A stretch of 64,000 nucleotides of DNA from Acidimicrobiia bacterium (GTDB lineage: Bacteria > Actinomycetota > Acidimicrobiia > Spongiisociales > UBA11373), in NCBI GenBank assembly GCA_016932695.1, contig JAFGCH010000143.1, positions 4,768 to 68,767 of the forward strand. The letters run 5' to 3'. Position 1 is the first letter of the stretch; every line of letters begins with the position of its first letter. The notes below the pieces were generated by a model. The model was not told the origin of the DNA. It was given only the letters and a program-made list of their open reading frames with translations, and did no database searches. Of the stretch, positions 1 through 64,000 are shown piece by piece. The translations under genes were made by a program, and so were the position numbers.

Positions 1-8254: not shown

Positions 8255-9889
8255 GTGGCCCTGCCCGTGCAGCGCTGTTTCGAGGACCTTGGGGTGCCTC
8301 TCTCCGAGGTCCCCTTCTGCGTCATCGACCTCGAGACCACCGGCGGCTCCCCCACCGGATGCGGCATCACCGAGATCGGCGCCCTGCGCTTCCGCGGCGG
8401 CGAGCCCGACGGCACCTTCCACACCCTGGTCAACCCGCAGCAGGAGATCCCCGCTTTCATCACCATCCTCACCGGCATTACCCAGGCGATGGTCATCGAG
8501 GCCCCGCCCATCAACCGGGCCCTTCCCGCCCTGCTGGAGTTCCTCGGCGACGCCGTGGTAGTGGGCCACAACGTGCGCTTCGACCTCTCCTTCCTCAACG
8601 CCGCCGCCGAGCGCCTGGGCTACGGCCGCCTCCCCAACCGCTCCGTGGACACCTACGCCCTGGCCCGCCGCCTGCTGCGCTCCGAACTGCGCGACCTGCG
8701 CCTGGGCACCCTGGCCGCCTTCTTCCGCTCCCCCGTCACCCCCAACCATCGCGCCTTCGAGGATGCCCGGGCCACCGCCGACGTGCTGTGGGGCCTGCTG
8801 GAACGGGCGGGCACCATCGGCATCACCCACCTCGAGGACCTGCTGCAACTCCCCACCGCCCGCGGTGGGGCCCATTACGGCAAGATCCGCCTGGCCGACT
8901 CGCTCCCCCGCCGTCCCGGGGTGTACCTGTTCCGCGACCGGGCGGGCGAGGTCTTCTACGTGGGCAAGGCGACCAACCTGCGCACCCGGGTGCGCGCCTA
9001 CTTCTACGGCGACGATCGCCGCCGGGCCGACCAGATGCTCCGTGAACTCGACGCCGTCGACCACCGGGTCTGCGCCACCGACCTGGAGGCCGAGGTGGCC
9101 GAACTGCGCCTCATCCGGGCGCACAACCCGCGGCACAACCGCCGCTCCCGGCCGGCGCCGGCTCCCCACTGGCTGCGCCTGACCAACGAGGCCTACCCCC
9201 GCCTGGCCCTGGCACGCGGGCTGCGCCCCGGCGAGGGCTTGCTGCACCTAGGGCCTTTCCGCGGCCAGGCCGCCGCCCGCCTGGTGGCCGAAGCCGTGTG
9301 GGATGCCCTGCCGTTGCGGCGCTGCTCCGGCCCTCCGGGTCGCCGCGCCGCACCTTGCGCCGCAGCGCAACTCGGAGTGGCCCTCTGCCCCTGCGACGGC
9401 ACCCTGGACCCGGCCGCCTACCAACCGGTGGTTGAGCGCCTCGTCGCCGGAGTCGAGGACGACCCGGCCCTCCTGCTCCGCCCCCTGGCCGACAAGGTCA
9501 CCACCCTGGCCCGCGACGGGCGCTTCGAAGAAGCGGGATGGGTGCGGGACCGTCACCACGCCTTGGCTCGGGCCCTCGAGCGGCGCCGCGCCTGGCAGGC
9601 CCTGGCGAGAGCCGGCCTCATCTGCGCCGAGCATCCCGAGGGCGGCGGGGCCCTGATCGATCACGGGCGCCTGGTCTCCTCATGGGACGGCAGCCGTCCC
9701 CCGCTGTTGCCTCTGCCCGACACTGCGCCGGGCACACCGCCCGAGGTGCCCGCCGACCCCGGCGACGCCGAGGAGGCCGACATCGTGTGGCGCTGGCTCG
9801 CTAAGCCGGGGGTCAGGCTGCTGGAAGCTTCGGGGGAACTGGCCCTGCCGGCCCGGCCGGTAGCCCGCCTGGAGAGGGTAGACCTCTAG
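8255..9889 (+). CDS. DEDD exonuclease (DnaQ-like) fused to GIY-YIG/UvrC-like nuclease (Rv2191-like)
   Basis: VIDLETTG, HNVRFD, HRAFEDA exonuclease motifs; PGVYLF...YVGKA...LRTRVRAYF GIY-YIG motif. Confidence 0.9.
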   Translation: MALPVQRCFEDLGVPLSEVPFCVIDLETTGGSPTGCGITEIGALRFRGGEPDGTFHTLVNPQQEIPAFITILTGITQAMVIEAPPINRALPALLEFLGDAVVVGHNVRFDLSFLNAAAERLGYGRLPNRSVDTYALARRLLRSELRDLRLGTLAAFFRSPVTPNHRAFEDARATADVLWGLLERAGTIGITHLEDLLQLPTARGGAHYGKIRLADSLPRRPGVYLFRDRAGEVFYVGKATNLRTRVRAYFYGDDRRRADQMLRELDAVDHRVCATDLEAEVAELRLIRAHNPRHNRRSRPAPAPHWLRLTNEAYPRLALARGLRPGEGLLHLGPFRGQAAARLVAEAVWDALPLRRCSGPPGRRAAPCAAAQLGVALCPCDGTLDPAAYQPVVERLVAGVEDDPALLLRPLADKVTTLARDGRFEEAGWVRDRHHALARALERRRAWQALARAGLICAEHPEGGGALIDHGRLVSSWDGSRPPLLPLPDTAPGTPPEVPADPGDAEEADIVWRWLAKPGVRLLEASGELALPARPVARLERVDL

Positions 9890-10566
9890 GAGGGGGAGGC
9901 GCCGAAAGCCACCCGAATACCGTGGCGGCGCAGTCCGGAGCGGAACACGTAGAACGACGCCGCGATGGCCAGGGCCTTCACCCCAGCGGAGATGGCGGTC
10001 CGGTAACCCACATAGGCGGCGACGGTCTCACGGCCCAGCAAGTACCAGCCCAGGAAGGAGAGCAGCAGGAACACCGCCGCCCACAGCACGGTGATCACGC
10101 CGAAGATCTGCCGAAGGCGTGCCGAGGCCCCGATCCCGTCCAGGGGCACGAAGTCGTGCGCCAGACGATGGGCCAGCGACCGCCCCGCCGGCAGGGAGGC
10201 CAGGAACACCAGGCCCAGTGCCGCCTCCCCCACCACCGGCTGCAGGAAGTACACGTCGGAGTTTCCCGAGAACGCCGTGGCCAGCACCCGGGCCAGGAGC
10301 GTCACCACCGCCAGCACCAGCAAGCCGCTCACCCTGCCCCGGATCATCCGGCGGCCCAGGGCGCCCAGCGACCAGACCAGAGCAGCGATCATGCCCCCCC
10401 AGACCCCGCCCAGCCAGAACCCCAGGTAGAAGAGGCCGGTGGGCATGAGCACCCCCTCCACCACCACCGGGACGGCCCGGCGCAGCAGGGCTCCGACGGC
10501 GGGGAGGTGCAGCACCGTCAGGAGCGGCGCGGCCGGGATCGCGGCTATGTGGACGGGTACGGGCAC
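9886..10566 (-). CDS. VC0807-family / septation-protein-A-like membrane protein
   Basis: Multiple TM helices, YFLQPVV, ITVLWAAVFLL; start uncertain. Confidence 0.6.
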   Translation of the reverse strand: MPVPVHIAAIPAAPLLTVLHLPAVGALLRRAVPVVVEGVLMPTGLFYLGFWLGGVWGGMIAALVWSLGALGRRMIRGRVSGLLVLAVVTLLARVLATAFSGNSDVYFLQPVVGEAALGLVFLASLPAGRSLAHRLAHDFVPLDGIGASARLRQIFGVITVLWAAVFLLLSFLGWYLLGRETVAAYVGYRTAISAGVKALAIAASFYVFRSGLRRHGIRVAFGASPS

Positions 10567-10717
10567 TGGGGGCCTCTATCGGTCGCGAGCGGCAGGAACT
10601 CGCGGGGAATCTGGGAGCCGCACCCCAGAAGGGCAGGGGTGCCGTCCCGAGGACCTTCGGAGCATAGCCGCCCGGCGGACTACCCCGGTGCATCGAGCGC
10701 CGCCGCGCCGCCGCCGC

Positions 10718-12352
10718 TCAGGTCTGCAGTACGACAGGGATGACGACCGCCCGGCGCGACTTCTCCCCCCGGGTGACCCGGTTCACCGCCTGCACCATGC
10801 GGCGGCGCATCGCCTCGAGGTCCGGGGGCCCGCCGGCCATGGCGCGCAGCTCCTCGGCCACCGCCGCCGCCGCTTGGGCCAGCACCGCGGCCGGCTCTTG
10901 CACGAACCCGTGGCTCTCCAAGTCGGGGCCCTCCACCAGTTCCCCCGTCCTCCCATCCACCGCCGCCACCACCACGATGACGCCGTCCTCACACAGGTGG
11001 CGCCGATCGCGAATGATCCCACCGGCACTGCCCGCCACCTCGAGGCCGTCCACGAAAACGTGGCTGCCGGGGACCGCCCCCCGCTCCACCCGGGTCTCGG
11101 CGCCGTCGAGGACCAGGCGGTCGCCGTCCTCGCAGACGAGCACCTCCGGGACGCCCATCTGCCGGGCCAGGGCGGCATGGGCATTGAGGTGGCGGTACTC
11201 CCCGTGGACGGGTACGAAGGCCTGGGGGCGGACCACGTTGAGGAAGGTGCGCAGCTCCTCCTGGGCGCCGTGGCCCGACACATGGACGGGGGCGTTGTCG
11301 CCGTGGAAAACCCGGGCCCCCAGGCGAAGCAGGCCGTTGATCACCCGCGACATCCGGGTCTCGTTGCCCGGAATCGGCCGGGCCGAGATGAGCACGGTGT
11401 CTCCCTCTTCGATCTTGACCCAGCGATGGTCGCCCGCCGCCATCAGGGACAGGGCGGCGAAGGGCTCTCCCTGAGAGCCGGTGCACAGCACCGCCACCCG
11501 GTCGGCAGGATGGGTGAGCACCTCCTCCATGGGGATCACCGAGTCGGGCGGCAGCCGCAGGACTCCCAGGGCCTCCCCGATCGCCACGTTGCGCTGCATC
11601 GAGCGGCCCAGGAAGGTTACGTAACGCCCGCAATCGACGGCCGCCTCCACGATCTGCTGCACCCGGTGCAGATGGCTGGCGAAGCAGGCGGCGATCACCC
11701 GCCCCCGGCTCTCCACCACGATCTCGTATAGCGAGCGCGCCAGGCTCGACTCGCTGGGCACGAAACCCGGCTCCTCGGCGTTGGTGCTGTCGGCCAAGAG
11801 CAGCCTCACCCCCCGGCGGCCCAGGGCGGCGAACTCGGGGAGGTCGGTGGGCACCCCGTCGATGGGGGTCGGGTCCAGCTTGAAGTCCCCGCTGTGCACC
11901 ACCAGGCCGTCGGGAGTGTCGAAGGCCACCCCCGTCCCCTGGGGGATGCTGTGGGAGACCGGCACCAGCATGAAGCGGAAGGGCCCATGCTGCACCCACT
12001 CCCGGGGAGCCACCGGGCGCAGGTCGCCCTGCAGGCCCGCCTCCTCCACCCGGCTGCGGGCCAGTTCCACCGTCAGCGGAGTGCCGTACACCGGCACGGA
12101 GACCTCCGCCAGCAGGTAGGCCAGGGCGCCCACGTGGTCCTCGTGCCCGTGGGTGAGCACCACGCACTCGAGGTCGGCGCGCCGCTCCAGTACCGAGGCG
12201 AAGTTGGGGAGCACCAGGTCCACCCCGAGCATGCCTTCCTCGGGGAACATCAAGCCGCAGTCGATCAACGCCAGGCGCCCGTCGACCTCCAGCGAAGTGC
12301 AGTTGCGACCCACCTCGCCCAGGCCCCCAAGGAATGCCAGAGAAGTGCTCAT
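10718..12352 (-). CDS. rnj: Ribonuclease J
   Basis: LGGLGEVGRN, THGHEDH, SGDFKLD, CTGSQGEP, HVSGH. Confidence 0.95.
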   Translation of the reverse strand: MSTSLAFLGGLGEVGRNCTSLEVDGRLALIDCGLMFPEEGMLGVDLVLPNFASVLERRADLECVVLTHGHEDHVGALAYLLAEVSVPVYGTPLTVELARSRVEEAGLQGDLRPVAPREWVQHGPFRFMLVPVSHSIPQGTGVAFDTPDGLVVHSGDFKLDPTPIDGVPTDLPEFAALGRRGVRLLLADSTNAEEPGFVPSESSLARSLYEIVVESRGRVIAACFASHLHRVQQIVEAAVDCGRYVTFLGRSMQRNVAIGEALGVLRLPPDSVIPMEEVLTHPADRVAVLCTGSQGEPFAALSLMAAGDHRWVKIEEGDTVLISARPIPGNETRMSRVINGLLRLGARVFHGDNAPVHVSGHGAQEELRTFLNVVRPQAFVPVHGEYRHLNAHAALARQMGVPEVLVCEDGDRLVLDGAETRVERGAVPGSHVFVDGLEVAGSAGGIIRDRRHLCEDGVIVVVAAVDGRTGELVEGPDLESHGFVQEPAAVLAQAAAAVAEELRAMAGGPPDLEAMRRRMVQAVNRVTRGEKSRRAVVIPVVLQT

Positions 12353-13233
12353 GCCTGCTGGGCCACCGCCAGGGCCTGGCGCACCGCAGCGATGGTCGCC
12401 GCATCGGCCCGCATCAGAGGTAGTCGCGGGCCTCCTACCGGGGCCCACAACTCGTCCATGGCCGCCTTCACCGGCATGGGGTTGGACTCCAGGAACAGCG
12501 CCCGGCAGAGCGGGGCCAGCGCCAGGTGCAGGCGCCGGGCCTCGTCCAACCGCCCGGCGGCGGCCGCCTCCACCATCCGCTTCACCTGCCGGCCGGCGAG
12601 GTGCGACGCCACCGACACCACCCCGACCCCGCCCACCGCCATGATGGGCAGGGTGTTGATGTCGTCGCCCGAGTAGACGGCCATCCCCTCGCCCACCGCC
12701 CCCACAGTGGCCGTGGTGAAAGCCAGTTCGCCCACCGCATCCTTGACCGCCACGATCTGCGGGTTCTCGGCCAGGCGGGCCAAGGTCGCCACTTCGATGC
12801 GGGCCGCAGTGCGTCCCGGGATGTTGTAGAGCATCACCGGGAGGCCGGCGGCGCCGGCGATGGCCTCGAAGTGCGCCACCATGCCTTCTTGGGAAGGCCG
12901 GTTGTAGTAGGGGGTCACCGCCAGCACCCCGTCGCAGCCGACGGCGGCGGCCCGGCGGGTCAACTCCACCGAGTGGGCGGTGTCGTAGGTGCCGGTGCCG
13001 GCGATCACCCGGGCCCGGCCCTTCACCCCCTCTACCACGGCGCGGAAGAGGGCCGTCTTCTCATCGTCGGACAGGGTGGGCGACTCGCCGGTGGTCCCGG
13101 CCACCACCAGGCCGTCGCTACCCGTGTCCACCAGATGCTGGGCCAGCTCCCAGACGCGCCCGTGATCGACGGCCCCGTCGGGGCCGAACGGGGTGATCAT
13201 CGCGGTCAGCAGGCGACCGAACGGGGCGTCCAC
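12349..13233 (-). CDS. dapA: 4-hydroxy-tetrahydrodipicolinate synthase
   Basis: TAMITPF, GTTGES, YNIPGRT, VKDA, ESNPMPVK; AGGAG RBS before GTG. Confidence 0.95.
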   Translation of the reverse strand: MDAPFGRLLTAMITPFGPDGAVDHGRVWELAQHLVDTGSDGLVVAGTTGESPTLSDDEKTALFRAVVEGVKGRARVIAGTGTYDTAHSVELTRRAAAVGCDGVLAVTPYYNRPSQEGMVAHFEAIAGAAGLPVMLYNIPGRTAARIEVATLARLAENPQIVAVKDAVGELAFTTATVGAVGEGMAVYSGDDINTLPIMAVGGVGVVSVASHLAGRQVKRMVEAAAAGRLDEARRLHLALAPLCRALFLESNPMPVKAAMDELWAPVGGPRLPLMRADAATIAAVRQALAVAQQA

Positions 13234-13329
13234 AACTCCTCCCGGCTCGACACCGCCGGACGGTAGCATCGGCGCGCTCCGTGACCCGGCGGGAATGCCG
13301 CGCCCCGTTCATTGGTTCGAGGATCACAA

Positions 13330-14160
13330 ATGGTGGTCAAAGACATCGATCAACAAGCCTTCGGGCTCGAGGTGCTGCAGCGCAGCCACGAAGTGCCCGT
13401 CGTCGTCGACTTCTGGGCCGCGTGGTGCGGCCCCTGCCGGGTGCTGGGGCCCGTGCTGGAGAAGGTGGCCGCCGAGAACCAAGGCGCCCTGGACCTGGTG
13501 AAGGTGGACGTCGACCGCAATCCCGCCCTGGCTTCCCAGTTCGGGGTACAGGGCATCCCCACCGTGCTGGCTTTCAAGGACGGCCGCCCGGTGGCCCGCT
13601 TCACCGGGGCGGTCCCCGAGAGCGAGGTACGCCGCTGGATATCGGGCCTCCTCCCCACCGAGATCGACCACTGGGTGGAGCAGGCCCGCGATGCCGTCCT
13701 CGAAGGCAACGAGCCCCGGGCCGAGGCCCTCTTCCGGCGGGTCCTCGACGATGTCCCCGACCACCCCGAGGCCGGCACCGGCCTGGCCGCCCTGCTCATC
13801 GCTCGCGGCGACACCGCCGAAGCCCTGATCCTGCTGGGCAAGCTGGCCCGCACCTCCGAGGTCGAACGCCTCGAAGCCGCCGCCCGCCTAGCGGCGGCAC
13901 AAGGAGGCGACCTGCATGCCCTCGAGGCTCGGCTGGCCGCCGACCCCGACGACCACGAGGCCCGCATCCAGTTGGGTCGCGCCCTAGCCGCCCGTCACGA
14001 GTACGAGCCGGCGCTGGATCACCTCCTGACCGTGGTAAGAGCGGGGGGCGACGAGCGCGAGGCCGCACGCCAGGCGATGGTCGACGTGTTCGGGGTGCTG
14101 GGCATCGCCCACCCCCTCACCCTCACCTACCGCCGGGCCCTGGCCAACGCGCTCTACTGA
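13330..14160 (+). CDS. Thioredoxin-TPR co-chaperone (YbbN/CnoX-like)
   Basis: DFWAAWCGPC, then TPR-like helices, ending YRRALANALY. Confidence 0.88.
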   Translation: MVVKDIDQQAFGLEVLQRSHEVPVVVDFWAAWCGPCRVLGPVLEKVAAENQGALDLVKVDVDRNPALASQFGVQGIPTVLAFKDGRPVARFTGAVPESEVRRWISGLLPTEIDHWVEQARDAVLEGNEPRAEALFRRVLDDVPDHPEAGTGLAALLIARGDTAEALILLGKLARTSEVERLEAAARLAAAQGGDLHALEARLAADPDDHEARIQLGRALAARHEYEPALDHLLTVVRAGGDEREAARQAMVDVFGVLGIAHPLTLTYRRALANALY

Positions 14161-14166
14161 GCGGCG

Positions 14167-14928
14167 CTAGCCGAGGACCGCTTCCAGGCCCACCGTCACC
14201 GGGTCCGGAAGGGCACCCACCTTGCGGATCGCCAGCATCACTCCGGGCAGGAAGGCCGCCCGGTCGGTGGTGTCGTGGCGGATGGTCAGGGTCTCCCCCG
14301 CCGAGCCGAGGATCACCTCCTGGTGAGCCAGCAGGCCGGGGAGCCGAACGGCGTGGATCTGCACTCCCCCGGCGGTAGCACCACGGGCGCCGGGCAACAC
14401 CTCGGCCGATTCCACCGCCCGCTCGGCCCGCCCCCCGGCGGCGGCCATGCCCGCCGCCGTGGCCAGGGCCGTGCCCGAAGGGGCGTCGGCCTTGCGGTCG
14501 TGGTGCAACTCCACGATCTCGGCGGCGGCGAAATGAGGGGCCGCGGCGGCAGCGAAGCGCATCATGAGCACCGCCCCGATGGAGAAGTTGGGCACCACGA
14601 GGCAGCTCGGGGGCGAACCTCCCCAAGCCTCCCGCAGCGCCGCCAGCCGGGCCGCATCGAAACCCGAAGTGCCCACCACCGCGTGCCGGCCGAGACGGCG
14701 CCAGTGCGCCAGGTTCTCCATGACCACCCCGGGATGGGTGAACTCCACCACCACTTCGACGGAGGCCAGCAAGCCGGGATCGCTGCCGACGGCGACCCCG
14801 GCCACCGTCTGCCCGGCACCGTTGGGGTCGTAGCCGGCGACCAGTTCCAGGTCGGGCGCCTCGGCAACCGCCGCGGCTACCAGGCGCCCCATGCGCCCCG
14901 CCGCCCCGGAGACGCCCACCCGGATCAT
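14167..14928 (-). CDS. dapB: 4-hydroxy-tetrahydrodipicolinate reductase
   Basis: GAAGRMG, VGTSG, PNFSIG, ELHHDRKADAPSGTA. Confidence 0.95.
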   Translation of the reverse strand: MIRVGVSGAAGRMGRLVAAAVAEAPDLELVAGYDPNGAGQTVAGVAVGSDPGLLASVEVVVEFTHPGVVMENLAHWRRLGRHAVVGTSGFDAARLAALREAWGGSPPSCLVVPNFSIGAVLMMRFAAAAAPHFAAAEIVELHHDRKADAPSGTALATAAGMAAAGGRAERAVESAEVLPGARGATAGGVQIHAVRLPGLLAHQEVILGSAGETLTIRHDTTDRAAFLPGVMLAIRKVGALPDPVTVGLEAVLG

Positions 14929-16175
14929 CGCACGAAAGCCTCCAGCTCCGGGACCCCGAAAGGCCCGACCGCCCCCAGTACTCGCGGCGAGGTGAACACC
15001 TCCCGGGCCACCTCGTGCACTTCGTCGAGGGTAACGCCCTCGATGGCGGCCACCGTCTCGTCGAGGGAGAGGTGGCGCACCCCGGTCAGCTCATGGCGGC
15101 CGAGGCGAATCATGCGGCTGTTGGTCTCCTCCATGGAGAGGGCCAGCGACCCCTTCATGTTGCCCTTAGCGCGCTCGAGCTCGTCGGCGGTCACCCCCGT
15201 TGCCGACAGGGCGGCCAGGCCTTCCCGGATCAGCTCCAGCACCTGCGCCGCCTGATGCGGGGTGGTGCCCACGTAGATCCCGTAGGCCCCCGAATCGGCG
15301 TAGGGCATGCGGAAGGAATAGACGGCGTAGGCCAAGCCCCGGTCCTCCCGGATCTCCCGGAACAGGCGAGAGGACATGCCGCTACCCAGAATGTGGTTGA
15401 GCAGGCCGAAGGCGAAGCGCCGCTCGTCACCCCGGGTGAGGGCCTCCCCGCCGAACACCAGGTGCGCCTGCTCGGTATCCCGCGTCTTGACCTCGACGCG
15501 CGGCACCACCGTCGCCTCGCGGAACTCGTGCCCCGCCGGCTCACCGTGCCAGTCACCGAAATAGCCGGCGGCCAGTTCCAGCACCTGCTCGTGTCCCAAG
15601 TTGCCCGCGGCAGCGACCACCACCGCCGGAGGCCGGTAGCGCCGGCCCCAGTACTCGGTGATCACCTCACGGCTCATCGCCGCGATGGACTCCCGGGTGC
15701 CCAGCACCGGGAGGGCCAGGGCGTGATCGCCCCACAGCGCCCGGGCGAACTGATCGTGGGCCACATCGGCCGGATCGTCCTCGTTCATGTTGATCTCCTC
15801 GAGGACGACGTTGGCCTCCGACTCGATGTCCTCGGGGCGGAAAGCCGGGCGCAGCAGCATCTCGGAGAGGAGCTCCATGCCCCTGGGGAGGTCCTCGTCG
15901 CGCAGCTGGGCCCAGAAGCAGGTGTACTCCTTGGAGGTGAAGGCGTTGGAGCGGGCCCCCACCGAATCGAAAGCCTGGGCGATGTCCTGGGCGGTGAGGC
16001 GCTCCGAACCTTTGAAGAGCAGATGCTCCAGGAAGTGGGAGCAGCCCGCTTCGGCGGTGGCCTCGTCGCGGCTGCCGCTGTCCACCCAGCACCCCACCGC
16101 CGCCGAGCGCACCGCGGCCATGCTCTCGGTGATGACCCGCAAACCGTTGGGCAATGTGGTCAGGCGCTGTTCCAC
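14925..16175 (-). CDS. M16 family zinc peptidase (pitrilysin-like)
   Basis: HFLEHLLFKG (HxxEH), NAFTSKE, SRLFREIREDRGLAY. Confidence 0.92.
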   Translation of the reverse strand: MEQRLTTLPNGLRVITESMAAVRSAAVGCWVDSGSRDEATAEAGCSHFLEHLLFKGSERLTAQDIAQAFDSVGARSNAFTSKEYTCFWAQLRDEDLPRGMELLSEMLLRPAFRPEDIESEANVVLEEINMNEDDPADVAHDQFARALWGDHALALPVLGTRESIAAMSREVITEYWGRRYRPPAVVVAAAGNLGHEQVLELAAGYFGDWHGEPAGHEFREATVVPRVEVKTRDTEQAHLVFGGEALTRGDERRFAFGLLNHILGSGMSSRLFREIREDRGLAYAVYSFRMPYADSGAYGIYVGTTPHQAAQVLELIREGLAALSATGVTADELERAKGNMKGSLALSMEETNSRMIRLGRHELTGVRHLSLDETVAAIEGVTLDEVHEVAREVFTSPRVLGAVGPFGVPELEAFVR

Positions 16176-16270
16176 GGCCGGCTGATGTTAGGGTCCTGCC
16201 GGTTCGCGGACCGGCCTCTCGGCCCGACCGCACACCCCGCACCCCGCAACAACGGCCCGGGAGGACCTGC

Positions 16271-17032
16271 ATGAAGCGCCGACTGGCCCTTTGCGTGGCG
16301 CTCACCGCCGTGCTCGCCGCCTGCGGGGGCGGCGCTTCCGATGGCATCCCCGGGACCACTTCTACGACCGGCGGCGCCGCCGCCACCACCAGCACCACCC
16401 CGGGCAACAGCATCACGGTGGCGCCCTTCGGGCCGCAGGACGTCAGCTTCGCCACCCCCGACGGACTCAACCTCGAAGGCCGCCTGTTCCCCGCCGGACC
16501 CACCTGGGTGCTGCTGGCCCACATGCGCCCGGCCGACATGGCCTCCTGGTTCGAGTTCGCCGCCGTTCTCCAGCAAGCCGGCTACAGCGCCCTGGCCTAC
16601 AACAACCGGGGCTACGGCAACTCCGACGAGGGCGACCCCCTCGACCTGGGGGCCGACGCGCAAGGGGCCCTGGCTTTCGCCCGGGCATCGGGAGCCCAGG
16701 CCGTCTTCTTCATCGGCGCCTCCATGAACGGCGCCGCCGCCCTCTTCCTGGCGGCCGAAGAGGACCTGGCGGGAATCGTCACTCTCTCGGGAGTCCCAGA
16801 GTGGGACAACACCCCCGGCCTCTCCCGCGCCGGCGAAATCACCGAGCCCGCTCTCTTCGTGGCCGCCCGGGACGACGGCCAGGCGGCGGCGATCGCCGAC
16901 GCCATGGGCGCCTCCGTAGCCGGCAACGCCCAGGTGATCGTCTACCCGACCGGCGGCCACGGCACCGCCATGTTCACCGCCAACCCCGGGCTGACCGACC
17001 TGCTCCTCGGTTTCGTGGCCGCCGGCTCCTGA
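16271..17032 (+). CDS. Lipoprotein alpha/beta hydrolase
   Basis: Lipobox VLAAC, Thr linker, IGASMNG nucleophile elbow, GGHGT; GGAGGA RBS. Confidence 0.8.
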   Translation: MKRRLALCVALTAVLAACGGGASDGIPGTTSTTGGAAATTSTTPGNSITVAPFGPQDVSFATPDGLNLEGRLFPAGPTWVLLAHMRPADMASWFEFAAVLQQAGYSALAYNNRGYGNSDEGDPLDLGADAQGALAFARASGAQAVFFIGASMNGAAALFLAAEEDLAGIVTLSGVPEWDNTPGLSRAGEITEPALFVAARDDGQAAAIADAMGASVAGNAQVIVYPTGGHGTAMFTANPGLTDLLLGFVAAGS

Positions 17033-17293
17033 GCCGGCCCCTCCCACGCCCTACATCGAGGCATGCGACGGTAGGCCGGCGCAAGCCCGTCGCTGGCGCG
17101 GGGCTCACCGTGTGCGCCGCCGCCTGCTTCGGGGTCACCGGTCGTTCTCTCCTCTGGCGGCAGGACGGGGGATCCCCGCCCACGCTGGCTTCGTCGCAGC
17201 CCCGACGTGGTGAACCTGCCAAGCCCGTCACGCCGGGCTTCTCGGCTACATGCGGGCTTGGGCAGCACCACCGCCGTGGGAGAATGAGGGGCT

Positions 17294-19396
17294 ATGCCGC
17301 GCCGGGAGACATCTCTGCTCACCGAAATCCTGCCCCCGGAGGAGCGCGCCATCGAGACGGTGGTGGCGCGCTACCAGAGGGTCGCGCCGGCGGTGACCCG
17401 CTTCGCCCGGTCGCTCTCCGGCGACGATCACCTCCGGCTGCGGCTGGGCTCGCAGGCTTCGGCAGCGCCCGGAGAGGTGGTGCTGGACCCGGGGGTGTTC
17501 CAGGCGGCCTACGCCCGGCAGGCCCCGGTAACCCCGGCCGAAGTCGCCCTGGCCTCGGCGCTGCACGAGGTGGTGCACCTGGTGGCCACCGGCTTCGACG
17601 AGCGCCGCCCCCTGCCGGCCGCCTGGTTCCCCGGCGCTGCCGAGCCTCTCCCCGAAGATCCCGTGCCCCTCCTCGACGCCCTGGCGCGTGCCGGGGGCGA
17701 GCCGGCCGAAGCCATGTTCCTGGCCGTCGAGGACGCCCGCCAGGAGGCGCGCGGCATGAACGCCTACCCGGGGGCCCGCTCCGTGCTGGCCGACCTCTAC
17801 ACCAGCGCCGTCCCCGCCGCCCTGGGCCGGGCCCGACCCATGGGGCAGTTCGCCCTGGCCTGTTTCCTCGCCGTCGGCGGCTACCAGACTCTCGAGGACC
17901 TCCAGGGACGCGCCCTGCCCAGAGTGTCCGCCGCCCTGGGTGATGCCGCCCGTGCCGTAGCGGCAGCCGCCGCCGCCCCCGGGCCCTGGGAGGCCGCCTC
18001 CGCCGCTCTCGAATTGCTGGCCGTGGCCCGCTACCACGGGCTGCTGACCGAGGCCTCTCCCACCGAACCCCCCGCCAGGCAGAAGGCCCGCCGGGCCGCC
18101 GAGACCGAGGAGATCAACTCGGGCGTGGACGCCGTGCGCCTCATCACTCCCGTTCTGAAGGATCCGGCCGGCTACGAGCAGACCCGGGGCGCCCCCGCCG
18201 CGGTGGAATCGACGAACGGACGCCCCGAGCGGGCCCAGCAGGGGGCCGACCCGGCCACGGACCAGATACTGCGCGTCAGCGAGGCTCCCCAGGTGCACCT
18301 CCCTACCGGCCAGGGGGGCCGGCTCCTCGTTGCTCCCTTGCCCGAGCGCTTCCGCCGCTTCGCCCTGCCCGGCCGGGAAGCGCTGGAAGCGGCCGCCCGG
18401 GACTGGGCGGTCGGGCAGCGGCACATCTCCGGCGAGCTCCTCCCTCTGTTCGCCGCCAACCAGCGACGGGGGCTGCGCTCCGGCTACGACGCCGGGGACC
18501 TCTCTCCCTATGCCGCCCTCTTCCTCGGTGCCGGCCTGTACCAGCGCATGTTCGAGCGCCGCGACCTCCCCACCCGCCGGGCGTACGCGGTGAGTCTCCT
18601 GGTGGACGGCTCCGCCAGCATGCTCCAGCCCCGCCCTCTCCCCGGCGACTACCGGGCCCCCTGGCCTATGGCGGCGGCCACCCTGGGGGCCTGGTCGCTG
18701 GCCCGGCTGTGCGACGAGCTTCAGGTCGAGTTCGAAGTGGCCCTCTTCAACCGAGCTTTCGCCGCCCGCCCCGACGACACCGAAGCCGCTTTCGTGGAGC
18801 GAGCCCACCTGACCAAGGGCGCCCTACGCCGCAGCCAGGGGAGCCACGCCGACCGCCTCACCCGCACCGTGAACCACTATCTGGTCAAGTCCTTCGACCA
18901 GCCCTGGCAGGCGGCCGAGGACCAACTCGCCGGCCTCTTCTGGACGGCCGCCCACCCTGCCGAGGCCGCGGTGGAGGCGCGCCGCAACCCGCACGAGACC
19001 CCCCCGGTGTCGATGTTCGAGAAGGCGGCCAACGTGGACGAGTTCAACGTCGTCCATGCCGTCCGCCGCCTCGCCCGGCGCAACACCCAGGTGCGCCTGT
19101 TGGTGACCCTGGCCGACGGCATGACCCGCGGGTCGGTGGAGGCCCTGGCCGCTGCGGTGGACGAGGCGGAAGCAGCCGGCACCGTGGTCCTCGGCATCGG
19201 TATCGGGGACGACACGGTGGCGGCGGCCTACTCGCGACACCGGGTGGTGGAACGGCCCGACGGGCTGGCCCGGGCCATGGTCGATGGGGTCCGGGCCGCC
19301 CTGCGCCGCAGCATCGCCCTGTCCGGAGGGGATACATGGTGGGTGCACGAAAGCCGCCTCTACGATGAGTCGCCGCCGAGGAGGACCCGTGGCTAG
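17294..19396 (+). CDS. vWA (MIDAS) domain protein with N-terminal HExxH region, CobT/NorD-like partner of a MoxR AAA+ ATPase
   Basis: LHEVVH and AVEDARQE in the N-terminus; LLVDGSASM (DxSxS) and TLADG in the C-terminus. Confidence 0.75.
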   Translation: MPRRETSLLTEILPPEERAIETVVARYQRVAPAVTRFARSLSGDDHLRLRLGSQASAAPGEVVLDPGVFQAAYARQAPVTPAEVALASALHEVVHLVATGFDERRPLPAAWFPGAAEPLPEDPVPLLDALARAGGEPAEAMFLAVEDARQEARGMNAYPGARSVLADLYTSAVPAALGRARPMGQFALACFLAVGGYQTLEDLQGRALPRVSAALGDAARAVAAAAAAPGPWEAASAALELLAVARYHGLLTEASPTEPPARQKARRAAETEEINSGVDAVRLITPVLKDPAGYEQTRGAPAAVESTNGRPERAQQGADPATDQILRVSEAPQVHLPTGQGGRLLVAPLPERFRRFALPGREALEAAARDWAVGQRHISGELLPLFAANQRRGLRSGYDAGDLSPYAALFLGAGLYQRMFERRDLPTRRAYAVSLLVDGSASMLQPRPLPGDYRAPWPMAAATLGAWSLARLCDELQVEFEVALFNRAFAARPDDTEAAFVERAHLTKGALRRSQGSHADRLTRTVNHYLVKSFDQPWQAAEDQLAGLFWTAAHPAEAAVEARRNPHETPPVSMFEKAANVDEFNVVHAVRRLARRNTQVRLLVTLADGMTRGSVEALAAAVDEAEAAGTVVLGIGIGDDTVAAAYSRHRVVERPDGLARAMVDGVRAALRRSIALSGGDTWWVHESRLYDESPPRRTRG

Positions 19397-20381
19397 AAGG
19401 ATCACTTTCGTCGACCCCACCGGGGAAGGATCCCCGGTGCACCTGGAAGCCGCCGACCTGCCGTCGGGCCTGCCCGACGGGCCCCAGCGCGCCGGCAAGA
19501 TCCCCCAACCCGACCCTTACTACGTCGACCTAGGGATGCTGTACAAGCTGGCCCGCCTGGAACAGGTGCGCCGTGAGCGGGTCAGCGACACCCCGCTCCA
19601 CGTGGCTTTGCGCGGCCACATGGGGACCGGCAAGGATCACGACCTCGAGCAGTTCGCCGCCCTGCTGGGCCTCCCCTACTACCGCATCCCCCTCACCGGC
19701 GAGGTGCGCGACATCACCCTGATCGGCTCGGTCAAGCTGTACGGCGACGGCAGGGGCGGCACGGAGAGCCGCTGGGAAGACGGCGACATCACCCGGGCCC
19801 TGCGCGGCCCGGCCCTGATCAACCTGTCGGAACTGAATGCCGCCGGAGCCGAGACTCTCTTCGCCCTCCACGGCCTGCTCGACCGCTATCAGACCCTCGA
19901 TCTGCCCACCGGGGAGGCGGTGCGCCTGCGACCCGACATCCGCCTCTTCGGCACACTCAACCCCACCGACCTGCGCGACTACGCCGGCACCCAAACGCTG
20001 AACAAGGCCTTTGCCGACCGCTGGGTGATTTGGGAGAAGCGGTTTCCCAGCGGCGAGCAGACCGAGGCGATGCTCACCCGCCGCTACCCCAAGATGAAGC
20101 CCGCCTTCGTGAGCACCATCGCCCGCCTCGCCGCCGAAGTGAACGAGTCCTTCGTGGCCCCAGACGCCCGCACCCGGGTGAGCACCCCGATGAGCCTACG
20201 CACCGTGCTCGACCGCATCCCGGCCGGGTTGTGGATGTATGCCGAGGCCGTCGATCCCCTGCGCCGTGCCTGGGAGGAGTTCGTCCTCCAGCACATCGAC
20301 CCTTACGACCTGGACCACTACGAGACGGTCTGGAACGCCATCGCCCGGCGCGGGCCCGCCGGCCCGCCCTTCGCCAAGTAG
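19389..20381 (+). CDS. MoxR/CbbQ-NirQ-NorQ-like AAA+ ATPase with atypical Walker motifs
   Basis: GHMGTGKD, LINLSELN, GTLNP, YAGTQTLNKAFADRW, SLR; overlaps the vWA gene stop. Confidence 0.85.
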   Translation: MARRITFVDPTGEGSPVHLEAADLPSGLPDGPQRAGKIPQPDPYYVDLGMLYKLARLEQVRRERVSDTPLHVALRGHMGTGKDHDLEQFAALLGLPYYRIPLTGEVRDITLIGSVKLYGDGRGGTESRWEDGDITRALRGPALINLSELNAAGAETLFALHGLLDRYQTLDLPTGEAVRLRPDIRLFGTLNPTDLRDYAGTQTLNKAFADRWVIWEKRFPSGEQTEAMLTRRYPKMKPAFVSTIARLAAEVNESFVAPDARTRVSTPMSLRTVLDRIPAGLWMYAEAVDPLRRAWEEFVLQHIDPYDLDHYETVWNAIARRGPAGPPFAK

Positions 20382-20416
20382 GTCGCTCCCCGGGCGGGCC
20401 GGGATGCTCCGACCTC

Positions 20417-21145
20417 TCAGATACCCGATCCGTCGGAGTGGGCCTCGTCGGCCGGGGGACAAGGCGTCTTGGACCCGTTGATGCGCCCCTCTAGTTCCGC
20501 CACCCGGTCGATGAGGACCTCCAAGACGGCCACGGCGTGATCCCCCTTGCTCTCTGCCAGATCCATGGCGGGGTGCGGCGCCGTCGCCCGGTCGATGACG
20601 CGGCCGGCCAGGCCGACCACCGTGGCCCCGGCGGGCACGTCCCGCACCACCACCGCCCCCGCTCCGACGCGAGCCTTCTCCCCCACGGTCAACGCCCCCA
20701 GGATGATGGCCCCGGCCCCGACGATCACCCCGTCCATGAGGGTGGGATGGCGCTTGACCCGCTGCAGGCTGGTCCCGCCCAGGGTGACCCCCTGATAGAG
20801 GGTGACGTCGTCCCCGATTTCCGCCGTCTCGCCGATGACCGTGCCCATGCCGTGGTCGATGAACAGCCGCCGGCCGATGATCGCCCCGGGATGGATCTCG
20901 ATGCCGGTCAGGGCCCGGCCCAGATGGCTCAGCGCCCGGGCGAGGAAGCGCTGCTTGGCCTGCCACAGCCGGTGCGCCAGGCGGTGGAAGAGCAGGGCAT
21001 GCAAGCCCGGGTAGAAGAAGAGCACTTCCAGGGTGGAACGGGCCGCGGGGTCGCGCTGTTTGACCGTCCGCACATCTTCCGCCAGGCGGCGCAGCGGATG
21101 CGGCCGATCGGGGGCCTTCAGTTCGGGGATGAGCCGGGCGGTCAC
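20417..21145 (-). CDS. cysE: Serine O-acetyltransferase
   Basis: [25 protein letters not shown], hexapeptide repeats. Confidence 0.95.
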
Positions 21146-22086
21146 GGCGTCGCCTCCGTGGGATCCTCGACCAGGGCGGTGGACAGGTAGCGCTCCCCGG
21201 GGGAGGGCAGGATCACTACCAGCAGCCTGCCGGCGTTCTCCGGCCGGGCGGCCACCCGCAGGGCGGCGTGTACCGCGGCTCCGGAGGAGATCCCGGCGGC
21301 CACGCCCTCGGTGCGAGCCAGCAGCCGGGCGGTGGCGAACGCCTCCTCATCGGTCACCGTCACCACCTCGTCGATGACCGACCGGTCGAGCACCTCGGGC
21401 ACGAAGCCGGCCCCGATGCCCTGGATCTTGTGCGGCCCCTTGGCTCCGCCCGACAGGACCGGGGACCCCGCCGGTTCCACGGCAACCATCTGCACCGCGG
21501 GCCGGCGGGACTTCAGCACCTGGCCCACCCCGGTGATCGTGCCTCCCGTGCCCACCCCGGCCACCACGATATCCACCAGGCCGTCGGTGTCCGCCCAGAT
21601 CTCCTCGGCCGTGGTGCGCCGGTGCACCTCGGGATTGGCCGGGTTGCGAAACTGCTGCAGCATTAGAGAGCCGGGGGTCTCCGACACGATCTGCTCGGCC
21701 CGGGCGATGGCCCCGGCCATGCCCTCCGGCCCGGGGGTGAGCACCAGTTCCGCCCCGAGCAGGCGCAGCAGGCGGCGCCGCTCGACGCTGGCCGTCTCCG
21801 GCATGGTGAGGATCAGGCGATAGCCCTTGGCCGCGGCCACGAACGCCAGGGCGATGCCGGTATTACCGCTGGTCGCCTCTACCAGGGTGGCCCCGGGATC
21901 GAGGCGCCCCTCCGCCTCGGCCGCCTCGACCATGGCCCGGCCGATGCGATCCTTCACGCTGGACAGCGGGTTGAAGAACTCCACCTTGGCCACGACCCGG
22001 GCGCCCCCCGGCGGCACCAGGCGGGCCAGTGCCACCAGGGGGGTGTCCCCCACCGTCTGGGTTATGTCCTGGTAGATCCGTGCCAT
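21142..22086 (-). CDS. cysK: Cysteine synthase A
   Basis: [11 protein letters not shown] (PLP Lys), TSGNTG, GTGGT, HKIQGIG. Confidence 0.96.
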
Positions 22087-22101
22087 ACGCCTTCCTTCAA
22101 T

Positions 22102-22132
22102 GAAAGAGGCCCGGGTCGGGGACCACGGGCCT
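22102..22132 (-). terminator. Attenuator-type hairpin just upstream of the cysK RBS
   Basis: Minus strand AGGCCCG-U-GGUC-CCC-GACC-CGGGCCU followed by CUUUC (weak U-tract). Confidence 0.55.
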
Positions 22133-22154
22133 TGCTTCGGCGAGACTGCTGCGT

Positions 22155-22229
22155 CTAGTTGGTTGGCGCGCGCCTGCCGCAGTAAGCCCCGGAGGGGCGA
22201 CAACAGCGGCAGGGGAACGATCTGGTCAT
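22155..22229 (-). CDS. Cys-rich leader peptide of cysK-cysE ([24 protein letters not shown])
   Basis: Hand-translated 24-aa ORF with 4 Cys codons (C7, C9, C10, C17); TAGCGT -10 at 22245-22240; terminator-like hairpin downstream. Confidence 0.75.
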
Positions 22230-22292
22230 CTCGACGCGCACGCTAGTACGACGCTCCGTCCTATCCGGCCGGTTTCTCAGCATGGGCCCTGC

Positions 22293-22952
22293 TCAACCGG
22301 CGGCGGCCAGCTCGACGGCTTCCACGAGAGAGGAGGCCACCGGCGCCCCGGTTCCGGCGAGCACCGCCCGGGGCTGCGACCCGCCGTCGTACAGCACGCA
22401 GCCCGCCCCCACCGCCCGGGCGGCATCGGCATCGTCGGTGACGTCCCCGATGACCGTGACCGCCTCCCGCCGCACCCTCCCCGGGAACAAGCGAGCCAGC
22501 TGCTCGATGTGGCGCGCCAGGTGCTCGTGCTTCGAGGCCCCCGGCGCCCCGCGATGGCCGTCCACCGCCAGCATGTAGTCCTCGAGTTCGAAGTAGCGCA
22601 CCGCCGGCACCAGCCGGTCGTGCCACCACATGGACAGCACCGACTGGGTCTGCCCCCGGCTCTCCACCAGGTCCACAGCACGACGGGCATCAACCGTGAG
22701 CCGCGCCTGGTCGAGCAGCGCGTGGTAGGCATCGTGGAAGTCGCGGTCGATGGCCGCCATCTCGTCGGGCAGCACCGGACGACCCAGCAAAGCCTCGTAG
22801 AAGCGGTGCAGCGGACGCTGGTAGACGGCGCGGTAGCCGTCGGCATCGATGGGAGGCGCCCCCACCGAGCGCAGCGAGACGTTGACCGAAGCGACCACGA
22901 TCTCGAGGTCGTCGAACAGCGTCCCGTTCCAATCCCACACCACGTGCCGCAT
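22293..22952 (-). CDS. HAD-superfamily hydrolase (phosphoglycolate phosphatase-like)
   Basis: WDWNGTL, VLSM, IGDVTDD. Confidence 0.88.
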   Translation of the reverse strand: MRHVVWDWNGTLFDDLEIVVASVNVSLRSVGAPPIDADGYRAVYQRPLHRFYEALLGRPVLPDEMAAIDRDFHDAYHALLDQARLTVDARRAVDLVESRGQTQSVLSMWWHDRLVPAVRYFELEDYMLAVDGHRGAPGASKHEHLARHIEQLARLFPGRVRREAVTVIGDVTDDADAARAVGAGCVLYDGGSQPRAVLAGTGAPVASSLVEAVELAAAG

Positions 22953-22996
22953 CGGCGGGGACTCTAGGACTACCGTCGGGCCTCGCAGGAAGCCCC

Positions 22997-24040
22997 ATGC
23001 CCCACTACGACATCGGCGACCCCGCCCTCGACCGCCAGATCCACCGCCTGGTGGCCGCTGCCGCCCCCGGCGGCGGGGGATTGCCGCCCGACGCCCACCT
23101 GGCCGAGGAGATGATCGTCACCGCCCTTCGCCTCCTGCGCGACCGGGCCGACCGGGCCGACCTGCGCCTCATCAATGCCGCCATGAAGGAGATGCGCTAC
23201 GCCTTCCTGGTGTTCTCCCGCTACCGGGAGGTGCGCAAGGCGGCGGTGTTCGGGTCGGCCCGCACCCCGGCTACCGATCCCAACTACGCCCTGGCCGAGA
23301 CCCTGGCCGCTCACCTCGCCTGGGAGCGGGGATGGATGATCCTCACCGGCGCCGGCCCCGGGATCATGGAGGCGGCCAACAAGGGAGCCGGCGAGCGCTC
23401 CTTCGGCATCAACATCCGCCTGCCTTTCGAAGATGAGCCCAACCCCTACGTCCCCGCCGAGCGGCTCATCAACTTCAAGTACTTCTTCCCTCGGAAGCTG
23501 ACTTTCGTGAAAGAGGCGCACGCCTTCGTACTCTTCCCCGGGGGCTTCGGGACGTTGGACGAGACCCTCGAGACCCTCACCCTGATGCAGACGGGCAAGA
23601 GCGATCTGCACCCGGTCGTCCTCATGGAGGCGCCCGGCACCGGCTACTGGCAGGAGTGGCTCGACTTCGTGCGGAGCACCCTGGTGCCTCAGGGCATGAT
23701 CGCCGATGACGACCTGACCCTGGTGCGCCTCACCCACGAAGTGCCGGTGGCCGCCGAGGAGATCACCCGCTTCTACGCCAACTACCACTCGCAGCGCTAC
23801 GTGGACGGCCATCTGGTGCTCCGCCTGCAGCACGCCCCCACCCCGGAACAGGTGGACCTGCTCAACGAACTGTTCGCCGACATCGTGGTGAGCGGGGCCA
23901 TCGAGGCCATCGGGCCGACGCCCGCCGAGGCGGAGGACGGCGACCACCCCAACCTGCCTCGCCTCCGCCTGCACTTCGACCGCCGCAGCCTGGGCCGACT
24001 GCGCGCCATGATCGACCACCTGAACTCGCTGGCACCCTGA
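22997..24040 (+). CDS. LOG family nucleotide phosphoribohydrolase (TIGR00730-like, long form)
   Basis: VFGSARTP, TGAGPGIMEAAN, PGGFGTLDE. Confidence 0.88.
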   Translation: MPHYDIGDPALDRQIHRLVAAAAPGGGGLPPDAHLAEEMIVTALRLLRDRADRADLRLINAAMKEMRYAFLVFSRYREVRKAAVFGSARTPATDPNYALAETLAAHLAWERGWMILTGAGPGIMEAANKGAGERSFGINIRLPFEDEPNPYVPAERLINFKYFFPRKLTFVKEAHAFVLFPGGFGTLDETLETLTLMQTGKSDLHPVVLMEAPGTGYWQEWLDFVRSTLVPQGMIADDDLTLVRLTHEVPVAAEEITRFYANYHSQRYVDGHLVLRLQHAPTPEQVDLLNELFADIVVSGAIEAIGPTPAEAEDGDHPNLPRLRLHFDRRSLGRLRAMIDHLNSLAP

Positions 24041-24054
24041 CCAGGGGCCTTTTT
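24031..24054 (+). terminator. Intrinsic terminator after the LOG gene
   Basis: GGC-A-CCCT GACC AGGG-GCC hairpin followed by TTTTT. Confidence 0.5.
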
Positions 24055-24073
24055 CGCGAGTAGCCTTGCGCCC

Positions 24074-24814
24074 ATGCGCGAGATCCTCGCCGACCTCGTC
24101 GCCGAGCAGCAGGCCCTCGACCAGATGCTGCAGCGCGCTCCCGAGCGCGACTGGAAGCGGCGTACCCCCGCCCCGGGGTGGTCGGTGCAAGACAGCATCA
24201 GCCACCTCGCCGCCTCCGAGGAGCAGGCGTTGCGAGCGCTGACCGGTGACACCGGGCTCGAGGCCGAGGTCGCCGCCGCCGGCGGCATCGACGCCTACAA
24301 CCAGGCCGGAGTGGAAGCAGGCCGCAGCAAGCGGCCGCAGGAGGTTATCGAGTGGTGGCGCCACAGCCGGGCGGCGGTGGTCGAAGTCCTCTCGCGCACC
24401 CCCCACCAAGCCCGGGTCGCCTGGTACGCCGGACCGATGTCGGCCCGCACCTTCGCCACCACCCGCCTCATGGAGACCTGGGCCCACGGCCTGGACATCG
24501 TGGCGGCGCTCAACCGCGAAGCGGCCGACACCGCCCGGTTGCGCCACGTCGCCTGGCTGGGATGGAAGACTCTCCCCTACGCCTTTGCCCGCGCCGGGGA
24601 GGCCTACCCGGCCCCCATCCGGGTGGAGCTCGTGGGGCCCGGCTATGCCCGTTGGGTCTTCGGCCCGGCGGAGGCGGACCAGGTGGTACGCGGCCAGGCC
24701 GCCGATTGGTGCCGCCTGGTAGTGGGCCGCCTGCCCGGGTCCCGCAGCAACAACCTCATCGCCGTAGGAGAGGTGGCCGCCACCGCCCTCCGTGTCGCCC
24801 GAGCGCACCTGTGA
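24074..24814 (+). CDS. MDMPI/DinB-family metal-binding protein (TIGR03084-like)
   Basis: TPAPGWSVQDSISHLA, TRLMETWAHGLDI. Confidence 0.85.
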   Translation: MREILADLVAEQQALDQMLQRAPERDWKRRTPAPGWSVQDSISHLAASEEQALRALTGDTGLEAEVAAAGGIDAYNQAGVEAGRSKRPQEVIEWWRHSRAAVVEVLSRTPHQARVAWYAGPMSARTFATTRLMETWAHGLDIVAALNREAADTARLRHVAWLGWKTLPYAFARAGEAYPAPIRVELVGPGYARWVFGPAEADQVVRGQAADWCRLVVGRLPGSRSNNLIAVGEVAATALRVARAHL

Positions 24815-25581
24815 TCGGCCCCCTCGTCGGCATGGTGCATCTGGGGGCCCTGCCCGGGGCTTCCCACTTCGGCGGCGACTTCGAAGCCGTGCTGGCCGCC
24901 GCCGTGGCCGATGCCCGGGCCCTGGCCGCCGCCGGCTTCGACGCCTTCCTGGTGGAGAACTTCGGCGATGCCCCTTTCTTCCCCGACGACGTCCCCAAGG
25001 TGACCGTGGCCGCCCTCACCCGGGCGGTGACGGAGGTGCGCCGGGCGGTGCCCCTGCCCGTGGGGGTGAACGTGCTGCGCAACGACGCCCTGGCGGCGGT
25101 AGCCGTGGCCGCGGCCACCGGTGCCGCCTTCATTCGCGTCAACGTGCTGTCGGGGTCGATGACCACCGACCAGGGGGTCATCTTCGGGAAGGCCGCCGAG
25201 GTGGCCCGCCTGCGCCGCTCCCTGGGCACCTCGGTTCTCGTCCTGGCCGACGTCTTCGTCAAGCACGCCGTGCCGCCTGAGGGCCTGACCCTGGAACGGG
25301 CGGCGGCCGACACCTGGGAGCGCGCCGGGGCCGACGGGTTGATCGTCACCGGCCCCGGCACCGGCCACCCGGCATCGCTGGACGCCCTCGCCCGGGTCAA
25401 AGCGGCCGCTCCCGGGGCCCCCCTCTACGTGGGGTCGGGAGTCACCCCGGAGACGGCGGCCGACGTCCTGGCCCTGGCCGATGGAGTGATCGTGGGCACC
25501 TCGGTCAAGAGAGACGGGGTGACCACCGCCCCGGTGGACCCAGATCGGGCCCGGGCCCTGGTCGCCGCCGCCCGCGGCTGA
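24811..25581 (+). CDS. BtpA/SgcQ family TIM-barrel protein
   Basis: GMVHLGALPG, VENFGDAPF, GVNVLRND, ADVFVKHA, GVIVGT. Confidence 0.9.
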   Translation: MIGPLVGMVHLGALPGASHFGGDFEAVLAAAVADARALAAAGFDAFLVENFGDAPFFPDDVPKVTVAALTRAVTEVRRAVPLPVGVNVLRNDALAAVAVAAATGAAFIRVNVLSGSMTTDQGVIFGKAAEVARLRRSLGTSVLVLADVFVKHAVPPEGLTLERAAADTWERAGADGLIVTGPGTGHPASLDALARVKAAAPGAPLYVGSGVTPETAADVLALADGVIVGTSVKRDGVTTAPVDPDRARALVAAARG

Positions 25582-25602
25582 TCCCGCCCCCCCGGCTCAC
25601 CT

Positions 25603-26667
25603 TCAGGAGGACGGCCCGGGAAGTGGCAGCACCTCGATCCAGGCGGCTGCCGCTTCCGGCTGAGGCTGGAGCGGGTCCAGCAGGCCGATCCGAGCCCCAT
25701 CGGCGGAGTAGGCCGCCAGCGTGCCTCCCTCAGCGAGAACCAGGAAGCCGCCCGCGGGAGCCCAGGCCACCCCGAAGCGCAGTGCGGCCACCGGGGGGTC
25801 GAGATCGGACTGCCAAAGCCGCCCCCCTGCTTCGCCGTAAACGGTGAGCCGCGGTGGGTCGGCGGTGACCACAGCGAGGCGGCGCCCGTCCGCGTCCCAG
25901 TCGGCTGCAGCCGAGAGTGGCCCGGCGAGAGGATGCAGGGTGGCCGCCCCCAAGTCGGCCACCACCGCCACGCCGTAGGCCCATCCGGCCACCCTTCCCG
26001 GCCCTCCCGCCGCCGGGCGGAAGCCGGCGGGCAGTGCTGCCGGCCTGGGCTCGGCTCCGGGAGCGAGCCACCACCAGGCCTCCCCCGCTCCGGTCAGCTC
26101 TCTCGCCAGCAATCCCTCTCCCACCGGCACCAGCGCCCCCCAGACGCCCTCGGATCGAGCCAGGTCGCCCGCCTCGTCGCCGAGCAGGCGGACCCCGTTG
26201 CCGCCGCCGGGCAGAGGGGCCATGGCCGCGACCGCGCTCTCCCATTGCGGGGCGTAGGCAATCCAGTCGCCCGGGCCCACGTCGACATAGGCCGTCCCCT
26301 CCCAGGGCAGGGCTCGCCAGCAATCCCAGTTCGGTTCCCCGGGACGAGCGCTGAGGCGGCCCAGGTAGGCATGGGTCGGGGACACCGCCGCCGGCCGGCG
26401 ATCGTTGGGGACTCCCTTGCAGCCGAGGCGGACGCCGTCACGCAGGTCGACCAGGTAGAGCATGCGGTCGGCTCCCAGGTAGGCCAGGGCGCCGTCGAGA
26501 GCCGGGCCGAAGGGGCCCTCCCATAGTGTGGTGGTGCCCGGGGCCTGCTCCCCCTGCGGCAGGAACACCCACAGCAGGGCGAAGAGGCCGGCCGCCAGAG
26601 TCAGCGCGGCCGTAGGCGGGATCCAGCGCGGCGGGCCGCCTCTCAGCCTCTCATCCTGGGGAGCCAC
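25603..26667 (-). CDS. Hypothetical single-TM protein with beta-propeller-like (WD40/TolB-like) extracellular region
   Basis: One TM segment then WDADG and WAPAGG repeats; start uncertain. Confidence 0.55.
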   Translation of the reverse strand: MAPQDERLRGGPPRWIPPTAALTLAAGLFALLWVFLPQGEQAPGTTTLWEGPFGPALDGALAYLGADRMLYLVDLRDGVRLGCKGVPNDRRPAAVSPTHAYLGRLSARPGEPNWDCWRALPWEGTAYVDVGPGDWIAYAPQWESAVAAMAPLPGGGNGVRLLGDEAGDLARSEGVWGALVPVGEGLLARELTGAGEAWWWLAPGAEPRPAALPAGFRPAAGGPGRVAGWAYGVAVVADLGAATLHPLAGPLSAAADWDADGRRLAVVTADPPRLTVYGEAGGRLWQSDLDPPVAALRFGVAWAPAGGFLVLAEGGTLAAYSADGARIGLLDPLQPQPEAAAAWIEVLPLPGPSS

Positions 26668-27131
26668 GGCCAGACCGCCGATCGGTAGTCCCGGAAATCG
26701 TCGCCGAAGGCATCGAGCAGACGGCGGTCCTCCAGAGGCTCCAGGCCTACCACCAGCCACACCGCCGCCACCAGAGGGATCATCCATATCAGCCGGGGCG
26801 CCAGCGCGACCGCAGGGGCCAGCGCCACCAGCACCGTGCCGATGTGCTGCGGGTTGCGCACCAGGCGATACCAGCCGTCGGTGACCAGGACCGGCCCGGG
26901 CCGGACCCCCAGCAGCCGCCCCCCGGCCCGCGACAGCTGCCGCCCCGCGCCGTAGACCAGGGCACTACCGGCCAGCAGCACCAGGCCGGCCAGGACGAGC
27001 AGCGGCACCGGGCGCCAGGCCACACGGAAGACGCCGTCGTCGTCCACCAGCAGAGCCGCAGGCAACGCTCCGGCCCACAGGCCGACGGTGAAGAAGGTGA
27101 AGCCGCCGGCGAGGATGTCGGCCCGCTGCAT
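26643..27131 (-). CDS. Isoprenylcysteine carboxylmethyltransferase / PEMT-family membrane methyltransferase
   Basis: LVTDGWYRLVRNPQHIG, EDRRLLDAFGDDFRDYR...WLPR. Confidence 0.8.
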   Translation of the reverse strand: MQRADILAGGFTFFTVGLWAGALPAALLVDDDGVFRVAWRPVPLLVLAGLVLLAGSALVYGAGRQLSRAGGRLLGVRPGPVLVTDGWYRLVRNPQHIGTVLVALAPAVALAPRLIWMIPLVAAVWLVVGLEPLEDRRLLDAFGDDFRDYRSAVWPWLPRMRG

Positions 27132-27195
27132 AGCGCCATGATGACACGCCGGCCGCCCCCGGTCGATGCGACCGCACCTCGGTACTCTGCCCCCG

Positions 27196-30100
27196 ATGCC
27201 CGCCCTCGAACTCTTCTCCCCCCCGGTAGCGGAGTGGTTCCGTTCTTCGTTCGCCGCCACTACCCCGGCCCAGGAGCAGGGCTGGCCGGCCATCGCCGCC
27301 GGCGGGCACGTCCTCATCCACGCCCCCACGGGATCCGGGAAAACCCTCGCTGCCTTCCTGTGGGGCATCGATCGCCTCTTCGCCGCACCACCTCCGCCGG
27401 AGCGGCGCCGCTGCCGCCTGCTCTACATCTCCCCGCTCAAAGCCCTGGCCTACGACATCGAACGCAACCTGCGGGCTCCCCTCCAGGGCATTGCCCGCTG
27501 GGCGGAGCGCTCGGGCACCCCGCTGCCGTCTCTGGTCACCGCGATGCGCACCGGCGACACCCCCGCCGAGCAGCGGCGCGCCATGCTGCGGCACCCGCCC
27601 GACATCCTCATCATTACCCCGGAGAGCCTGTACCTGGTGCTCACTTCGTCGGCCCGCGAGATCCTGGCCCCCGTGCGGTGGGTGATCGTCGACGAGGTCC
27701 ACGCCCTCGCCGGCACCAAGCGCGGCGCCCACCTCGCCCTTACCCTGGAACGGCTCGAAGCCGTCACGGCCGCCCCGCCGCAGCGCATCGGGCTCTCCGC
27801 CACCCAGCGTCCCTTAGAAGCGATCGCCCGCTTCCTGGGAGGGGGCACGCTCGACGGAGACGACTGGACGCCCCGGCCCGTGACCGTGGTCGATGCCCCG
27901 CGGGACAAGAGCCTGGAGATCGAGATCGTGGTCCCCGTCGAGGACATGACCCGCCCCGAGGACGACCTGCCGGCGCCGGACCCGGCGGCACCCCCGCCCC
28001 GCCGCTCCATCTGGCCGGCGATGTACCCCCAGCTCCTGGATCTGGTGCGGGCCCACCGCTCCACGATCATCTTCTGCAACAGCCGGAGCCTGGCAGAGCG
28101 CCTCGCCGCCCAGATCAACCACCTCGCCGGCGAAGAGCTGGCCAAGGCCCATCACGGCTCCGTGTCCAGGGAACAGCGCCTGGCCATCGAGGACGGCCTG
28201 AAAACGGGGACGCTGCGGGCGGTGGCGGCCACCTCATCGCTGGAGTTGGGCATCGACATGGCGGCGGTCGACCTGGTGGTGCTGGTCGAGTCCCCGCCGA
28301 CGGTGGCTCACGGCCTGCAGCGAGTGGGCCGGGCCGGCCACCAGGTAGGGCAGCCCAGCCGGGCCAAGGTGTTCCCCAAACACCGTCACGATCTGCTCGA
28401 GGCCGCCGTCCTGGTGCACCGCATGGAGCAGGGCCTGATCGAAGAGACCCGGCTCCCTGCGAACCCCCTCGACGTGCTGGCCCAGCAGATCGTCGCCGTG
28501 GTCGCCGGCGGCCCGCAGCGGGTGGACGACCTCTACGCCCTGGTGCGGCGGGCGGCCCCCTATGCCACCCTGCGCCGGGCTCCCTTCGAGGCGGTGCTCG
28601 ACATGCTCGCCGGCCGCTACCCCTCCGACGAGTTCGCCGAGTTGCGCCCCCGCCTGGTTTGGGACCGGGAGGACGGCACCCTCACCCCGCTGGGCAACGC
28701 CCGCCTCCTAGCGGTGACCAACCCCGGCACCATTCCAGATCGAGGGCTGTACACCGTGGTGGTGCCCGAAGGGGGGAGGGTGGGCGAACTGGACGAGGAG
28801 ATGGTCTTCGAGAGCCGCGTCGGCGACACCTTCGTGCTCGGCTCCTCCACCTGGCAGATCACCGAGATCACCGTCGATCGGGTGGTGGTCGCCCCGGCGC
28901 CCGGGTCGGCCGCGCCGCGGCTCCCCTTCTGGAAGGGGGACACCCCGGGACGCCCCCTGGAGACCGGCAGGGCCCTCGGCGAATTCACCGCCGCCGTGGG
29001 CGCTCTCGACCCCGCCGAGGCCCAGCGGGTGCTGATCGCCGAGTACCACCTCGACCGGAGAGCGGCGGCCAACCTGGCCCAGTACCTGGCGGAGGAGAAG
29101 GCGGCCACCGGCGCCCTTCCCACCCACCGCACCGTGGTCGTCGAGAGGTTCCGCGACGAAATCGGCGACTGGCGGCTGGTGCTGCTCTCCCCCTTCGGCG
29201 CCGGGATCCACGCCCCGTGGGCCCTGGCGGCCTCCCGCCGCCTGCGCGCCCGCCACGGGCTACACGTGGACGCGGTGTGGTCGGACGACGGGTTCATCCT
29301 ACGCTTCCCCGACGTCGACGATCCACCCGATCCCGCCGAGTTGGTGCTCGCCCCCGACGAGGTCGAGGATCTGGTGCTCGAGGAGGCCGGCGACAGCGCC
29401 TTGTTCGGCGCCGCCTTTCGCGAGGCCGCAGCCCGCGCCCTGCTCCTGCCCCGCCGCCGCCCCGGGCAGCGCACCCCGCTGTGGCTGCAGCGCCGCCGCG
29501 CCTGGGGCCTGCTCGCCGCCGCCCGCCGCTTCCCCGACTTTCCCATCGTGATCGAGGCCTATCGCGAAGTCCTACAGCAGCACTTCGACCTGCCCGCCCT
29601 GCAAGAGCTGCTGGGCGACATCGCGTCGCGCCGGGTGCGCCTGGTGCCGGTCACCACCGGCGGGCCCAGCCCTTTCGCCTCCTCGCTCGGCCTGGACTTC
29701 GTCGCCTCCTTCATGTACGAGTACGACGCCCCGCCCGCCGAGCGCCGCGCCGCAGCTCTCACCATCGACCAGGGCTTGTTGCGGGACCTCCTGGGTGAGC
29801 CCGAACTGCGGGAGCTGCTCGACCCCGAAGCCCTCACCGGCGTGGAGCTCGAGCTGCAGCACCTCGCCCCGGGGCACCGGGCGGTCGGAGCGGACGGCAT
29901 GGCCGACTTACTGCGCCGTCTCGGCCCGCTGACCGAAGCGGAGGCGGCCGCCCGGTGCGCCGAGGGCGAGGCGACCGCACTGCTCAGGACCCTGGCGGAG
30001 CAGCATCGGGCCTTCGCGCTGGCCCTGGGGGGCGAGACCCGCTGGGCCGCCGTCGAGGACGCCGCCCGCCTGCGCGATGCCCTGGGGGCTTCCCTTCCGG

Positions 30101-31575
30101 CCGGCGTCCCCGCGACCTTCCTGGTCCCGGTGACCGACGCCCTCGGCGACGTTGTAGGCCGCTTCGCCCGCACCCACGGGCCCTTCACCGAAGCGGCGGC
30201 GGCCGTGGCGCTCGGGCTCCCGGTCGCGGCGGTCGCCGACACGCTGGTCCGCCTCGAGGAGCGGGGGCGGGTGACCCGCGGCGCCTTCCTTCCCGGCGGC
30301 GCCGGCCGGGAGTGGGTCGAAATCGAGGTGCTACGCCGGCTGCGCCGGCGCTCCGTGGCCCGTCTTCGCCGACAGGTCGAAGCCGTAGACGGGGCCGCCT
30401 ATGCCCGTTTCCTCGCCGGGTGGCACGGCATCGGCGAACGGGCCGACTCGCCCGAAGCCCTCCTCGAGGCGGTCCGGCGCCTGCAGGGGGCGGCAGTGCC
30501 GGCCTCCATTCTGGAAGACGAGGTGCTGGCCGGGCGCCTCGACTACCGACCGACCTTGCTCGACACCGCCGCCGCCGCCGGGGAGGTGGTCTGGGTCGGC
30601 CGGGGAGCATTGGGCCCCAATGACGGACGGGTGGCCCTCTACCTCCGACCCCAGGCGGCCGCGTTGCACTGGCCCCTGGAGATCCTCACCCCCGACGAGG
30701 AAAGCCACCGGCGCCTGCGCGCCCACCTGGAGCAGCGGGGGGCCTCCTTCTTCTCCGATCTCTACGCCGCGGCCGGAGGAGGCGACCCGGAGCAGGTGCT
30801 CGACGCCCTGTGGGACCTGGTCTGGGCCGGAGAGGTCACCAACGACACCCCGGCCCCCCTCCGCGCCCGCCTCGCCGGGAGGTACCCGCGGCACTCCCCC
30901 GGCCGCCGCCGGCTTCCGGCTGCCACCCCGCCGGCGGCGAGTGGGCGCTGGTACCTGGTGGCGGACCTCCTGGCCTCGCCCTCGCCGCCCACCGTCGCCG
31001 CCGCCTCGCTTGCCGAGCAGTTGCTGGCCCGCCACGGGCTGCTGGGTCGTGACGCCGTCCTCGCCGAAGGGGTGCCGGGAGGGTTCGCCGGCCTCTACCC
31101 GGTGCTTGCCGCTTTGGAGGAGGCGGGCCGGGCCCGCCGGGGCTACTTCGTCGAGGGACTGGGCGGGGCGCAGTTCGCCCTCGCCGGTGCCCTCGACCGC
31201 CTCCGGGCGGGGGAAGCCGCCGGAGTGCTGACGCTGGCCGCGGCAGACCCGGCCCACCCCTACGGCGCCTCCCTGCCCTGGCCGGAGCATCCCGCCGGGA
31301 GGCCCTCTCGATCGGCCGGGGCCTACCTGGTGCTCGTCGACGGCCGTCCCGGCGCTTTCGTCGAGCGGGGCGGCCGGCGCCTGCTCACTTTCACCACCGA
31401 CGGGGCGGAACTGGCCGAGATCGCCCGGGCCCTCGCCGCCCTGGCCCGGCGACGCCGCCGCCTGCGCCCGGCCGTGGTGGACGGTCTTCCGGCTGAAGAC
31501 ACCGCCCTGGGCAGGGCGCTGACCGGCGCCGGCTTCGTGCCTTCCTATCGCGGCATAGTCCTGCGCCCGGCCTGA
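27196..31575 (+). CDS. lhr: ATP-dependent helicase Lhr (long form)
   Basis: APTGSGKT, VDEVH, LSAT, LELGID, QRVGRAGH; long C-terminal domain with RRGYFVEGLGGAQF. Confidence 0.93.
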   Translation: MPALELFSPPVAEWFRSSFAATTPAQEQGWPAIAAGGHVLIHAPTGSGKTLAAFLWGIDRLFAAPPPPERRRCRLLYISPLKALAYDIERNLRAPLQGIARWAERSGTPLPSLVTAMRTGDTPAEQRRAMLRHPPDILIITPESLYLVLTSSAREILAPVRWVIVDEVHALAGTKRGAHLALTLERLEAVTAAPPQRIGLSATQRPLEAIARFLGGGTLDGDDWTPRPVTVVDAPRDKSLEIEIVVPVEDMTRPEDDLPAPDPAAPPPRRSIWPAMYPQLLDLVRAHRSTIIFCNSRSLAERLAAQINHLAGEELAKAHHGSVSREQRLAIEDGLKTGTLRAVAATSSLELGIDMAAVDLVVLVESPPTVAHGLQRVGRAGHQVGQPSRAKVFPKHRHDLLEAAVLVHRMEQGLIEETRLPANPLDVLAQQIVAVVAGGPQRVDDLYALVRRAAPYATLRRAPFEAVLDMLAGRYPSDEFAELRPRLVWDREDGTLTPLGNARLLAVTNPGTIPDRGLYTVVVPEGGRVGELDEEMVFESRVGDTFVLGSSTWQITEITVDRVVVAPAPGSAAPRLPFWKGDTPGRPLETGRALGEFTAAVGALDPAEAQRVLIAEYHLDRRAAANLAQYLAEEKAATGALPTHRTVVVERFRDEIGDWRLVLLSPFGAGIHAPWALAASRRLRARHGLHVDAVWSDDGFILRFPDVDDPPDPAELVLAPDEVEDLVLEEAGDSALFGAAFREAAARALLLPRRRPGQRTPLWLQRRRAWGLLAAARRFPDFPIVIEAYREVLQQHFDLPALQELLGDIASRRVRLVPVTTGGPSPFASSLGLDFVASFMYEYDAPPAERRAAALTIDQGLLRDLLGEPELRELLDPEALTGVELELQHLAPGHRAVGADGMADLLRRLGPLTEAEAAARCAEGEATALLRTLAEQHRAFALALGGETRWAAVEDAARLRDALGASLPAGVPATFLVPVTDALGDVVGRFARTHGPFTEAAAAVALGLPVAAVADTLVRLEERGRVTRGAFLPGGAGREWVEIEVLRRLRRRSVARLRRQVEAVDGAAYARFLAGWHGIGERADSPEALLEAVRRLQGAAVPASILEDEVLAGRLDYRPTLLDTAAAAGEVVWVGRGALGPNDGRVALYLRPQAAALHWPLEILTPDEESHRRLRAHLEQRGASFFSDLYAAAGGGDPEQVLDALWDLVWAGEVTNDTPAPLRARLAGRYPRHSPGRRRLPAATPPAASGRWYLVADLLASPSPPTVAAASLAEQLLARHGLLGRDAVLAEGVPGGFAGLYPVLAALEEAGRARRGYFVEGLGGAQFALAGALDRLRAGEAAGVLTLAAADPAHPYGASLPWPEHPAGRPSRSAGAYLVLVDGRPGAFVERGGRRLLTFTTDGAELAEIARALAALARRRRRLRPAVVDGLPAEDTALGRALTGAGFVPSYRGIVLRPA

Positions 31576-31591
31576 GGCACGAGGCCGGGCC

Positions 31592-33307
31592 TTACCCTCG
31601 TAGCGCCAGAGCGCCCAAACGGGGGAGGCGCCACCAGTGCCGGTCGACTTCCAGGGCCGCCGCCCCGGCCAGCACCCGGTCCCCGAGGCGGTGGGTGAGG
31701 AACCAGGGAGGCTTGAAGGCGGGCGTGAAGGGAGACCGGACCACCGTCTTCTGGGGCCGGTCCACCAGGCGGGCGTTGTGCACGAAGCCCATGCCGCTTC
31801 CGATGTCCGCCGGCGAGTGACCGGGGAAAGCCCCCCAGGTGCTGGACCCGAAGGCGAAGCCGACCGCCGACCAGATGTTCACCGCCACCGTGCCGTAGCG
31901 CAGGCCGGCCAGGGCCGCGTCCCACGCCGGGCCCAGGGCGCGAGAGGTGGCGCCGTCCGCCAGGACCGTGGCGGTCAGCGTCCCGAACAGCCTCTCGTTG
32001 CAGAAGGGCACGGCACGAGCCAGGAACTCGGCCGCGGTATCGCCGGGCAGGTTGGTGACCCCGGCCAGGGGGCACCAGGGCTCCTCCCGGAAGATCAGAT
32101 GGTCTCCGTCGGGGTCGAGGTCCATCAGCAGCGTCGGGGGCAGCATGCCCGGCTCGCGCCGCCCGAAGACTTCGACCTGCTTCTCCGCCGCGACGTGGCG
32201 CTCGTAGGCTTCCTCGGCCCCCGGGTAGTAGGCCGGACGCAGCGGCAGGGAATGCAGCACCCGGCGCAGGTGGTCGAGGAACGCCTCCCGCTGCGGCCAG
32301 CCCTCGGCCATGACCAGCATGCGGGTGGCGTTGCAGTTGTAGCCCGAGTTGTGGCCGATCTGCGTGGCCACGTTCTCGGCGTGCAGGCGCAGCGACCTCT
32401 CTGACCAGCGCCCCGGGACGATGATGACCGGGCTCACATTGCCCAACTCGCAGGTGACCGGCTTATCGATGACCGGGGTGCCGGAGGCCTTGCGCGCCGC
32501 CGCGTCCTTGCCCCAAACCACCGCGTCGTAGCTGGCGCCCGAACCGGTCAGATGGATCCCCTGCACGGCAGCATGCCGAGTCAGGTAGTCGCCGTTATCC
32601 GCCCGGCCGCCGTAGACGGTGCGCACGAAGCCGGCAGAGATGAGGTCGGCGAAAGCGGCGTCGAAATGGGGCGCCAAGTATTCCGCGACCCGGCTGTGCT
32701 TGAGGAGCACGGTGGACCCATCGACGAACAACTTGTGCAGCACATCCAGCAGGGTGATGGCCGCCACGTTCCCCGCCCCCAGCACTAGGGAGACCGCCGC
32801 CGGAGGGGTGACCCCCTTGGTGTAGAAGCCGCCCAGGTTGGCGTCCAGGTCGGCCCGGGTCACTGCCGGGTCGACCCACACGTCCCCCATCACCCCCGGG
32901 TAGAGGATGCGGTCGTAGACGTCCACCGGCAGCACTCGCACGGTCACCTGGCCGTCGGGGCGCACCCGGACCGCCGACCGCGACAGGGGGACGCGGCCCT
33001 CTCGCCTGATCCCTTCGAGAGTGTCGAGCAGGATGCGCATGGTGCGCATCATCGACACGACGGTGGCCCCCCACTCGTCCCCCGCCTGTCCGCCGACGAG
33101 GCCCTTGGCGGCACAGGCGTCGGCCACCAGACCGGGAGCGGCGCGGTAGGCGCCGTGCAACAGCGAGCGCAGGTAGTCGATGCGGTCGTTCAAGGACAGC
33201 CCCGCCCAAACCGGAGCGCGTTCGGTGAGCGTCGCCAGGGAGCGGTCTATGTCGGCGTGAGAGGTAGCCGGCCGCGGGGGCGGAGGCGCGAGCAAGGGGA
33301 CGGACAT
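31592..33307 (-). CDS. Aldehyde dehydrogenase family protein
   Basis: LGAGNV, HLTGSG, CELGNVSP, YNCNATR, REEPWCP. Confidence 0.85.
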   Translation of the reverse strand: MSVPLLAPPPPRPATSHADIDRSLATLTERAPVWAGLSLNDRIDYLRSLLHGAYRAAPGLVADACAAKGLVGGQAGDEWGATVVSMMRTMRILLDTLEGIRREGRVPLSRSAVRVRPDGQVTVRVLPVDVYDRILYPGVMGDVWVDPAVTRADLDANLGGFYTKGVTPPAAVSLVLGAGNVAAITLLDVLHKLFVDGSTVLLKHSRVAEYLAPHFDAAFADLISAGFVRTVYGGRADNGDYLTRHAAVQGIHLTGSGASYDAVVWGKDAAARKASGTPVIDKPVTCELGNVSPVIIVPGRWSERSLRLHAENVATQIGHNSGYNCNATRMLVMAEGWPQREAFLDHLRRVLHSLPLRPAYYPGAEEAYERHVAAEKQVEVFGRREPGMLPPTLLMDLDPDGDHLIFREEPWCPLAGVTNLPGDTAAEFLARAVPFCNERLFGTLTATVLADGATSRALGPAWDAALAGLRYGTVAVNIWSAVGFAFGSSTWGAFPGHSPADIGSGMGFVHNARLVDRPQKTVVRSPFTPAFKPPWFLTHRLGDRVLAGAAALEVDRHWWRLPRLGALALRG

Positions 33308-33409
33308 GGCGGCGATCCTACGCGGCCGCGAAGGGGTCGCGCGGCACCGGAGGGGCCCGATTTGCCAACGAGGCCCGCCCCAGCCGGCGAGGCGCGCCAC
33401 AATGACCGC

Positions 33410-34609
33410 ATGGGAACCCCCCAACTGGTGGTGCGCGCCGGTAACCCCGACTTCCTCGATCTGCCCTGGGACCGTTCCCTGGCCGAGTGGGACCACCCGC
33501 GCCGCCTCGACCTCCCCAAGGGCATCTCCCGCCACGAGGTTCATTTCTTCGGCTACGACGAGGGCATCTACGCCGTCAAGGAACTGCCGCGCCACCTCGC
33601 CCGCCACGAGTACGCCGTGCTGCGCCAACTGGAGGAGATGAGAGCCCCCGCGGTGCAACCGGTGGGCCTGGTGGAGCGTCCCTGGCGACATCCCTACGAG
33701 GAGGCGGCCGCAGCGGTGATTACCCGCTACGTGGAGTACTCGTTCTCATACCGAGAGCTGCTGTCGGGCTGGGGCTTCGGCGACCGGCGCAACCAGATGC
33801 TCGACGCCTTCGCCGGCCTGTTGGTGGAACTCCACCTGCTGGGCTGCCACTGGGGCGACTGCTCCCTCTCCAACGTCCTCTACCGCTACGACGCCGGCGC
33901 GGTGGACATGATCATGGTGGACGCCGAAACCGCCCGGATTCACCCTTCGCTCAGCGACGGCCAGCGGCAGGACGACCTACAGGTGATGGTGGAGAACGTG
34001 GCCGGGGGCATGGCCGATCTGGCCGCCGAACAGGGTATCGACCTCGACCTCGCCGATCTCTTCCTAGGTGAGGACATCGCCGCCCGCTACCACCCCCTGT
34101 GGCGGGAAGTCACCGCGGAAGCGTTCATCGGGCGCGACGAGCAATACCGCATCACCGAACAGATCAACCGGCTGAACGAACTCGGTTTCGAGGTGGACGA
34201 CCTAGTCCTCACCCCCCATGCCGAAGGCAGCCGCCTGCGTATGCGCTTCAAGGTGGCCGGCCGCAACTTCCACTCCCACCACCTTCGAGAGCTCACCGGC
34301 ATCGAGGCGGCCGAGAACCAGGCTCGCCAGATCCTCTCCGACCTCCGCTACTACGAAGCCACCGTGGCGCGGGATTCGCCCGCCGGCAAGCGTCTCGCCC
34401 CCATCCGATGGCGGGTGGAGGTGTTCGAGCCCATGCTGGCCCGGTTGCGCTCCCTGCCCGATCGCGCCGCCCGGGACCCGGTGCAGGCCTACACCGACTT
34501 CCTGCACCACCGCTACCTGCTGTCGGTCGAGGCGGGGAGCGACATCCCCAACGAGGAAGCCTTCCGCCGGTGGGCGGCCGCGGGCCAGCCCGGCTACCCC
34601 CTCGGCTGA
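33410..34609 (+). CDS. DUF4032 domain / LPS kinase (Kdo/WaaP)-like protein
   Basis: GISRHEVHF, HWGDCSLSNVL, VDAET, HRYLLS. Confidence 0.85.
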   Translation: MGTPQLVVRAGNPDFLDLPWDRSLAEWDHPRRLDLPKGISRHEVHFFGYDEGIYAVKELPRHLARHEYAVLRQLEEMRAPAVQPVGLVERPWRHPYEEAAAAVITRYVEYSFSYRELLSGWGFGDRRNQMLDAFAGLLVELHLLGCHWGDCSLSNVLYRYDAGAVDMIMVDAETARIHPSLSDGQRQDDLQVMVENVAGGMADLAAEQGIDLDLADLFLGEDIAARYHPLWREVTAEAFIGRDEQYRITEQINRLNELGFEVDDLVLTPHAEGSRLRMRFKVAGRNFHSHHLRELTGIEAAENQARQILSDLRYYEATVARDSPAGKRLAPIRWRVEVFEPMLARLRSLPDRAARDPVQAYTDFLHHRYLLSVEAGSDIPNEEAFRRWAAAGQPGYPLG

Positions 34610-34648
34610 ACCCTCAAGCCGCCCGTGGCGGCCGCCGATGCTGGGCTC

Positions 34649-35167
34649 ATGCCGGCCCGACCCCAAGACCAGCACGCGCCGACGGGAGTACCGCCTGCCC
34701 CCCAGCCGACGGCGGCCCCGTTCCTCACCCTCGTCGAGGAGCCCGCCTATCGCGACCGTCTGACGGAGGACTGGGTCATCGTCGGCCCGGTGCTGGTGGC
34801 CGGGCGCACTCTCGACCGGGTGGTGGTCGGGCCCAACGGGGTGTTCGCCGTCTCCCTGGACGCCGACCCTCGCCCCGCCCTGCTGGCCGAAGACGGCCTA
34901 TACCGGGGGAGCATGCGGACTACCCATCAGGTGAAGCAGGCCCTCGCCGCCGCCTTCGACCTGCGCCGGGTGCTGGCGGAGGCGGGGATCGACGTGTTCC
35001 CCTATCCCGTGCTGGTAGCCCGGGGGGCCGACGGCATGCTGGGCCGCCTGCGCGTCGTCCCCCCCGGATGCCTGGCTTCGGCAGTGTGGTCGCATCCCGG
35101 CCGCCCCCTGCGCCGTTCGGAGCGAGCGCGGGTGCTGGCCGCGGTGCAGCATCCGGCGACCGCGTAG
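34649..35167 (+). CDS. NERD-like nuclease domain protein, degenerate
   Basis: LDRVVVGPNGVFAV resembles the NERD core; start uncertain (34625 or 34649). Confidence 0.55.
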   Translation: MPARPQDQHAPTGVPPAPQPTAAPFLTLVEEPAYRDRLTEDWVIVGPVLVAGRTLDRVVVGPNGVFAVSLDADPRPALLAEDGLYRGSMRTTHQVKQALAAAFDLRRVLAEAGIDVFPYPVLVARGADGMLGRLRVVPPGCLASAVWSHPGRPLRRSERARVLAAVQHPATA

Positions 35168-35191
35168 CGGCCGGCGCTCGAATCCTCGTCT

Positions 35192-35785
35192 TCAGATCCC
35201 GGCCACCACCAGCGCCGCCTTGAGATCGGCGGCGATCATCTCTCGTTTGGAGCGCTCGATCAGGTAGCTGCGGCCGGTCTGCAAGTAGCTGGGGAACACC
35301 CGCCGGCCCTCGAACCGGTACTCCCCGCGGCGTACCTTGTAGGTGGGTCCCGCCGGGATGAGGCGCTTACCGGTGCGCCGCCGCGCGATGGCGTTCAGGG
35401 CGCCGATGGCCACATCTCCCATCAGCATGATCACTCGAGCCTGGGGGAACAGGGCGATCTCGGCTTCCAGGAGCCGGGAGCAAGCCTCCACCGTCGGCCG
35501 CCCCACCCCGTAGCCCAACTTGGCGCACTTCACCGCGGTGGTCAAGTAGATACCGCGAGCGGCCAGGTCCTGCTGGGAAGCCGTCTCGACCCCGGCGGCC
35601 CGGAACGCATCCAGGGTGGTCTCCAGGTGGAAGGGCATCCCCGGGGCATACAGGCCGTCGCCCATCTCGGCCGCCGGGGCCTCGGCGACCATGATCAGCC
35701 GCACCGTCGCCGGGTCCATTGCCACATGGGGGACTTCATGTCGGCCGTGGTCCACATCCGAACAGGGGAAGTCGAGACAGGCCAC
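35192..35785 (-). CDS. Uracil-DNA glycosylase superfamily protein
   Basis: MVAEAP, YLTTAVKCAK, MLMGDVA, FPSY; N-terminal CLDFPC. Confidence 0.75.
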   Translation of the reverse strand: MACLDFPCSDVDHGRHEVPHVAMDPATVRLIMVAEAPAAEMGDGLYAPGMPFHLETTLDAFRAAGVETASQQDLAARGIYLTTAVKCAKLGYGVGRPTVEACSRLLEAEIALFPQARVIMLMGDVAIGALNAIARRRTGKRLIPAGPTYKVRRGEYRFEGRRVFPSYLQTGRSYLIERSKREMIAADLKAALVVAGI

Positions 35786-35909
35786 GTGGTCCGCAACGCG
35801 CAGGTTGCTCCCTTCGACGCCGACGCGAGCTTAGGGAGCGCCCGGCCGGGCGCGCAGAACACAGACCAGTGAACACCCCGCCCTCAGCTGCCGATACAGA
35901 CCGCAGCCT

Positions 35910-36695
35910 ATGACCACGACCGCCCCGCACCGGGGCCCGTCGCCGCTGCCTCCGGTGGCCGAAGCGACGCGCGGCGCCACCATCGGCCTCAGTGCCGGCG
36001 CCGCCGGACTCGCCGCGGCCTACGCCGCCCTGCCGGCACAGCGAACCTGGCTGTCTTCCGACCACGGCCTGGTCGATCTGGCTACAGCCGTACTGCTGTT
36101 GATCACCCTGGTGGTGGGATGGTGGGGTCTCCGCCGTACCCCAACCCCCGACCGGTGGTGCCGGCTCCTCCCTCTGGTCGCCTTGATGGGACTGCTGGAC
36201 GAGATGCAGTTCGGCTCCGGCCTCCTGGGCTTCGGCCTGCCCGAGGTCGGGCCGGTCACCATCGACGGCCTCTCTTCGCTGCTCGCCGCCGGCGAGCACC
36301 TGGCCTCCACCTATCTGGGGCTGGGCCCCCTGGACCTGGCGGCCGGAGCGGGCCTGCTGGTGGCGCTGGCCGCCTTCCTGCTCGCCCGCAACCGGAGAGC
36401 GGCACGCGCCGCCGCCTGGCTGGTCGACCACCCTCCGGCCTTCCACTTGCTCGGCTCTGCCGGGCTGGTGAGCGCCGCCTTGGCTCTCGAACTTCTCGGC
36501 GTCGGCGAGGAAGCGCGGTTCGTCGAGGAGTGGCTCGAGTTCACCGCCGCCGCGGTGCTGCTGCGCGGGGCGCTACTCATCCCCGGTCGCGAGCCGCAGG
36601 CATTGGGCTGGCGGCAGCGGCTGCGCCCGTGGCTGGAGACAGACGCCCCGGCACGGAGCACTCCGGCGCCGCCGGGACGCCGGTACGTTCCCTAA
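35910..36695 (+). CDS. Hypothetical multi-TM membrane protein
   Basis: Several hydrophobic helices; LLDEM and FVEEWLE acidic motifs. Confidence 0.65.
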   Translation: MTTTAPHRGPSPLPPVAEATRGATIGLSAGAAGLAAAYAALPAQRTWLSSDHGLVDLATAVLLLITLVVGWWGLRRTPTPDRWCRLLPLVALMGLLDEMQFGSGLLGFGLPEVGPVTIDGLSSLLAAGEHLASTYLGLGPLDLAAGAGLLVALAAFLLARNRRAARAAAWLVDHPPAFHLLGSAGLVSAALALELLGVGEEARFVEEWLEFTAAAVLLRGALLIPGREPQALGWRQRLRPWLETDAPARSTPAPPGRRYVP

Positions 36696-37210
36696 CCGGC
36701 GCCTCTCCGCTTGACCCCGCCGTACTTCATGCGGGTGTCCTCGATGCGGGCCACCGGCCGGTCTTGCCCGTCCCCCTGGAACCCACAGTCCACCACCTCG
36801 CCCAGGAACAGGGTGTGCGTGCCGCAGCCCACCGCTTTCCATAGCCGGCAGTCGATATAGGCGATGGCCTCCTCGAAGATCGGGGCCCCGGTCACCCCGA
36901 GCCGCACCGGCCGGCCGTTCAGGGTGGTGCCTTCCCGCCGTGCCGGCTTGGAGAAGCTCACGAAGGGGCGGGTGTCGTCGCGAGACCACAGGTTCACGCT
37001 GAAACGCTGCCCCTCCTCGATGAGGCGATGGGTCAGCGCGGCGCGGTCCACGGCGGCGGCCACCAGCACCGGCTCCATGGCAACCTGCGTGACCCAGGAG
37101 GCGGTCATGCCGTTCCACTCCTCCCCGGCGGAGGCCCCGATGAGGCACAGCACGTTCGGGATCCTCCAGAGGACCTTGTTCACGATCTCTATCGGCACGC
37201 CGGCCACCAT
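36692..37210 (-). CDS. Flavin reductase-like FMN-binding protein
   Basis: NGMTASWVTQV, FSVNL, GTHTLFLGEVV. Confidence 0.88.
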   Translation of the reverse strand: MVAGVPIEIVNKVLWRIPNVLCLIGASAGEEWNGMTASWVTQVAMEPVLVAAAVDRAALTHRLIEEGQRFSVNLWSRDDTRPFVSFSKPARREGTTLNGRPVRLGVTGAPIFEEAIAYIDCRLWKAVGCGTHTLFLGEVVDCGFQGDGQDRPVARIEDTRMKYGGVKRRGAG

Positions 37211-37266
37211 GCGGGTCCCTCCTCCCGCCGAGCGTACTGCGCCTCCGCCGGATAGTCTCTGCTCCG

Positions 37267-37758
37267 ATGCGCATGCTCATCGCCACCGCCGGGGTGCTCA
37301 GCCCCGACTCCGTCGCCTACTTCGCCGAGCGCCTGGTCGGCCGGGAAGGGTCGGTGCGAGTCATCACCGTGATCGAGGTCCCGCGTTCTTTCCTCGATGA
37401 GATCCGCGGTGATGCCTGGCACCCGCTGAGCGAGGACAGCCCGCCATGGAGCTCCGAGGAGGACGCCCTCATCGCCCGCTACGTGGAGGAGCGGGGCCAT
37501 CGCCTGACCGATCCCCTGCTCGCCGCCTTGCGGGCGCGCGGCATCGAGGCGACCGTCACCTATCTCGAGGGGGAAGACCCGGCCGACACCATCCTGGCCG
37601 CCGCCGAGGAAATGCGAGCCGACGTCGTCGTCCTCGGCGCCACCAAGCACCTCTTTGCCGAGTGGGAGAGCGTCTCCGCCCGAGTGCTGCGAGATACCCG
37701 GCGGCCGGTGCTGGTGATCCCCGCCTCCCCCCGCCCCATAGACGAGCTGACCGAGTGA
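37267..37758 (+). CDS. Universal stress protein
   Basis: GEDPADTILAAAEEMRADVVVLGA...SVSARVLRD...PVLVIP. Confidence 0.85.
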   Translation: MRMLIATAGVLSPDSVAYFAERLVGREGSVRVITVIEVPRSFLDEIRGDAWHPLSEDSPPWSSEEDALIARYVEERGHRLTDPLLAALRARGIEATVTYLEGEDPADTILAAAEEMRADVVVLGATKHLFAEWESVSARVLRDTRRPVLVIPASPRPIDELTE

Positions 37759-38639
37759 GTCTCGACGCCCGCCGTACTCCGGAGGAGCGCTTCGCCGGGC
37801 TGCCCGACTTCCCCTTCGCACCGCACTATCTGGAGTGGGAGGGGCTGCGCCTGCACTACCTCGACGAGGGCTGCGGGGCGCCGGTGGTGCTCTTCCACGG
37901 CGAGCCCACCTGGTGCTTCCTGTACCGCCGCGTGGCGGGCGCCCTGGTAGCCGCCGGCTATCGGGTGATCGCCCCGGACTACCCGGGATTCGGCCGCTCC
38001 GACAAGCCGGTGGACCCCGCCTTCTACACCTACGACCGCCACACCGCCGCCGCGGCCGCCATCGTGGAGCACCTGGGCCTCGAAGGGGCGACGGCGGTGG
38101 TGCAGGACTGGGGTGGGCCCATAGGGTTGCGTCTAGCCGTGGAACGGGCCGGGTGGTTCACCCGCTTGGCGGTGCTCAACACCTCCCTCTTCACCGGGCC
38201 CCCGGCGGAAGGCTTCCTGCGCTGGCGGGCCTTCGCCTCCCGCCGGGAAGACCTCCCGGTAGGAGAGGTGATGCGCCGTTCCATGGTCACTCCCTGGGAC
38301 GAGGCGGTCGTCGCCGCCTACGAGGCGCCCTTCCCCGACGCCTCCTACAAGGCCGGGGTACAGCGCTTTCCCCAGATCGTGCCCCTCTCGCCGACCGACC
38401 CCGGGGCGAGCGAGATGCGCCGGGTCGAATCGGCCCTCGCCGCCTGGACCGGACCCGCCCTGGTGTTGTTCTCCACAGCCGACCCGATCTTCCCAGTGGA
38501 GGTCGGCCGCCGCTGGGCGGCCGCCATCCCCGGGGCAGGGCCGCTCGAAACCATCGAGGGCGCCGGCCACTTCCTGCAAGAGGACCGGGGTGACGAAGTC
38601 GGCTCCCGCCTGGTTGCCTTCCTGCGGCGGACCGATTGA
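37755..38639 (+). CDS. Haloalkane dehalogenase family hydrolase
   Basis: HGEPTW, QDWGG, GHFLQED. Confidence 0.9.
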   Translation: MSLDARRTPEERFAGLPDFPFAPHYLEWEGLRLHYLDEGCGAPVVLFHGEPTWCFLYRRVAGALVAAGYRVIAPDYPGFGRSDKPVDPAFYTYDRHTAAAAAIVEHLGLEGATAVVQDWGGPIGLRLAVERAGWFTRLAVLNTSLFTGPPAEGFLRWRAFASRREDLPVGEVMRRSMVTPWDEAVVAAYEAPFPDASYKAGVQRFPQIVPLSPTDPGASEMRRVESALAAWTGPALVLFSTADPIFPVEVGRRWAAAIPGAGPLETIEGAGHFLQEDRGDEVGSRLVAFLRRTD

Positions 38640-38643
38640 GGCC

Positions 38644-39189
38644 TCAGACCCCCAGCCAGGCGGCGAGAGCAGCGTAGGCCACTGCCGTGAACTCCTGAGG
38701 CCGGTGGCCCAGCAAGGTGATCACTTCCTCGCGCGGGTACCAGCGAGGCTCGGCCGTCTCCCCCGGAAGCGCCCGGGGCTCCCCGGCGGCCACACAGGCA
38801 AAGGTCACCAATAGGGCCGGGTAAGCCCCTTCGGCTCCGACCACGACGGCGGCCGGCTCCATCGCCCACACCGGCCAGTGGGGATGAACCTCCAGGCGCC
38901 GCCCGGCCCCGGCCATGGAGCGCACCTCGAGGCCGGTTTCCTCCGCTACCTCGCGCCGCAGCGCCTGTTCCGGCGTCTCCCCGGCCCGCCAGCGCCCGGT
39001 GGGAATTTCGAGCAAGCCCCGGACCACCTCGGGCTTGTCGCGGCGCTGCAGCAAGATGGCCGACCCCTCGGCGTCGGCCAGGACGATGGCGGCGATGTTG
39101 GGGACCACCAGTGCCTCCTCCTTCATGGAGGCCACCGGCGCCTGCACCCACTCCCGACCCGACCAGATCCTGACCCGGCCTGCGTTCAC
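38644..39189 (-). CDS. NUDIX hydrolase
   Basis: GRWRAGETPEQALRREVAEETGL Nudix box; start 39189 or 39210. Confidence 0.85.
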   Translation of the reverse strand: MNAGRVRIWSGREWVQAPVASMKEEALVVPNIAAIVLADAEGSAILLQRRDKPEVVRGLLEIPTGRWRAGETPEQALRREVAEETGLEVRSMAGAGRRLEVHPHWPVWAMEPAAVVVGAEGAYPALLVTFACVAAGEPRALPGETAEPRWYPREEVITLLGHRPQEFTAVAYAALAAWLGV

Positions 39190-39282
39190 CCTCGCCTCCT
39201 CACCCCACAAGGCCCCGGCCCTGCCCCGGGGACCCCGGAGACAAGCTAGCCGCAGCGCGGTCCGAAGGCGTAGAGTCGGGTC

Positions 39283-39666
39283 ATGACCGAGTTCACCGTG
39301 CGCCTCGCCAATCGCCCGGGAATGCTGGCCATGCTGGCCGAGCGTATCGCCTCGGCCGGGATCAACCTGGAAGCGCTCGCCGCCTACGGAATCGGTGAGG
39401 AGGCCCAGGTCCGCCTGATGGTGGATGACGCCGCCACGGCGCGCTCGGTGCTACGCCGCGCCGGCCTCGCCTTCGACGAACGGGAGATCCTGGTCACCAC
39501 CCTGCCGCACTCGCAGGGAGCGGTGGCGACCATGGCGCGCGCCCTGGCCGATGCCGGGGTGAACATCGACGCCATCTACCTGCTGCGCTGCTCGGCGGAG
39601 GGCATGGAGTTCGCCGTGGCAGTCGATGACCCCGATGCCGCCCGCCCCCGTCTGGCGATCCGGTGA
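39283..39666 (+). CDS. Tandem ACT-domain protein
   Basis: LANRPGMLAMLAERIASAGINLEA and a second GVNIDAIY repeat. Confidence 0.85.
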   Translation: MTEFTVRLANRPGMLAMLAERIASAGINLEALAAYGIGEEAQVRLMVDDAATARSVLRRAGLAFDEREILVTTLPHSQGAVATMARALADAGVNIDAIYLLRCSAEGMEFAVAVDDPDAARPRLAIR

Positions 39667-39686
39667 CGTTGCCGGCCCGCCGCGGG

Positions 39687-40403
39687 CTAAGGCCGCTGCG
39701 CCGCCATCCGGGCCGCCTGCCGTTCCAGGGTGTCGTCCAAAGGGGCCAACTCGAAGCCGGCACCGTGGCGCCGCCGCAGCGCCCGCGACAGCACTTCATC
39801 GGCAAAGGCCGGGTTCTTGGGCAGCAGTGAACCGTGCAGGTAAGTGCCGAAGCAGTTGCCGATGACCGCCCCCTCGTCGCGCCGGGTCTCGTTGTTGCCG
39901 TAGCCCTTCTTCACCCGGCCCAGCGGCTTCTGGCCGGGGTCCAGCCGGGTGCGCCCCGAGTGGTTCTCGAAACCGACCAGATCCCCCCATGGGGTGCCCA
40001 CCACCACGTTGCCGATCATCCGCTTGCGCCCCCCCACGGTGTCCATGGCGAAGACTCCGATGCCGGGGATCTCCTCGCCGGCCTGGGTCAGGAAGCGGCG
40101 CCCGAACAGTTGGTAGGTGCCGCAGATGGTGAGGAACACGGTGCCTGCCGCCACCGCCTCGTGCACCGCGTCGCGTCGCCGCTGCAGATCGGCGGCCACC
40201 TCCAGTTGGGAGCGGTCCTGTCCCCCGCCGCCGAAGACGATGTCGGCACCGGAGAAGTCGTACTCCTCCCCTACCGACACGGGCTCGACGCGAGCCGCCA
40301 GGCCCCGCCACTGCAGGCGCCGCTGCAACGCGATGACGTTTCCCGTGTCGCCGTAGATGTTCATCTCGTAGGGGTAGAGGTGGGCAACGACCAGGTCGCT
40401 CAC
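39687..40403 (-). CDS. gatD: Lipid II isoglutaminyl synthase glutaminase subunit (CobQ-like)
   Basis: HLYPYEMNIYGDTGN, GGGQD, ICGTYQL, FENH, YLHG. Confidence 0.9.
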   Translation of the reverse strand: MSDLVVAHLYPYEMNIYGDTGNVIALQRRLQWRGLAARVEPVSVGEEYDFSGADIVFGGGGQDRSQLEVAADLQRRRDAVHEAVAAGTVFLTICGTYQLFGRRFLTQAGEEIPGIGVFAMDTVGGRKRMIGNVVVGTPWGDLVGFENHSGRTRLDPGQKPLGRVKKGYGNNETRRDEGAVIGNCFGTYLHGSLLPKNPAFADEVLSRALRRRHGAGFELAPLDDTLERQAARMAAQRP

Positions 40404-41686
40404 GACCACACCTCCCGCTTGGCGGTACCCGGGCGCAAGAGGTCGAGGAAGCGCAGCATGGCGGTGTAGGTGGGGACCAGATAGCCGGTCCCCCCCTCCG
40501 GCACGCCGGCGAGGAAGCGCTCCAGGGCGGCGGGGAAGCCGGTCTCGCTCCACGCCTGCAGCCCGGCGTACTTCAGGCGCAGGGCCATGTCGTAGGCGCG
40601 AATGCCGGCGGTACCGAAGCGGTGCCCGCTGCCGGCGAGGTCCTCTACCCGGGCGTCCCACAGCCAGGACACGTCGCGGCCGTCGGCATCGAGATCGTTG
40701 ATGGCCATCAGCACCTCCGCCCCGGGGGACAGGGCGGTAAGGAGGCGGATGGCTTGGTTGAACCCGGCCGGGTTCTTCACCAGCAGCAGCTTGACCCTCC
40801 GGCCGCGGTACTCCACCACCTGGCCCCGACCGAAGGCCGGCGGGGTGCTCTCCAGAGCCCCTGCCGCTCGGCCGAGCGGCACCCCAAACTCGGCAGCGGC
40901 CAGCGCCGCCGCGGCGGCGTTGTACCCGTTGTACACCCCGGGCACTTGCAGCCGCACAACCGCCCGCTCCCCGGAAGCCGAGGCCAACTCCACCAACTGG
41001 CCGTCCCCCTCCGCCTCGGCCCTCTCCAGGCTCAAGTCCAGCAAGGCCGGCGCGGCCGCCTCGGTGCGGGTCCCGTAGAGCGACGAGTCGGGCGGCATCG
41101 CCCGGCGAATCGGGGCCGCGGCTCCGAAGAATCGCGCTGCGGCCGCCCCGGCAGCCATCTCGACGACCAGCGGATCGTCGGCGTTGAGCACCGCGATCGC
41201 GGCGTGGCGGACGGCGGCGGCAGCATGAGAGGCGGTGGTGGCCAGTTCGCCGAAACGGTCCAGCTGGTCCCGAGCCATGTTGGTCACCACCAGCACCTGC
41301 GGCCGCAGACGCGGCGCCAGCGGGCGGACCGCGGCCTCGTCGACCTCGAACACGGCGACGTCGGCTTCCAACCGCCCCCGCCACGAAGCCACCTCGAGGA
41401 GCCGGCTGGCGATGCCCCGAGCCAGGTTCGAGCCGGTGGGGTTGGTGATCACCGTGAGGCCCTCACCCTCGAGCATGGCCACCAGCATCTTGGTGGTGGT
41501 GGTCTTGCCGTTGGTCCCGGTCACCACCACCACACCCCGCCGCACTGCGGCCACCAGGCGTTCGATGAGGCGCGGGTCCACCTTCTCGGCCACCAGGCCG
41601 GGAAGCGCCGAGCCGCCCCGTCCCAGCAGGCGGCTCAGCCGCCCGGTGAGGCGTCCCAGAGCACACGCCGCCATCAGCCGAAGCAC
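40400..41686 (-). CDS. murT: Lipid II isoglutaminyl synthase Mur-ligase subunit
   Basis: TGTNGKTTT, GSNL, EVDE, RDQLDRFGE, LVKNPAG, DGRDVSWLWD. Confidence 0.9.
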   Translation of the reverse strand: MLRLMAACALGRLTGRLSRLLGRGGSALPGLVAEKVDPRLIERLVAAVRRGVVVVTGTNGKTTTTKMLVAMLEGEGLTVITNPTGSNLARGIASRLLEVASWRGRLEADVAVFEVDEAAVRPLAPRLRPQVLVVTNMARDQLDRFGELATTASHAAAAVRHAAIAVLNADDPLVVEMAAGAAAARFFGAAAPIRRAMPPDSSLYGTRTEAAAPALLDLSLERAEAEGDGQLVELASASGERAVVRLQVPGVYNGYNAAAAALAAAEFGVPLGRAAGALESTPPAFGRGQVVEYRGRRVKLLLVKNPAGFNQAIRLLTALSPGAEVLMAINDLDADGRDVSWLWDARVEDLAGSGHRFGTAGIRAYDMALRLKYAGLQAWSETGFPAALERFLAGVPEGGTGYLVPTYTAMLRFLDLLRPGTAKREVWS

Positions 41687-41794
41687 GCCGGGACTCTACC
41701 CGCGAGGGTGCCTTGCGCCGGCCGGCCTCGCTCCCGCCGGTCGCCTAGTTTGGGCACCGACCGCGGCGCGGCCGCGGCAACCGCAGAGGAGGCC

Positions 41795-42925
41795 ATGGTC
41801 GACGAGGAGGCACCGGGGCTCTGGCGGCGCACCCCGCGCCCCTGGCACGGGATGACGCCGGCGGTTTGGTGGCGCCTGCTCGCCCGCCACCGCTTCCGCA
41901 TCTCTCCCGGCCGCTGGCCGCTGGCCCTAACCGTGACCCTGGTGACGGCCGCCAACGCGGTCCCCGCCTTGCTGCAGCGAGCCCGGCGCGGAGAGCAGAT
42001 CGCCCGCACCGAGATCGACCCCCCGCCGCTGTTCATCATCGGCCACTGGCGCAGCGGCACCACCCTGTTGCACGAGTTGCTCTCTCTCGATCCTCAGTTC
42101 CGCTGTCCCACCACCTACCAGTGCATGGCCCCCGGCCACTTCCTCCTCACCGAGCGGGCTCTGGCGCGGCGCCTCGGCTTCCTCCTCCCCGAGCACCGAC
42201 CCCTGGACGACATGCGCCTGGGCTGGGAGCTGCCGCAGGAGGACGAGTTCGCCCTCGCCAACCTGGGCGCCCTCAGCCCCTACCACGCCTGGGCCTTCCC
42301 CCGCAGCAGCGGAGACTGGGAGGCGACCCTCGACCCGCGTTCGTTCCCTCCCGCCGAGCGGGAGCATTGGCAGCAGGCCCTGCTTGCCTTCCTGCAGGCG
42401 GTGACCCTCGCCGGGCCGGGCCGCCTCGCCCTCAAGTCCCCGCCCCACACCGCCCGCCTGGGTCTCCTGGCCGAGATGTTCCCCCGAGCCTGCTTCGTCC
42501 ACACCGTCCGCCACCCCCTCGCCATGGTGCCTTCTTACCTCACCGCCTGGCGGCGCATGGCGGCCGCGGTGGGCCTCCAAACCGGGGAGCGGCCCGACCT
42601 CGACGGCGCTCTCCTGCGCCTGGGCGCCGGCCTGTACCGGGGCTTCGCTGCCGACCGCCGGAGTCTCGACCCCGCCCGAATGGTCGAGATCCGCTACGAG
42701 GACCTGGCCGCCGACCCTGCCGCCCAACTGGCCCGCATCTACCACCACTTCGGTTTCCCCAACACCCCCGACCTTGCCGGACTGGTCGCGGCCTACCGGG
42801 CCCGGGTGGGCCCCTATCGGCCGGCCCGCCACCGCCCCTCCCCGGCGCTGTGCGCCGCCATAACCCCCTTGTGGGCTGAATACGCGGCGCGCTACGACTA
42901 CGCCCTCGGCGTGCCTCCTGCCTAA
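41795..42925 (+). CDS. Sulfotransferase (Sulfotransfer_3 / Stf3-like)
   Basis: GHWRSGTTLLHELL PAPS-binding loop, PQEDE, LKSPPHT, RYEDL; GAGGAGG RBS. Confidence 0.85.
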   Translation: MVDEEAPGLWRRTPRPWHGMTPAVWWRLLARHRFRISPGRWPLALTVTLVTAANAVPALLQRARRGEQIARTEIDPPPLFIIGHWRSGTTLLHELLSLDPQFRCPTTYQCMAPGHFLLTERALARRLGFLLPEHRPLDDMRLGWELPQEDEFALANLGALSPYHAWAFPRSSGDWEATLDPRSFPPAEREHWQQALLAFLQAVTLAGPGRLALKSPPHTARLGLLAEMFPRACFVHTVRHPLAMVPSYLTAWRRMAAAVGLQTGERPDLDGALLRLGAGLYRGFAADRRSLDPARMVEIRYEDLAADPAAQLARIYHHFGFPNTPDLAGLVAAYRARVGPYRPARHRPSPALCAAITPLWAEYAARYDYALGVPPA

Positions 42926-42938
42926 CGCCCGGCGCGCC

Positions 42939-42962
42939 GGGAGGGCCCCAACGGGCCCTCCC
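42939..42962. terminator. Hairpin between convergent genes
   Basis: GGGAGGGCCC-CAAC-GGGCCCTCCC, 10-bp stem. Confidence 0.65.
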
Positions 42963-42983
42963 GCCATCAGCGCCGGGGGAGCA

Positions 42984-43610
42984 TCAGGCGCCGAGTTGGC
43001 TCACTCCGTCTTCCATAAAGGGGCCACCGATGCCGCCGAAGCCGCGGCGGCCTTGCCGGAAGCCGGGACCGCCCCTGAGCGGCCGCTCGATTTCGCCGTT
43101 GACCAGAGCGGTGAGGCGCTCGGTGGCCCGCGCCAGCATGTCCTCCTTCTGCTCCTCGGTAATCCGGCCGTCGGCGACGAGTCCGTCGAGGTGCTCCGCG
43201 GCCAGGCCCACCAGGTGGTCGATCAAGGCCTCGGCCGTCTTGCCCTGAGCCGACGCGATGTCGGCCAGGGTCTGGCCGTCGCGCAGTGCCTCGCCGATCT
43301 CCTGCGGCGTCAGCCCGAGAAACTCGGCCGCGGCGCGCGCCGCGTCGAGGCCGCGGGCCATGGGGCCGTGAGGCCGGGGCAGCGCCTCGGCAAGGGTCTC
43401 GGCCACCGCGTTCGCCTGGCCCTGGTCGATGGTGCCGTCCTCCACCAGAGGCACCAGCCACTCGACGATCTTGTCGCGCAGCGGCGACGCGTCGGTGCTC
43501 GTCTCGTCGAATACGGAGTCCTCCTCGGACTGCGCCAGGGCAACGCCCGTCATGGTCAGCGCCGCCACCACCAGCAGCATGGCGCCGATCTTGAGGGTCT
43601 GTTTCAACAC
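42984..43610 (-). CDS. Secreted hypothetical helical protein
   Basis: Signal peptide ending ALA; AAEFLGLT...GQTLADIA...DGRITEEQ repeats; Gly-rich tail; AGGAGG RBS. Confidence 0.75.
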   Translation of the reverse strand: MLKQTLKIGAMLLVVAALTMTGVALAQSEEDSVFDETSTDASPLRDKIVEWLVPLVEDGTIDQGQANAVAETLAEALPRPHGPMARGLDAARAAAEFLGLTPQEIGEALRDGQTLADIASAQGKTAEALIDHLVGLAAEHLDGLVADGRITEEQKEDMLARATERLTALVNGEIERPLRGGPGFRQGRRGFGGIGGPFMEDGVSQLGA

Positions 43611-43674
43611 GACCTCCTAGGTTCGTTACACCCACAGCATGGGGCCGGCCTGTTCGAGAAGCGTAAGGACCGGT

Positions 43675-45585
43675 TCAATCTTCCGCGACGCGGAACTGGG
43701 TCTCGTAGAGCCGGGCATACAGGCCGCCGCGCCCCAGCAGCACGGGATGGCTGCCCTCCTCGACGATGCGGCCCCCGTCCAGCACCAGGATGCGGTCGGC
43801 GGCCAGGATGGTGGACAGGCGGTGGGCGATGACGAACGAGGTCCGCCCCGCCAGCACCCGTTCCAGGGCCTGACGGATGAGGGCTTCGGAATGAGCGTCG
43901 AGGTGGGCGGTGGCCTCGTCGAGGATCAGGATGCGAGGGTCTTTGAGCACCACCCGGGCGATGGCCACCCGCTGCTTCTCCCCGCCCGAGAGGCGGTAGC
44001 CGCGCTCGCCCACGACCGTCTGGTACCCCCCGGGCAGCGCGGCAATGAAGTCGTGGATGTTGGCCACCCGGCAGGCCTGCTCCAATTCGTCATCTTCTGC
44101 CCGGGGTCGCGCATAGCGCAGGTTGGCCGCCAGGGTGTCGTGGAACAGGTAGGTCTCCTGAGTCACCACCCCGATACCGCGGGCCAGGCTCTCGAGGGTC
44201 ACGGTGCGCACGTCGCGCCCGTCGATGAGCACCCGCCCCGAAGTGGCTTCGTAGAGGCGGGGGATCAGCCAGGACACGGTGGTTTTGCCCGCCCCGCTGG
44301 GGCCTACCAGCGCGATCAACTCCCCGGGGGCCACGTCGAAGGACACGTCGGCCAGGGCCGGTGTGGCGCGCGACCGGGCCGGGGCGACCCGGTCTGCCGG
44401 CTCGCGGGGGATGTTCCAGGAGAACCGACGCACATGGGCCAGGCCCTCGGCCGCCGCCTGCCGGTAGTCGAAGGTCACCCGCTCGAAGGTGACCCGACCT
44501 TCGAGGGGATCGAGCGGCACCGCATCCGGAGCATCGGCGATGTCGTGGGGCAGGTCGAGCACCTCGAAGACCCGCTCGAAGGAGACCAGCGAAGTGGCCA
44601 GTTCCACGCGGGCATTGGTGAGAGCGGTGAGCGGCCCGTAGAGGCCGGCGAGGTAGGCGGAGAGAGCTACCACGGTGCCCACCGTCAGCGAGCCCCGGAT
44701 GACCAAGACCGCTCCGAGCCAGAAAACCAGGGCGGTGCCCACCGCGCCCGCCACGCTCAGCGCGGTGAAGAACCACCGCCCTACCAGGGCGCGACGCACC
44801 CCCAGGTCGCGAGCGGCGGCCGCATCCCGGCGATAGCGGGCATCCTCGTCGGCGTTGCGGGCGAAGAGCTTGACCAGCAGGGCGCCGCTGAGGTTGAGGG
44901 TCTCGTTCAGCGTGTTGTTCATCCCGGCGTTGGCGTCCATCTGCTCCCGGGTCACCCGGCGCAACACCCGGCCCACCTGGCGGGACGGGAAGATGAAGAG
45001 CGGCAGGATGGCCAGCGCCGCCAGGGTGAGGCGCCACTCCAGGCGCAGCATCACCACCAGGGTCGCCCCGGCGGTGAACACATTGGAGGCCACGGTGACC
45101 ATGGTCCCGGTGATGGCTTGCTGAGCCCCCACCACGTCGCTGTTGAGACGCGACATCAGCTCTCCCGGCCGGGCACCCGTGAAGAAGGCCAGCGACATGC
45201 GCTGCAGGTGGGAGAAGAGCGCCGTGCGCAGGTCGAAGATGATCCCCTCACCCGCCCGGGCCGAGGCCCAGCGCTGCGCCACGCCGATCAGGCCGTTGAC
45301 CAGAGGCACCGCCACCATGCCCAGCCCCAGCAGCGTCACCCGGCCCAGCGCACTCTCGGGGATGGCTCGGTCTATCAGGTCGCGCATCAGCAGGGGCGGA
45401 GCCAGGCCCACCAGCGTGCTGGCGACAATGGTGGCCAGCACCAGCCACAGCAGCCGGCTATAGGGCCGGGCGTATGCCAGGACCCGGCGCGCCAGGCGCC
45501 GATCCATCGCCGGCCGGTCCTGCTCCTCGTCGTACTCGAGGTAGGACCGCCATCCGGCCCCGCGTCCGCCACCGGGCTGCATCAC
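43675..45585 (-). CDS. ABC exporter, fused permease and ATPase
   Basis: TM domain; GPSGAGKT, LSGGEKQR, LDEAT, AHRLST. Confidence 0.93.
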   Translation of the reverse strand: MMQPGGGRGAGWRSYLEYDEEQDRPAMDRRLARRVLAYARPYSRLLWLVLATIVASTLVGLAPPLLMRDLIDRAIPESALGRVTLLGLGMVAVPLVNGLIGVAQRWASARAGEGIIFDLRTALFSHLQRMSLAFFTGARPGELMSRLNSDVVGAQQAITGTMVTVASNVFTAGATLVVMLRLEWRLTLAALAILPLFIFPSRQVGRVLRRVTREQMDANAGMNNTLNETLNLSGALLVKLFARNADEDARYRRDAAAARDLGVRRALVGRWFFTALSVAGAVGTALVFWLGAVLVIRGSLTVGTVVALSAYLAGLYGPLTALTNARVELATSLVSFERVFEVLDLPHDIADAPDAVPLDPLEGRVTFERVTFDYRQAAAEGLAHVRRFSWNIPREPADRVAPARSRATPALADVSFDVAPGELIALVGPSGAGKTTVSWLIPRLYEATSGRVLIDGRDVRTVTLESLARGIGVVTQETYLFHDTLAANLRYARPRAEDDELEQACRVANIHDFIAALPGGYQTVVGERGYRLSGGEKQRVAIARVVLKDPRILILDEATAHLDAHSEALIRQALERVLAGRTSFVIAHRLSTILAADRILVLDGGRIVEEGSHPVLLGRGGLYARLYETQFRVAED

Positions 45586-45640
45586 CGCCTCCTGGTCGCC
45601 CTCAGGCTATCCACCGGCCGGGCCCGGCCCGACGTCGCCG

Positions 45641-46351
45641 TCAACCCCCGGACCGGGAGGGCAGAGCGGAGAGCAGTTGCAGCGAGGTCAAGGCCTCGGC
45701 CATGGCGAAGCACGATTCCTCGCTGATGCCTCGCCGGCAGAACAGCTGGTACACGTAGTCGCCCGCTGCCCAGGCCAGCTCCCGCCCGTCGTTCGTCTGG
45801 AAAGTAGAGATGCCCTCCGAAGCCTCGCCGCCCAGAGCGGAGCGCAGCCCCACCCGCAGGACGACCAGTTGTCCCTCGACCCGCGGCACGGTATAGGGCT
45901 CGGCGGTCCACAGCCCGAACGCCGCCGCCGTGCCTACGTCCAGGGTGCCGGTCTGCAGGTCGTAAACCAATTGGCTGGAGATGTGGGAGACCTTCTCCGG
46001 TATCAGGCGGGGGAATTCGATGCCCGGCAGGGCGGCGGCGATCTCGGCCCGCCCTGCCTGGATGTAGGGATCCACCCCGTCGCCGCGCTGCCACACCCGC
46101 CGCACCACCATGTCCGACGTCTCCCCCGAGATCACCGGGTACTGGTCGTTCACCCAGGTCACGTCCGAGGAGAGCCCGACCAGCGGCATGCCCCCTCCGG
46201 GCTGGGGCAGCGTGGTGGTGGTGGTGCTGGTGGTGGAGCCGCCGTGGATCACGTCGCGCGACAGGTCGCCCACGCCCTCGAGGATGTCGCCGCAGCCGGC
46301 CGCCGCCAGGGCGGCCAGCGTGGTGATGATGAGGAGGCGACGCCGGTGCAT
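45641..46351 (-). CDS. Hypothetical lipoprotein
   Basis: MHRRR...ALAAAGC lipobox and Thr linker. Confidence 0.7.
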   Translation of the reverse strand: MHRRRLLIITTLAALAAAGCGDILEGVGDLSRDVIHGGSTTSTTTTTLPQPGGGMPLVGLSSDVTWVNDQYPVISGETSDMVVRRVWQRGDGVDPYIQAGRAEIAAALPGIEFPRLIPEKVSHISSQLVYDLQTGTLDVGTAAAFGLWTAEPYTVPRVEGQLVVLRVGLRSALGGEASEGISTFQTNDGRELAWAAGDYVYQLFCRRGISEESCFAMAEALTSLQLLSALPSRSGG

Positions 46352-46455
46352 AGTGCGGGCAGAAGGCAAGGGGCCCGGGTTGATTATGGTCCCCCTCCCG
46401 GGAAAGCCGGGGAGGGGACGGCGCAGGAGCCGCCGCCCGGTAGCCTGCCGCCGGC

Positions 46456-47211
46456 ATGCCCCGGCGAACCTTGCTGCTCTACCGGGAGGGCTTCCCCTCC
46501 CGACCCCGGTTCGACACGGCGGTTTCCCGCGCCCTGCTCGAGGCGGCGGCGAGCGGCCGCGCCCCCGAGTCGTTCCGCCTGTTCGTGCCGGGGCGGGTAC
46601 TGGCGTTCGGGACGCGCGACGTCACCCATCCCGGCTATGCACGGGCCGCCGCCGCCGCCCGGGCCCAGGGCTTCCCCCCGCTCGAGCGCCTTGCCGGGGG
46701 GCGGGCCGCCGTCTTCCACGAGGAGACGCTGGCCTTCGCCTGGGCGGTGCCCGACCCCGAGCCGCGACACACCATCCACGACCGGTACCGGGCACTGGCC
46801 GCTCTCGTCGTCGAGGCGCTGCACACCCTGGGAGTGGATGCCCGAGTCGGCGAGGTACCCGGGGAGTACTGCCCCGGGGAGTACAGCGTCAACTACGGGG
46901 GCCGGCGCAAGCTCATGGGAGTGGGCCAGCGCCTGGTAGCCGGGGCGGCCCACGTGGGCGGCGTGGTGGTGGCGGGCCGACCCGATCTGGTCAACCGGGC
47001 CCTGGCCCCCGTCTACACCTCCCTCGGCTTCGAGTGGGACCCGGGGGTCACGGGGAGCGTGGCCGACACCGTACCCGCCGATCTCCCTGCGGTGACCGAG
47101 TCGCTGGTAGCGGCCCTCCGGTCGCGTCACGAGGTAGTCGAGGCCTTGTTGCCTCCGGAGATCCTGCAGCGAGCCGAGGCCCTGGCCGCCCCCGCCCGGC
47201 CACCCCGATAG
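46456..47211 (+). CDS. Lipoate-protein ligase A family (BPL/LplA/LipB) protein
   Basis: RLAGGRAAVFH, YCPGEYSV, RKLMGVGQR. Confidence 0.82.
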   Translation: MPRRTLLLYREGFPSRPRFDTAVSRALLEAAASGRAPESFRLFVPGRVLAFGTRDVTHPGYARAAAAARAQGFPPLERLAGGRAAVFHEETLAFAWAVPDPEPRHTIHDRYRALAALVVEALHTLGVDARVGEVPGEYCPGEYSVNYGGRRKLMGVGQRLVAGAAHVGGVVVAGRPDLVNRALAPVYTSLGFEWDPGVTGSVADTVPADLPAVTESLVAALRSRHEVVEALLPPEILQRAEALAAPARPPR

Positions 47212-47220
47212 CCTGGGGCC

Positions 47221-47664
47221 ATGCGGATCCTGGTAGTGAACGGCCCCAACCTGAACCTTCTGGGGGAGCGCCGCCCCGAGATCTACGGCACCGCCACCCT
47301 CGCCGAACTGGAGCAGAGCTGTCGGCAGTGGGGTGCCGCCCTGGGCCTTGAAGTCGAGACCTTCCAGTCCAACCACGAAGGGGCGATCATCGACCGCCTG
47401 CACGATGCCCGAGGTCGTTGCGACGCGGTGGTGCTCAACCCCGGCGCCCTGGCCCACTACTCCTACGCTCTGCACGACGCAGTGGAGGCCATCGCGTTGC
47501 CGGTCGTGGAGGTCCACCTGTCCGACATAACAGCTCGCGAGGAGTGGCGCGCCCGGTCGGTGGTCTCCCCGGCGTGTGCCGCCACCATCACCGGCCGCGG
47601 GGCCGACGGCTACCGCGAGGCCCTCGCTCTGCTGGCGCGCCGGGATCAGGCCTCGGCTAGGTAG
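47221..47664 (+). CDS. aroQ: Type II 3-dehydroquinate dehydratase
   Basis: NGPNLNLLGERRPEIYG, QSNHEG, NPGAL, EVHLS. Confidence 0.96.
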   Translation: MRILVVNGPNLNLLGERRPEIYGTATLAELEQSCRQWGAALGLEVETFQSNHEGAIIDRLHDARGRCDAVVLNPGALAHYSYALHDAVEAIALPVVEVHLSDITAREEWRARSVVSPACAATITGRGADGYREALALLARRDQASAR

Positions 47665-48848
47665 GCCGCTACCCGTTCCAAGCCCGCGGTCAGGTCGGCG
47701 TCCGCCAGGGCAAAGGAGAAACGCAGGTAGCCGGAGGCCCCGAACGCCTCTCCCGGGACGACGGCGACCTTGGCGCGGTCCAGGAGGAGGGCGGCGAGCT
47801 GGGTGTCGTCGGCCGCCAGGTCGCCGTGGCCCAGAGGACGCCAGAGGAGGCCCGACACCTTGGGGAAGGCGTAGAACGCCCCCTGGGGCTCGGCGACCTC
47901 CACCCCGGGCACGGAAGACAGCAGGCGGTACATCTCCCGCCGGCGACGGTCGAAGGCGGCGCGCATCTCCTCCACCGGGGCGGTGGGGCCTTCGAGGGCG
48001 GCCAGCGTCGCCGCCTGGGAGACGTTGGCCACGTTGGACGCCGCGTGGGACTGGAAGCGGATTGCCGCCTGGGTCACCGCGGGCGGAGCGATCATCCACC
48101 CCACCCGCCAGCCCGTCATGGCGTAAGTCTTCGACGGCCCGTTCACCACCACGCAGCGTTCCGCCGCCTCGGGAGCAGCCACCGGGATCGAACTGAACCG
48201 GGCCTGCCCGTAGACCAAGTGCTCGTAGATCTCGTCGGTCAGCACCCAGATGCCGTGGCGCGCCGCCCACCTGCCGATGGCGGCCACCTCATCGGGCGGG
48301 TACACCGCTCCGGTGGGGTTGGAGGGAGACACGAATACGAGCATCTTGGTGCGCGCGGTGCGGGCTGCCTCCAGTTGCTCCACCGTCACCCGGAAGCCGG
48401 CCGCCACGGTGGTGGGGAGGGCCCGGGTGACACCTCCGGCCAGCGCCACCGCCTCCGGGTAGGTCACCCAATAGGGAGCGGGGAGAAGCACTTCGTCGCC
48501 CGGGTCCAGCAGAGCCTGGCAGGCGGTGAACACCGCCCCTTTGGCCCCATTGGTGATGAGCACCTGGCCCGGATCCACCGCGTACCCGGAGTCGCGCCTG
48601 GTCTTCTCGGCCACCGCCCGCCGCAGCTCGGGAAGGCCGGCCGTGGGGGTGTAGCGGTGATGCCGGTACTCCCGGGCGGCGGCGGCGGCGGCCTCCACCA
48701 CATGCGCCGGCGTGGGAAAGTCGGGCTCCCCCACCCCGAAGTCCACGACCTTCTCCCCCCGGGCACTGAGCTCTTTGGCCCGGGCGGTGATGGCCAGAGT
48801 GGCCGATTCGACGATGGCCTCCAGCCGCTGCGAGACCCCGCTGCCCAT
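47646..48848 (-). CDS. PLP-dependent class I/II aminotransferase (aspartate aminotransferase-like)
   Basis: GEPDFPTP, SPSNPTG, DEIYE, SKTYAMTGWRVG. Confidence 0.92.
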   Translation of the reverse strand: MGSGVSQRLEAIVESATLAITARAKELSARGEKVVDFGVGEPDFPTPAHVVEAAAAAAREYRHHRYTPTAGLPELRRAVAEKTRRDSGYAVDPGQVLITNGAKGAVFTACQALLDPGDEVLLPAPYWVTYPEAVALAGGVTRALPTTVAAGFRVTVEQLEAARTARTKMLVFVSPSNPTGAVYPPDEVAAIGRWAARHGIWVLTDEIYEHLVYGQARFSSIPVAAPEAAERCVVVNGPSKTYAMTGWRVGWMIAPPAVTQAAIRFQSHAASNVANVSQAATLAALEGPTAPVEEMRAAFDRRRREMYRLLSSVPGVEVAEPQGAFYAFPKVSGLLWRPLGHGDLAADDTQLAALLLDRAKVAVVPGEAFGASGYLRFSFALADADLTAGLERVAAYLAEA

Positions 48849-48925
48849 GACTGCCTCTCTGCTGCTCGCGGAACGGATAGGTTAGGGGCCATGCCGCGCC
48901 CTGGGCCGACGATCGGGAGGTTCGC

Positions 48926-49600
48926 ATGACCCCGGCCTACGTGTTCGCCGCCCTTACCATCCCCCTGGTCGGCCTGTTGCTCCTCGCCGAGCGGCGGGAT
49001 GCCCCGTGGCGGGTCTGGGCCAAGGCCGCTGCTTCCTCCAGCTTCATCGCCACCGCGGTGGCCGCCGGGGCCGCCGGCACCGCCTACGGCGGCTGGGTGC
49101 TGGCCGCCCTCTGCCTGGGGTGGGCGGGCGACATCGCCCTGGTGTCGGCCCAGCGCCGCTGGTTCCTGCTGGGCCTGGCAGCGTTCCTCTTTTCCCACCT
49201 CGCCTACATCGGGGCCTTCGCCACCGTGCAGCCCGACGCCGTGGTGGCGGTGCTGGTGGCGGCGGGCCTGCTGGTGCCCGCCGGCCTGGTGGCTCGCTGG
49301 CTGTGGCCGCACCTCGGCGGCGACATGCGGGTCCCGGTGGCGGCCTACATCGCGGTGATCACGGCCATGGTGGCCGCTGCCTCGGGGGCCGCCGGCGGGC
49401 CGGGGCCGTCGTTGCCGCCGGCGCTCTCCCTCGCCGGCTGGAAAGCCACCGTCGTGGTGGCGGCCGTGGCCTTCTACCTGTCCGACGTCTCGGTGGCCCG
49501 GGACCGCTTCGTCGCCCCCGGGTTCGGCAACCGCATCTGGGGCCTGCCGCTGTACTACGCGGCCCAACTGCTCTTCGCCCTGTCGGTGGGAATGCGGTGA
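48926..49600 (+). CDS. YhhN / lysoplasmalogenase family membrane protein
   Basis: GDIAL, FLFSHLAY, FYLSD, YYAAQ. Confidence 0.88.
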   Translation: MTPAYVFAALTIPLVGLLLLAERRDAPWRVWAKAAASSSFIATAVAAGAAGTAYGGWVLAALCLGWAGDIALVSAQRRWFLLGLAAFLFSHLAYIGAFATVQPDAVVAVLVAAGLLVPAGLVARWLWPHLGGDMRVPVAAYIAVITAMVAAASGAAGGPGPSLPPALSLAGWKATVVVAAVAFYLSDVSVARDRFVAPGFGNRIWGLPLYYAAQLLFALSVGMR

Positions 49601-50103
49601 AGGAACTGATCCTCCTCCGCCACGCCAAGTCCGATTGGGCGGCGCCGTTCACCGACGATGCCGACCGTCCGCTCAACCCCCGCGGCCGGGAAGCGGCCGA
49701 GGTCATGGGCCGGGTGCTCACCCTGGCGGGGCGGGCCCCCGACCTGGTGCTCAGCTCACCGGCGAAGCGAGCCCGCGACACCGCCGACCTCGCCGCCGCG
49801 GCCGGCGGCTGGGCGGCGCCCATCGTCGTCGATCCCCATCTCTCCCCGGGGTCGCCCGCTGCCGTCATCGCCGCGGTGCGCGCCCGAGCCGGGTCGGCCG
49901 GGCGGCTCCTGGTAGTGGGCCACGAGCCCGCCTGGTCGCAGGCCGTCGCCGTGCTCCTCGGCGGCGGCCGGGTGCGCATGGCCACGGGAGCGGCCGCCTG
50001 CCTGGGGGTGGAGGCCTGGGAGACCCTCGCCCCCGGGGCCTGCACCCTCTTGTGGATGCTGAGCCCGCGCCTGTTCACCGACGGGCGGTTCCCTCTGTCA
50101 TGA
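49597..50103 (+). CDS. sixA: SixA-like histidine phosphatase
   Basis: LRHAKSDW, DRPL, SSPAKRA, VGHEP. Confidence 0.88.
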   Translation: MKELILLRHAKSDWAAPFTDDADRPLNPRGREAAEVMGRVLTLAGRAPDLVLSSPAKRARDTADLAAAAGGWAAPIVVDPHLSPGSPAAVIAAVRARAGSAGRLLVVGHEPAWSQAVAVLLGGGRVRMATGAAACLGVEAWETLAPGACTLLWMLSPRLFTDGRFPLS

Positions 50104-51308
50104 GCTTCCCCGCCCCCCCGCCCGCGGACCGGCCCCGGCACTCGCTGCGTGCCTCCCTGGCCTACCTCATCGCCGCCCGGCTGGTCTTGAACACGGCCCA
50201 CCGCTTCGCCTATCCCTTCCTACCCGCGATCAGTCGCGGGCTCGGAGTCACCCTCGAACAGGGCGGCTTGCTGATGTCGGCCCGGGCGCTCGCCGGGCTG
50301 GCCACTCCGCTGGCGGTGGCCACCGCCGGGCGGGGGGAGCGCCGGCGCCGCACCCTGGCGCTGGGCCTGGCGCTGTTCGTGCTGGGAGCGGCGGTCACCG
50401 CCGCCTCGGGCGTGTATGCCGGAGCCATCACCGGCTTTGCCCTGTTCGGCCTGGCCAAGCCCCTCTTCGACATCTCGGGACAGGCCTACATCGCCGACCG
50501 CACGCCCTACCGTCGCCGGGGGCGCTACCTCGCCCTCTTCGAGACCACCTGGGCCCTGGCCCTGCTGGGCGGGGCCCCGGCGGCGGGGTGGCTGATCTCC
50601 CACCTCGGCTGGCGGGCCCCGTTCTGGGCGGTAGCCGGCCTGGCCCTGGCCGCCCTGGCGGCCCTCCCCTGGGCCCTGGACCCCGACGGCGGAAGGTCGC
50701 GAGGAACAACGGTCCCCCGCCTCCGCCTCACCCGGCCGGCCGCGCTGATCCTGGCGGCAGTCCTCGCTCTGATGTTCTCGGCCGAGGTCTCCTTCGTGGT
50801 GTTCGGCGCCTGGCTGGAGGATCGCTTCGGGCTCTCCCTGGTGGCTCTCGGCGGGGCGGCTACCGCCATAGCGGTGGCCGAGCTGGCCGGGGAAGGGGCC
50901 TCGTTCGCCCTCACCGATCGCCTGGGCCCCCGCCGCAGCGTGTCGTTGGGGCTCATCGTCTGTGTCGTCGCCTTCGCCGCGCTCGGCCCGGCGTTGGGGA
51001 GCCTGGGCGGAGGCCTCGCCGTCATGGTGCTCGCCTTCTTCGGGTTCGAATTCGCCATCGTGTCCGCCCTGCCCCTGGCCACCGAGGTGGCCCCCGAGGC
51101 CCGGACCCGCTTCCTGGCATTGCTGGTCGTGGCGCTCTCCGTCTCGCGCGCCCTGGCGGGAGTGGTAGGCCCGGCGCTCTTCTCGTGGGGGGGATTCGCC
51201 GCCAACTCCACCGCGTCGGCGCTGTCCGGTGCCCTGGCGATGGCTCTGGTGCTGGGCGTTCGGGAACAACCGGTGAGCCCGGCGCCACCGGGCAGCGTGC
51301 CGCTGTGA
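50100..51308 (+). CDS. MFS transporter
   Basis: About 12 TM helices; LTDRLGPRR motif A. Confidence 0.88.
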   Translation: MSFPAPPPADRPRHSLRASLAYLIAARLVLNTAHRFAYPFLPAISRGLGVTLEQGGLLMSARALAGLATPLAVATAGRGERRRRTLALGLALFVLGAAVTAASGVYAGAITGFALFGLAKPLFDISGQAYIADRTPYRRRGRYLALFETTWALALLGGAPAAGWLISHLGWRAPFWAVAGLALAALAALPWALDPDGGRSRGTTVPRLRLTRPAALILAAVLALMFSAEVSFVVFGAWLEDRFGLSLVALGGAATAIAVAELAGEGASFALTDRLGPRRSVSLGLIVCVVAFAALGPALGSLGGGLAVMVLAFFGFEFAIVSALPLATEVAPEARTRFLALLVVALSVSRALAGVVGPALFSWGGFAANSTASALSGALAMALVLGVREQPVSPAPPGSVPL

Positions 51309-51323
51309 GCCCGGGCCCGCCGG

Positions 51324-52262
51324 CTACAGGCGGGCGATCCGCTCGATCAGCAGATCGAAGAAAGCCTCCGAGTCGAGGCGCCGGATCACGGTGCAGTTGG
51401 GCTGCAGGCCGGTGACCCCCCACCAGTCGACCACCGTCATGCCCATGGTGAGCTCGCTGGAGGCCTCGATGCGCACGTTGCAGCGCCGGCCGCTGAAGAT
51501 CTCGGGGTGGAACAGGTAGGCGATCACGCACGGGTCGTGCAGCGGCCCACCCTCCAGGCCGTACTTCTCGACGTCGTAGCGTTCGAAGAACTCCAGCCAT
51601 CCCGCCACCGCATCGCCCACCCGGGTGCCCAGCGCCCGCAGGCGCTCCAAGTGCCGCGGCTTGATGAGCGCCTGATGGGTCACGTCCAGGGGGAGCATGG
51701 TCAGCGGCACCCCGCTGGTGAAGACGATGTCGGCAGCCTGGGGGTCCACGTAGATGTTGAACTCCGCCGCCGGGGTGGCGTTTCCCCCTTCGAAGAAGCC
51801 CCCGCCCATCAGCACGATCTCCCGGATGCGGGGGACGATCTCCGGGGCGCGCTGCAGGGCCAGGGCAATGTTGGTCAGCGGCCCCAGCGGGCAGAGGGTG
51901 ATGGTCCCCGGCGCCTCCTCTCGAAGCGCCCGCACCAGGAAGTCGGCGGCGTGCTCCGCCTGCAGCGGCATCTGCGGCTCGGGAAGGTCGGCGCCGTCGA
52001 GGCCGGTGCGCCCGTGCACGTACTCGGCGGTAACCAACGGGCGCACCAGCGGCCGCTCGGCGCCGGCGCACACTGCCACGTCGGCTCTACCGGCGAGCTC
52101 GCACACGACCCGGGCGTTGCGTGAGGTCAGGGGCAGGGGCACGTTCCCCGCCACGGTGGTGATGCCCCGTACCTCCAGCTCGGGCGAAGCCAGCGCCAGC
52201 AGCAGGGCCACGGCGTCATCCTGGCCGGGATCGGTGTCGATGATGATGGGGCGCCCGCTCAC
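51324..52262 (-). CDS. Inosine/uridine-preferring nucleoside hydrolase
   Basis: DTDPGQDD, AEFNIYVDP, LHDP. Confidence 0.93.
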   Translation of the reverse strand: MSGRPIIIDTDPGQDDAVALLLALASPELEVRGITTVAGNVPLPLTSRNARVVCELAGRADVAVCAGAERPLVRPLVTAEYVHGRTGLDGADLPEPQMPLQAEHAADFLVRALREEAPGTITLCPLGPLTNIALALQRAPEIVPRIREIVLMGGGFFEGGNATPAAEFNIYVDPQAADIVFTSGVPLTMLPLDVTHQALIKPRHLERLRALGTRVGDAVAGWLEFFERYDVEKYGLEGGPLHDPCVIAYLFHPEIFSGRRCNVRIEASSELTMGMTVVDWWGVTGLQPNCTVIRRLDSEAFFDLLIERIARL

Positions 52263-52263
52263 C

Positions 52264-53157
52264 TCAGCCCCCCAGGGCTTCGACCTCGGCCCGAGTGGGC
52301 AGCGAAGCCTGGGCCCCCCGCCGGGTCACCGCCGCCGCCCCGCACCGCACCGCCCAACGGGCGGCGGCCACCAGGTCGGCCCCGCCGACCAGGGCGTCGG
52401 CCAGACCGGCACAAAAGGCGTCCCCGGCGCCGGTTGGATCCACCGCGGTGACCCGCGGGGCGGGCACGTGGGTGGCCCCCTCGCCGGTCACCACCAACGC
52501 CCCATCGGCGCCCAGGGTCACCACCACCCCCTTCGGCCCTTCCAGCGAGCGCGCCAGGGTCGCCGCCTCTACGATCCCGGTGGGAGGGGCCGCCCCGGCC
52601 AGCAGGGCCAGTTCGGTGCGGTTGGGCACCAGCACGTCGACTCGCGATAGGAGAGCGGCAGGAAGGGGATGGGCCGGAGCGGGGTTGAGCACCACCGTGC
52701 CCTCGGCCAGGGCGGCGGCCGCCTCGACCGTCTCGAGAGGGATCTCCAACTGCAACAGCACTACCTGCGCCCCGGCGATCACCGCGGCGTCGAGGTCGCC
52801 GGGAGCCAGGGCCCCGTTGGCCGCCGGGATCACCACGATGGCGTTCTCGGCGGAATCGTCCACCATGATCAACGCCAGGCCGGTGGCCAGCGACGCGCTG
52901 CGCCGCACGGTCGCCGTGCCCACCCCGGCGGCATCGAGGGCCGCCAGCAGGCGGTTGCCGGCCTCGTCTCGGCCCACCATGCCCACCATCTCCACGGTAC
53001 GTCCCAGCCGAGCGGCGGCCACCGCCTGGTTGGCCCCCTTGCCCCCGGTATCGTGGGCGTGCCCCCGGCCCATCACGGTCTCCCCGGGCAGCGGCAGACG
53101 GGGCACCCGCACGGTGGCATCCAGGTTGAGGCTTCCGACTACGGTGATCTCGGGCAT
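52264..53157 (-). CDS. rbsK: Ribokinase (PfkB family)
   Basis: GSLNLD, GGKGANQA, NPAP, DPTGAGDAF. Confidence 0.92.
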   Translation of the reverse strand: MPEITVVGSLNLDATVRVPRLPLPGETVMGRGHAHDTGGKGANQAVAAARLGRTVEMVGMVGRDEAGNRLLAALDAAGVGTATVRRSASLATGLALIMVDDSAENAIVVIPAANGALAPGDLDAAVIAGAQVVLLQLEIPLETVEAAAALAEGTVVLNPAPAHPLPAALLSRVDVLVPNRTELALLAGAAPPTGIVEAATLARSLEGPKGVVVTLGADGALVVTGEGATHVPAPRVTAVDPTGAGDAFCAGLADALVGGADLVAAARWAVRCGAAAVTRRGAQASLPTRAEVEALGG

Positions 53158-53222
53158 AGGGACACGATAGGAGTCGCCGGGTCGGGCCGCGCCGCGTCGG
53201 GCCGCCCGTAGACTCCGCCTCC

Positions 53223-53648
53223 GTGTCCAACGAACTCCTTGCCGCTCGGGTCGGCGCGCTCGAGGCCATGTTCACCCGGGCCAACTTCCTGGCTCATCTC
53301 GGGGCGACCATCCGCTTCGACGACCAGTACCGCTCGATCGTCACCCTGCCTCACAAACCGGAACTGGAGCACGCCATGCGGGGCGTCCACGGCGGCGTGC
53401 TGGCCACCCTGATCGACGCCGCCGCCTGGTGTGCCGCCGCCGTGCACTACCCCTCGTGGATCGCCACGGTTGAGTTCGATGTCCGGCTGCTGGAACCGGT
53501 CGTCGGCGAGGACCTGGTAGCCGTGGGCCGCCTGGTGCGAGCCGGCAAGCGCATCGCCGTAGCCGAGACCGAGGTCCGCACCGCGGCCGGCCGACTGGTA
53601 GCCGTCGGCGGCGCCACCCTCTCCACCACCCGCATGCCGTTCGACTGA
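53223..53648 (+). CDS. PaaI-family thioesterase
   Basis: VHGGVLATLID hot-dog fold motif. Confidence 0.88.
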   Translation: MSNELLAARVGALEAMFTRANFLAHLGATIRFDDQYRSIVTLPHKPELEHAMRGVHGGVLATLIDAAAWCAAAVHYPSWIATVEFDVRLLEPVVGEDLVAVGRLVRAGKRIAVAETEVRTAAGRLVAVGGATLSTTRMPFD

Positions 53649-53741
53649 GGCCCCCCCCGCCTTCGGTCTCCGGGCGTATGGTGGGGCCGTACGCCGCCAG
53701 CCTCAGCCCGAAGGCTGCTTGAGCCGCAGGGGAGGTGCACC

Positions 53742-54434
53742 GTGATCACCAGCGAGGCGCTGTCGGACTCGGCCCATCCCGCCGTCCGCCGACGGGCCGA
53801 GGAACTGACCGCAGCAGAGCAGACGGCGCTGGGCAAGGCCCGGGCGATCTTCGCCTACGTCCGGGACGGCATCCGGTTCGGGTTCCCGCCCGAGTGGGAC
53901 CGGGTCAAGGCATCGGAGACGCTGGAGCACGGCCGGGGGTACTGCAACACCAAAGCCACGGTGTTCCACGCCCTCTGCCGTGCCGCCGGAGTATCGAGTC
54001 GTGTCCACACGGGGCTGATCGACCTGCGGATCATGAAGGGGATCTTCCCCTCGGTTTTCTTCCCGTTCCTGCCGCCGGCGGGCGGGCACTCCTGGATGGA
54101 GATCGAGATCGACGGCGAGTGGCGCCCCATCGACTCCTACATCAACGATCGGCCCTTCTACGAAGGGGCCGTGGAGCGCCTACGGACCGCGGGCGGCGCC
54201 ACCGGGTTCTCGGTATCGCGGGCGGGAGGGCCGAGCAGTTGCGAGTTCAACTTCGGAGAGATCGGATTCGTTCACATGGGAGCAGTGGTCGAAGACCACG
54301 GCGTCTGGGAGGACTTCGCCCAGTACATGGCCTGCCCCCGCTACATCTCGCTCCGGAGCTGGCAGCGCTGGGCCTATCCCCTGCTGGCCCGAATGGGCAA
54401 CCGGAACGTCGACGCCATCCGGGGCACGCGCTAG
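53742..54434 (+). CDS. Transglutaminase-like superfamily protein
   Basis: GYCNTKATVFHALCRAAG, HSW, WRPIDSY (C-H-D triad); GGAGG RBS. Confidence 0.85.
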   Translation: MITSEALSDSAHPAVRRRAEELTAAEQTALGKARAIFAYVRDGIRFGFPPEWDRVKASETLEHGRGYCNTKATVFHALCRAAGVSSRVHTGLIDLRIMKGIFPSVFFPFLPPAGGHSWMEIEIDGEWRPIDSYINDRPFYEGAVERLRTAGGATGFSVSRAGGPSSCEFNFGEIGFVHMGAVVEDHGVWEDFAQYMACPRYISLRSWQRWAYPLLARMGNRNVDAIRGTR

Positions 54435-54470
54435 GAACCCGGCACTCGGGATGAGCCGGGGCGCCCCGGC

Positions 54471-55895
54471 TTATCCCTTCACCACCCCGATGGGCCTCAG
54501 CCGGGCCACCGGAGCCGCCAGGCCGGCCCGAGCACAGACGTCGACGACGGCATCGACATCCTTGTAGGCGAAGGGCGCCTCCTCGGCCAGGAGTGACACC
54601 GACCCCGGCCGCACCGTGATCCCCTCGGCCTCGAGGTCGTGCATCACCTCGCGCCCGCCCCGGGTCTTCTTGGCGGCGCTGCGGCTCATCACCCGGCCGG
54701 CACCGTGCGCCGCCGTAGCGAAGGCGGGGTTGCCGGCCAGGCCCCGCAGCACCCAGGAGGCCGTGCCCATGGACCCCGGGATCAGGACGGGCTGCCCCCA
54801 ATCGCGCAGACCGGGCGGCAGGGCGGGGTGCCCCGGGCCGAACGCCCGGGTCGCCCCCTTGCGGTGCACACACAGCCGGCGCGAATATCGGCCCACCCGG
54901 TGCTCCTCCACCTTGGCCAGGTTGTGGGCCACGTCGAAGACCAGTTCCATGCCGGTCTTGGCCGGGCTCGTCCCCAGGGCCGCCGCCACCGCCTCCCGGG
55001 TGGCGTGCGCCAGCACATGCCGGTTGGCCCAGGCGAAGTTGGCCGCCGCGGCCATCGCCCCCAGATAGGCCTCCCCCTCCTTGGAGAGCACCGGCACGCA
55101 GGCCAACTGCCGGTCGGGCACGCTGATGCCGTGGCGGTTCATGGCGCGTCCCATGTCGGCCAGGTAGTCGGTGCACACCTGATGGCCCAGGCCCCGGCTC
55201 CCGCAGTGGATCATGACCGTCACCATCCCCGGGGCCAGGCCGAACGCCTCGGCCGCTCCGGGGTCCTCCACCCGGTCCACCACCTGGACCTCCAGGAAGT
55301 GGTTGCCCGCGCCCAGCGAGCCCAGCTGGCCGCTCCCCCGTTCCCGGGCGCGTGCCGACACGGCGCCCGGGTCGGCCCCGGCCGAGGTGCCCCGCTCTTC
55401 GCAACGCTCCAGGTCGTGCGGCACGCCGAAGCCGGCCTCGACGGCCGCCGCCGCCCCTCGCTCGAGCACCTCGTCGAGCAGGCGCTTGGCCGCCACCGCC
55501 CCCTTGCCCAGGCCCCGAGGGATGCGGGCGTCCAGTTCGCCCATGATGTCGACCCGACGCCGGCGGAAGTCCTCCTCCCTGAGCGCCGAGGCCAGGAGGC
55601 GCACCCCGCAGCAGATGTCGAACCCCACCCCGCCGGGCGACACCACCCCGCCGGCGGCGACGTCGGTGGCAGCCACCCCTCCGATGGGGAAGCCGTAGCC
55701 CCAATGGATGTCGGGCATGGCGAAGGAGGCCTCCACGATCCCCGGCAAGTGAGCCACGTTGGCCACCTGCCGCAGCGCCTGGTCGGCCTCGGCTTTGGCG
55801 AAGAGCGACGCCGAGGCGAAGACCCGGCCCGGGACCCGCATGCCGCCCTCGGGGGCCAGCTCCCAGGTGACCTCGCCGATGCGCCTGAAGTCCAT
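54471..55895 (-). CDS. rtcB: RNA 3'-phosphate/2',3'-cyclic phosphate ligase RtcB
   Basis: [46 protein letters not shown]. Confidence 0.95.
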
Positions 55896-55990
55896 AACCT
55901 CACTGTAAGGAAGCGCGGCGCCGGCGGGAAGCGCGAGCCTTCAGCCCGGCGCGCGGCCTCAGGAAGGAAGAGGGATCTCATCGGTGGCGG

Positions 55991-56404
55991 CTAGACATCG
56001 AAGATCACTCGCGCCGCCCAGCCCTCGGGGGTCTCCTCGACCGCCAATCCGTGATAGGTGACGGCCTTGATCGGCGGGCCCCGCAGGATCAGGCGAGCCG
56101 CCGCCGACCCCGCCGCCCCTCCCGACAGGCAGCACGAGCGAAGCCCCTCTAGCCGGAAGCGGCAGAAGGCCAGGCCGCGGATGTCGGCCTCGGTGAGCAG
56201 GGCCGAGAGCCAAGCCACCAGCAGTTCCGCCGGATCATCCCCCTCCACCTCGACGTGGCACTCCTCCTCCGGCGGCACCAGAGAGAGGTCGAACATGAGA
56301 TCGAACATGCCGAAGGCGGCGTTCTCGAATACCTCCTCCAGTGTGGCCCCGACCGCGACGATCCCGGTGTCGGCGGTGTGGGACAGGATGCGATAGCGGG
56401 ACAT
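55991..56404 (-). CDS. Archease (RtcB activator)
   Basis: SHTADTG, IKAVTYH; adjacent to rtcB. Confidence 0.92.
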   Translation of the reverse strand: MSRYRILSHTADTGIVAVGATLEEVFENAAFGMFDLMFDLSLVPPEEECHVEVEGDDPAELLVAWLSALLTEADIRGLAFCRFRLEGLRSCCLSGGAAGSAAARLILRGPPIKAVTYHGLAVEETPEGWAARVIFDV

Positions 56405-56412
56405 AGGAGGGC

Positions 56413-57240
56413 TCAGCCCTCCTCCCACCACCACGACAGGCCCAGCAGGCCGGGCCCGGTGTGCACCACCATCACCGCCCCGAATTCGGCCACCAGGCCC
56501 GTGGCCGGCTCCACCTCGCGGCGCACCTCCGCCAGCAGGTGGCGGGCTGCTTCGGGCGCCAGGGCGTGCAGGGCGATCACATGCAGGCGGGCCCCTTTGA
56601 CCCGAGAGCGGCGCCACACCCGCAGCAGGCGGGTGATGCTGGCTTCCCGGCTGAACGCGGGGCGCAGGCTGCGGATGTTGCCTCCGCGCAGTTCGAAGAG
56701 AGGGCGCACCCGCAACCCGGCGGCCATTCGCCCCACCGTGCTGTTCAGCCGGCCCCCGCGCACCAGGTACTCGAACGTCTCCAAGGCGCCGTAGAGCCGG
56801 GCACGACCCAGTACCCGGTGGGCGGCCGCTTCCACCTCGTCGAGCGAAGCCCCGCGGTTTGCGACCTCGGCAGCATGCAGCGCGGCCAGCGCCTGCGCCC
56901 CGGCGGCGGTGCGGCTATCGATCACCCGCACCGGCCGGTCGGAGGACAGCCCGGCGGCCAGGACCGCCGACTTGTAGCTGCTGCTGAGGTGAGCGGCGAC
57001 CGTCAGCACCACCGCGCCCTCGTCTGCTCCATCCAACGCGGCGGCAAAGGCGCCGGGAGTAGGCCCCGAAGTGCTCACCCCCTCGTCGAAGCGGGCGAGT
57101 AACTCGGCCAAAGGCAGGTCGCCGTCGTCGTAGCCGACGCCGCCGAGCACGACTCGGGTCGGCACGATGGTGACCCCGAGCGCCGCCGCCGTGGCGGCAT
57201 CTAGGGCGGCGGTGCTATCGGCGACAACCCGGACGGTCAT
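56413..57240 (-). CDS. DegV / FakB fatty-acid-binding protein
   Basis: VVADST, TSGPTPG, LSSSY, IDSRT, GGR, VHTGPG. Confidence 0.9.
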   Translation of the reverse strand: MTVRVVADSTAALDAATAAALGVTIVPTRVVLGGVGYDDGDLPLAELLARFDEGVSTSGPTPGAFAAALDGADEGAVVLTVAAHLSSSYKSAVLAAGLSSDRPVRVIDSRTAAGAQALAALHAAEVANRGASLDEVEAAAHRVLGRARLYGALETFEYLVRGGRLNSTVGRMAAGLRVRPLFELRGGNIRSLRPAFSREASITRLLRVWRRSRVKGARLHVIALHALAPEAARHLLAEVRREVEPATGLVAEFGAVMVVHTGPGLLGLSWWWEEG

Positions 57241-57269
57241 GCCCTGGCCCCTTTCCCCCCGACGCTACC

Positions 57270-57929
57270 TCACTCAGCGCCCCTGGAGGTGGCAGGCCAG
57301 CCCCCGTCGTTGTCGAACAGCAGACGGCTGACGTAGACCCGGGAGGGCTGCCGCCGCAGCGGACCGTTGCCCATGAGACGCTTGACCCACATCGGGAGTA
57401 CCAGCGCCGCCCCCAGCAGCCCCCCGGCCACCGGGTCCGCCACCGTCGAGGGCCAGCCTGCCGTCAGTGCCAGCGCTGCGGGGAGCGCCACCTGAGCCAC
57501 GAAAGAGCCCAGGCCGGTCTGACGAAACAGGCGCCCAATACCCAACCCCAGGAACAGCACCGCTGCGCCGGGCCAGGCCATGGTCAGGCAGACGCCGAGG
57601 GCCACCGAGATCGCCCGGCCTCCCGCCCCTCCCAGGAAGGCGGACCAGTTGTGCCCCACCGCCGCCGCCCCGGCCCCGCAGGCGGCCAGCAGGGGATGAG
57701 AGCCGGCGAGGAGCACCACGGCCGCCGCCCCCTTCCCGATGTCGAGCAGGCCGGCCACAGCCATGGGGACGAAGCCCGAGGTGGTCTCGACCCCGGTGCC
57801 CGACACGGTCCCGGTGCCTACACGCCGCAAGTCCACGCCGGAGACGGCCCGGGCAACCAGGTAGGAGAAGGGAACGGAGCCCAGCAGGAAAGCTCCCACC
57901 AGGTAGCCGGCGGCGATCCACCACCCCAT
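57270..57929 (-). CDS. plsY: PlsY-like glycerol-3-phosphate acyltransferase, divergent
   Basis: LGSVPFSY, DLRRVGTG, LDIGKG, GHNWS; motifs 1-3 atypical. Confidence 0.7.
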   Translation of the reverse strand: MGWWIAAGYLVGAFLLGSVPFSYLVARAVSGVDLRRVGTGTVSGTGVETTSGFVPMAVAGLLDIGKGAAAVVLLAGSHPLLAACGAGAAAVGHNWSAFLGGAGGRAISVALGVCLTMAWPGAAVLFLGLGIGRLFRQTGLGSFVAQVALPAALALTAGWPSTVADPVAGGLLGAALVLPMWVKRLMGNGPLRRQPSRVYVSRLLFDNDGGWPATSRGAE

Positions 57930-57991
57930 TGCCCGGCCACGCTAGCGCCCCCGCTCGCTGCCGGGCCCGGTGCCGCGGATGCTGTGGCCCG

Positions 57992-59689
57992 CTACTCGGG
58001 TTCGCGAGTGGGCAACCGAACCACCAAACGGGCGCCGCCGGCGTCTCCCTCTTCGGCCACCACGGTGCCGCCGTGGGCCTCGACCACCTCGCGCACGACC
58101 GCCAATCCCAGCCCGGTGCCCCCGGCGTCTCGGTCGCGCGCCTCGCCCAGGCGAGCGAAGCGTTCGAACACCTGCTCGCGCTCGGCTTCGGGGATGCCGG
58201 TGCCGTCGTCTTCAACCACCGCCACCACCTGGCCTTCCTCCAATGTCACCCGCAGCACGATGCGGCTGCTGGCGTGGCGCCGGGCGTTGTCGAGCAGATT
58301 GCGCACTACCCGGCGCAGAGAGAGAGCATCGCCTCGCAGCCGGGCCTCCCCTACTCCGCCGACATCCACCGCCAGCCCCTCTACCCGCAGCGCTTCCTGG
58401 GACATGATGTCGCCCAGATCCAGTTCCTCGGTGTGGGCCAGCACCACCCCCTCGTCGGCGCGGGCCAGGGCGAGCAGATCGTCCACCAGGCGCTCCATGC
58501 GCACCCCCTCCTCCAGCACCCCGGAGGCCACCCCAGACCAGTCCACCTTCTCCGGGTGCGCCAGGGCCACTTCGAGCTGGGTGCGCAACGACGCCAGCGG
58601 GCTGCGCAACTCGTGCGAAGCGTCGCTGATGAAGCGGCGCTGCCGGTCGGAGGAACGCTGCAGACGGTCGAGCATGCGGTTCATGGTGGCCGCCAGCCGG
58701 CTCACCTCGTCCCCGGTGCCGGGGTCCGGCACCCGCTGGTGGAGGTCGAAGGCCCCGATCTGCGCCACCCGGGAGCGGATGGCCTCGACCGGGTGCAGTG
58801 CCCGCCCCACCACCAGCCAGGTGAGGATGGCCACCACTGCGACCAGCACCGGCACGCCGATGGCAATCATTCGGCTGAAGCGCTCGACGTCCTCCTGCAC
58901 CGTCTCCAGGGAGGGCAGTACTACCGAGCGCCCCACCACCCCGGTGAGCACCGAAAGGCCCCCACCCTCTCCCAGGCCGGCCACGGTGAGGTCGGGATAG
59001 TCCGGCACCCCGTTGGAACGCATGCAGGCGGCGTAGGTGAACAGCACGTCCTGGAGGCGCGCCTCCACTGCCCCCCGGTCGAGCACGTCCACCCCATCGA
59101 AAGCGGTGGTGATCACCCGGTCGCACAAGCCGACCGCGGCCGCGACACGTTCTTCGACGAGCACCTCCCCGGTGAGGCACTCGTTGAACACGTTGAGGAA
59201 CTCATCGGAGGAGGCGATCTCCTCGAACTCCGAGAAAGTGACCACCGGGTTGCCGATGGCGTCGATGGCCTTGCGTTCGCACTGGCCCGTTGCCGAGTAC
59301 AGCGGGCTGGCACGCCGGGTGCAGGTCTCGTACGCCAGGATGACTGCCTCGTCGATGGCATTGCGGTAGAAGAAGTCGCTGAAACGCCGCGGCCGTTCGC
59401 CGTAGGCCATGGCCAGCACGGGCGCACACGTCCGGTCGAGGGTCTCGGCGGTCACCTCGAACGGATCCACCGCCACCCCCAGAGAGAGGAGGGCCAGCTC
59501 GGCCACCACGCCCCGATCGAGCTCGCTGCGGGCGTCCACCAGGCTGCGGGTTAGGGTGTCGCGCACGTCGTCGATGAGCGCCCGGCGGGTGATCACCAGC
59601 AGGCCCACTCCCCCGGCGACCAGGGCGGCCCCGACGATGAGCGTGGTGGCCATGGTCAGCCGGGAGCGCACCGAGCGGAAGAGCGCCAT
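57992..59689 (-). CDS. Sensor histidine kinase (HAMP-HisKA-HATPase) with Cys-rich extracytoplasmic domain
   Basis: Two TM segments, DEVSRLAATMN, DASHELRSPL, NLLDNA, DDGTG, GTGLGL. Confidence 0.93.
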   Translation of the reverse strand: MALFRSVRSRLTMATTLIVGAALVAGGVGLLVITRRALIDDVRDTLTRSLVDARSELDRGVVAELALLSLGVAVDPFEVTAETLDRTCAPVLAMAYGERPRRFSDFFYRNAIDEAVILAYETCTRRASPLYSATGQCERKAIDAIGNPVVTFSEFEEIASSDEFLNVFNECLTGEVLVEERVAAAVGLCDRVITTAFDGVDVLDRGAVEARLQDVLFTYAACMRSNGVPDYPDLTVAGLGEGGGLSVLTGVVGRSVVLPSLETVQEDVERFSRMIAIGVPVLVAVVAILTWLVVGRALHPVEAIRSRVAQIGAFDLHQRVPDPGTGDEVSRLAATMNRMLDRLQRSSDRQRRFISDASHELRSPLASLRTQLEVALAHPEKVDWSGVASGVLEEGVRMERLVDDLLALARADEGVVLAHTEELDLGDIMSQEALRVEGLAVDVGGVGEARLRGDALSLRRVVRNLLDNARRHASSRIVLRVTLEEGQVVAVVEDDGTGIPEAEREQVFERFARLGEARDRDAGGTGLGLAVVREVVEAHGGTVVAEEGDAGGARLVVRLPTREPE

Positions 59690-60360
59690 CAGCCCTCCGT
59701 CAGGAGGTATCCCACCCCCCGCACCGTCTGCAGGGTGTCGCGGTCGAAGGGGCGATCGATCTTGCGGCGCAGGTAGCCCAGGTAGACCTCGACCACATTG
59801 GGGTCGACCCCCGAGTCGGGGCCCCAGACCCGGTCGAGCAGTTCCTGCTTGGAGACGACCTCCCCGGCCCGGGTCATGAGGGCTTCGAGCAGGTCTACCT
59901 CTCGCGGGGTGAGGTGGATGGGCACCCCGCCTCGCTCACAGGTGCGGGTGGCTGGGTCGAGGCGCAGGTCCCCCACCTGGCAGGGCACGGGCCTGGCCCC
60001 GCTCCCCCGGCGCACCAGCGCCCGCAGCCGCGCCACCAGCACCACGTAGGAGAAGGGCTTGGAGAGGAAGTCGTCGGCCCCGGTGTCGAGCGCCTCGGCC
60101 TCGTCGTACTCCCCCGACTTGGCGGTCAGCATCAGGATGGGGGTCCAGTTGCCCGCCGCTCGCATCTCGGCACAGACCTTGTAGCCGTTCATCCCCGGCA
60201 GGAGGATGTCGAGCACCAGCGCGTCGTACCGTCCCTCCATGGCCATGGAGAGCCCGGTCAGCCCGTTGTGGGCCAAGTCGATCTCGAAGCCCTCCGCCTC
60301 CAGGCCCAGCTTCAAAGCCTGGGCGAGGCGGACCTCATCCTCCACTACCAGCAAGCGCAT
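59689..60360 (-). CDS. OmpR/PhoB-family response regulator
   Basis: VVEDE, LDILLPG, LTAK, KPFS, TVRGVGY. Confidence 0.95.
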   Translation of the reverse strand: MRLLVVEDEVRLAQALKLGLEAEGFEIDLAHNGLTGLSMAMEGRYDALVLDILLPGMNGYKVCAEMRAAGNWTPILMLTAKSGEYDEAEALDTGADDFLSKPFSYVVLVARLRALVRRGSGARPVPCQVGDLRLDPATRTCERGGVPIHLTPREVDLLEALMTRAGEVVSKQELLDRVWGPDSGVDPNVVEVYLGYLRRKIDRPFDRDTLQTVRGVGYLLTEG

Positions 60361-60527
60361 GAGGGGAGTATCGCAGGGGAGAGGAGATCGGTGCGGAGGA
60401 ACGCTTCCGAGAGCCGTCCTGCCTCCGGGACCATCGCGTGGAGAGAGCCGCCGCTGCCTCTGGGCGGCAGGGCCGGCCGCCGCTGCCTCTTCCACCCGGA
60501 AGCCGGGCGATCGTCCGGTACACTGAC

Positions 60528-60707
60528 ACGGTCGGGCTCGAAGACCCACCCCGCCCCGGTTTCCGCTCGAGCTACCTTCCCCAACCGAACCCTGCCGGCA
60601 ACAGCGGCAACCCGGGGAACCCGGCGGGTCTCGGTTTCGTCTTCTCCCGATCCCAGGAGAAGCAGGGACCGTGGAGCCGGCACGGCCGTCGATCCGGGGG
60701 AGCAGCA
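60528..60707 (+). promoter_or_regulatory. Structured putative 5' leader (riboswitch-like candidate)
   Basis: TACACT -10 near 60519-60524; long stem 60583-60598 / 60621-60636; hairpin 60641-60662; partial resemblance to the 5' half of the c-di-AMP aptamer. Confidence 0.3.
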
Positions 60708-62051
60708 GTGTGGCGGCGAAGGCCCAGGCGACACCTCGGGAGGGCCCGGCCTTCATGGACCGGACCCGGTTCTACGCCCCAGCCACCCCTGGAAGGAACG
60801 CCGGCCGGAGTCGGCTCGCCCTTGGCGCCTTCGCTTCCCGACCGGCTCTCGGACGATCCCGTCCGCGGACTCGCGGACGACGACCTCGGCACCTCATCCC
60901 CCACCCCCGCATGGGTCCCACCCGAGCCGATACCAACCGCTCCGGCCGATGAGACCGCCGGGGCGAGCCGGCCCATTGCCCCTTTCCGCCGCGACTACGT
61001 CTATCGCGCCATTCGCTTGGTGGGCCGGGACCGTCCCTTCCTCACGGGGGCCGCCTACTTCTTGATCTCACTTGGGAGTATCTACCTGATCGGGTTCTTG
61101 ACCGGGGATCTCTTCGGCTCGGCGGAGAAGGGCATACCTCCCTTCTACCTCAACGTCCCGAACAACATCAGCCTCGGCTTCCTAGCTCCGGTAGGAGCAG
61201 CCCTCCTCTGCAACCACTACAACGAGATAGGCCGGACATGGGCTTATGTCAGGAAGGGGTCGGTCCTGGCAGACCCAGATCCGGCCGCCCTCGACGCTCT
61301 CGAAGGGCGGGTCGACGCGGCCTACAACCGCTGGCTCTTCGTGATTGTCCCCCTGGTCATTGCCGTCGCCCTCAACGTTTTCAACTACATAATCAAGGCC
61401 GACACCTGGCTGGGCATGAGCGGTGGGATCACCGCCGTCTACGCCCGCCTGTTCATCACCGCCAACTTCTTCATGATCGGCCTGATCCTGTACAAGGCGA
61501 TGGTCACCGCCTGGTCGCTACAGCGCATCCTCAGCCTGCCCCTCACCGTCCAACCCCTGCACCCTGATCGCGCCGGTGGGCTCAAGCCCTTCGGCTCGCT
61601 TTCGTTGGCGATCTTCTACTTCCTGTCCTTGATAACCGTCTACTTCACCCTCCTGCTCCTACTGGACGAGACCGCGAGGAGCAACCTTCGGTACTACCTA
61701 CCGATCTACTTGCTCTTCTACGTTTTGGCCCCGCTCCTGCTGATGCTCTCGCTGGGCAAGGCACATCGGCAGATGGCGTCGGCCAAGGAACAGGTGCTAC
61801 ACCGCCTGGCCACCACTTTCAACAAGCGCTACCGGGCGATGCTCGCGTCCGAGCACCAGGAAGAACTCGACATGGCCACCGCCCGAGATATCGAACGGAT
61901 CCACAGCATCTACGCCATCGTGGAGAAGATGCCGGTGTGGCCGTTCGACCTGCGCAACTTGTCCCGATTCGTCACTGCGATCGTGCTGCCGGGGTTGGTG
62001 CTCCTCACCCAGTTCCTCATCGACCGGGCGTTCCCTGGGCTGATGCCCTAG
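60708..62051 (+). CDS. Hypothetical multi-TM membrane protein with Pro-rich N-terminus
   Basis: GGGGAG 6 nt before GTG 60708 (start inferred); about 7 TM segments; HPDRAGGLKPFG and PVWPFD motifs. Confidence 0.65.
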   Translation: MWRRRPRRHLGRARPSWTGPGSTPQPPLEGTPAGVGSPLAPSLPDRLSDDPVRGLADDDLGTSSPTPAWVPPEPIPTAPADETAGASRPIAPFRRDYVYRAIRLVGRDRPFLTGAAYFLISLGSIYLIGFLTGDLFGSAEKGIPPFYLNVPNNISLGFLAPVGAALLCNHYNEIGRTWAYVRKGSVLADPDPAALDALEGRVDAAYNRWLFVIVPLVIAVALNVFNYIIKADTWLGMSGGITAVYARLFITANFFMIGLILYKAMVTAWSLQRILSLPLTVQPLHPDRAGGLKPFGSLSLAIFYFLSLITVYFTLLLLLDETARSNLRYYLPIYLLFYVLAPLLLMLSLGKAHRQMASAKEQVLHRLATTFNKRYRAMLASEHQEELDMATARDIERIHSIYAIVEKMPVWPFDLRNLSRFVTAIVLPGLVLLTQFLIDRAFPGLMP

Positions 62052-62256
62052 AAGCCGCGCGGGTAGGTGGCTGTGAATCTCGCTCCTGCCGGCAGGAAGG
62101 CCCCCTGCGGTCAGCCGGCTGCGCTGGGTGCCCCAAGGACTCCCCCCGACCACACACCCACCGGCGCGCCACGGGTCGCAGGTGCAGGTCCGTCGCTAAG
62201 GGTCGGCTCACCGGCGTGGGGCCTGCCGCCTCCGTCATCTCCCATGCCGCGCCCCC

Positions 62257-63078
62257 TCAGGGCCGCCGCGCCCATAGCGAGTACATCAGCGGCACCAGGT
62301 CGCGCTGCTCCTGAGGAAGGCGCCAGCGCCCGTCCTCGCCCTGGGTCATCTGCGGTAGGCCCTGCCACTCGAGCTCCCGGAACTCGCGCAAGCCCGTGAT
62401 CTGCAGACCGGCATCGACCAGCGCGGTGACCACTTCCCCCAGGCCGTGGTTCCACTCGTAGGTCCGGGCATGGGTCACCGTCCCCGGGCCGGCGTAGGTC
62501 CCGGGGTCGTCATCCACGATCGGCTCGGCCGTCTCGAAGTAGGGGTAGCGCACCACCAGGGCGGCGTCGTCGCGCCAGTCCAGGCTCCAGAGCATGGGGT
62601 GCCCCTCCCGGATGTAGAAGAGGCCCCCCGGAGCCAGGAAGCCGGCGACCACCTCGGCCCAGCGCCGGATGTCGGGCAGCCAGTTCAGCGCCCCCACCCC
62701 GGTGTAGACGATGTCGAAGGCTTCGGGCAGCATCCGGGGTGAGTCGTACAACTCGGCGACCACGAAGCGTCCCGGGGTGCCGCTCGCTGCACTCAGCCGG
62801 CGGGCCGCGGCGATCGCCGGCGCGGAGAAGTCCACCCCGGTCACCTCCGCCCCCAGCCGAGCCCACGACAGGGTATCCCTGCCCATGTGGCACTGCAGGT
62901 GCAGCAGGCGCTTGCCACTCACGTCGCCCAGCAGCGGAGCGTCGAAGGCCACCTCCTCGCTGAGGCGCGCCGGGTCGGCCACGAAGCCGGCGACGTCGTA
63001 CACCGGGGAGTCCCAGTGGATGGGCACCCGGTCGTCCCAGTTGTCACGGTTGGCGCGCCGATGCTCGTCGAGAGGCAC
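62257..63078 (-). CDS. Class I SAM-dependent methyltransferase
   Basis: LLHLQCHMG, GVDFS, FDIVYTG, LAPGG. Confidence 0.9.
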   Translation of the reverse strand: MPLDEHRRANRDNWDDRVPIHWDSPVYDVAGFVADPARLSEEVAFDAPLLGDVSGKRLLHLQCHMGRDTLSWARLGAEVTGVDFSAPAIAAARRLSAASGTPGRFVVAELYDSPRMLPEAFDIVYTGVGALNWLPDIRRWAEVVAGFLAPGGLFYIREGHPMLWSLDWRDDAALVVRYPYFETAEPIVDDDPGTYAGPGTVTHARTYEWNHGLGEVVTALVDAGLQITGLREFRELEWQGLPQMTQGEDGRWRLPQEQRDLVPLMYSLWARRP

Positions 63079-63167
63079 GGCGGGCCACGCTAGCCGCCCG
63101 CCGCTACAGGGTCGAAGGGCCAGACCGCGGCTAGGTTCCTACGAGCACGCTCTCCTGGGAGGAAGCC

Positions 63168-64000
63168 ATGGGCCCGTTCCTCGTTCCCCCGCTGCTGGCG
63201 CAGGCCGCCCCCGACCCCGGCCTGAGCGCCGCCTGCGGCGATGCCCCCGGCGTCGTCTGCCGGCTGGTCTTCGAGTGGACCGGCAGCGAGACCGCCCCGC
63301 GCGTAGTGGAGTGGATCGTGGCCAAGCCGCTCAAAGTCATCCTGGTGCTGGCCGCGGCCTACGTCCTCAACCGCCTGATCCGGCGAGCCATCCGGCACCT
63401 GGTGGATCGCCTCATCGCCAAGCGTGAGGAGGAGGCCCGGACCCGCCAGGAGGAGGCGGTCACCGGCTGGAACGCCGCTCTGAGCGAACGGCGCCGGGCC
63501 AAGGCGCTGCTCTTGGCCGACCAGGCGGCGCGCAGCCGCCAGCGGGCCCAGGCTCTGGGCACCGTGCTGCGCAGCCTGACCTCCGCCGTCCTCTACAGCC
63601 TGGCCACGCTGATCGTCTTGGCGGAATTCGGGGTGAACCTCGGGCCGCTGATCGCCGGGGCCGGGATTGCCGGCATCGCTCTCGGCTTCGGAGCGCAGAC
63701 TCTGGTGCGGGATTTCCTCAGCGGGCTCTTCATGCTGGCCGAGGATCAGTACGGGGTCGGCGACGTGGTCGACCTGGGCGAGGCCTCGGGGGTGGTCGAG
63801 GAGATCCGGCTGCGCACCACCCGCCTGCGCGATGTCAACGGCACCGTCTGGTTCGTCCCCAACGGGGAGATCCGCCGCGTGGCGAACAAGTCGCAACAGT
63901 GGGCTCGAGCCGTGCTCGACGTCGAAGTGGCCTACAACGCCGACCTCGAGGCCGCCACCCGGGTGATCAAGGCGGCGGCCGACTCCATCTGGGAGGAGCA
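63168..64000 (+). CDS. Small-conductance mechanosensitive channel (MscS/YbiO-like), 3' truncated by the window edge
   Basis: Not in the ORF track; hand-translated MGPFLVPP...GPLIAGAGIAGIALGFGAQTLVRDFLSG...VGDVV...IRLRTTRLRD...VPNG; GGGAGG RBS. Confidence 0.92.
   Translation, partial: MGPFLVPPLLAQAAPDPGLSAACGDAPGVVCRLVFEWTGSETAPRVVEWIVAKPLKVILVLAAAYVLNRLIRRAIRHLVDRLIAKREEEARTRQEEAVTGWNAALSERRRAKALLLADQAARSRQRAQALGTVLRSLTSAVLYSLATLIVLAEFGVNLGPLIAGAGIAGIALGFGAQTLVRDFLSGLFMLAEDQYGVGDVVDLGEASGVVEEIRLRTTRLRDVNGTVWFVPNGEIRRVANKSQQWARAVLDVEVAYNADLEAATRVIKAAADSIWEE

Follow-up and report, generated by a model that had tools for sequence, protein, structure and literature searches.

The described systems closest to the locus discussed here are pairs of an AAA+ ATPase and a vWA protein: NorQ-NorD and CbbQ-CbbO, metal-insertion and Rubisco-activase chaperones whose clients are cNOR and Rubisco, and CobS-CobT, the motor and adaptor of the aerobic cobaltochelatase. 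For NorQD, a finger-in-pore mechanism has been put forward as a general one of AAA+/vWA pairs (PMC13036017). For CobST, a shaft-in-ring mechanism has been presented in a preprint, which also describes the N-domain of CobT as peptidase-M48C-like (10.64898/2026.07.21.739949). At their nucleotide sites, NorQ and CbbQ carry GKT/S and DE, and the catalytic positions of CobS are Walker A G71-S78, Walker B D141-E142, N186, R210 and R271. Few residues in biology are as strongly conserved as the Walker B Asp and the Ser/Thr that follows the Walker A Lys. One study (PMC9599734) proposes this hydrogen-bonded pair as the common proton-trapping module of P-loop NTPases; the exceptions given in its supplement have Gly or Asn after the Lys, or, in place of the Walker B Asp, Glu, Asn or Thr, and an Asp/Ser inversion is not mentioned in the accessible portions of the study and its supplement.

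A family-wide carboxylate after the Walker A Lys is known from bEBPs (PspF, NtrC; AAA+ clade 6), which carry GxxGxGKE and are catalytically competent; GKE was confirmed in PDB sequences. E43 of PspF reportedly stands in for the Thr, and the E43D variant keeps ~56% of Vmax (22 vs 40 per min) with Km unchanged, while loss of the Walker B Asp in D107A brings Vmax down to ~0.6% (PMC3419264). Since D107A is nearly inactive despite its carboxylate after the Lys, such a carboxylate alone does not make the Walker B Asp dispensable. Here, we describe an ATPase of Acidimicrobiia in which both residues are exchanged, Asp standing after the Walker A Lys and Ser in place of the Walker B Asp.

A two-gene locus on Acidimicrobiia chromosomes

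Positions below are those of the window, the whole stretch of 64,000 nucleotides from an Acidimicrobiia bacterium contig that was analysed, and all the features lie on its forward strand. The ATPase gene (19389..20381) encodes 330 aa. Directly upstream is the gene of its partner, a 700-aa CobT-like adaptor (17294..19396). The ATPase starts with GTG at 19389, which matches the N-termini of its homologues, and its ribosome-binding site GGAGGA (19380..19385) is within the 3' end of the partner gene. The start overlaps the partner gene with its stop codon TAG (19394-19396), and this overlap of 8 nt suggests translational coupling. In 81 of the 82 family loci retrieved, the ATPase gene is immediately preceded by that of the partner, in the same orientation. 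The best explanation is that the two genes form a translationally coupled, CobS/CobT-like operon conserved on Acidimicrobiia chromosomes.

The ATPase is an AAA+ protein of the MoxR/AAA_5 class, CobS/NorQ/CbbQ type, with a CbbQ/NorQ-like fold. Residues 71-211 match Pfam AAA_5 with 47.3 bits, above the gathering cut-off of 22. The AF2 model (pLDDT 89.7), which has beta-hairpins at residues 113-131 (H2-insert) and 169-179 (pre-sensor-1), finds CbbQ 6l1q (E = 8e-18) and NorQ 9qh4-9 (about 1e-16) as the best Foldseek matches. TM-scores are 0.77-0.86 if normalised to the target (~0.8) and 0.61-0.68 if normalised to the query, at a sequence identity to NorQ and CbbQ of 22-25%. Among PHROG families, the best ones for the pair are of the CobS and CobT types, and the ATPase matches PHROG 249 (phage CobS type) at 2.6e-26.

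Could the pair then be the true cobaltochelatase motor of Acidimicrobiia, with CobN encoded elsewhere? Its best named relatives are indeed CobS and CobT, the ATPase is like CobS in its length of about 330 aa and its AAA_5 type, and phage-type cobST two-gene clusters are comparable. In addition, most CobN-bearing prokaryotes are without recognisable CobS and CobT (PMC8651126). However, the ATPase scores only 51.5 bits against the NCBIfam CobS equivalog TIGR01650, whose cut-off is 558.55. Unlike in cobS-cobT, the adaptor gene comes first, and neither CobN nor any other cob gene was found in the window or in the annotated 6-kb flanks of the 82 loci. We therefore regard a cobaltochelatase motor as very unlikely. 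The neighbours of the pair, surveyed in these 6-kb flanks with six window genes as probes, are an M16 peptidase, a LOG-like gene, an MDMPI_N gene, HAD and BtpA, with cysE/cysK in two loci. A 1469-aa ORF of the window, considered as CobN, is an Lhr helicase.

Pairs of vWA and MoxR proteins also occur in conflict systems, and one outgroup pair is found on a phage-like contig, in line with an anti-phage or conflict role for the present pair as well. Against such a role, neither protein matches any PADLOC family, the pair keeps its chromosomal synteny with housekeeping genes in many genomes, and the sequences show strong conservation instead of diversification. This role is highly improbable.

Exchanged residues in the Mg site

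Walker A of the ATPase reads GHMGTGKD (19614..19637), in which D83 (GAT, 19635-19637) immediately follows the Lys in place of the Mg-binding Thr/Ser. Walker B reads LINLSE (19815..19832), in which S147 (TCG, 19827-19829) takes the place of the Asp. When the ATPase was aligned by HMMER to the AAA domains of Midasin and to CobS, NorQ and CbbQ, D83 fell on the Walker A Thr/Ser and S147 on the Walker B Asp, and the same placement was obtained when 17 canonical relatives were aligned with it by MAFFT; both residues and their coordinates, first pointed out in a sequence-only reading of this DNA, were verified. The canonical Walker A, GxxGxGK[S/T], is absent from every member of the clade. Walker B departs from hhhhDE (L-I-N-L-S-E), with the Asp changed to Ser and N145 in place of a hydrophobic residue, while the catalytic Glu, E148, is kept. 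M78 of Walker A stands where outgroups have Thr. Among ~530 related P-loops in Midasin-like matches, none has Asp after the Lys.

Other catalytic residues are intact, as had been claimed from the sequence. The sensor-1 Asn N191 (TLNP, 19959..19961) and the Arg finger R211 (ADRW, 20019..20021), equivalent to N186 and R210 of CobS, are invariant in the clade and in outgroups. The sensor-2 Arg R271 (SLR, 20199..20201), equivalent to R271 of CobS, is invariant across 81 clade sequences although it is written with six different codons. Compared with CobS, the clade has G76-D83 for Walker A and S147-E148 for Walker B, so that the Walker A Ser/Thr has become Asp and the Walker B Asp has become Ser, and its H2 insert is 4 aa longer.

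How unusual is this site? The sequence-only reading took Ser/Thr behind the Walker A Lys as a given in P-loop NTPases. To this premise there is a documented exception: with GKE in bEBPs and an active PspF E43D, an Asp at this place is less exotic than claimed, and what is new in the exchange is that the Walker B Asp has been lost. It is to be noted that the likeness to bEBPs is one of site chemistry alone and not of family membership. Unlike the clade, bEBPs keep the Walker B Asp (D107 is essential), have a GAFTGA loop and a sigma-54 target, and have no vWA partner; in the present ATPase, a profile search found no Sigma54_activat domain and the sequence contains no GAFTGA motif.

Fixation of the exchange in the clade

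The closest relatives outside the clade are uncultured AAA_5 proteins with GHTGTGKT and LDELN (P0175, P0270, P0271) or GHTGVGKT and LEEMN (P0272-P0275). The best of them, P0175, has ~44% identity with the ATPase over the aligned AAA+ core, and over the full alignment these relatives have 23-30%. They share with the ATPase an N-terminal 'P-x-P-YYVD' and are likewise paired with HExxH-EDARxE-vWA partners. In gene order they differ, the ATPase preceding the partner in outgroups and following it in the clade, and some outgroup pairs sit on phage-like contigs. At the Mg site, outgroups have either the canonical GKT and DE or Glu for the Walker B Asp (EE), whereas the clade has Asp and Ser. The nearest relatives being canonical, the exchange is a derived state.

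Within the clade, D83 and S147 were found together in all of the 120 closest protein homologues and at all of the 82 family loci, and DNA scans of metagenomes found no revertant. A relative is encoded in 451 stretches of species-representative genomes. At the codon level the two positions do vary, but synonymously: GAC or GAT at codon 83, and TCC, TCG, TCA or TCT, plus one AGC, at codon 147. The gene-wide dN/dS of the ATPase is ~0.19. Only 43% of the ATPase sites are invariant in the clade, but these include all residues of the nucleotide site, namely G76, G79, G81, K82, D83, S147, E148, N150, N191, R211 and R271. The exchange is a fixed state under purifying selection.

Because the exchange is fixed clade-wide with a spread of synonymous codons, a dN/dS of ~0.19 and an otherwise intact site, decay, which the earlier reading had already set aside, and sequencing error are both excluded. 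It had named canonical close homologues as the sign of isolated decay or error; GKT with DE or EE was found only in outgroups, at up to ~44% identity. That the exchange is an artefact of sequencing, a private change or a sign of pseudogene decay is practically out of the question, the same state being present in all the homologues examined.

The same reading proposed to ask whether D83 and S147 co-occur. They do so throughout, but the swap is one evolutionary event that arose in the ancestor of the clade. The co-occurrence reflects this single event and therefore provides no statistical test of covariation.

Remodelling around the nucleotide site

The two residues did not change alone. Beside the swap, the clade has T78M, L85D, R87E, N101P, V145N and a 4-aa insertion, GGTE (residues 122-125), inside the H2-insert beta-hairpin (residues 113-131, 19725..19781; AF2 strands 113-119 and 125-131). 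By analogy with NorQ and CobS, this hairpin is likely to be the contact for the shaft of the partner inside the pore. P101 (19689..19691), at the end of strand beta-2, is always Pro in the clade, while its alignment column has Asn in 13 of 17 outgroups and receives 'SLN' of PspF. From published knowledge we take this column to be the glutamate-switch position, and the clade would thus have lost the switch Asn. Acidic residues gained in the clade are D85, E87, E105, D108 and D133. With the Asn lost at P101 and several acidic residues gained, compensation may exceed a simple D83-S147 pair.

The sequence-only reading had spoken of a compensatory swap. The swap is real, fixed and selected, but it belongs to a larger clade-specific remodelling, and for this reason a clean compensation between two residues is not established. 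It might even be that the role of the Walker B Asp, as holder of Mg-bound waters or as proton acceptor, was relocated to one of the five acidic residues, with D83 and S147 as parts of a larger redesign and not as a reciprocal swap. Relocation is favoured by the presence, near the site, of five more acidic substitutions specific to the clade and of T78M, V145N and N101P. It is also favoured by the precedent of MglA, described in the supplement of PMC9599734, a GTPase with Thr for the Walker B Asp and a compensating acidic residue at a new position; MglA is unlike the clade in that it is a TRAFAC GTPase and that its compensating Asp, instead of following the Walker A Lys, is on a neighbouring strand. 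On the other side, D83 and S147 are the only two of these changes at canonical Mg-site positions, and we consider relocation unlikely.

The CobT-like partner

The partner, labelled 'hypothetical protein' everywhere at present, consists of an HExxH N-domain, a linker, a conserved pre-vWA segment and a vWA/MIDAS domain. This layout resembles that of CobT, an adaptor of about 600-700 aa with a peptidase-like N-domain, linker, pre-vWA segment and MIDAS vWA, whereas NorD and CbbO have other N-terminal regions. The zincin-type motif of the N-domain is HEVVH (H91, E92, H95; 17564..17578); among 32 partner homologues, E92 and H95 never vary and H91 is kept in at least 90%, and outgroup partners have HETAH, HELGH or HELAH at this position. 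Downstream of it, EDARQE (residues 146-151, 17729..17746) is invariant in the family, corresponds to EDARVE or EDCRIE in outgroup partners and falls within a weak Pfam CobT match (residues 134-192, E = 0.02).

The best-conserved stretch of the partner is the block of residues 380-430 (18431..18583), directly before the MIDAS DxSxS. In CobT, the shaft Q373-R413 precedes D422 in the same way, and from its position the block is a candidate for the 'shaft/finger' that would enter the pore of the ATPase. The DxSxS motif itself (D438-G-S440-A-S442, 18605..18619) is invariant and aligns with the MIDAS domain of Midasin and with DISGS and DSSGS of outgroup partners. The distal MIDAS Asp is held by the invariant ADGMTRG (residues 607-613, 19112..19132), which aligns with 'SDGAP' of the CobT C-terminal domain (PDB 21vt) and 'LSDGQP' of an outgroup partner.

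In searches with the partner, no Pfam family reached threshold, with weak matches to CobT, CobT_C, VWA and Copine, of which CobT_C was matched by 16 of 32 members (best E = 0.007), and the PDB CobT C-domain matched at E = 0.1. In the AF2 model, the N-domain is modelled with pLDDT 73-95 and the vWA half poorly (pLDDT 55), and Foldseek with the full model returned no significant match. In hhalign, comparison with CobT_C-type outgroup partners gave 97.3% probability (E = 2e-11, 467 columns). Along its length, the partner shows homology to the CobT_C-type proteins that accompany the canonical outgroup ATPases. What does this mean for the suggestion that the ATPase and its HExxH-vWA partner define an undescribed MoxR subfamily or system? 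The clade of the ATPase is a distinct, unannotated subfamily, while the HExxH-vWA partner is of a general CobT-like architecture that outgroups also have.

How might the inverted site work?

By analogy with the described pairs, we lean slightly towards the view that the clade ATPase binds and hydrolyses ATP through a rebuilt Mg2+ site, as the motor of a CobT-like adaptor. As in NorQ-NorD and CobS-CobT, the ATPase would probably form a hexameric ring, whose H2-insert hairpins would grip the pre-vWA 'finger/shaft' of the adaptor. Nucleotide cycling would then twist or pull the adaptor, and this movement would remodel a client protein, held by the MIDAS site and the N-domain, or load metal into it. 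In the ancestor of the clade, the Mg2+ site was rebuilt, Thr giving way to Asp83 and the Walker B Asp to Ser147. The carboxylate of D83 would be the protein's inner-sphere Mg2+ ligand, as compared with the Glu of sigma-54 activators and PspF E43D, and the hydroxyl of S147 would hydrogen-bond D83 or a Mg-bound water; we propose that the site thereby keeps one carboxylate and one hydroxyl. E148 would activate water, and R211 would act in trans. Only tentatively, and with our judgement somewhat against it, can the stronger claim be made that evolution has produced, in this clade, a fully active AAA+ motor with an inverted pair of Walker A hydroxyl and Walker B Asp. The inverted site may carry a changed metal preference or regulation, for example no glutamate switch.

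The exchange might instead abolish efficient Mg-dependent hydrolysis, leaving the ATPase as a nucleotide-binding switch or a very slow enzyme in which ATP binding and release, or single turnovers gated by the partner, drive assembly and release of the adaptor, as is compared with torsinA, DnaC and the regulatory AAA modules of dynein and Midasin. Normally, neither of the two exchanged positions is dispensable, the Asn of the glutamate-switch column is also gone from the clade, and the residual activity of PspF D107A, 0.6% of Vmax in spite of a carboxylate after the Lys (PMC3419264), points the same way. So does the very low ATPase activity of torsinA and DnaC, variants with Asn after the Lys, as stated in the supplement of PMC9599734. 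However, purifying selection amid wide synonymous variation has kept the Walker B Glu, sensor 1, Arg finger and sensor 2 invariant, while in degenerate AAA sites several of them are usually lost. Moreover, the ATPase is the better conserved member of the pair (73-90% identity vs 55-88% for the partner). Such a switch is rather unlikely in our view, and we return to the preferred reading of a motor with a rebuilt Mg2+ site.

Concluding remarks

The analysis defines a CobS/CobT-like chaperone pair that had no annotation and that is conserved in the Acidimicrobiia genomes sampled. Relatives in up to about 450 species-level genomes carry the inversion with the other catalytic residues intact, making the clade a natural test of the function of two near-universal Mg-site residues. 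Canonical relatives at ~44% identity and a small soluble protein make the role of the pair directly testable. What would follow if the clade is indeed an active inverted motor? The Walker B Asp would not be indispensable as a proton trap or as an organiser of water, and the clade would allow the disputed role of the pair in catalysis to be addressed directly by experiment.

The exchanged residues and their fixation

The ATPase gene (19389-20381, +) starts with GTG and encodes 330 amino acids; a ribosome-binding site, GGAGGA (19380-19385, +), lies 5' of the GTG at 19389, and the ATPase gene overlaps the gene before it, at its TAG, by 8 nt. No promoter or terminator was found when 16900-20600 was scanned; at 72% G+C such a scan is uninformative. 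The window as a whole has a G+C content of 71.7%, and most of its listed ORFs in other frames or strands are spurious. Codon 83 closes the GHMGTGKD motif, just past the Walker A Lys, and is GAT for Asp (19635-19637, +), and codon 147, within LINLSE, is TCG for Ser (19827-19829, +). HMMER alignments including Midasin AAA modules, CobS, NorQ and CbbQ place D83 in the column of the Walker A Thr/Ser and S147 in that of the Walker B Asp, and a MAFFT alignment with 17 canonical relatives gives the same placement, so that the GKD and SE motifs reported in the sequence-only reading are accurate to the base. Sensor 1 N191 (TLNP), the Arg finger R211 (ADRW) and sensor 2 R271 (SLR) are each retained. The protein matches Pfam AAA_5 at 47.3 bits, and its AF2 model is confident (pLDDT 89.7, pTM 0.87), with CbbQ (6l1q) and NorQ (9qh4-9qh9, 9qhd) as the best structural neighbours at target TM-scores of 0.77-0.86.

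Is this unusual pair of residues a peculiarity of one genome? Of the 120 protein homologues nearest in sequence (75-90% identity), chiefly from Acidimicrobiia or Actinomycetota MAGs, every one carries GHMGTGKD together with [LM]SELN. A scan with one genome per GTDB species gave 451 stretches encoding a relative, and D and S are present in 82 of the 82 loci examined, which are the best 80 of the 451 and two metagenome-contig loci. In these loci codon 83 is GAC in 61 and GAT in 21, while codon 147 is TCC in 55, TCG in 18, TCA in five and TCT in four. Among 81 full-length ATPase coding sequences 43% of sites are invariant, or 52% in the core, and the residues of the nucleotide site (G76, M78, G79, T80, G81, K82, D83, H84, D85, S147, E148, L149, N150, T189, N191, P192, R211, S269, L270 and R271) are all invariant with a synonymous spread of codons; the median pairwise dN/dS against the window gene as reference is 0.19. 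Exact-pattern DNA scans of a metagenome collection found no family-type P-loop with Thr, Ser or another non-Asp codon at position 83, and three matches to the Walker B flanks with a non-TCN codon 147, namely two unrelated membrane proteins and one true family member. Thus sequencing error, private mutation or decay is excluded by the fixation of D83 and S147, their synonymous codon variation, the low dN/dS and the lack of revertants in the scans.

The family member just mentioned encodes Ser147 as AGC (L091, about 1219-1221, - strand), all other members using TCN. A change from one Ser codon family to the other takes either two base substitutions or passage through a codon that does not encode Ser, and the AGC codon fits strong selection for Ser at site 147. 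It is to be noted that several 50%-cluster representatives of the family (P0124, P0127 and P0131) are frameshifted or chimeric gene calls, P0131 for instance being the C-terminus of the partner fused to the N-terminus of the ATPase; such faulty calls make the family look more diverse in clustered databases than it is. The partner-ATPase pair is also found, at 75-79% identity, on contigs labelled as Acidobacteria, Kiloniellaceae, Gammaproteobacteria or Saprospiraceae MAGs (L018, L027, L053, L054 and L063), and L018, L053 and L054 additionally carry downstream LOG-like and MDMPI_N genes. Probably, these contigs are mis-binned Acidimicrobiia rather than cases of horizontal transfer.

Origin of the exchange

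How did the two residues come to be exchanged? Intermediates were sought with a HMMER filter-only search of 1.84 billion 50%-identity representatives, whose best 150 matches are dominated by multi-domain Midasins, weaker single-domain relatives falling outside them. Among these representatives the family consists of one full-length member and fragments, and each fragment that covers a motif has GKD or SE. Within the best 150, all single-domain matches scoring above the canonical protein P0175 are such family fragments. P0175, the nearest single-domain outgroup among the matches listed (44% identity over the core), has GHTGTGKT and ILDELN, and GKT with DE is found in its relatives too, other than P0272-P0275, a small group with GKT and EE. 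Neither GKD with DE nor GKT with SE was seen among the relatives examined, and for lack of such intermediates the exchange appears to have arisen once, at the root of a single clade. Asp follows the Walker A Lys in none of some 530 P-loops from Midasin-like relatives. The co-occurrence of D83 and S147 raised in the sequence-only reading holds in all homologues examined; since the exchange is effectively one observation, it gives no ground for a statistical test of covariation.

The proteins P0272-P0275 form a sister group of the ATPase. Their Walker B reads LLLEEMN, with Glu for the Asp (for example L086, 6001-7104), and their ATPase gene lies next to a radical-SAM gene and the gene for an HExxH-vWA partner of 627 aa. 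The Mg site seems to be unusually plastic in the AAA_5 branch that includes the swap clade and P0272-P0275. As for other outgroups, residues 1-110 of P0175 form a Cys-rich, zinc-ribbon-like N-terminal extension, and the contig of P0278 is phage-like, also carrying YopX, lambda Ea47 and numerous small ORFs. The window ATPase is matched by the phage CobS-type family phrog_249 of PHROGs at 2.6e-26. In the phage database the relatives are distant, at only ~25% identity, and a recent phage origin of the window copy is therefore rejected.

Changes around the Mg site and nucleotide chemistry

The first proposal was a reciprocal swap of two residues. Both exchanges are present; they belong to a wider set of residues, invariant in the swap clade and absent from all outgroups, which cluster around the nucleotide site in the alignment: in the P-loop T78M, next to the Walker A Lys T83D, in helix alpha-1 both L85D and R87E, N101P where strand beta-2 ends (codon 19689-19691), Q105E, T107R and T108D immediately past beta-2, I133D, V145N and D147S in the Walker B strand, and a 4-aa insertion, GGTE (122-125), in the H2-insert hairpin. 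To judge from this alignment, the change at the Mg site exceeds a two-residue swap. In the alignment column where every swap-clade member has Pro (P101), Asn is the residue of 13 of 17 canonical relatives. When PspF is added, its 'SLN' aligns to this column, and N64 of 'SLN' is, as we take it, the glutamate-switch Asn. The alignment suggests that the swap clade has lost this Asn, as far as its functional label can be carried over, and the usual coupling of ligand binding to the Walker B Glu may be absent.

The Walker B Asp hydrogen-bonds waters in ClpB (PMC3940203), and a survey of catalytic sites proposes the Thr/Ser-Asp hydrogen bond as a universal proton-trapping module (PMC9599734). The premise that Ser or Thr always follows the Walker A Lys fails in sigma-54 activators, which have GxxGxGKE; PspF has GERGTGKE with LFLDEL. 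In PspF, E43D gives a Vmax of 22 versus 40 per min with unchanged Km, and D107A, at the Walker B Asp, lowers Vmax to 0.23 per min (PMC3419264). Because PspF E43D stays active, Asp after the Walker A Lys can, by this analogy, support hydrolysis in an AAA+ site; in PspF itself the Walker B Asp is still needed despite the carboxylate after the Lys. Our preferred reading, to which we incline slightly as a whole, is that D83 would be the protein's inner-sphere Mg ligand and S147 its hydroxyl partner, so that the site would keep one carboxylate and one hydroxyl; E148, N191, R211 and R271 would have their usual roles, and the lengthened H2 inserts of the ring would grip the pre-vWA segment of the adaptor. 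The main alternative is a slow or non-hydrolysing nucleotide switch, as has been discussed for torsinA and DnaC, which have Asn after the Walker A Lys; we consider it rather unlikely. It is also conceivable, and compatible with D83 as Mg ligand, that a different one among the new acidic residues has taken over the role of the Walker B Asp, as a residue elsewhere did in MglA; we regard this as quite unlikely.

The partner protein and identity of the system

The upstream gene (17294-19396, +) encodes a 700-aa partner annotated as 'hypothetical protein' in every source and without a Pfam domain above threshold. It has a conserved HExxH (residues 91-95), an invariant EDARQE (146-151), a very highly conserved block (380-430) immediately before the MIDAS, the invariant MIDAS DGSAS (438-442) and an invariant ADGMTRG (607-613). 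Family members match CobT, CobT_C, VWA and Copine weakly; a PDB sequence search gave marginal matches only for the profile (Midasin MIDAS, CobT C-domain) and chance-level matches for the N-domain alone. The AF2 model of the partner is poor (pLDDT 55), with the vWA half mispredicted as helices, and Foldseek with this model found no significant match. Partners of the canonical outgroup ATPases are 609-627 aa long, one with Pfam CobT_C, and are encoded 3' of the ATPase; HExxH, an EDARxE-like motif and DxSxS are found in three of three, and a profile-profile comparison with the swap-clade partners gives 97.3% probability (E = 2e-11) over 467 columns spanning all the named motifs.

According to a preprint (10.64898/2026.07.21.739949), CobT consists of an N-domain resembling M48C peptidases, about 90 residues of linker and a vWA domain, and its pre-vWA segment Q373-R413 enters the CobS ring as a 'shaft'; the catalytic residues of CobS are numbered nearly as in the window ATPase. 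Cryo-EM of NorQ-NorD led to a finger-in-pore arrangement proposed for all AAA+/vWA pairs (PMC13036017). Since the motifs and domain order of the partner, its homology to the outgroup partners and these descriptions of CobST and NorQD agree, the pair can be assigned, at the level of sequence, to CobS/CobT-like motors and adaptors. The HExxH-vWA partner had been suggested as a possible mark of an undescribed subfamily or system; its occurrence with canonical outgroups indicates that this architecture is older than the swap and not peculiar to the swap clade. The adaptor gene comes first in the swap clade, whereas the ATPase gene comes first in all three outgroup contexts (L085, L086 and L088), as in cobS-cobT. 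Cobaltochelatase identity is unlikely: the NCBIfam CobS match is below threshold, at 51.5 bits against a cut-off of 558.55, and no CobN is found near the window pair, where the 1469-aa ORF (27166-31575, +) is an Lhr-type large helicase. A defence-system reading was dropped, neither ATPase nor partner matching any PADLOC family.

The partner adjoins the ATPase in 81 of 82 loci, and the synteny of the pair is chromosomal and stable. Frequent neighbours are an M16 peptidase upstream (pitrilysin-type; 14925-16175, -, in the window) and LOG-like and MDMPI_N genes downstream; the window also has a DHDPS-family gene (12349-13269, -). The LOG-family gene (22997-24040, +; Pfam Lysine_decarbox and SLOG cluster 4) is found downstream of the pair, co-oriented with it, in 59 of 82 loci. 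In L001 (8990-10102) and L002 (2202-3314) the start called for this gene overlaps the stop of the ATPase gene, and in L022 (6030-7037) and L029 (7017-8036) it follows the ATPase at no more than about 30 nt, which suggests a three-gene operon of partner, ATPase and LOG gene. In the window, and likewise in L004 and L006, the two loci closest to it, cysE, cysK and an opposite-strand HAD gene stand between ATPase and LOG gene. The name Lysine_decarbox is a misnomer here, the gene being distinct from that of LdcI, the lysine decarboxylase to which the MoxR protein RavA binds. The LOG-family protein could be a client or functional partner.

A known system with a new site

Literature text searches found no description of a Walker A/B swap, their matches to GKD or 'atypical Walker A' being noise. 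In its passages on exceptions, the survey of 3,136 catalytic sites names sites where Gly or Asn follows the Lys and sites where Walker B has Glu, Asn or Thr, and these passages do not mention an Asp/Ser inversion (PMC9599734). The sequence-only interpretation is thus supported in part: the exchange is real, clade-wide and not decay, while its Ser/Thr premise has an exception and the partner is not peculiar to the clade. As a type of system, a CobT-like vWA adaptor paired with a MoxR-class AAA+ is already known; the chemistry of its site, as read from the conserved residues, is a new variant shared throughout the clade.

Follow-up and report, generated by a model that had tools for sequence, protein, structure and literature searches.

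A conserved leader with a cysteine-codon ORF and a terminator-like hairpin upstream of cysK-cysE in Acidimicrobiia-like Actinomycetota: a probable transcription attenuator

Does the DNA immediately preceding the cysK gene of an uncultured Acidimicrobiia bacterium carry a switch that senses cysteine supply, and if so, of which kind is it? The window analysed here is a stretch of 64,000 nucleotides. On its minus strand, a -10 box, a small ORF (sORF), a GC-rich hairpin, a U-rich tail and the cysK Shine-Dalgarno sequence (SD) follow one another and lead into cysK-cysE (Table 1), with the ATG start codon of cysK at 22086 and the GTG start of cysE overlapping the end of cysK by 4 nt. An earlier note had named these elements (-10 box, 24-codon sORF with four Cys codons, stem, hairpin and SD), and each of them could be located in the sequence; cysK and cysE as the downstream genes were confirmed by matches to TIGR01139 and TIGR01172 above the cut-offs. 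Our reading is that the leader is probably a ribosome-mediated transcription attenuator of the trp/his-leader type, which would sense charged tRNA-Cys and thereby control cysK-cysE.

Table 1. Features of the cysK leader and the downstream genes in the window
Feature	Position	Strand	Evidence
Putative -10 promoter box TAGCGT (TANNNT type)	22240..22245	minus	conserved spacing to sORF AUG among relatives
Leader sORF, 24 codons + stop	22155..22229	minus	homologous sORFs in 17/17 full leaders
Putative regulatory Cys cluster C7-R8-C9-C10 (TGC CGC TGT TGT)	22200..22211	minus	core TGC-CGC-TGT invariant in families A and B and in L168
Hairpin P1 (regions 1:2, putative anti-antiterminator)	22173..22213	minus	predicted -27.1 kcal/mol
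Candidate antiterminator (regions 2:3)	22126..22190	minus	predicted MFE with ribosome footprint, terminator 3' arm not yet transcribed
Predicted terminator hairpin GGCCCG-U-GGUC-CCC-GACC-CGGGCC (regions 3:4)	22108..22131	minus	terminator scan; predicted -20.0 kcal/mol
U-rich tract UCUUUCAUU	22099..22107	minus	terminator scan
cysK Shine-Dalgarno GAAGGAAGG	22090..22098	minus	conserved in relatives
cysK (O-acetylserine sulfhydrylase A), putative first regulated gene	21142..22086	minus	TIGR01139, 444 bits vs cut-off 351
cysE (serine O-acetyltransferase)	20417..21145	minus	TIGR01172, 238 bits vs cut-off 211

The sORF extends from an ATG at 22229 to a TAG stop codon at 22157-22155, and begins 10 nt past the TAGCGT box. 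Its Cys codons are TGC (22211-22209), TGT (22205-22203), TGT (22202-22200) and TGC (22181-22179, C17), of which only C9 and C10, placed mid-ORF, are consecutive. A scan with the sigma-70 consensus called no promoter; the box, missed by that scan, was recognised because it is conserved among relatives. No SD fits between the TANNNT box and the sORF AUG, and as there is no room for one, the mRNA would be leaderless or carry a leader of 2-5 nt. The maximal ORF in the same frame has 42 codons and starts with the ATG at 22283. This extension is not conserved, as the upstream in-frame starts of the relatives differ or are missing, and comparison with the relatives gives the ATG at 22229 as the conserved start.

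Viewed within the window only, the signal against chance is modest: 5 of the 248 ATG ORFs of 15-40 codons (2%) contain at least four Cys codons, and folding of the whole leader gives an MFE within the usual range (z = -0.6). Among the other four Cys-rich small ORFs, one (20901-21014, plus strand) sits within cysE (20417-21145) in antisense orientation, and three (29559-29621, 52127-52219 and 53073-53120) fall inside long ORFs of the ORF lists and are probably out-of-frame chance ORFs. No second copy of the leader, and no regulon, was found in the window, where the hairpin pattern and the Cys-core pattern occur once each and the covariance model detects no other copy. The weakness of these window-only statistics is what speaks for a chance ORF beside a chance hairpin in GC-rich intergenic DNA. 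That explanation is nevertheless refuted, its likelihood being practically nil, by the preservation of the arrangement, with a covarying hairpin, in 17 to 20 independent metagenomic or MAG loci. It is therefore conservation in relatives that makes the leader significant.

The relatives' set comprises 17 full-length cysK leaders from uncultured Acidimicrobiia-like Actinomycetota with CysK proteins at least 72% identical, and the alignment of the terminator hairpin contains 20 leaders. All 17 full-length leaders have the promoter box, sORF, hairpin and SD in the same layout upstream of cysK, and Cys-rich sORFs, which the earlier note had suggested looking for in relatives, are present in every one of them. 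The leaders of more distant CysK genes do not have this layout. An sORF with at least four Cys codons stands upstream of cysK at 11 of 21 loci with CysK identity of at least 70%, as compared to 3 of 142 loci below 70%. A single TANNNT box is located 9-12 nt before the sORF AUG in 16 of the 17 leaders (the background in these loci being 0.0008 per nt), and in the remaining one, L169, the AUG follows at 15 nt and an in-frame GUG at 6 nt. The sORFs are 22-25 codons long and their stop codons end 66-72 nt before the cysK ATG, fixed in position but variable in identity (TGA in 10, TAG in 5 and TAA in 2). The cysK SD reads GAGGGAAGG or GGAGG in the relatives. From the fixed distance between box and AUG, the narrow length range and a stop codon that keeps its place while changing its identity, we infer that the sORF is translated.

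What does selection maintain in this sORF? Judging from the homologous leaders, it is the Cys codons. These number 2-6 per homologous sORF and make up 17% of all sORF codons, as opposed to 1.06% in the genes of the window; the rare codon TGT accounts for 52% of them, as opposed to 16% in those genes. Four sORFs (in L087, L144, L168 and L171) have diverged in sequence, yet carry 5-6 Cys codons each. The motif C-R-C-(C/R)-(R/C)-P recurs in the clade, and three leaders (L001, L083 and L164) have no consecutive Cys codons (C-R-C-R). Since small Cys-rich peptides exist, this recurrence might also reflect a functional micropeptide (e.g., a metal- or redox-active one) that is co-transcribed with cysK, the hairpin being an ordinary partial terminator. 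We regard this as very improbable. Identity at third codon positions of the sORF (0.85-0.90) is at or above that at first positions (0.77), whereas the corresponding values in cysK are 0.68 versus 0.89-0.92, so that the sORF is not conserved in a protein-like manner; moreover, the non-Cys residues as well as the number (2-6) and spacing of the Cys residues vary freely, and the conserved P-x-G-A stretch overlaps the GCCCC/GGGGC hairpin, including the compensatory change in L164. Because third positions are not relaxed, the constraint appears to act on the RNA and its codons, not on the peptide.

Conservation that extends to synonymous sites, together with the sequence CUGCCGCUGU, which is invariant, and the existence of conserved hairpins, would also be expected of a structured untranslated cis-regulatory RNA (riboswitch-like or protein-binding), in which the sORF would be a by-product of GC-rich structure. 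This is very improbable, as the positions of AUG and stop are kept while the identity of the stop varies, the ORF length is held at 22-25 codons, and in-frame Cys codons are still enriched in members that can no longer be aligned. Furthermore, covariation-supported structure is limited to the terminator, and Rfam (release 15) yielded no match at gathering thresholds in the whole window; when the region was searched at E values up to 10, the best sub-threshold hit scored 23.6 bits against a threshold of 67.9 and was on the opposite strand.

The anatomy of an intrinsic terminator, a GC-rich hairpin plus a U-tract, is present between the sORF and cysK, with TCTTTCATT directly after the hairpin (22131-22108), and termination is predicted to occur there. 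Across the 20 leaders, 96.3% of the hairpin cells are paired, double-sided changes are found in 12 cells at 3 pairs, and the covariation score was matched by none of 500 shuffles. In family A, the bulge and the loop are the only variable positions, and the covariance model matches cysK leaders only. The tail is pyrimidine- and U-rich in 18 of the 20 leaders, while L165 and L085 have no U-tract. A role as terminator of the upstream gene was rejected, given that the leader accompanies cysK after any of four different upstream genes (encoding a HAD hydrolase, an acyl-CoA dehydrogenase, an FeS protein and a guanylate cyclase) and the hairpin sits downstream of the leader's own -10 box. The central proposal of the earlier note, that a Cys-codon leader ORF and a terminator attenuate cysK-cysE, is thus supported at the level of sequence by the layout, the Cys enrichment, the stop position and the compensatory changes of the hairpin in relatives.

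In classical attenuators (trpL, hisL and leuL of E. coli; the actinobacterial trp and ilvB leaders), four regions are involved: the regulatory codons lie in region 1, the pairings 1:2, 2:3 and 3:4 are mutually exclusive, and 3:4 forms the terminator, GC-rich and followed by a U-tract, just ahead of the first structural gene. We propose the same four-region logic for the cysK leader, which would differ in sensing cysteine and in having an sORF that is apparently leaderless, or nearly so, instead of being led by an SD. Hairpin P1 has an outer stem, CCUGCCGC/GCGGCAGG, and an inner stem, GCCCC-UCC-GGGGC (22186-22198). CCTGCCGC (22213-22206) is exactly complementary to GCGGCAGG (22180-22173), and CTGCG (22182-22178) is complementary to CGCAG (22153-22149). 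In the candidate antiterminator, GGGGCUU (22184-22190) and CUGCGGCAGG would pair with CGCAG (22149-22153), CUCGCC (22139-22144) and AAGGCCCG, the last being the 5' arm of the terminator. The pairing given in the earlier note as GGGCUU/AAGGCCC is present but was imprecisely described, as it consists of 4 bp and 3 bp around a G-G mismatch.

The proposed switch might operate as follows. Transcription would start a few nt before the sORF AUG, from the TAGCGT box, and the 24-codon sORF would be translated. When Cys-tRNA is plentiful, the ribosome would reach the stop codon, P1 would re-form behind it (CCUGCCGC with GCGGCAGG, GCCCC with GGGGC), and the 5' arm of the terminator would be left free, allowing the GC-rich hairpin with its U-tract to end transcription before cysK. 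If Cys-tRNA runs short, the ribosome would stall at C7-R8-C9-C10, within the 5' arm of P1; the freed 3' arm (GGGGCUU...CUGCGGCAGG) could then pair with the spacer after the stop codon and with AAGGCCCG while the 3' arm of the terminator is still to be made, the terminator would be delayed, and RNA polymerase would continue into cysK-cysE. A further difference from the classical attenuators is that the stop codon precedes the terminator by about 24 nt, which implies that termination would be restored by re-formation of 1:2 behind the ribosome, not by masking of region 2.

How well do the relatives and the folding models agree with this scheme? In family A, 90% of the cells of P1 plus terminator and 86.7% of those of the antiterminator are paired, as compared to 26-51% for the antiterminator in slid controls and 22-57% in the slid controls of both folds. 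Within P1, the inner stem is 96% paired in family A and shows one compensatory change (GCCCU/AGGGC in L164), and the core of the outer stem, CUGCCG/CGGCAG, is 74% paired. Another P1 register obtained with RNAalifold (A1 columns 73-77 with 104-108), with apparent U/C-A/G covariation, was set aside because this covariation is likely a single event common to L083 and L164. The antiterminator pairing is the predicted MFE structure if a ribosome footprint covers C7, C9 or C10 before the 3' arm is made, and antitermination is, in this sense, a modelled pairing. In the window, a footprint on the Cys cluster makes the predicted fold change from P1 to one in which the 5' arm of the terminator is paired, but only as long as the 3' arm has not been made, and in 8 of the 17 leaders such a footprint abolishes the predicted terminator (probability at most 0.3). 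At equilibrium, the terminator of the window is favoured despite the stalled ribosome (its probability falling from 0.98 to 0.7, with about 9 kcal/mol in favour), so that switching would require kinetic control.

The earlier note had also suggested folding the alternative states. The antiterminator is the weak part of the scheme: the alternative folds fit family A, but in the window the complementarity between the sORF 3' half and the terminator 5' arm is not above that of random GC-rich window segments (z = +0.27), and covariation of P1 or the antiterminator within family A is almost nil. Over the leaders, this complementarity is modest, with a mean z of -0.96 and p about 0.02-0.03 for L002, L165, L169 and L168; a perfect complement of 9 bp, ACCGCGGGC/GCCCGCGGU, exists in family B. 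In some family A leaders, the terminator is not regained when the ribosome is modelled at the stop codon. The pairing probability of the 5' arm in truncated transcripts of family A barely differs between the stalled and the stop state; this quantity is uninformative, since nearly every state offers the GC-rich arm something to pair with.

Previous studies bear on whether such a leader would act on transcription or on translation. A comparative-genomics study of 2005 predicted Cys leader peptides ahead of actinobacterial cys operons; they were described as "without obvious terminators", with Cys runs adjoining the stop codon, and Rho-dependent termination was suggested (PMC1262725). The present family shares with them the Cys-codon leader ORF upstream of a cys operon, but has a conserved, covarying terminator-like hairpin. 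In mycobacteria, leaderless polycysteine sORFs regulate cys operons, one of them, Rv2334A, being located upstream of cysK1-cysE (Canestrari et al. 2020, 10.1101/834739). The studied case, Ms5788A, acts on translation: its Cys tract pairs with the SD, and there is no terminator (10.1101/834739). Common to these sORFs and the present ones are an unannotated short Cys-enriched ORF in Actinomycetota, upstream of cysteine-metabolism genes including cysK-cysE; a start at or near the 5' end of the transcript without an SD, which for the present sORFs is only a prediction from the TANNNT box 9-12 nt upstream of the AUG (implying a 5' UTR of about 2-5 nt); and the presumed sensing of charged tRNA-Cys by ribosome stalling. 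They differ in that: consecutive Cys codons form a run at the C-terminal end of the mycobacterial sORFs, whereas the Cys codons of the present sORF are mid-ORF and interspersed (C-R-C-C), a C-terminal poly-Cys tract being absent from the window sORF and from every family A member; the present leader has a conserved hairpin and U-tract between sORF and SD; and the Cys tract does not match the SD as that of Ms5788A does. The best duplex between Cys tract and SD region is 4 bp (-6.7 kcal/mol), which is not meaningful, and the consensus fold has no conserved pairs on the SD or AUG. Occlusion of the SD by the Cys tract, mycobacteria-style, was thus ruled out for lack of complementarity.

A broader translational explanation would be that the sORF senses Cys-tRNA while the hairpin is constitutive (a stabiliser, a pause site or a standby-site structure), and that stalling alters cysK translation or mRNA stability, possibly through pairing of the U-tract with the SD or some other refolding near the SD. 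The U-tract is indeed complementary to the cysK SD (-13.4 kcal/mol), the window terminator is thermodynamically dominant in every modelled state, and the two leaders without a U-tract fit this explanation as well, as do reports that intrinsic terminators are scarce in Actinobacteria (PMC2965389, PMC1262725) and that, among Cys sORFs, those studied by experiment all affect translation via SD occlusion (10.1101/834739). We nevertheless consider it rather unlikely: in addition to the poor Cys tract/SD duplex and the unpaired SD and AUG in the consensus fold, a GC hairpin of 10 bp with a U-rich run behind it, located 10 nt ahead of the SD, is the anatomy of a terminator, and it is kept in 18 of 20 leaders. 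Transcription attenuation is the reading that we prefer.

A precedent for a Cys uORF combined with an intrinsic terminator exists outside the Actinomycetota. The uORFC-8-2 motif is found upstream of cysS in Rhodobacterales, and ribosome-mediated transcription attenuation by Cys-tRNA has been proposed for it (Brewer et al. 2021, PMC8632094). As in the cysK leader, conserved Cys codons lie in a stem that is followed by a stem and U run read as a terminator. However, uORFC-8-2 belongs to Alphaproteobacteria, regulates a tRNA synthetase gene instead of a biosynthesis gene and has two tandem Cys codons at positions 14-15; there is no evident sequence similarity to the cysK leader, and the window has no Rfam match. 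In Deinococcus deserti, cysS is preceded by a leaderless 10-codon leader peptide with two Cys, the mechanism of which is undefined (de Groot et al. 2014, PMC4007540). It resembles the present sORF in that a cysteine-related mRNA begins with a leaderless leader ORF containing Cys, but occurs in another phylum, before cysS, and is much shorter.

The cysK leaders very probably represent a real family that has not been described before, although the type of switch is known. Their novelty is limited because Cys leader peptides are known both in mycobacteria, upstream of cysK1-cysE, and in Rhodobacterales, where that of cysS is accompanied by a terminator. The family would fill a gap left by earlier surveys, in which Actinobacteria had Cys leader peptides without terminators and mycobacteria a translational mechanism, and it adds a well-conserved cis-regulatory RNA, not in Rfam, to an uncultured freshwater/sediment lineage of Actinomycetota. 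Cysteine biosynthesis in this lineage is probably controlled by the charging of tRNA-Cys rather than by a protein regulator, and the leader could provide a compact natural Cys-responsive switch for tests in actinobacterial hosts. Gene callers miss both the small ORF and the premature terminator upstream of cysK, and both merit annotation in these genomes.

It is conceivable, and we suggest it only tentatively, that a leader with Cys codons of the C-R-C type (UGY-CGN-UGY) is an ancient feature of cysK across Actinomycetota, of which the read-out module was exchanged during evolution: an intrinsic terminator in the Acidimicrobiia-like clade, a stem overlapping the stop codon in Micrococcales, and SD occlusion in mycobacteria. 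If this were true, classical transcription termination controlled by a leaderless or near-leaderless sORF would be seen for the first time in an actinobacterial Cys attenuator, namely that of this clade. Micrococcales leaders with a stem overlapping the stop codon are L019, L025, L033, L039, L063, L076 and L107.

The leader upstream of cysK-cysE is probably a Cys-tRNA-sensing, ribosome-mediated transcription attenuator of these two genes. The feature described in an earlier note is confirmed: a TAGCGT -10 box followed by a 24-codon small ORF (sORF) with four Cys codons is present in the window as listed there, and the 8-bp complementarity between CCUGCCGC and GCGGCAGG and that between CUGCG and CGCAG are real. 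The pairing of GGGCUU with AAGGCCC also exists but comprises only 4 + 3 bp around a G-G mismatch. Judged on the window alone, the leader is only mildly unusual: in this 72% GC window, at least four Cys codons occur in 5 of the 248 small ATG ORFs, the minimum free energy (MFE) of the whole leader is ordinary (z = -0.6), and an Rfam scan of the window gave no match to it. The cysE GTG start overlaps the cysK stop codon in the tetranucleotide GTGA (21142-21145, minus strand); this overlap, also annotated in most relatives, suggests translational coupling of both genes.

Parts of the cysK-cysE leader in the window
Feature	Position	Strand	Basis or remark
HAD-type hydrolase gene end	22293	-	sequence
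-10 box TAGCGT	22245-22240	-	sequence
sORF, 24 codons	ATG at 22229, stop TAG 22157-22155	-	ATG ten nt after TAGCGT
sORF Cys codons	codon positions 7, 9, 10, 17	-	sequence
Terminator hairpin GGCCCG-U-GGUC-CCC-GACC-CGGGCC	22131-22108	-	sequence
Tract UCUUUCAUU after hairpin	22107-22099	-	sequence
cysK Shine-Dalgarno (SD) GAAGGAAGG	22098-22090	-	sequence
cysK ATG	22086	-	TIGR01139, 444 bits
cysE, downstream of cysK, 4-nt overlap		-	TIGR01172, 238 bits

Relatives of CysK were sought in species-representative genomes, in JGI metagenomes and by look-ups of ten chosen CysK homologues. The nearest are uncultured Actinomycetota/Acidimicrobiia MAGs and metagenome contigs, and no cultured relative above ~70% CysK identity was found in those searches. 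With one exception, the same leader was present in every relative with a CysK identity of at least 72% and enough upstream sequence. The Cys-rich sORF is conserved upstream of cysK in 17 full leaders, window included, and three further contigs carry the hairpin part only (20 in all). The exception, L170, comes from the MAG of leader L164 (GCA_040961635.1). This second cysK paralogue shares 77% identity with the window CysK and lacks a Cys leader, a hairpin and a downstream cysE; in this MAG the proposed attenuator is present only on the cysK-cysE copy. At 71% identity (L135), the sORF is cut at the contig end and the layout is more distant, with the stop codon ~160 nt before cysK, and the leader is absent at Acidimicrobiales and Iamiaceae loci of ~70% identity (L030, L049, L089, L134). 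As an empirical control, each locus was scored by its best Cys-rich sORF in the 260 nt preceding cysK. One with at least four Cys codons was found at 11 of the 21 loci at or above 70% identity versus 3 of the 142 below it, and chance fits poorly as an explanation. As the upstream neighbour differs among loci (HAD hydrolase, AidB-like acyl-CoA dehydrogenase, FeS protein or guanylate cyclase), the leader element goes with cysK rather than with its neighbour.

The sORF spans 22-25 codons in all leaders, with 66-72 nt between the end of its stop and the cysK ATG. The position of this stop is kept while its identity varies (TGA in 10, TAG in 5 and TAA in 2), which marks it as a codon under selection to act as a stop; an untranslated structured RNA fits poorly here. 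Cys accounts for 69 of the ~403 sORF codons (17%), compared to 1.06% in window genes. Four sORFs are unalignable except for CCGCUGU (L087, L144, L168 and L171), yet each has 5-6 Cys codons, in the motifs GCCCCPHC, RCPACAC...CCCP, DCRCCCPC and RCPSCCC...CLCP, respectively. TGT makes up 52% of the sORF Cys codons (36 TGT:33 TGC) but 16% of those in window long ORFs (36:187). Window TGT codons lie at 22200-22205, and use of this rare Cys codon would sharpen stalling. In family A, one of the leader subgroups, sORF third positions are as conserved as first positions (identity 0.85-0.90 vs 0.77), unlike those of cysK, which are relaxed as usual (0.68 vs 0.89-0.92). What is constrained is hence the RNA and its codons rather than the peptide, and a functional Cys-rich micropeptide accounts poorly for the sORF. 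A conserved P-x-G-A stretch coincides with a hairpin, GCCCC-NNN-GGGGC, for which L164 has a compensatory GCCCU/AGGGC.

Exactly one TANNNT hexamer (TAGCGT, TACCGT, TACGTT, TAGCAT or TACGAT) occurs in each of the 17 leaders, against a background of 0.0008 per nt at these loci. Its 3' end lies 9-12 nt from the sORF AUG, apart from L169 (15 nt), in which an in-frame GUG lies 6 nt after the -10 box. No SD sequence fits between the -10 box and the AUG. Judging from the sequence, the mRNA would be leaderless or have a 2-5 nt leader, as for mycobacterial LL-sORFs. The sORFs of a second subgroup, family B, open with three AUG codons in a row (L002 2855-2875; L169 1055-1075). Before them stands an in-frame UUG in L002, and the GUG already mentioned in L169, in either case exactly 6 nt past the -10 box; this arrangement may be a device securing initiation on leaderless or very short-leader mRNA.

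The terminator hairpin is the most conserved part of the leader, and in family A its variation is confined to the bulge and loop. In a covariance-model alignment of the 20 leaders, 96.3% of terminator cells were paired, and changes on both sides were seen at three pairs (12 cells): GGUC/GACC became GGCU/AGCC in L168 and GGUG/CACC in L086, and the closing A-U became C-G. The observed covariation score was reached by 0 of 500 shuffles; although this alignment was fitted to the model and favours structure, a plain MAFFT alignment shows these changes too. The covariance model matched these cysK leaders only (at least 32 bits; next best, 22 bits), with no second copy of the hairpin in the window. 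The window terminator has a predicted energy of -20.0 kcal/mol, and a U-rich or pyrimidine-rich run follows the hairpin in 18 of the 20 leaders. In the other two, from an acyl-CoA-dehydrogenase-linked subfamily (L165 1160-1187; L085 ~30-53), GUCGCCACG or GUCGUCACG replaces the run, and the L165 hairpin contains a U-G pair and a changed inner stem; in these leaders the hairpin may function in the absence of a canonical U-tract, or may terminate weakly.

In the window, hairpin P1 (predicted -27.1 kcal/mol) joins the Cys-codon region to codons 14-19. The ribosome was modelled as a footprint from -15 to +12 around the A site, with the terminator 3' arm not yet transcribed in the window case. When the footprint is on C7, C9 or C10, the partners of GGGG.CUU and CUGCGGCAGG in the MFE structure are the post-stop spacer and the 5' arm of the terminator; P1 forms instead when the ribosome is absent or sits on the stop codon. 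The predicted pre-terminator fold switches with footprint position, in line with the terminator/antiterminator model of the earlier note. In family A, a second CUGCC(G) just upstream of the terminator mimics region 1, the 5' part of P1, which gives CGGCAG(G) a choice of two partners; in L082, an A-U pair of this second pairing has become G-C, a compensating change. Pairing in family A reaches 90% for P1 and terminator and 86.7% for the antiterminator, versus 22-57% for slid controls. In family B, ACCGCGGGC and the terminator arm GCCCGCGGU form a 9-bp complement in L002 and L169, and in L165 with one G-U pair; L087 and L171 have like but shorter complements (6-8 bp), and L168 a different one. 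A footprint on the Cys cluster lowers the terminator's equilibrium probability to 0.3 or less in 8 of the 17 leaders.

Several points limit the support for the alternative structures. P1 and the antiterminator show almost no covariation (family A), and complementarity between the sORF and the terminator arm is at chance in the window (no better than random GC-rich segments, z = +0.27) and only marginal elsewhere (mean z = -0.96). Moreover, the window terminator is still favoured at equilibrium under the footprint (0.98 to 0.7), and in several family A leaders moving the modelled ribosome to the stop codon fails to restore the terminator. Given these limits, the switch would have to be kinetic. 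The E. coli trp switch is also held to be kinetic, its 3:4 pairing being more stable than 2:3.

The main alternative, which we regard as unlikely, keeps the Cys-sensing sORF but has it act on translation or on mRNA stability. Complementarity to the cysK SD is present in the U-tract (-13.4 kcal/mol); however, the Cys tract lacks such complementarity (-6.7 kcal/mol), unlike that of Ms5788A of M. smegmatis (10.1101/834739). The stretches concerned are the terminator's U-rich tail GCCUCUUUCAUU and the SD region UUGAAGGAAGGCG (22088-22110, minus strand), and CCUUUCU/GGGAAGG pairs of a similar kind are readable in relatives; this could be an added translational layer, or may simply be polypyrimidine meeting polypurine.

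Overall, the interpretation as a Cys-codon attenuator of cysK-cysE is supported, and the element is a new, lineage-specific family of a known kind. A 2005 study predicted Cys leader peptides in front of actinobacterial cys operons, "without obvious terminators" (PMC1262725). Mycobacterial polycysteine leaderless sORFs are cysteine-responsive translational attenuators, and Rv2334A precedes cysK1-cysE (10.1101/834739). For Rhodobacterales cysS, an upstream Cys uORF followed by an intrinsic terminator has been described (PMC8632094), and for Deinococcus deserti cysS a leaderless Cys leader has been reported (PMC4007540). The present family is distinguished by Cys codons that are interspersed in mid-ORF, by a probably leaderless or near-leaderless sORF, and by a canonical, covarying terminator in a phylum whose Cys leaders were reported without one.

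Among the loci retrieved, other actinobacterial lineages show Cys leaders of their own in front of cysK, which supports the interpretation and lowers the surprise. In Micrococcales (Cellulomonas, Actinotalea, Luteimicrobium; L019, L025, L033, L039, L063, L076 and L107), a different one lies 140-200 nt upstream of cysK (L025 ~2800-2860). Its sORF ends in ...C-R-C-L*, ...CCRTSCR*, ...TCHCR* or ...CRCCR*, with the stop codon within a conserved UAGAGCGCYGG and a complementary CCRGCGCUC ~50-70 nt downstream. These look like a separate conserved family with a stem starting at the stop codon. At L102 (~290-370, 133-211 nt upstream of cysK), the Cys codons of the sORF ...MCRCCRHQA* fall within the 5' arm of a perfectly paired hairpin, GGUGUUGUC/GACAACACC. 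C-R-C (UGY-CGN-UGY) is common to L102, the Micrococcales leaders and the window family, and could reflect deep common ancestry or convergence.
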